From IMG/VR virus record IMGVR_UViG_3300021962_000081: a stretch of DNA of 20,000 bases; one strand, written 5' to 3'. Shown here piece after piece: positions 1 through 20,000 of the stretch. Each line of letters opens with the position of its first letter. Within the stretch, counting starts at the first letter, position 1. Both the position numbers and the translations under genes were made by a program. The notes below the pieces were generated by a model. It saw only the letters and a program-made list of their open reading frames with translations, ran no database searches and had not been told where the DNA came from. The stretch comes from an uncultured virus (IMG/VR IMGVR_UViG_3300021962_000081) (taxonomy: Duplodnaviria > Heunggongvirae > Uroviricota > Caudoviricetes).

Positions 1-2
1 CC

Positions 3-1031
3 AATGGTGAGTATTTTGCTATTGGTGTTGGTGGTACTGTCACTGGTAAAGGAGCTGATCTTCTCATCATTGACGATCCTCATTCGGAGCAAGAAGCAGC
101 GTTAGCCGCTGGAGATCCATCGGTATACGATAAAGTATTTGAGTGGTACACCTCAGGTCCACGTCAGCGTTTACAACCTGGAGGTTCGATTGTAGTGGTG
201 ATGACCCGTTGGGCTAAACGAGACCTAACAGGCAGGATTCTACAATCTATGGTGGATCGTGATGGTGATGAATGGGAAATCATTGAACTCCCAGCCATCC
301 TTCCAAATGAAAAACCTTTATGGCCAGAGTTTTGGTCTTTTGATGAATTAAGTAAATTAAGAATAGAGTTGCCGTTAAGTAAATGGCAAGCTCAGTACCA
401 ACAAGACCCAACCTCTGAAGAAGGTGCGCTAGTTAAGCGTGAATGGTGGCAAGAGTGGGAAGCAGAAAACCCACCTTACTGTCAGTTTATTATTCAGTCA
501 TGGGATACGGCTTTTACCAAGAATGAACGTTCTGACTATTCAGCTTGTACCACTTGGGGAGTGTTTTATAAAGATGAAAACGAAAATGATCCTCATATTA
601 TTCTTCTTGATGCTTTTAAAGAGCGGATGGAATTTCCAGAACTTAAAGCAAGAGCGCTTGAATACTATCAAGAATGGCAACCTGATGCCTTTATTATCGA
701 AGCAAAAGCCTCTGGAGCCCCGTTAGTATTTGAATTAAGAAGGATGGGAATACCCGTTCAAGAGTTTACACCGACCCGTGGAAACGATAAAATAAGCAGA
801 TTAAACTCTGTAACAGATTTATTCGCTTCTGGCAAGGTATGGGCACCACGCAAAAGGTGGGCCGAAGAAGTCATAGAAGAGATGGCAGCCTTTCCGAATT
901 CAGACCACGATGACTTAGTGGACTCTTCAACCCAAGCTCTTATTCGGTTTAGAAAGGGAGGATTCGTTAATCTTCCAACAGACGAACCAGATGAACCAAG
1001 AGAATTTAGACGCAAAGTAGCATATTACTAA
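3..1031 (+). CDS. terL: Terminase large subunit, 5'-truncated (end of ATPase domain plus C-terminal RNase H-like nuclease domain)
   Basis: The frame is open from position 3, upstream of the tracked start at 195: NGEYFAIGVGGTVTGKGADLLIIDDPHSEQ (Walker B LLIIDD), then VMTRW (motif III/coupling), nuclease motifs QSWDTA and HDDLVDS. Lies directly upstream of the portal. Confidence 0.95.
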   Translation, partial: NGEYFAIGVGGTVTGKGADLLIIDDPHSEQEAALAAGDPSVYDKVFEWYTSGPRQRLQPGGSIVVVMTRWAKRDLTGRILQSMVDRDGDEWEIIELPAILPNEKPLWPEFWSFDELSKLRIELPLSKWQAQYQQDPTSEEGALVKREWWQEWEAENPPYCQFIIQSWDTAFTKNERSDYSACTTWGVFYKDENENDPHIILLDAFKERMEFPELKARALEYYQEWQPDAFIIEAKASGAPLVFELRRMGIPVQEFTPTRGNDKISRLNSVTDLFASGKVWAPRKRWAEEVIEEMAAFPNSDHDDLVDSSTQALIRFRKGGFVNLPTDEPDEPREFRRKVAYY

Positions 1032-1040
1032 GGAAAAATT

Positions 1041-3533
1041 ATGGCAATCGACAAAGCATTATACGAAGCACCACAAGGTCTAGCAGCAATTGATCAAGCA
1101 CCTCCAGTTGAAATTGAAATTGAAGATCCAGAATCTGTCAGTATTAAAATGGATGGATTAGAAATTGATCTTGAAAAAGCAGAAGACACTGAAGAGTTTA
1201 ACAAAAACTTAGCAGAAGAATTAACTGAAGGTGAGTTAACGCTTTTAGCAGGTGATCTCATTGGTGATTTTGATGGTGACGTAGCGTCAAGAAAAGACTG
1301 GATTCAAACTTATGTCGATGGTTTAGAATTACTTGGTCTTAAAATTGAAGAACGCTCAGAGCCATGGGATGGTGCGTGTGGAGTCTATCACCCAATCTTA
1401 GCTGAAGCAGTCACTAAATTCCAATCAGAAACAATCATGGATACTTTCCCAGCATCTGGTCCAGTTAAGGGCGAGATCATTGGAAAAGAAACACAAGAGA
1501 AAAAAGATGCCATGGAGCGTGTCGTTGATGACATGAACTATGAGCTTACAGAAAAGATGACAGAGTATCGTTCAGAACATGAACGTATGCTATGGGGTAC
1601 AGCGTTATCTGGTAACGGATTTAAGAAAGTCTACGTAGATCCAGGTCTTGATCGTCAAGTATCTATCTATGTTCCTTCAGAAGATTTAGTTGTACCTTAT
1701 GGTGCATCTAATCTTGAAACAGCAGAGCGTGTATCACACGTTATGCGTAAAACAGAAAATGAATTACTAAGACTTCAACTTGATGGATTCTATCGTGATG
1801 TTGAATTAGGCGCACCACAAAATACATTAGATGAAGTTGAGAAGAAGATTGCAGAGAAGTTAGGCTTCCGTGCAACAACTGATTCTAGATATAAATTGAT
1901 TGAAATGCAGGTTGATTTAGATCTTCCTGGATTTGAACATAAAGATGACAAAGGTAATAAGACTGGTTTAAAACTTCCATACATTGTCACTATTGAATAC
2001 GGCAGCATGACAGTATTAGCTGTACGTAGAAACTGGGAACCAGATGATGAGACATATCAAAAACGTCAGCACTTTGTTCACTATCCATACATTCCAGGCT
2101 TTGGCTTCTATGCATTTGGTCTTATTCACTTAATCGGTGGATTTGCTAAGTCTGGTACATCTATCTTACGTCAATTAGTAGACGCTGGATCACTTGCTAA
2201 CCTTCCAGGTGGATTTAAGACTCGTGGTTTACGAGTCAAAGGTGATGATACACCAATTGCTCCAGGTGAATTTAGAGATGTAGACGTACCTTCTGGCACG
2301 ATGAAAGACAACATCATGCCTTTACCATACAAAGAACCATCACAAACACTCATTCAACTACTCAATCAGATTATTGAAGAGGGTAGAAGATTCGCAGCAG
2401 CAGGTGATTTGAAGGTTTCTGACATGAGTGCTAACTCTCCAGTAGGCACAACGCTTGCAATTTTAGAAAGAACACTCAAAGTGATGTCAGCTATTCAAGC
2501 TCGTATGCACTTTTCAATGAAAAATGAGTTTAAATTACTCAAAAAGATCATTGCAAGCTACGCTCCAGCTGATTATTCATACCAACCAGCGACAGGAACT
2601 AAGAAAGCTCGTAGATCTGACTACGAAATGGTCAACATTATCCCTGTTTCTGACCCAAATGCAGCCACAATGTCACAAAAAGTGGTGCAATACCAAGCTG
2701 TTTTACAACTTTCACAAACAGCACCTCAACTTTACAACTTACCATACCTACATCGTCAGATGTTAGACGTATTAGGCATCAAAAATGCTGAAAAATTGGT
2801 ACCGTTACCTGAAGATGAGAAGCCATTAGACCCAATCACTGAGAATATGAACGCTTTAAAGAACAAACCTATGAAAGCTTTCATGTATCAAGACCATCAA
2901 GCGCATATTCAGATTCATATGGCGTTATTAAACGATCCAAAGGTAAGAGAATTGATTGGTCAAAACCCACAAGCACCATTAATTGCACAGGCATTACAAG
3001 CTCATATCACAGAACATATTGGTATGGAGTATAAACGTCAAATGGAGCTTGCTATGGGCGTTAATATCCCATACAACGACCTTGATGACAGTGATGATGC
3101 AACTAAATTATCACCAGAACAAGAACTTCAAATTGCTAGATTGGCAGTTCCAGCAGCACAGAACTTACTCAATCAAAATCAAACTGAAGTGGCAGCACGC
3201 AATGCTCAACAAGCAGCGCAAGATCCTGTGGTTCAAATGCAACTCAAAGAACTTCAATTGAAAGCACAAGAAGTTGATATCAAGATGAAGAAAATGCAAA
3301 TTGATGCAGCTGCTAAAGCTGATCAGTTAGAAGTTGAACGCTCAAGAATTGCTGCGCAAAAAGAAATTGCAGGAATGCAAGCAACAATCAAAGCACAATC
3401 TGACAAAGCATCTATTGCTTCCAAAGAAAAAATAGAAGGCTTTAAGATGGGCTCTGATTTAGGTAAAGCAAAAGCTCAAATGGCTATGCAAGAAAAACAA
3501 AAACCACAACCTTCAAACAAGGAAACTAAATGA
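1041..3533 (+). CDS. Portal (head-tail connector) protein with long Gln/Lys/Ala-rich C-terminal coiled coil
   Basis: 830 aa, immediately after terL, SD AAGGA upstream. Core segments (HPILAEAVTKFQ, GFKKVYVD, GFGFYAFGLIHLIGG) resemble podovirus-type portals. The helical C-terminus is reminiscent of the P22 portal barrel. Confidence 0.88.
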   Translation: MAIDKALYEAPQGLAAIDQAPPVEIEIEDPESVSIKMDGLEIDLEKAEDTEEFNKNLAEELTEGELTLLAGDLIGDFDGDVASRKDWIQTYVDGLELLGLKIEERSEPWDGACGVYHPILAEAVTKFQSETIMDTFPASGPVKGEIIGKETQEKKDAMERVVDDMNYELTEKMTEYRSEHERMLWGTALSGNGFKKVYVDPGLDRQVSIYVPSEDLVVPYGASNLETAERVSHVMRKTENELLRLQLDGFYRDVELGAPQNTLDEVEKKIAEKLGFRATTDSRYKLIEMQVDLDLPGFEHKDDKGNKTGLKLPYIVTIEYGSMTVLAVRRNWEPDDETYQKRQHFVHYPYIPGFGFYAFGLIHLIGGFAKSGTSILRQLVDAGSLANLPGGFKTRGLRVKGDDTPIAPGEFRDVDVPSGTMKDNIMPLPYKEPSQTLIQLLNQIIEEGRRFAAAGDLKVSDMSANSPVGTTLAILERTLKVMSAIQARMHFSMKNEFKLLKKIIASYAPADYSYQPATGTKKARRSDYEMVNIIPVSDPNAATMSQKVVQYQAVLQLSQTAPQLYNLPYLHRQMLDVLGIKNAEKLVPLPEDEKPLDPITENMNALKNKPMKAFMYQDHQAHIQIHMALLNDPKVRELIGQNPQAPLIAQALQAHITEHIGMEYKRQMELAMGVNIPYNDLDDSDDATKLSPEQELQIARLAVPAAQNLLNQNQTEVAARNAQQAAQDPVVQMQLKELQLKAQEVDIKMKKMQIDAAAKADQLEVERSRIAAQKEIAGMQATIKAQSDKASIASKEKIEGFKMGSDLGKAKAQMAMQEKQKPQPSNKETK

Positions 3534-3718
3534 ATGAATATGAAGTTATATTAAGGGAAATAGATATACAGGTTAGAAATTTAGAAGAACATTTAGGAAC
3601 AGGCATGGCCAAAGACTATGCTGAGTACCAAAATATATGTGGAAAGATATCAGGTCTACTTTCTACACGAAGATACATACAAGACCTTCAAAAAAATATG
3701 GAGAACTCAGATGAGTGA
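3530..3718 (+). CDS. Small hypothetical protein (62 aa, helical)
   Basis: ATGA overlap with the portal stop, SD AAGGAA upstream. Motif DYAEYQNICGKISGL is typical of the small ORF found between portal and GroES in this kind of phage. Confidence 0.75.
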   Translation: MNEYEVILREIDIQVRNLEEHLGTGMAKDYAEYQNICGKISGLLSTRRYIQDLQKNMENSDE

Positions 3719-4121
3719 AATACTAATCGGATCAAACCCCGATGATGTAAACGCAACAACATCTCTGCCCCAAACTGCAGAGGAAAAAGCAAAGCAACTC
3801 CCAGAGGTTTCAGGTTATAGAATTTTATGTGCTATACCAGAAGCTGATGACAAGTTTGATAGTGGACTGGTAAAGTCTGCTGAAACAATGAGAAATGAAG
3901 AAGTTTTATCTACAGTATTCTTTGTAGTTAAAATGGGTCCAGATTGTTACAAGGATGAAAAAAGATTTCCTTCAGGTCCTTGGTGCAAAGTTGGAGACTT
4001 CATCTTAGCCCGCCCTAATTCAGGTACACGCCTGAAGATTCACAATAGGGAATTCCGAATAATCAATGATGATAGTGTCGAAGGTATCGTAGAAGATCCT
4101 CGTGGCATTAGTCGTATTTAA
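3711..4121 (+). CDS. groES: GroES/Cpn10-like co-chaperonin (136 aa)
   Basis: Likely start is ATG 3711 (GGAGA at 3700-3704), not 3618. GroES-like pattern: LPEVSGYRILC, mobile-loop-like SGLV, VVKMGPDCY, CKVGDFIL, G-T-R-L-K, REFRIINDDSVEGIV. Confidence 0.85.
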   Translation: MSEILIGSNPDDVNATTSLPQTAEEKAKQLPEVSGYRILCAIPEADDKFDSGLVKSAETMRNEEVLSTVFFVVKMGPDCYKDEKRFPSGPWCKVGDFILARPNSGTRLKIHNREFRIINDDSVEGIVEDPRGISRI

Positions 4122-4132
4122 GGAGAATATAA

Positions 4133-5095
4133 ATGGCTGATGATGATTTTAAATTTCCAGATGAAATGGAAAATGAAGTACCAGAAGTAGAGGCTGCAGC
4201 TGAACCTCAGGTTGAAATCGAAGTAGTAGATGATCGACCAGTTGAGGATCAAAAGAATGCTCAACCTTTACCAGAAGCAATTGTAAAAGAGATTGATGAA
4301 GATGACCTAGAGAAGTACAACGCTGAGGCTAAACAACGTCTTTTACAAATGAAAAAACTCATTAATGATGAGCGTAGAGCAAAAGAACAAGCATTACGTG
4401 AGCAACAAGAAGCAATTCGTGTAGCACAATCATTAGTAGAAGAAACTAAAAAACTTAAAGGCCGTCTAACAGAAGGCGAAAAAGTATACGTTTCTAATGC
4501 TAAAGAAGGTGCAGAACGACAACTAGAGCTAGCTAGAATCGCTTATAAAGAAGCGTATGATTCTGGTGACTCTGAAAAGGTTGTTGAAGCACAAGAAAAA
4601 CTCACAGAAGCTAAGTTTAAACTTCACGAAGTTGAGTCTTATAGACCTCAATATGACGAAAGTGCTTTACAAACAGCTGAAAATGAGGTAAAAATACCAG
4701 AACAGTCACAACAACCGCAACGTTTGGATTCAAAAACCCAAGCCTGGTTGGACAAAAACAGCTGGTATGGTGTTGATGACGATATGAGTTTCCTCGCTAT
4801 GGGTATTCATAGAAAACTAGAACGCAACGGAGTCGTTACTGGCTCTGATGAATACTGGAACGCTATAGATACCGAAATGCGAAAACGATTCCCAGAAAAA
4901 TTTGCTGGCGAAAATACCCCAGAGACCAAAGACTCTGTTAAAAAACCATCAACGGTAGTAGCGCCTGCTACACGTTCTACATCCCCAAAAAAGATTAGAC
5001 TGACGCAGACACAATTAGCTTTGGCTAAAAAGTTCAAACTTTCTCCAGAGCAATATGCGCTGGAATTAACTAAATTGGAGTCCCAAAATGGCTGA
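4133..5095 (+). CDS. Putative capsid scaffolding protein
   Basis: 320 aa with an acidic N-terminus, long Glu/Lys/Ala coiled coil, and a basic C-terminal helical element (RLTQTQLALAKKFKLSPEQYA). Lies between portal and capsid genes; SD AAGGAGA. Confidence 0.65.
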   Translation: MADDDFKFPDEMENEVPEVEAAAEPQVEIEVVDDRPVEDQKNAQPLPEAIVKEIDEDDLEKYNAEAKQRLLQMKKLINDERRAKEQALREQQEAIRVAQSLVEETKKLKGRLTEGEKVYVSNAKEGAERQLELARIAYKEAYDSGDSEKVVEAQEKLTEAKFKLHEVESYRPQYDESALQTAENEVKIPEQSQQPQRLDSKTQAWLDKNSWYGVDDDMSFLAMGIHRKLERNGVVTGSDEYWNAIDTEMRKRFPEKFAGENTPETKDSVKKPSTVVAPATRSTSPKKIRLTQTQLALAKKFKLSPEQYALELTKLESQNG

Positions 5096-5534
5096 AAATA
5101 GAATTCCCCGTGAAGTAGATACCCGTCAACAGGAAGAGCGCCCTAAACAGTGGCAAGCTCCTGAATTGTTACCAGAACCCGATAAGCAACCTGGTTTTGC
5201 GTACAGATGGATTAGAGTTTCAATGCTGAACTCAGCAGACCCACGCAATCTAAGTACTAAACTTCGAGAAGGCTGGGAACCTGTAAGAGCAGAAGAGCAA
5301 CCTAAATTTAAACTGTTAGTTGATCCCGATAGTCGTTATAAAGACAACATCGAGATTGGCGGATTATTACTTTGTAAGACACCTCTTGAATTAGTCGAAC
5401 AAAGAACAGAGTACTATGATAAGCAAACGCAATCTCAAACAGACGCTGTAGATAATAATCTTATGCGTCAAAACGATCCTAGAATGCCTCTCTTTAATGA
5501 GAGAAAATCTACGAGCAGTTTTGGCAAAGGTTAA
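5088..5534 (+). CDS. Conserved phage head-module hypothetical protein (148 aa)
   Basis: Overlaps the scaffold stop, SD GGAG. Motifs YRWIR, REGWEPV and IGGLLLCK are recognisable from head modules of environmental phages. Confidence 0.75.
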   Translation: MAENRIPREVDTRQQEERPKQWQAPELLPEPDKQPGFAYRWIRVSMLNSADPRNLSTKLREGWEPVRAEEQPKFKLLVDPDSRYKDNIEIGGLLLCKTPLELVEQRTEYYDKQTQSQTDAVDNNLMRQNDPRMPLFNERKSTSSFGKG

Positions 5535-5557
5535 TTCATTAATTTAAGGAGATTTAT

Positions 5558-6181
5558 ATGGCATATCCAACCATTTCAGCTCCATACGGCTTTAAAGCGA
5601 TTAATCGTTATGACGGTATTCCTTACGCTGGTGCTACTTTACAGTACCCAATTGCGTCAACATACAATACTGCAATCTATAACGGTGCATCAGTTAAAAT
5701 CGTAGCGGGCGGTACAATTGAATTATCAGGTGCAACAACTACAGGTACTATCATTGGTGTTGTAACTGGTTTTCAATATACAAACTCATCAGGTCAAACA
5801 GTTCAAGCTCAATACTATCCAGGTACTAGCGTTACTAATGCTATTGCTTATGTAGTTGTTGATCCTACAGCTGAGTATAAAGTGACATTAACAGCTTCAG
5901 GTGCTCCAACAGTAGTGGTAGGTGCTAACGCAACTATCGTTGGTGCAAACTTAGCTGAAATCCAAAACGGTACAGGTTCTGCAACAACTGGCGATGCACA
6001 ATCATCATGCGTTATCCCAGGTACTGGTACTGGTTCAGCAACAACATTACCATGGAGAGTAGTTGCAGTTGTGCCTGATACAGCATATGTATCATCTGGC
6101 GTAACTCTTTACCCAGAAGTAATTGTTAAAGTTAATAACCCACAGTTAACTGCCCTCACAGGCACTAACTACACAGCTTAA
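5558..6181 (+). CDS. Putative capsid decoration/cement protein (207 aa)
   Basis: Thr/Gly/Ala/Val-rich, beta-type composition, immediately upstream of the MCP. Strong SD TAAGGAGA. N-terminal APYGFK motif. Confidence 0.55.
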   Translation: MAYPTISAPYGFKAINRYDGIPYAGATLQYPIASTYNTAIYNGASVKIVAGGTIELSGATTTGTIIGVVTGFQYTNSSGQTVQAQYYPGTSVTNAIAYVVVDPTAEYKVTLTASGAPTVVVGANATIVGANLAEIQNGTGSATTGDAQSSCVIPGTGTGSATTLPWRVVAVVPDTAYVSSGVTLYPEVIVKVNNPQLTALTGTNYTA

Positions 6182-6197
6182 TTAAGGAGAATAAAAC

Positions 6198-7106
6198 ATG
6201 GCTATTTCACGTGCACAGCTCCTAAAAGAGCTATTACCAGGTCTTAATGCGCTATTCGGTTTAGAGTACGCAAGATATGGCGAAGAACATAAAGAAATCT
6301 ACGAAACAGAGACTTCAGAACGTTCATTCGAAGAAGAAACAAAACTTTCAGGCTTCTCAGCAGCACCAGTTAAAAACGAAGGCACTGCCATCGCTTATGA
6401 CAATGCTCAAGAAGCATGGACAGCTCGATACAATCATGAAACTATCGCTCTTGGCTTCAGCTTAACTGAAGAAGCTATTGAAGATAACTTATATGATTCT
6501 TTATCAGCTCGTTACACAAAAGCTTTAGCAAGAGCTATGGCTTACACAAAACAAGTTAAGGCTGCTGCAGTTATTAATAACGGCTTCAGTGCTTCATACG
6601 CTGGTGGTGACGGCAAAGCTTTATTTGCTACTGACCATCCACTTGTTTCAGGCGGTACAAATAGTAACACTCCATCAACAGCAGCTGACTTGAACGAAAC
6701 TTCATTGGAAAATGCAGTTATTCAAATCGCAGCTTGGACTGATGAGCGTGGTCTATTAATTGCAGCTAAACCTAAAAAACTTATCGTTCCACCAGCATTG
6801 CAATTCGTTGCAACTCGCTTGTTAGAAACTGAGTTACGTGTTGGTACAGCTGACAATGATATCAATGCTATTAAGAACAATGGTTCTATTCCAGAAGGTT
6901 ACACAGTTAACCACTTCTTGACAGACACAAACGGTTGGTACTTAACAACTGATGTTCCTAATGGTATGAAACACTTTGTTCGTACTCCATTAAGCAATTC
7001 AATGGACGGTGACTTCGATACAGGTAACGTACGTTATAAATCACGTGAACGTTACTCATTCGGCTGGTCAGATCCGCTCGGTATGTTCGGTTCACCAGGT
7101 GCTTAA
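6198..7106 (+). CDS. Major capsid protein (HK97 fold; Mu gpT-like family)
   Basis: 302 aa. N-terminus MAISRAQLLKELLPGLNALFGLEY, then EEAIEDNLY, PKKLIVPPAL and RERYSFGWSD. Strong SD TAAGGAGA; followed by an intrinsic terminator. Confidence 0.92.
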   Translation: MAISRAQLLKELLPGLNALFGLEYARYGEEHKEIYETETSERSFEEETKLSGFSAAPVKNEGTAIAYDNAQEAWTARYNHETIALGFSLTEEAIEDNLYDSLSARYTKALARAMAYTKQVKAAAVINNGFSASYAGGDGKALFATDHPLVSGGTNSNTPSTAADLNETSLENAVIQIAAWTDERGLLIAAKPKKLIVPPALQFVATRLLETELRVGTADNDINAIKNNGSIPEGYTVNHFLTDTNGWYLTTDVPNGMKHFVRTPLSNSMDGDFDTGNVRYKSRERYSFGWSDPLGMFGSPGA

Positions 7107-7124
7107 TTAAGCATTTGATGGTAG

Positions 7125-7152
7125 AAAAGGCTCTATTCGTAGGGCCTTTTTT
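7125..7152 (+). terminator. Rho-independent terminator after the major capsid gene
   Basis: AAAAGGCTCTA-TTCG-TAGGGCCTTTTTT: stem with one G-U pair, UUCG loop, U-tract. The upstream A-tract suggests it may act bidirectionally. Confidence 0.88.
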
Positions 7153-7214
7153 ATTTGCCTGCGTATATGAAAATACTAGCGTTTACGGGCAAAAGTATTG
7201 TAAAATAAACATAT

Positions 7215-7290
7215 CCAGGAATAACCTGGTTTATTAGACTGTCCTGGCAGACGCATAAAAGACTAATAAGCCTAACTTTTTATGAAGGAA
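7215..7290 (+). ncRNA. Candidate structured RNA with two pseudoknots (possibly the Mu-gpT-DE motif)
   Basis: 10-bp stem 7228-7237/7263-7272. Inner hairpin CTG-TCCTGG-CAG (7239-7250) whose loop complements CCAGGA (7215-7220). CATAAAA (7254-7260) complements TTTTATG (7278-7284), next to SD AAGGAA. Located just downstream of a gpT-like capsid gene. Confidence 0.6.
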
Positions 7291-7295
7291 AAATC

Positions 7296-7775
7296 ATGTC
7301 AAGAACCACATTCTCAGGTCCAGTCAAATCAGGTACCAATAGATACTCACCAAGCAAGAACGTTGGAACAACAGTATTAACACAATCTACAGCATTTGCA
7401 TTTACAGCTGCAGGTACTACAACTAATACATTCTACATTCCATCTGCTAGTAAAATCTTAAGCATTACATTTGATACTACAACAGCATTCACAGGCGGTA
7501 CAGGCGCTGTTACAGTAGGTAATGTTGCTTCAGGTACACAATACGCTTCATCAACAACAGTAACTACAGGTGGTCGTGCAACTCCAACATTCACAGCTGC
7601 ACAATTAACATCTATGTTATCAACTCCAGTTGATGTAGCTTCTAGCAACGGTAACGGTGCTTCATCAGCAATTGCAGTAACAGCAGTAGCAGGTGCAGGC
7701 GTAACAGCTGGATCATTAGTAGTTACTATTACTTACATCCAATCAGACGACCGTGCAAACTCAGGCGACCAATAA
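7296..7775 (+). CDS. Putative minor virion structural protein (159 aa, Thr/Ala/Gly/Ser-rich)
   Basis: SD AAGGAA at 7285-7290. N-terminal MSRTTFSGPVKS motif is typical of the gene following the MCP in such phages. Beta-rich composition. Confidence 0.65.
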   Translation: MSRTTFSGPVKSGTNRYSPSKNVGTTVLTQSTAFAFTAAGTTTNTFYIPSASKILSITFDTTTAFTGGTGAVTVGNVASGTQYASSTTVTTGGRATPTFTAAQLTSMLSTPVDVASSNGNGASSAIAVTAVAGAGVTAGSLVVTITYIQSDDRANSGDQ

Positions 7776-7782
7776 TTAATCT

Positions 7783-7807
7783 AAGGGGAGTTCTCTCCCC
7801 TTTGTTT
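7783..7807 (+). terminator. Probable intrinsic terminator or stabilising hairpin
   Basis: AAGGGGAG-TTCT-CTCCCCTT, a perfect 8-bp stem followed by TGTTT, in the gap after the 7775 stop. Confidence 0.72.
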
Positions 7808-7827
7808 ATAACTTAAGGAGATTAATT

Positions 7828-8118
7828 ATGGCAATGCAATATGATGTAAAATCTACGGCTATAGCTGCCGCTCAAACCAATTCTGCTGTATTCGCTGGCC
7901 CTGCTCGTATTAAGGGTATGGTTATTGGCGTTCCTACAGCTGGAGGCACTTTAACTCTAAGAGACGGCTCTGGTGGCACTGTAGTATTTTCAGTAGTAAT
8001 TCCCTCAAACGCAGGCGGAGTATCTAACATCGTTATTCCTGGTGAAGGCATACGATGCGATAACGGTATTTATGCAACAACTCCAGCTAGTATGACAGTC
8101 ACAGTATTTTATGGATAG
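7828..8118 (+). CDS. Hypothetical small beta-rich virion protein (96 aa)
   Basis: SD TAAGGAGA. Motifs GPARIKG and IPGEGIRCDNGIY. Confidence 0.7.
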   Translation: MAMQYDVKSTAIAAAQTNSAVFAGPARIKGMVIGVPTAGGTLTLRDGSGGTVVFSVVIPSNAGGVSNIVIPGEGIRCDNGIYATTPASMTVTVFYG

Positions 8119-8365
8119 CGCTTCTATGATGATGCTATGGAATCTTTTACTAACTGTTGTAGTTGGTATTATTGGCTATATTGTTAAAGATAAATTTGAT
8201 GAGCTTACCCGTCTTAGTATATTACTTAATAAGACTCGTGAAGAAGTTGCTCGTGATAATGTTACTCAAGCTGAACTAGATAGAATTGTAACTCACTTGG
8301 ATGTACGATTCTCTAAACTAGAAGGCAAGATTGACGAACTTATAAGACAACATCATGCCCAGTAA
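8111..8365 (+). CDS. Small membrane protein: N-terminal TM helix plus coiled coil (holin-like candidate)
   Basis: Hydrophobic segment LWNLLLTVVVGIIGYIV followed by a heptad-like charged helix. Overlaps both neighbouring genes. Confidence 0.55.
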   Translation: MDSASMMMLWNLLLTVVVGIIGYIVKDKFDELTRLSILLNKTREEVARDNVTQAELDRIVTHLDVRFSKLEGKIDELIRQHHAQ

Positions 8366-8741
8366 ATCCAAAGCTCAACATAAACTTATGACAGCAGTAG
8401 CTCATAATAAAGCTTTTGCTAAAAAGGTTGGTATTCCACAATCTGTAGGTAAAGATTTTATGGAAGCTGACAAAGGTAAGAAGTTTAAAAAAGGCGGTGT
8501 ATCTTTAGCTGTAGGACGTGGTGAAAAACTACCTGTATCTAAAGGTGCTGGTTTAACAGCAAAAGGTCGTGCTAAGTATAATGCTGCTACAGGATCTAAT
8601 TTAAAAGCGCCACAACCACAAGGTGGGCCTCGTAAAAGATCATTCTGTGCTCGTATGTCAGGAATGCCTGGTCCAATGAAAGATGAAAAGGGCAGACCTA
8701 CTCGTAAAGCAGCTTCTCTAAAACGCTGGAAATGTAATTAA
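8355..8741 (+). CDS. Basic Lys-rich hypothetical protein (128 aa)
   Basis: Begins MPSKSKAQHKLM; contains GLTAKGRAKYN, RKRSFCARM, SLKRWKC. Appears to be two modules joined at FKKGG. Confidence 0.75.
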   Translation: MPSKSKAQHKLMTAVAHNKAFAKKVGIPQSVGKDFMEADKGKKFKKGGVSLAVGRGEKLPVSKGAGLTAKGRAKYNAATGSNLKAPQPQGGPRKRSFCARMSGMPGPMKDEKGRPTRKAASLKRWKCN

Positions 8742-8750
8742 GGAACTAAT

Positions 8751-9182
8751 ATGAAAAAAAGATCAACTAATCCAAGAATGGCTATGATGATGGGACGTGC
8801 AATGAGACGACCAGCACTAGCTGTAAACCCAGCAGTAGCTAGACCAGCTATCAATCCAATGGCTGCTATGGCTGCTGCACCAACAATGAAAAAAGGCGGG
8901 AAACTTAAACCTGTAGAAACAAGTAAGAATCCTGGACTATCAAAATTACCAACGGAGGTTAGAAATAAAATGGGCTACATGAAAAATGGCGGTATGGCAA
9001 AAGGATGTGCAACAAAATCAGATGCAAAAATGATCGCTAAAAAAGAAGTTAAAGGTCATGAAAAATCTATGCATAAAATGAAATCAGGCGGCAAATGCTA
9101 CGCTTCTGGTGGTAAGGCATCTCAATTAGCAAAAGCTAACGGTATTGCTGTTAAAGGCAAATCCAAAGGAAGGATTATTTAA
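8751..9182 (+). CDS. Basic Lys/Met/Gly-rich hypothetical protein (143 aa)
   Basis: SD TAAGGA. Four hydrophobic-x-x-GG motifs; C-terminus ANGIAVKGKSKGRII. Confidence 0.72.
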   Translation: MKKRSTNPRMAMMMGRAMRRPALAVNPAVARPAINPMAAMAAAPTMKKGGKLKPVETSKNPGLSKLPTEVRNKMGYMKNGGMAKGCATKSDAKMIAKKEVKGHEKSMHKMKSGGKCYASGGKASQLAKANGIAVKGKSKGRII

Positions 9183-9184
9183 TC

Positions 9185-9469
9185 ATGGCTGTTATTGAAA
9201 AAATTAAGAAGTTTGTTAAAGACATTACTCCTCCTTCTGGTGAACAAAAAGCTAAGATTGAAGAAAAGCAAATGAAGGTTGAAGAAATGAAAGACCCTCA
9301 AGCTGCTCAAAAAAATAAAGCTATGTATGATGTAAGCACAGAAGTTAAAAAGTTTGATGACAATTACAAACGTGGTGGCAAAACTAAATGCATGGCTAAA
9401 GGTGGTTCAGCATCAGCTCGTGCAGACGGTATTGCTATTCGTGGCAAAACTAAAGGAAAAATCTGCTAA
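9185..9469 (+). CDS. Basic hypothetical protein (94 aa)
   Basis: SD AAGGA. Contains YKRGG and MAKGG; C-terminus ADGIAIRGKTKGKIC is paralogous to the upstream gene's C-terminus. Confidence 0.72.
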   Translation: MAVIEKIKKFVKDITPPSGEQKAKIEEKQMKVEEMKDPQAAQKNKAMYDVSTEVKKFDDNYKRGGKTKCMAKGGSASARADGIAIRGKTKGKIC

Positions 9470-9717
9470 TGAGAGCCTCTCGTGGTATGGGTGATATTGC
9501 TCCATCTAAAATGCCTAAGGGTAAAAAGAAAGCCCGTAGAGATGATACGGACTTTACCCAATATGCCAAAGGTGGCAAGGTTGGTTTGTATGAAAATATT
9601 CATAGAAAACGTCAACGTATAGCTGCTGGCTCTGGTGAAAAGATGAGAAAGCCTGGATCTAAAGGCGCACCGACAGCAAAACAATTTAAACAAGCTGCTA
9701 AAACAGCTAAGAAATAA
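9469..9717 (+). CDS. Basic hypothetical protein (82 aa)
   Basis: TAATG overlap with the previous gene. MRASRGMG...YAKGG, then GLYENIHRKRQRI...GAPTAKQFKQAAKTAKK. Confidence 0.72.
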   Translation: MRASRGMGDIAPSKMPKGKKKARRDDTDFTQYAKGGKVGLYENIHRKRQRIAAGSGEKMRKPGSKGAPTAKQFKQAAKTAKK

Positions 9718-9725
9718 GGAATTAT

Positions 9726-9791
9726 ATGATTAAGAAATTTGCGCAAAAAATCCTCAAAAAACTTAAGAAATTGCGTATTTTGCAAAAGTAA
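9726..9791 (+). CDS. Uncalled 21-aa cationic amphipathic peptide, MIKKFAQKILKKLKKLRILQK
   Basis: Translated manually. SD TAAGGA at 9715-9720, 5 nt before the ATG. Fills nearly all of the 9718-9798 gap. Confidence 0.55.
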   Translation: MIKKFAQKILKKLKKLRILQK

Positions 9792-9798
9792 ATAGATC

Positions 9799-10746
9799 AT
9801 GGCCACCACTACAGGTACCAGCTTATTTAATCTAAACATGAATGACCTCATTGAAGAGGCATTTGAACGTTGTGGATTAGAATTAAGAACTGGTTATGAT
9901 TTTAGAACTGCCAGACGAAGCCTTAATCTATTAACGATTGAGTGGGCTAATCGTGGTATTAACCTTTGGACAATTGAAGAAGGTCAAATACCTATGGCTA
10001 CAGGTCAGATTACATACGCTCTTCCAGTAGATACTATTGACTTACTAAGCATGGTAACTAGAACAGGTAATGGTGGACCAAATCAACAAGATATTAACAT
10101 CAATCGTATATCAGAAGATACTTATTCAACTATTCCTAATAAGTTGGCTACTGGTCGTCCTATCCAAGTATGGATCAATAGACAAACTGGGATGTCTAAT
10201 GTAACCACTGTATATTTAGCTGCGTCTATTAGCGCTACAGATACAACCATCACATTAAGTGATGTATCTGCTATTGCATCAGCTGGATTTATTCAGATTG
10301 ATAATGAAATTATTTACTATCCTAATGTAGATACAGCTAACAATCAATTATTGAATTGTGCTCGTGGTCAAAATAATACAACTGCTGTATTTCATATAGC
10401 AACCACAAGCCCACGTAATTACATTACAGTGCAAAACTTACCAAGCATTAATGTATGGCCTACACCTAACTCTCCTGGTGATCAATATACATTTGTATAC
10501 TGGAGAATGCGTAGAGTTCAAGATGCTGGCACGGGTACTACTATAAATGATATTCCATTTAGATTCTTGCCATGCATGGTTGCTGGATTAGCTTATTATT
10601 TAGCAATTAAGTCACCAGCAGTAGATCCAAATAGAGTAGCATTCTTACAATCAGATTATGAAAAACAATGGGATCTAGCATCTCAAGAGGACAGAGAAAA
10701 GGCACCGATTAGATTTGTGCCTAGAAATATGTCTTATATAAGGTAA
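9799..10746 (+). CDS. Putative head-tail adaptor / tail tubular (neck) protein (315 aa)
   Basis: DLIEEAFERCG...ARRSLNLL...EWANRG.NLW and a C-terminal IPFRFLPCMVAGLAYYLA helical motif typical of phage adaptor proteins. Positioned between head and tail genes. Confidence 0.6.
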   Translation: MATTTGTSLFNLNMNDLIEEAFERCGLELRTGYDFRTARRSLNLLTIEWANRGINLWTIEEGQIPMATGQITYALPVDTIDLLSMVTRTGNGGPNQQDININRISEDTYSTIPNKLATGRPIQVWINRQTGMSNVTTVYLAASISATDTTITLSDVSAIASAGFIQIDNEIIYYPNVDTANNQLLNCARGQNNTTAVFHIATTSPRNYITVQNLPSINVWPTPNSPGDQYTFVYWRMRRVQDAGTGTTINDIPFRFLPCMVAGLAYYLAIKSPAVDPNRVAFLQSDYEKQWDLASQEDREKAPIRFVPRNMSYIR

Positions 10747-10749
10747 ATT

Positions 10750-11178
10750 ATGGCTACCAAGTATTCTAGTGGTAAACGCTCAATTGCCGAATGTGACCGA
10801 TGTGGTCAACGTTATAAGCTTAAAGAATTAAGAAAGCTTATACTTAAAACAAAACAAATTAGTATCAAGGTATGCCCAGAGTGCTGGGAACCAGATCAAC
10901 CACAGTTGTTACTTGGTATGTATCCTGTGAATGATCCACAAGCAGTTCGTGAACCAAGACCAGATGTATCTTATCAAGTATCTGGCAATACTGGATTGCA
11001 GATTGGACAAAACAATTCCTACAGTATTCAAGATAATGGATATCCACAAGATGGTAGCCGTCAGATTGAATGGGGTTGGAATCCTGTTGGTGGAGCAAGT
11101 TCATTTGATACTTTATTAACGCCTAACCACCTTATAAGTAATGTTATAATAGGCGATGTAACGATTGTCACAACTTAA
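10750..11178 (+). CDS. Zinc-ribbon protein (142 aa)
   Basis: CDRC and CPEC pairs, followed by DQPQL and DPQAVREPRPD. Confidence 0.7.
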   Translation: MATKYSSGKRSIAECDRCGQRYKLKELRKLILKTKQISIKVCPECWEPDQPQLLLGMYPVNDPQAVREPRPDVSYQVSGNTGLQIGQNNSYSIQDNGYPQDGSRQIEWGWNPVGGASSFDTLLTPNHLISNVIIGDVTIVTT

Positions 11179-11192
11179 TTAGGAGAAACAAA

Positions 11193-11387
11193 ATGGCATA
11201 CAAAAAAGCAGCTGATGGTATTACCAAAACAGGTAAAACTAAAGGCAAAAATCTAGGTGATTCAGGACCTACAGTTGGTATTCAATCTGGAAAAGGTTCA
11301 AAAGGAGCTTCTACAGTAACTTCATTATCTATGAAGAAACTTGGACGCAATTTAGCAAGAGCAATGAATCAAAAAAAAGGTAAATAA
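11193..11387 (+). CDS. Basic hypothetical protein (64 aa)
   Basis: SD AGGAGA. N-terminal ADGITKTGKTKG motif shared with the 8751 and 9185 proteins; contains MKKLGRNLARAMNQ. Confidence 0.72.
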   Translation: MAYKKAADGITKTGKTKGKNLGDSGPTVGIQSGKGSKGASTVTSLSMKKLGRNLARAMNQKKGK

Positions 11388-11389
11388 TC

Positions 11390-11722
11390 ATGACTAAAGA
11401 ACGCAAAGTTCCAGTGTCACCAGCAGAAGCTTATCCTTTAGGTCACGCTAAAGAGAATAAAGACGCTAGTGCATATACTGGATTTAAATATCCTTCTGGT
11501 GGTGGTAATGATATTGGTGTTTACAAACAACCAATGATGAATCCTAACGGCACAGAACATGAATCAGTAGCTATGGCTGGTAACGGCATAAGCAAAATGA
11601 ATATGTCTGTGGGTGGTGTTAGTAAAGGTAATTACGCAGAAGTAAACCCATACGGTGTTAAAGAAATGCGTGGTTATGGTGCAGCTACTAAAGGTCGTAA
11701 GATTAGCGGCAAACAAGGCTAA
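11390..11722 (+). CDS. Hypothetical protein (110 aa) with basic C-terminus
   Basis: Follows the previous stop by 2 nt. C-terminal MRGYGAATKG motif. Confidence 0.68.
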   Translation: MTKERKVPVSPAEAYPLGHAKENKDASAYTGFKYPSGGGNDIGVYKQPMMNPNGTEHESVAMAGNGISKMNMSVGGVSKGNYAEVNPYGVKEMRGYGAATKGRKISGKQG

Positions 11723-11724
11723 TA

Positions 11725-12645
11725 ATGAATTACGTTCAACTGTATCAAGCGATTCAGGATTATGCAGAAACTACAGAAACACTTTTTGTAGCTAATATTC
11801 CTACGTTTGTTCAAGAAGCTGAAGAACGTATTTATAATTCAGTTCAAATTCCTGCATTACGTAAAAACGTAACAGGTACTTTGACAGCAAGTAATAAATA
11901 CTTATCACTTCCAAACGACTGGTTATCTACATATTCCCTAGCTATTATTAAAGCAGATGGAACGTATGAATATCTTTTAAACAAAGATGTAAACTATATT
12001 AGACAAGCTTTTCCAAGCCCAACAGATACAGGTACACCAACACATTACGCATTATTTGGATCTCAATATACTGCTACTAATGAGCTATCTTTAATATTAG
12101 GCCCAACACCTGATGCTAGTTATAATGCTGAATTGCATTATTTCTACTATCCACCTACCATTGTACAAGGTCAAATTAATTTAATTGCCTCTACAACTTT
12201 AGGTTCGTTATATGTACCTGGTGTTTACAAAGAAGTTCCATTAACAGGCGGATCAGGATCTGGTGCTACAGCTACTATTGTAATTAACTCATCTGGTTCA
12301 GTAAGCTCAATTACATTAAATGATGGTGGTCAGTTCTATGTAGTAGGGAATATATTAAGTGCTGCTACATCAAGCTTAGGTGGTTCTGGCTCTGGTTTTA
12401 CAGCTACTGTAACTGGTATATCTAATACAACTGGAACTTCATGGTTAGGTGATAACTATGACCCAGTATTGTTTTATGGTTCAATGCGTGAAGCTATGAT
12501 CTTCCAAAAACAAGAACCTGATATTATTAAAAACTACGAAGATAAATATCAAGAAGCTATGCAACAACTTAAACGTCTTGGTGATGGCCTTGAAAGAGGT
12601 GATGCTTACCGTGATGGCCAGACTAAGCTTAGGGTTAATTCATGA
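11725..12645 (+). CDS. Putative head-tail adaptor/neck protein with Gly/Ser-rich insertion (306 aa)
   Basis: N-terminus MNYVQLYQAIQDY...IPTFVQEAEERI, then LGPTPD..Y..ELHY and WLGDNYDPVLFYGSM, a pattern typical of phage adaptor-type proteins. Confidence 0.6.
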   Translation: MNYVQLYQAIQDYAETTETLFVANIPTFVQEAEERIYNSVQIPALRKNVTGTLTASNKYLSLPNDWLSTYSLAIIKADGTYEYLLNKDVNYIRQAFPSPTDTGTPTHYALFGSQYTATNELSLILGPTPDASYNAELHYFYYPPTIVQGQINLIASTTLGSLYVPGVYKEVPLTGGSGSGATATIVINSSGSVSSITLNDGGQFYVVGNILSAATSSLGGSGSGFTATVTGISNTTGTSWLGDNYDPVLFYGSMREAMIFQKQEPDIIKNYEDKYQEAMQQLKRLGDGLERGDAYRDGQTKLRVNS

Positions 12646-13067
12646 TAGTTCAAACAGCTTGCACAGTATTTAAAGCTAATATGCTTAAAGGTCTTGAGAA
12701 CTTTAATACAGGTACGCCATATACGTACAAAATAGCCCTCTATAACGCATTAGCAGATTTAAATGATGCTACTACAGTCTATACCACAACAAATGAGGTT
12801 ACAGGCTCAGGATATACGGCTGGCGGGTCAATTTTAACCCCCACCACAATACTTTCAAACACAGAAGATAATACCGCTTATGTGTCTTTTTCTAATGTAG
12901 TTTGGAGTCCTGCAAGTTTTACTTGTAGGGGTGCTTTAGTTTATAATAGCACTACTAATGCAGCAGTCTTTGTGTTAAATTTTGGCTCTGATAAAACAGC
13001 AACAAGCAGTTTCACAGTGCAATTTCCAACGGCAAATTCAACAAGTGCCATTTTAAGAATAAGTTAA
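12642..13067 (+). CDS. Putative tail/virion structural protein (141 aa)
   Basis: ATGA overlap. Motifs KIALY, YTTTNEVTGSGYTAGG, RGALVYN and VLNFGSDKT. Confidence 0.65.
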   Translation: MIVQTACTVFKANMLKGLENFNTGTPYTYKIALYNALADLNDATTVYTTTNEVTGSGYTAGGSILTPTTILSNTEDNTAYVSFSNVVWSPASFTCRGALVYNSTTNAAVFVLNFGSDKTATSSFTVQFPTANSTSAILRIS

Positions 13068-13076
13068 GGAGTAATT

Positions 13077-13685
13077 ATGAATCAAAACGAAAAAGGTGGA
13101 TTTGGAGATAATGCTACCATCACGCTAAATGCTGGTGCTGTTGCCAATGAAACTGTAGGAATTGAAGGCGTTTATCACGTTGAATGCCGTGACGCAGCAG
13201 GTAATTTAAAATGGGAAGAATCATTTCCTAACTTAGTTAATGCTGTAGGTAAAGAACTTATGTTAGATACTTTATTAAAAGGTTCTGCATACACTGTAGT
13301 AGGCCCATACTTAGGTCTTATCTCAGGTTCATCACCAACATTTGCAGCATCAGATACAATGACATCACACGCTGGTTGGACAGAGTTTACTAACTACACA
13401 GTAGGTGGTTCAGCAGTGCGTGGTACAGCAGTATTTGCATCAGCAACTTCAACTGGTACAACACCATCTAACGTAACAACTTCAGCAGCTACTGCAATTG
13501 TTTACACTATTACAGGTGCAGGTGGTACAGTAGGTGGTTGTTTCTTAGTAACAGGTACAGGTGCTTCAAGCACACAGTCTAATACTAGTGGTACATTGTA
13601 TTCAGCAGGTGCATTTACAACAGCTAAAATTACAACAGCTGGCGATACAGTAAGCGTTACATACTCAACAACTGCAACAAGCTAA
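13077..13685 (+). CDS. Putative tail structural protein (202 aa)
   Basis: SD TAAGGAG. Motifs G.YHVECRD...KW, PNLVNAVGK, GTLYSAG.F and GDTVSVTY. Thr/Gly-rich. Confidence 0.65.
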   Translation: MNQNEKGGFGDNATITLNAGAVANETVGIEGVYHVECRDAAGNLKWEESFPNLVNAVGKELMLDTLLKGSAYTVVGPYLGLISGSSPTFAASDTMTSHAGWTEFTNYTVGGSAVRGTAVFASATSTGTTPSNVTTSAATAIVYTITGAGGTVGGCFLVTGTGASSTQSNTSGTLYSAGAFTTAKITTAGDTVSVTYSTTATS

Positions 13686-13694
13686 GGAGCTTAA

Positions 13695-16022
13695 ATGGCT
13701 CTTGTAGTCAAAGATCGGGTCCAGGAAACCTCCACGACTAGTGGTATAGGTACACTTACGCTCGCAGGAGCAGTGGCTGGTTTTCAAACCTTCTCATCAT
13801 CAATAGGTAATGGCAATACTACTTTCTATACGATCTACGATAACGTAGCTCAAGATTGGGAAGTAGGTGTTGGTACTGTAGGTGCAGGTACTTTATCTCG
13901 TGATACAGTATTATCTAACTCTCTTGGTACTACAGCTAAGATTAGTTTTGCTGGTAATGCTAAATCTGTATTTTGTACATACCCTGCAGAACAATCTGTC
14001 AATCTTAATGCATCAGGAAATGTATCTCCATTAGGAACTATTTCTTCTGGTACATGGCAAGGTACAACTGTAGGCGTTGCTTATGGTGGTACAGGTGTTA
14101 CTAGTTCAACAGGCCCTAACTCAGTTGTTTTACGTGATTCTAATTCTAATATCACAATTAACCGCCTTAACCAAGGCACACAAACGATTACTGCAGCCGC
14201 AGGTACTACAAATCTAACAGCAGCATCTCAATACAATCAAACCTTAGTAGGTACAGGTGGACAAACATTTAGATTACCTGATGCTACTACCTTAACAGAT
14301 ACTACTGCATTCCAATTCAATAACAACGCTACTGGCACACTTACTATTACAGATTATGCTGCGGCTACTGTAGGTACTGTAGCTCCAGGCGGTGCTGCAA
14401 GTATTGCATTATTAGATAATTCTACTGTTGGCGGTACATGGGACGTACATGGTTATATTCCTGAAAACGTTACTTGGGGTACAAATGCATTAGCTTTAGG
14501 CTCTACTGTTATTACTGGAGGTACATGGAATGGTGGCACAATCGGTACTGCATATGGCGGTACTGGATTAACTACATTTACAGCAGCTAATTATGCTTTA
14601 TATACAACATCTGCAAGCGCTTTAACAGCAGGTACATTACCCGTAGCTGCAGGTGGTACAAGTGCTACTACATTTACATCAAATGGTGTTTTATATGGTA
14701 ACGGTACATCTGCATTAGGTGTTACAGCAGCAGGTGCTACAGGAGAAGTTTTAGTAGGTAATACAGGATCTGCTCCATCATGGGCAACAGTATCAAGTTC
14801 TTTAGTTAGCTCATTTAGTGCAGGTACTACAGGATTTACACCAAGTATTGCTACAACAGGTGCAATTACACTTGCAGGTACTTTAGCTACTACTAACGGT
14901 GGTACAGGACTTACATCATTTACAAGCGGTGGTGCATTATATGCAACATCCTCAAGCGCTTTAACCACTGGTACACTTCCAATAGCTTCTGGTGGTACAG
15001 GACAAATATCAGCTTCTGCAGCATTTAATGCATTAAGCCCTATTACTACAACAGGTGATTTAATACTTGGTAATGGTACTAATAGTGCTACAAGATTACC
15101 TATTGGTACTAACGGATATGTATTAACATCAGATGGTACTACAGCTTCATGGCAAGCTTCTTCAGGTGGTGTATCCACATTCCAAACATCTTTAAGTGGA
15201 TTAACACCATCAACAGCCACAAGTGGTGCAATCACATTAGCAGGTACATTAGGTGCTACATCAGGCGGTACTGGACAGTCTACTTATGCTACTGGTGATA
15301 TTCTTTATGCATCAGCCACAAATACATTATCTAAATTAACAGCAGGTACTAATGGATATGTTTTAACTTTAGCTGGTGGCGTTCCTTCATGGGCAGCAAG
15401 CACTTCATCTGGTGTTTCATTTACCGTTACAGATTTTACAGCAACCGCATCTCAAACTACATTTACAGTCACCTACACAGTAGGTTTAGTAGAAGTCTTT
15501 AGAAACGGTGTTAAATTAGCAATTGCTGACTATACAGCATCTAACGGAACAACAATTGTTTTAGCAACACCTGCTAATTCAGGTGATATTATTGAAGTTG
15601 TAGCTTTTGGTGCAGTCAATACGGCAGCTGTAATCACTGCTCAAAACTTTAGTGGTACAGGATCTCAAACAGTTTATACGATGTCTGTCACCCCAGCTAA
15701 CTCAGAATCTGTTGTTGTAGCTATATCAGGTGTTGTTCAAGACCCAACCACTTATACTGTAACAGGTACAACATTAACATTCTCAACAGCGCCTCCATCA
15801 GGTACTAATAATATCTCATGTCGTTATTTAGGACTACCTACTGCAACGACAGGTACAGGGGCTGTAATTAACGCAACTAATGGTATAATTGTCAATAATC
15901 AAACTATCTCTGCTTCATATACAATTCCTGTAGGCAGTAATGCTATGAGTACAGGTCCTGTAACTGCAGCAAGTGGTGTAACTGTAACTGTTTCAGCAGG
16001 CAGTAGATATATTGTTATTTAA
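13695..16022 (+). CDS. Tail fibre protein with internal repeats (775 aa)
   Basis: SD TAAGGAG. N-terminal MALVVKDRVQETSTT...WEVGVG anchor-like domain, many GGTG-ending repeats, two C-terminal beta modules, and a terminal ISASYTIPVGSNAMSTGP...RYIVI motif. Confidence 0.8.
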   Translation: MALVVKDRVQETSTTSGIGTLTLAGAVAGFQTFSSSIGNGNTTFYTIYDNVAQDWEVGVGTVGAGTLSRDTVLSNSLGTTAKISFAGNAKSVFCTYPAEQSVNLNASGNVSPLGTISSGTWQGTTVGVAYGGTGVTSSTGPNSVVLRDSNSNITINRLNQGTQTITAAAGTTNLTAASQYNQTLVGTGGQTFRLPDATTLTDTTAFQFNNNATGTLTITDYAAATVGTVAPGGAASIALLDNSTVGGTWDVHGYIPENVTWGTNALALGSTVITGGTWNGGTIGTAYGGTGLTTFTAANYALYTTSASALTAGTLPVAAGGTSATTFTSNGVLYGNGTSALGVTAAGATGEVLVGNTGSAPSWATVSSSLVSSFSAGTTGFTPSIATTGAITLAGTLATTNGGTGLTSFTSGGALYATSSSALTTGTLPIASGGTGQISASAAFNALSPITTTGDLILGNGTNSATRLPIGTNGYVLTSDGTTASWQASSGGVSTFQTSLSGLTPSTATSGAITLAGTLGATSGGTGQSTYATGDILYASATNTLSKLTAGTNGYVLTLAGGVPSWAASTSSGVSFTVTDFTATASQTTFTVTYTVGLVEVFRNGVKLAIADYTASNGTTIVLATPANSGDIIEVVAFGAVNTAAVITAQNFSGTGSQTVYTMSVTPANSESVVVAISGVVQDPTTYTVTGTTLTFSTAPPSGTNNISCRYLGLPTATTGTGAVINATNGIIVNNQTISASYTIPVGSNAMSTGPVTAASGVTVTVSAGSRYIVI

Positions 16023-16031
16023 GGATAAAAA

Positions 16032-17219
16032 TTGGCATCTCAAATAAATGCAAGTAATTCTGGTTTTGGTGGCATAGTCTCTACTGGAGATTCTAGTGGC
16101 GTATTGCAGCTTCAAGCTGCGGGAACTACTGTAGCTACGCTTACATCAACTGGAATGACTGTTGCTGGGCAATTAAATCTACCTACATGGACAACAGGAA
16201 CAAGACCATCAAGCCCATCTGCGGGCACTATTGGATTTAATTCAACTACAGGTTATCCTGAATGGTATGATTCTACTAGTGCATCATGGGTACAGTTTAA
16301 TCAAAATCCTCCTTATAGTGCATCATTTTTAGTTGTTGCAGGAGGTGGAAGTGGTGGTGGTGGTGCAGGCGGTGGTGGTGGTGGAGCTGGTGGATTACTT
16401 TATTACGGAGCAGAAACCCCAAAAACCCCAAATGGATCAGCATTTACACTCACACCAGGAACAGCTTATTCTATTGTAATTGGTGCAGGTGGGGCAGCTT
16501 CAGGAACCACTACAGGTAATGCTGGATCAAATACTACTGTTTCAGTATTGTCTCTTACTGCTATTGGCGGAGGTTATGCTACTGGAGCAACATCTACACC
16601 AGTAGGAGGTAGTGGTGGTTCTGGAGGCGGTGCTGGAGGTAATAGTGCTGGTGGCGCAGGTCCTGGTGGTGGAGCTGGAACATCTGGTCAAGGATTTGCT
16701 GGCGGTAATGGATATCACTCAGGAGGTTTATTTGTTAATGGTGGCGGTGGTGGAGGTTCTAGTGCTGTAGGCGTTTCAGCTACTGTTACGAATTATCCTG
16801 GTACTTTCCCTAACGGTGGAACAGGATTACAATATTCAATTAATGGCACTGCTTTATATTGGGCTGGTGGGGGTGGTGGCGGTGGTCACTATCTTAATGC
16901 AACTGCTGGTAATGGTGGTAATGGAGGCGGTGGCGGAGGTGGTGGTAATAATAACGGTGGAACAGGTGGATCTGGATTAAATGCTGGATCAGCTGGACAA
17001 TTAAATGGTTCCGTTGCTAATGGTGGAAGTGCTGGTGCAAATACTGGTGGAGGTGGTGGTGGCGCTGGTGGAACTTCAGGAGGTACAAGCGGTGCTGGTG
17101 GTTCTGGAATTGTTATTATTTCATATCTAGGATCACAAAAAGGCTCTGGCGGTACAGTCACTTCATCTGGTGGATATACTATACACACATTTACATCAAG
17201 TGGAACATACACAGCATAA
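16032..17219 (+). CDS. Glycine-rich tail fibre/adhesin-like protein 1 (395 aa, TTG start)
   Basis: SD TAAGGA at 16020-16025, then TTG. WTTGTRPSSP...GFN motif, FLVVAGGGSGG, polyglycine tracts, GGSGIVII, ends YTA. Confidence 0.8.
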   Translation: MASQINASNSGFGGIVSTGDSSGVLQLQAAGTTVATLTSTGMTVAGQLNLPTWTTGTRPSSPSAGTIGFNSTTGYPEWYDSTSASWVQFNQNPPYSASFLVVAGGGSGGGGAGGGGGGAGGLLYYGAETPKTPNGSAFTLTPGTAYSIVIGAGGAASGTTTGNAGSNTTVSVLSLTAIGGGYATGATSTPVGGSGGSGGGAGGNSAGGAGPGGGAGTSGQGFAGGNGYHSGGLFVNGGGGGGSSAVGVSATVTNYPGTFPNGGTGLQYSINGTALYWAGGGGGGGHYLNATAGNGGNGGGGGGGGNNNGGTGGSGLNAGSAGQLNGSVANGGSAGANTGGGGGGAGGTSGGTSGAGGSGIVIISYLGSQKGSGGTVTSSGGYTIHTFTSSGTYTA

Positions 17220-17228
17220 GGATAAAAC

Positions 17229-17816
17229 ATGGCAAGCATAGTAGTCTATTGGATACACTTAGAAGACCATACTGATATGTTCAGTCAAGGCTATATTGGG
17301 GTGTCTAAAAATACTTCTAAACGTTTTGAAGAGCATAAGAATAGACCTTCCAATGTACATTTAAAGAATGCTATTAAAAAATATGGTTGGGATAATCTAG
17401 TAAAGAGTATTGTTTTGATTGCTGATGAAGCATATTGTTTGCTTATGGAAACCAAATTAAGAGCTGAAGATAAAATTGGCTGGAATGTAGTTAAAGGCGG
17501 TGGTATGCCACCAAGCACATTAGGTAAAAAATTTACTGTATCAGAAGAAACTCGTAAAAAAATTAGTATTGCAAATAAAGGCCATAAGCATACCCCAGAA
17601 ATTGAAGCCTTAGTAACTCAAAACCTTTTAACTCATGGAGTCAATACAAGATTTTCCAAAGGGTTTACACCATGGAATAAAGGATTGCAAATAGGTAAAG
17701 AGGCAACAAAACATTTATATATTAAACTAACTTGCCCACATTGTAATAAAATAGGCAATTTAGGTGGAATGAAAAGATGGCATATGGACAATTGTAGATT
17801 AAAGGAAATAGCATAA
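17229..17816 (+). mobile_element. Free-standing GIY-YIG homing endonuclease gene (195 aa) with NUMOD3-like and C-terminal CxxC/His-Cys motifs
   Basis: VVYWI...GYIGVS (GIY-YIG variant), KRFEEH (catalytic Arg region), conserved Glu (LMETKL), GWNVVKGG, SEETRKKISIANKG (NUMOD3-like), PWNKG, CPHC...RWHMDNC. Composition contrasts with the Gly-rich neighbours. Confidence 0.85.
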
Positions 17817-18871
17817 TGGCGAGTATAGTGGTAAGTGGCGATGTGTCGGGAACCGTAACATTATCAGCCCCAGCAACGGCAGGTACAACTACGCTTACTC
17901 TTCCTACTACAAACGGCATTTTTGTAACTGCTAATTCATCTACAGGTGGAGCCTATATTCCTGCTGGAACTACTGCGGAAAGACCAACGAGTCCTACTAC
18001 AGGTCAAATTCGATTTAATACAACACTTAATACTTCAGAAGTATACAACGGTACTACATGGCAATCTACAAATGTAGGAGCAAATTATTCTGCATCTTAT
18101 TTAGTAGTAGCTGGAGGAGCTGGTGGGGGATTTGGCCAAGGTCTTGGTGGCGGAGGCGGAGCTGGTGGTTTCCTTACAGGAACAGCAACTTTACTTTTAG
18201 GAACAACATATACAGCCACTGTAGGCGCAGGTGGGGCTGGAGGAACAAGCACTGTTGGTGCAAGTGGGAGTAATTCAGTATTTAGTTCTATCACAGCTAC
18301 AGGTGGTGGAGGTGGTGGTGGAGGAAATTCTGGCACTATAAATGGAGTAAGCGGTGGTTCTGGAGGCGGTGGCGGTGAAGTTGCAGGAGTTGTAGGATCA
18401 GGCGGTGCTGGAACTTCAGGACAAGGTTTTGCTGGTGGATTAGCAAGTACAGGAGCAACATATAGATGTGGTGGAGGAGGAGGTGCTTCAGCTGTAGGTG
18501 CCTCAGGCTTATCATCAGGTAATGGTGGCGCAGGTACTGCATCATCTATTACGGGCACATCAGTAACGTATGCAGGTGGTGGTGGCGGAGCTGCATATCT
18601 TGGTCCAACACCTGGAGCTGGCGGAGCTGGTGGTGGTGGAGTAGGAGGAAGCACAATACCAACAAGCGATCCAAGTGCAGGCACTGCAAACACAGGCGGA
18701 GGCGGTGGTGGAAATACATCTGGAAATGGAGCGGCTGGCGGCTCAGGAGTAGTCATATTAAGTGTACCTACAGCAAACTATACAGGTGTTACAACAGGTT
18801 CACCAACTATAACAACCTCAGGTTCAAACACAATTATAAGATTCACTGCTTCAGGCACATACACAGCATAA
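17816..18871 (+). CDS. Glycine-rich tail fibre/adhesin-like protein 2 (351 aa)
   Basis: TAATG overlap with the endonuclease gene, SD AAGGA. GTTAERPTSP..GQIRFNTT...EVYNGTTW, YSASYLVVAGG, polyglycine tracts, ends YTA. Confidence 0.82.
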   Translation: MASIVVSGDVSGTVTLSAPATAGTTTLTLPTTNGIFVTANSSTGGAYIPAGTTAERPTSPTTGQIRFNTTLNTSEVYNGTTWQSTNVGANYSASYLVVAGGAGGGFGQGLGGGGGAGGFLTGTATLLLGTTYTATVGAGGAGGTSTVGASGSNSVFSSITATGGGGGGGGNSGTINGVSGGSGGGGGEVAGVVGSGGAGTSGQGFAGGLASTGATYRCGGGGGASAVGASGLSSGNGGAGTASSITGTSVTYAGGGGGAAYLGPTPGAGGAGGGGVGGSTIPTSDPSAGTANTGGGGGGNTSGNGAAGGSGVVILSVPTANYTGVTTGSPTITTSGSNTIIRFTASGTYTA

Positions 18872-18879
18872 GGACAATA

Positions 18880-19881
18880 ATGGCACTCATACTTACAGGA
18901 ACCTCAGGAGCAAGTACACTAGATAGTTCTACAGGATTAGCTGTGGCTACTTGGACTACAGGTACACGCCCGTCTGCTCCTGTTGCTGGTCAAATGGGGT
19001 GGAATACGACTACTAGTTTAATGGAAGTTTATACAGGAACTGCGTGGGTTGCTGTAGGTGACCAATCAGCTAATTATTCTGCTTCATATCTAATTGTAGC
19101 TGGTGGTGCAGGAGGAGGTGGTGGCAATGGTGGTGGGGGTGGTGGTGCTGGAGGATATTTAACTAGCACAGTTACTTTAACTAAAGGTACTACTTATACT
19201 GCAACTGTAGGTGCTGGAGGTACTGGAGGGGTTATCAGTGGTGCTGCAGTTACCAATGGATCAAATTCTACTTTTACTGGTTTAACTACTGCAATTGGTG
19301 GAGGTGCTGGAGGGTATGGTAGTCCAGCTAATGGTGCTTCTGGTGGTTCTGGTGGTGGTGGTGTATATACTGGTGGTACTGGCGGTGCAGGCACTGCGGG
19401 TCAAGGTAATACTGGAGGTAATGGAGCCGCATCCCCTTACAACTGTGGAGGAGGTGGAGGTGGGGCTAGTGCTGTAGGTGGTAATGCATCTAATGCTGGT
19501 TCTGGTGCAGGTGTAGGCGGTGCAGGCACTGCATCTTCTATAACAGGTTCTTCTGTAACATATGCTGGCGGTGGCGGTGGCGGATCTGATGAAAGAGATG
19601 GTCCAGGAGGGGCAGGTGGCGCTGGTGGTGGAGGCGCTGGTGGTTATAATGTTGCAGGAACTGCAGGAACTGCTAATACTGGTGGCGGTGGTGGAGGCGG
19701 TGGTAGAGCAAATTCAGGTACACCTAATGAAAAAAATGGTGGCAACGGTGGTTCTGGTGTAGTTATTTTATCAGTCCCAACATCAAACTATTCTGGTACA
19801 ACTACAGGTTCACCTACAATTACAACAAGTGGTTCTAACACAATTATTAAATTTACAGCAAGCGGTTCTTACACCGCATAA
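18880..19881 (+). CDS. Glycine-rich tail fibre/adhesin-like protein 3 (333 aa)
   Basis: SD TAAGGA. WTTGTRPSAP..GQMGWNTT...EVYTGTAW, YSASYLIVAGG, polyglycine tracts, ends YTA. Confidence 0.82.
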   Translation: MALILTGTSGASTLDSSTGLAVATWTTGTRPSAPVAGQMGWNTTTSLMEVYTGTAWVAVGDQSANYSASYLIVAGGAGGGGGNGGGGGGAGGYLTSTVTLTKGTTYTATVGAGGTGGVISGAAVTNGSNSTFTGLTTAIGGGAGGYGSPANGASGGSGGGGVYTGGTGGAGTAGQGNTGGNGAASPYNCGGGGGGASAVGGNASNAGSGAGVGGAGTASSITGSSVTYAGGGGGGSDERDGPGGAGGAGGGGAGGYNVAGTAGTANTGGGGGGGGRANSGTPNEKNGGNGGSGVVILSVPTSNYSGTTTGSPTITTSGSNTIIKFTASGSYTA

Positions 19882-19895
19882 CAAGGAGAAAAACA

Positions 19896-20000
19896 ATGAG
19901 TCATTTTGCAAAAGTAGTAGACGGTAAGGTTACACAGGTCATCGTGGCTGAACCAGAATTTTTTGATACATTCGTAGATTCAAGTCCTGGTACTTGGATT
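19896..20000 (+). CDS. 3'-truncated hypothetical protein (possible fibre-associated/assembly protein)
   Basis: Translated manually: MSHFAKVVDGKVTQVIVAEPEFFDTFVDSSPGTWI, open to the window end. SD AAGGAGA upstream. Confidence 0.72.
   Translation, partial: MSHFAKVVDGKVTQVIVAEPEFFDTFVDSSPGTWI

Follow-up and report, generated by a model that had tools for sequence, protein, structure and literature searches.

The window, by which we mean the whole 20-kb stretch of viral DNA that was analyzed, holds a double-pseudoknot RNA of about 72 nt within a 189-nt gap (7107–7295). This is the largest non-coding gap among those between + strand open reading frames, as originally noted, and the element was also correctly placed between a terminator and the ribosome-binding site of the next gene. 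The genes and signals at the locus are as follows.

6198..7106, + strand: major capsid protein gene (Mu gpT-like / HK97 fold), the upstream neighbor; Pfam Phage_capsid_4 8.8e-15 and Mu-like_gpT 4.1e-11, PHROG 371 major head protein
7122..7156, + strand: intrinsic terminator of the capsid gene, with 14-nt arms, a loop of 4 and a T run; repeat I1, a long stem in the fold
7201..7206, + strand: -10-like hexamer TAAAAT, putative promoter element, 8 nt before helix A
7213..7295, + strand: whole RNA motif up to the start codon; 73.8 bits with model R2 and 70.3 bits with model R1 (E 1.9e-15)
7296..7775, + strand: gene led by the motif, encoding a 159-aa jelly-roll protein (AF2 model, pLDDT 77.6)
7783..7802, + strand: terminator-like hairpin ending the one-gene cassette, with an 8-bp stem (5 G-C pairs) and a T-rich tail

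Model R1 finds the motif as its sole match in the 20 kb, the runner-up scoring 9.8 bits. The four pairings that make up the predicted fold can all be read directly from the sequence, where they and the intervening junctions are arranged as listed here, up to the ATG of the led gene at 7296.

7215..7220, + strand: helix A 5′ strand (pseudoknot 1), CCAGGA, pairing with TCCTGG at 7242–7247
7225..7229, + strand: A*, the alternative partner of helix A (competing 5′ hairpin), sharing the first 2 nt of helix B
7228..7237, + strand: helix B 5′ strand, GGTTTATTAG, forming 10 bp with CTAATAAGCC at 7263–7272, one of them G-T
7239..7250, + strand: hairpin C, CTG (7239–7241), loop TCCTGG and CAG (7248–7250); the loop is the helix A 3′ strand
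7251..7253, + strand: conserved unpaired junction ACG; A46 and C47 invariant and G41-type columns nearly so (alignments A1, A2)
7254..7260, + strand: helix D 5′ strand (pseudoknot 2), CATAAAA, pairing with 7278–7284
7261..7262, + strand: conserved unpaired GA preceding B′; G49 and A50 invariant in 130 sequences
7263..7272, + strand: helix B 3′ strand (B′), CTAATAAGCC, from comparative alignments
7273..7277, + strand: junction TAACT from B′ to D′, its A-C-T mostly conserved in the alignments
7278..7284, + strand: helix D 3′ strand (D′), TTTTATG, 0 nt before AAGGAA
7285..7290, + strand: Shine–Dalgarno sequence AAGGAA of the 7296 gene; AAGGA is kept right behind D′ in most copies

Taken alone, the window sequence is unconvincing as support for this fold, because the same 221 nt in which an inverted-repeat search recovers three of these arms (I4, I8, and I11) hold 11 inverted repeats of at least 6 nt, because the fold z-score of 7201–7298 is only −1.81, with 8 of 200 shuffles equally good, and because the D/D′ duplex of the window copy is worth only −2.7 kcal/mol. 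The evidence for more than chance is comparative, and it is covariation among related sequences that establishes the pairings. Compensatory changes preserve all four of them in more than 100 distinct IMG/VR relatives, which bears out the prediction of a genuine double-pseudoknot RNA. When 130 distinct copies are simply aligned with MAFFT, the share of paired cells is 90.3%, as opposed to 30–39% with the partners slid, a degree of pairing reached by 0 of 500 shuffles, and 17 of the 25 pairs exhibit both-sided changes. When the alignment is fitted to helices A and D only, helix B remains 94.6% paired with 9 of its 10 pairs covarying, and hairpin C is 100% paired, its middle pair being found as U-A (41), A-U (24), and C-G (2). 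All five pairs of helix A covary on alignment A4, where the helix is 95.4% paired; MAFFT misplaced its 5′ strand, and the helix A counts on alignments A2 and A3 are underestimates. Six of the seven pairs of helix D covary, the seventh being weak (A-U in 21, unpaired in 46). Each set of helices further persists in sequences selected and aligned by a covariance model from which that set had been omitted. Among the copies picked by the model of B and C only, a 5′ complement to the loop of at least 5 nt is found in 67/67 parsable copies (5% when shuffled), and a D/D′ complement of at least 6 nt in 63/67 (3% when shuffled). G-U pairs are common, for example 75 at a single pair of the MAFFT alignment, and their frequency therefore assigns the fold to the sense strand.

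Besides the four helices, about 12 unpaired bases are conserved. So is the 5′ hairpin that had been pointed out as a competitor of the first pseudoknot (arms CCAGG/CCTGG at 7215–7219/7225–7229), a stem of at least 4 bp being kept in 137 of 168 distinct copies versus 11% of shuffles; this A/A* hairpin is missing from the HTVC023P, DSL-LC04, and L039-type copies. At the opposite end of the motif, D′ lies 0–3 nt from the Shine–Dalgarno sequence in all lineages seen and overlaps it in two subgroups, where D′ reads GCATGAGG or GCATGGAG. The Shine–Dalgarno sequence stays outside every helix in the window copy and in most others. Two further roles considered for these parts were rejected: as an anti-Shine–Dalgarno element freed when A/A* forms, the C loop comes in types (UCCCGG, CCCCAG, and CCCCCG) that by eye do not track the Shine–Dalgarno types, and as an attenuator, the A/A* hairpin followed by TTTATT has a T-rich tail that is not conserved in other lineages.

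The motif is carried by phages of a large freshwater and marine group. A search pattern that covers just one of its sequence variants matches at least 120 IMG/VR stretches, and complete genomes carry one copy each in three cases and two copies in a fourth. Pelagibacter phage HTVC023P is a cultured carrier with one copy. The hosts differ: HTVC023P infects SAR11, DSL-LC04 has a predicted host in the Pseudomonadota, and one contig shares a bin with a betaproteobacterial MAG, a spread that fits a phage-encoded or host-independent factor and equally fits a constitutive role. With filters off, model R2 detects no copy at E ≤ 1 in HTVC027P, Alcaligenes phage QDWS535, Roseobacter phage CRP-901, Planktothrix phage Pag-Yong1, or 023Pt_psg01, and loci L116–L137 yield no motif match at E ≤ 0.01, L120 and L126 having weak scores at the right place (E 0.06 and 0.32, respectively). 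L124-type homologues of the led protein are without such a leader. By eye, L120 carries a GC-rich copy of the motif. A blastn search of the gap against GenBank phages returned only a terminator-like match, to Ruegeria phage Tedan.

The element goes with the downstream gene rather than with the capsid gene. It had been introduced as an element that follows the capsid gene, a description that fits 57 of 89 loci, where the motif is found 52–137 nt after the capsid stop, but not the 32 loci where it lies 329–1665 nt past the capsid gene and yet directly before a homologue of the 7296 gene. The conserved part of the gap is confined to 7210–7295, and ARAGORN identified no tRNA or tmRNA. Because terminators flank it, the 7296 gene needs a promoter of its own, and the -10-like hexamer suspected to serve it is indeed conserved, with TAnnnT found 4–16 nt ahead of helix A in 141 of the 167 distinct upstream regions, and at 8–9 nt in 102 of them; in most copies, the TG that would make it an extended -10 is off register by one base. 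Among contigs from the RNA libraries of two studies, there are starts at 7218 and 7225 and no contig across 7190–7217, which is a weak hint and amounts neither to proof of a transcript start nor to a ranking of expression.

The product of the led gene is probably, judging from structure prediction, a trimeric capsid cement or decoration protein with a conserved N-terminal arm. The 159-aa protein belongs to no Pfam or PHROG family, has no tblastn match among GenBank phages at E ≤ 0.01, and draws nothing meaningful from a sequence search of the PDB (E 0.78). Its predicted fold, by comparison, has as its top structural matches in the PDB the cement chains 7eel_H, 7dn2_1, and 7dou_4 of phages Pam1, KHP30, and KHP40 (Z 9.1), which superpose with an rmsd of 2.7–3.3 over 113–115 residues; Foldseek gives E 5.3e-4 for 7eel_H. 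Because the unrelated jelly rolls that come next reach Z 8–8.7, the fold alone is not decisive for cement identity. The cement proteins of Pam1, KHP30, KHP40, and Ralstonia phage GP4 are jelly-roll/Ig-like beta sandwiches of 125–155 aa (Z 9.1, 9.1, 9.1, and 8.2), and their genes share with the present one a position adjoining the capsid gene; their sequence identity to the led protein is 11–18%. Three copies modeled together score 0.93, as compared with 0.05 for the best of 3 controls, on a scale whose mark is reached by 20 of 30 proteins solved as same-chain pairs and by 1 of 23 solved as single chains, although the trimer run differs from this calibration by its three copies and its own alignment, and its pass may reflect likeness to solved cement trimers. 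At least 94% of the contacts in the trimer model agree between runs, with a partner pLDDT of 90, and the N-terminal arm is predicted to reach the neighboring subunit, as reported for cyanophage Pam1 (PMC9698820). In phage DSL-LC04, the gene at the syntenic position bears the annotation “cement protein,” and all 180 of the distinct downstream ORFs examined carry the N-terminal signature or match the HMM of the protein (113/180).

A cmscan of the 20-kb window against Rfam 15 produced no gathering hits, and the Rfam 15 thresholds were reached neither in 16 diverse copies of the motif nor in four complete related genomes. On the region 7050–7350, for which such a scan had been recommended, it gave only weak, terminator-like hits at 7070–7235. 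No riboswitch family of Rfam matches this region at E ≤ 10, and no Rfam ribozyme family matches the window, the region, or the 16 diverse copies. The original prediction had named Mu-gpT-DE, an RNA motif in Rfam as RF03012 (PMC7657543), or a relative of it, as the identity of the element. Mu-gpT-DE likewise comes from metagenomes, has no known function, and is found downstream of Mu gpT-like capsid genes, as is the window copy, but its model spans 53 positions, whereas the present element has about 72 nt and is tied to the start of the next gene. RF03012 (49-bit cut-off) has no match at E ≤ 10 on 7050–7350 and nothing at E ≤ 1 in the 16 diverse copies, and its best score in the four complete related genomes, as across 5 related records, is 14.3 bits, in unrelated positions outside the capsid locus. 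Considering both the silence of this model and the fact that the element tracks the downstream rather than the capsid gene, we give membership in, or divergence from, the Mu-gpT-DE family next to no chance.

Literature searches, with subscription journals outside their coverage, found no description of the motif. Fremin et al. (2023; PMC10690425) list 8495 “DNAVirus_N” candidate RNAs from IMG/VR, 879 of which lie within 25 bp upstream of genes. Those candidates come from the same source and are the same kind of object as the present motif, whose abundance is within the reach of such a pipeline. A look through the readable supplementary tables for six motif strings and six contig ids came up empty, and the available passages do not discuss a cement-protein leader; it is possible that the motif is already listed anonymously among those IMG/VR candidates.

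Translational control of the 7296 gene, one of the functions put forward at the outset, is still the best reading of the element, and what follows is a proposed mechanism. The RNA most likely sets the amount of cement-like protein made, and we tentatively propose, giving the full scheme somewhat less than an even chance, that 7213–7295 may act in cis as a translational operator and stability leader of the cement-like protein mRNA. Transcription would start 1–3 nt before 7215, from a promoter with the -10-like hexamer at 7201–7206, and the first ~72 nt fold into the four covarying helices, the long helix B enclosing the 3-bp hairpin C. The C loop pairs with the extreme 5′ end of the RNA as helix A (pseudoknot 1), and strand D, inside B, with the stretch just 5′ of the Shine–Dalgarno sequence as helix D (pseudoknot 2). 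Pseudoknot 2 would be locked, most likely by a phage protein, either free cement or another head protein, and once locked would keep the 30S subunit off the adjacent or overlapped Shine–Dalgarno sequence, while pseudoknot 1 would hide the 5′ end and thus shield the mRNA from 5′-end-dependent decay. In most lineages, the helix A strand could also enter the small A/A* 5′ hairpin, as a second state or as a co-transcriptional folding intermediate. The weakness of D/D′ (−2.7 kcal/mol) is expected if this helix requires a factor. Considering that the Shine–Dalgarno sequence is unpaired in the window copy and in most others, it could just as well stay accessible in the folded state.

A close parallel to such an operator is the gene 32 mRNA leader of phages T4 and T2, whose pseudoknot is described as an autogenous translational operator (PMC3014915), and which is reported to be missing from Rfam as well (PMC10690425). 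Both are phage mRNA leaders with a pseudoknot at the 5′ end, ahead of the ribosome-binding site, and in both the free pool of the protein served should follow a macromolecular ligand. In the present RNA, both pseudoknots covary and lie directly before the gene, as would be anticipated for a pseudoknot in the 5′ leader of a regulated mRNA. The two leaders have no sequence likeness and differ in design: in T4, one H-type pseudoknot lies 67 nt ahead of the start codon, and gp32 coats the unstructured A+U-rich tract that comes after it (PMC3014915), whereas the present leader consists of two interlocked pseudoknots with four helices that end 0–3 nt from the Shine–Dalgarno sequence.

An alternative that dispenses with switching and ligand alike is a constitutive 5′ stabilizer and insulator, in which the buried 5′ end would block RppH, RNase E, or RNase J and the ribosome-binding site would be kept from trapping by upstream sequence, allowing high-level output of a cement protein required in roughly capsid-protein amounts from its own short cassette. 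This is possible but on balance unlikely. The fold begins within a few nucleotides of the putative transcript start, its 5′ end is paired in pseudoknot 1, and the Shine–Dalgarno sequence is left outside all helices in the window and most copies, all of which would suit a stabilizer, as would the need for an own promoter imposed by the flanking terminators and the spread of the motif over phages of different hosts. A plain hairpin would suffice for this purpose, however, whereas conservation in this RNA extends to four helices and about 12 unpaired bases, together with the alternative A/A* hairpin, and the overlap of D′ with the Shine–Dalgarno sequence in two subgroups would reduce translation. 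Distinctly less likely is a riboswitch for a small molecule or ion, whose ligand would occupy a pocket of junction bases and stabilize pseudoknot 2 beside the ribosome-binding site. The preQ1-II/III, SAM-II/V, and guanidine-III riboswitches are compact pseudoknots with invariant unpaired bases, whose 3′ strand touches or includes the Shine–Dalgarno sequence, and the present RNA resembles them in architecture, size, invariant unpaired bases, and Shine–Dalgarno-abutting position, with a D/D′ helix that is weak by itself. It differs from them in that its second pseudoknot captures its own 5′ end and that the 180 distinct ORFs it leads all belong to one probable virion structural protein family or share its N-terminal signature, with no metabolic or transport gene among them; the riboswitch families of Rfam, moreover, gave no match at E ≤ 10.

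Self-cleaving ribozymes are common in phage DNA, and a double-pseudoknot topology with conserved junction bases at the very 5′ terminus might suggest a catalytic or nuclease-blocking RNA, namely, a new class of self-cleaving ribozyme or an xrRNA-like knot that halts a 5′-to-3′ exonuclease. HDV-like ribozymes are nested double pseudoknots with the strand order P1-P2-P3-P3′-P1′-(P4)-P2′. The present strand order is unlike theirs, since the 5′ strand has its partner within the loop of hairpin C rather than beyond it, and D/D′ crosses B; no ribozyme family of Rfam 15 matches, and a promoter-like element directly upstream would make cleavage needless. We therefore regard this explanation as very unlikely, and the ribozyme and packaging-RNA readings offered originally found no support. 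Highly improbable, finally, is a processive antitermination RNA comparable to put (HK022) or EAR, by which polymerase would read through the post-gene terminator into the tail genes. The RNA does follow closely on a promoter-like element, where it heads a long row of co-directional genes, and it precedes the terminator-like hairpin at 7783–7802, but the attachment of its 3′ end to the Shine–Dalgarno sequence (0–3 nt away or overlapping) is needless for an RNA that acts on polymerase, and it has no Rfam match.

A broader proposal, which we consider doubtful, is that the motif may represent a new functional class of RNA fold, a self-capping double pseudoknot that either senses a specific partner (the capsid assembly state via free cement protein, or a small ligand) or acts as an xrRNA-like mechanical block to 5′-end-dependent nucleases. 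If true, such a device would be at work in podophages that rank among the most abundant in freshwater and marine habitats, the pelagiphage HTVC023P being one of them. To our knowledge, hardly any work beyond T4 has dealt with structured leaders that dose virion proteins. The present leader, which is highly abundant in aquatic viromes, brings unusually clear comparative support, with four helices and two pseudoknots preserved across hundreds of natural variants, and enlarges the small set of natural double pseudoknots by a compact new fold topology. At about 72 nt, it is small enough for probing, crystallography, or cryo-EM, and it offers a direct test of whether a phage matches its cement-protein output to its capsid output. 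For annotation, the motif flags the start of a fast-evolving capsid-surface gene that current family libraries miss.

In related phages without the motif, other structured leaders can be discerned by eye, with an upstream stretch complementary to the Shine–Dalgarno region.

The window is a head-and-tail module of a tailed phage, with a large terminase, a portal, a Mu gpT-like major capsid gene and an SU10-type adaptor. Its nearest named relatives are the Pelagibacter phages HTVC023P and HTVC027P, at ~65% nucleotide identity in the capsid gene, and near-identical DNA occurs in freshwater, lake and drinking-water runs and in one marine metagenome run. The gap at 7107-7295 (189 nt), the largest between plus-strand ORFs, harbors the RNA motif.

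Elements of the head module and of the RNA motif (window positions)
3618-4121: GroES-like co-chaperonin gene (PHROG 3188, 1.8e-10), in the head module, lying between portal and capsid genes
6198-7106: Mu gpT-like major capsid gene
7122-7156: strong terminator of the capsid gene
7201-7206: -10-like hexamer TAAAAT, 8 nt before helix A
7215-7220 with 7242-7247: helix A, CCAGGA with TCCTGG
7228-7237 with 7263-7272: helix B, ten pairs, one of them G-U
7239-7241 with 7248-7250: hairpin C; the six bases of its loop form the 3′ strand of helix A
7254-7260 with 7278-7284: helix D, CATAAAA with TTTTATG
7296-7775, plus strand: gene of a 159-aa, cement-like product
7783-7802: terminator-like hairpin closing the cassette

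The GroES-like gene is kept at the same place in HTVC023P, HTVC027P, DSL-LC04, CRP-901, QDWS535 and Pag-Yong1.

Direct reading of the sequence finds the bases of all four predicted pairings present as described. Because helix A crosses B and C, and helix D crosses B, the fold contains two pseudoknots; AAGGAA abuts D′, the 3′ strand of helix D, and an ATG follows at 7296. By itself, the window copy is unimpressive as evidence for RNA structure: the fold z-score of 7201-7298 is -1.81, 11 inverted repeats of at least 6 nt lie within 221 nt around the motif, and the D/D′ duplex amounts to only -2.7 kcal/mol.

Homologous copies support all four helices of the predicted double pseudoknot. A search pattern that fits one sequence variant only matched at least 120 IMG/VR stretches, and 144 distinct segments of 94 nt came out of simple parsing, of which two (L166 and L235) were removed as the rest of the motif is missing there. 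When 130 distinct copies are simply aligned with MAFFT (A2), pairing reaches 90.3% of cells, versus 30-39% with partners slid by 1-3 columns; both sides change in 17 of 25 pairs, and 0 of 500 shuffles reached the observed pairing or covariation score. When 69 distinct copies were aligned with a model containing only A and D (A4), helix B, to which the model was not fitted, shows 94.6% pairing and covariation in nine of ten pairs, and helix C, likewise unfitted, is 100% paired, its middle pair being U-A 41 times, A-U 24 times and C-G twice. With a model of B and C only (A3, 68 distinct copies), pairing is 76% in A and 67% in D, the two helices not fitted, both underestimates because the strands are misregistered in a sequence-only alignment, and six of seven pairs of D covary despite this. 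An alignment-free count on the sequences selected by B and C avoids the misregistration: a Watson-Crick complement of the C loop, 5-7 nt long, lies in the 5′ part of all 67 parsable copies (5% of shuffles), and a D/D′ complement of at least 6 nt occurs in 63 of 67 (3% of shuffles), the single copy without any (score 0) probably being L014, whose match is truncated at the 3′ end.

Helix A appears as CCAGG/CCTGG, CCGGG/CCCGG, CGGGG/CCCCG, CTGGG/CCCAG, CTAGG/CCTAG, CCGAG/CTCGG and CCGGAT/ATCCGG, while the seventh pair of D is unconserved (A-U 21, unpaired 46). Invariant or nearly so are the unpaired A between B and C, the AC(G) after C, the GA before B′ and the A-C-T before D′. G-U pairs are frequent, which assigns the fold to the sense strand, and covariation shows it to be a conserved fold of four helices.

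The original prediction had linked the RNA to Mu-gpT-DE (Rfam RF03012; PMC7657543), an assignment that has to be given up: the RF03012 model (53 positions, 49-bit cut-off) finds no match on 7050-7350 at E<=10 and none in 16 diverse motif copies at E<=1, and in four complete related genomes and one fragment gives only 9.5-14.3-bit matches at unrelated places. As the motif also follows the downstream gene rather than the capsid gene, membership is scarcely credible. No other Rfam 15 family matched the window, the 7050-7350 region or the 16 copies, ARAGORN found nothing, and a full-text literature search found no paper describing the motif, which may be listed anonymously among the 8495 candidate structured RNAs that a 2023 catalogue reports from IMG/VR (PMC10690425). 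A pseudoknotted phage mRNA leader of the same kind is already known from T4 gene 32 (PMC3014915); within what we have checked, neither the double-pseudoknot topology of the present motif nor its link to a cement gene has a precedent.

In blastn comparisons of the gap with 137 related IMG/VR loci, conservation is limited to 7210-7295, a stretch that directly precedes the 7296-gene homologue in whatever position this occurs. Among 119 loci with 300 nt or more behind the capsid gene, the covariance model matches 89; the distance from the capsid stop to the motif is 52-137 nt in 57 of these and 329-1665 nt, with other genes between, in 32. Since it stays with the 7296-gene homologue when genes intervene, the motif is the leader of the downstream gene and not a tail of the capsid gene. 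Its placement is fixed between a -10-like hexamer, just ahead of it, and a single gene family's Shine-Dalgarno sequence. TAAAAT is present as described, and of 167 distinct upstream regions 141 have a TAnnnT hexamer 4-16 nt before helix A (102 of them at 8-9 nt), most commonly as TATATT, the -35 region often being taken by the preceding gene's terminator. From TAAAAT, the transcript would start at ~7213-7214. RNA-library contigs offer a weak hint that fits this start: in one study a contig ending at 7189 is followed by one beginning at 7218, in a second the same two ends fall at 7077 and 7225, a 99-nt contig from a third covers 7226-7324, and no contig bridges 7190-7217. Contigs cannot show transcript ends, and the two studies dating from 2017 may be parts of a single campaign.

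Three complete ~65-kb genomes carry one motif copy each, and a fourth (G002, a 65,464-bp IMG/VR record) carries two on the minus strand (C1:321-400 and C1:64008-64090), ~1.8 kb apart across the record ends, implying a tandem pair of genes led by the motif. In the cultured Pelagibacter phage HTVC023P, a clear copy (43.5 bits, E 1.3e-12) immediately precedes gp41, a hypothetical protein of 173 aa encoded beside the capsid gene; DSL-LC04 has a weaker one (19 bits, E 8.8e-5) with all four helices readable. A GC-rich copy is readable at locus L120, where the capsid protein is merely 39% identical, and a strong one (94.1 bits) sits at the very end of a 9,024-bp contig (L270) binned with an uncultured betaproteobacterial MAG, which could be a binning artefact or a host hint. 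The covariance-model search did not find the motif in HTVC027P, 023Pt_psg01, CRP-901 or Pag-Yong1. Read by eye, these have other structured leaders before the orthologous gene (L271:3940-4052, L268:4430-4530, L273:3000-3086 and L274:3440-3508, respectively), with an upstream stretch complementary to the Shine-Dalgarno region (CCTAG/CTAGG-AG, CTGTCT/AGACAG-GAG, CCGTCTCC/GGAGACGG). Distant homologues of the 159-aa protein (35-43% identity; L124:2455-2501 and similar cases in L123-L135) begin ~45 nt after the preceding ORF with no motif; the leader is thus not obligatory for the protein family.

The 159-aa product matches no Pfam or PHROG family and has 146 homologues, all unnamed. Structure prediction from 33 homologues (pLDDT 77.6, pTM 0.72) gives a jelly roll that is all beta, its N-terminus disordered. 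Foldseek ranks chain H of the cyanophage Pam1 capsid asymmetric unit first (E 5.3e-4); on re-alignment, this chain shares the top rank with the cement chains of KHP30 and KHP40 (Z 9.1), with Ralstonia GP4 capsid chain J at Z 8.2 and unrelated jelly rolls at Z 8-8.7. A three-copy prediction gives a trimer that scores 0.93, against at most 0.05 for three controls, with at least 94% of contacts agreeing between runs and a partner pLDDT of 90, passing a mark reached by 20 of 30 proteins solved as one-chain pairs and 1 of 23 single chains in a calibration job that differed; the pass may reflect likeness to solved trimers. In the trimer model, residues 1-31 contact neighbouring subunits, as described for the N-terminal loop in Pam1's cement protein (PMC9698820). 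The syntenic gene of the metagenome-assembled phage DSL-LC04, starting MATTTFSGPVKAGT, is labelled 'cement protein' in GenBank.

Among 180 distinct ORFs after motif copies, 113 match the family HMM; the other 67 (62-248 aa) start with an M-x-x-T-T-F-x-G-P-V-R/K-S signature, or a closely similar one, beyond which they diverge. Across loci L001-L257 and the window, the first ~25 residues (TTFSGPV[R/K]SG...) are kept and the remainder is strongly diverged in length and sequence; the adjoining capsid protein is 88-100% identical across these loci. This pattern fits a conserved arm that anchors to the capsid, followed by an exposed domain that evolves fast, in a cassette of promoter, gene and terminator.

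What stands of the predicted translational control of the 7296 gene is the cis link and the position of D′, which everywhere ends 0-3 nt from the Shine-Dalgarno sequence and overlaps it in two subgroups (GCATGAGG and GCATGGAG); the control itself is a proposal. Because of this position, and because helix D is weak alone and the junction bases are conserved far beyond the needs of a stabilising hairpin, we tentatively favour a translational operator. A factor, the simplest candidate being a phage protein, for instance cement protein not yet assembled, would lock the folded leader and so limit 30S access, and pseudoknot 1 would also keep the 5′ end protected. A stabiliser or insulator that acts purely constitutively, against which the junction bases speak, is nearly as likely. 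A riboswitch seems unlikely, a ribozyme (raised in the original prediction) or xrRNA-like block rather more so, and put-like antitermination quite improbable.

The operator could also involve the competing hairpin that had been proposed as a switch, in which the 5′ strand of helix A pairs with A*, a CCNGG-like stretch (7225-7229) overlapping the first two bases of B. An A/A* stem of at least 4 bp is present in 137 of 168 distinct copies versus 11% of shuffles, and A* changes together with A; with pseudoknot 1 left out of account, both nested states of the window copy come to -9.3 kcal/mol. The stem is missing in about one-fifth of copies, HTVC023P and DSL-LC04 among them; a switch or folding intermediate is plausible though not universal. 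A terminator scan flagged this hairpin with TTTATT (7215-7237) as terminator-like on both strands, which we take as chance because the T-rich tail is not kept in other lineages. Farther downstream, small ORFs at 8355-8741 and 9469-9717 share C- or N-terminal pieces with many PHROGs (DUF6321; phrog_10346, 16759, 16028), which suggests mosaic domain shuffling among virion-associated proteins.
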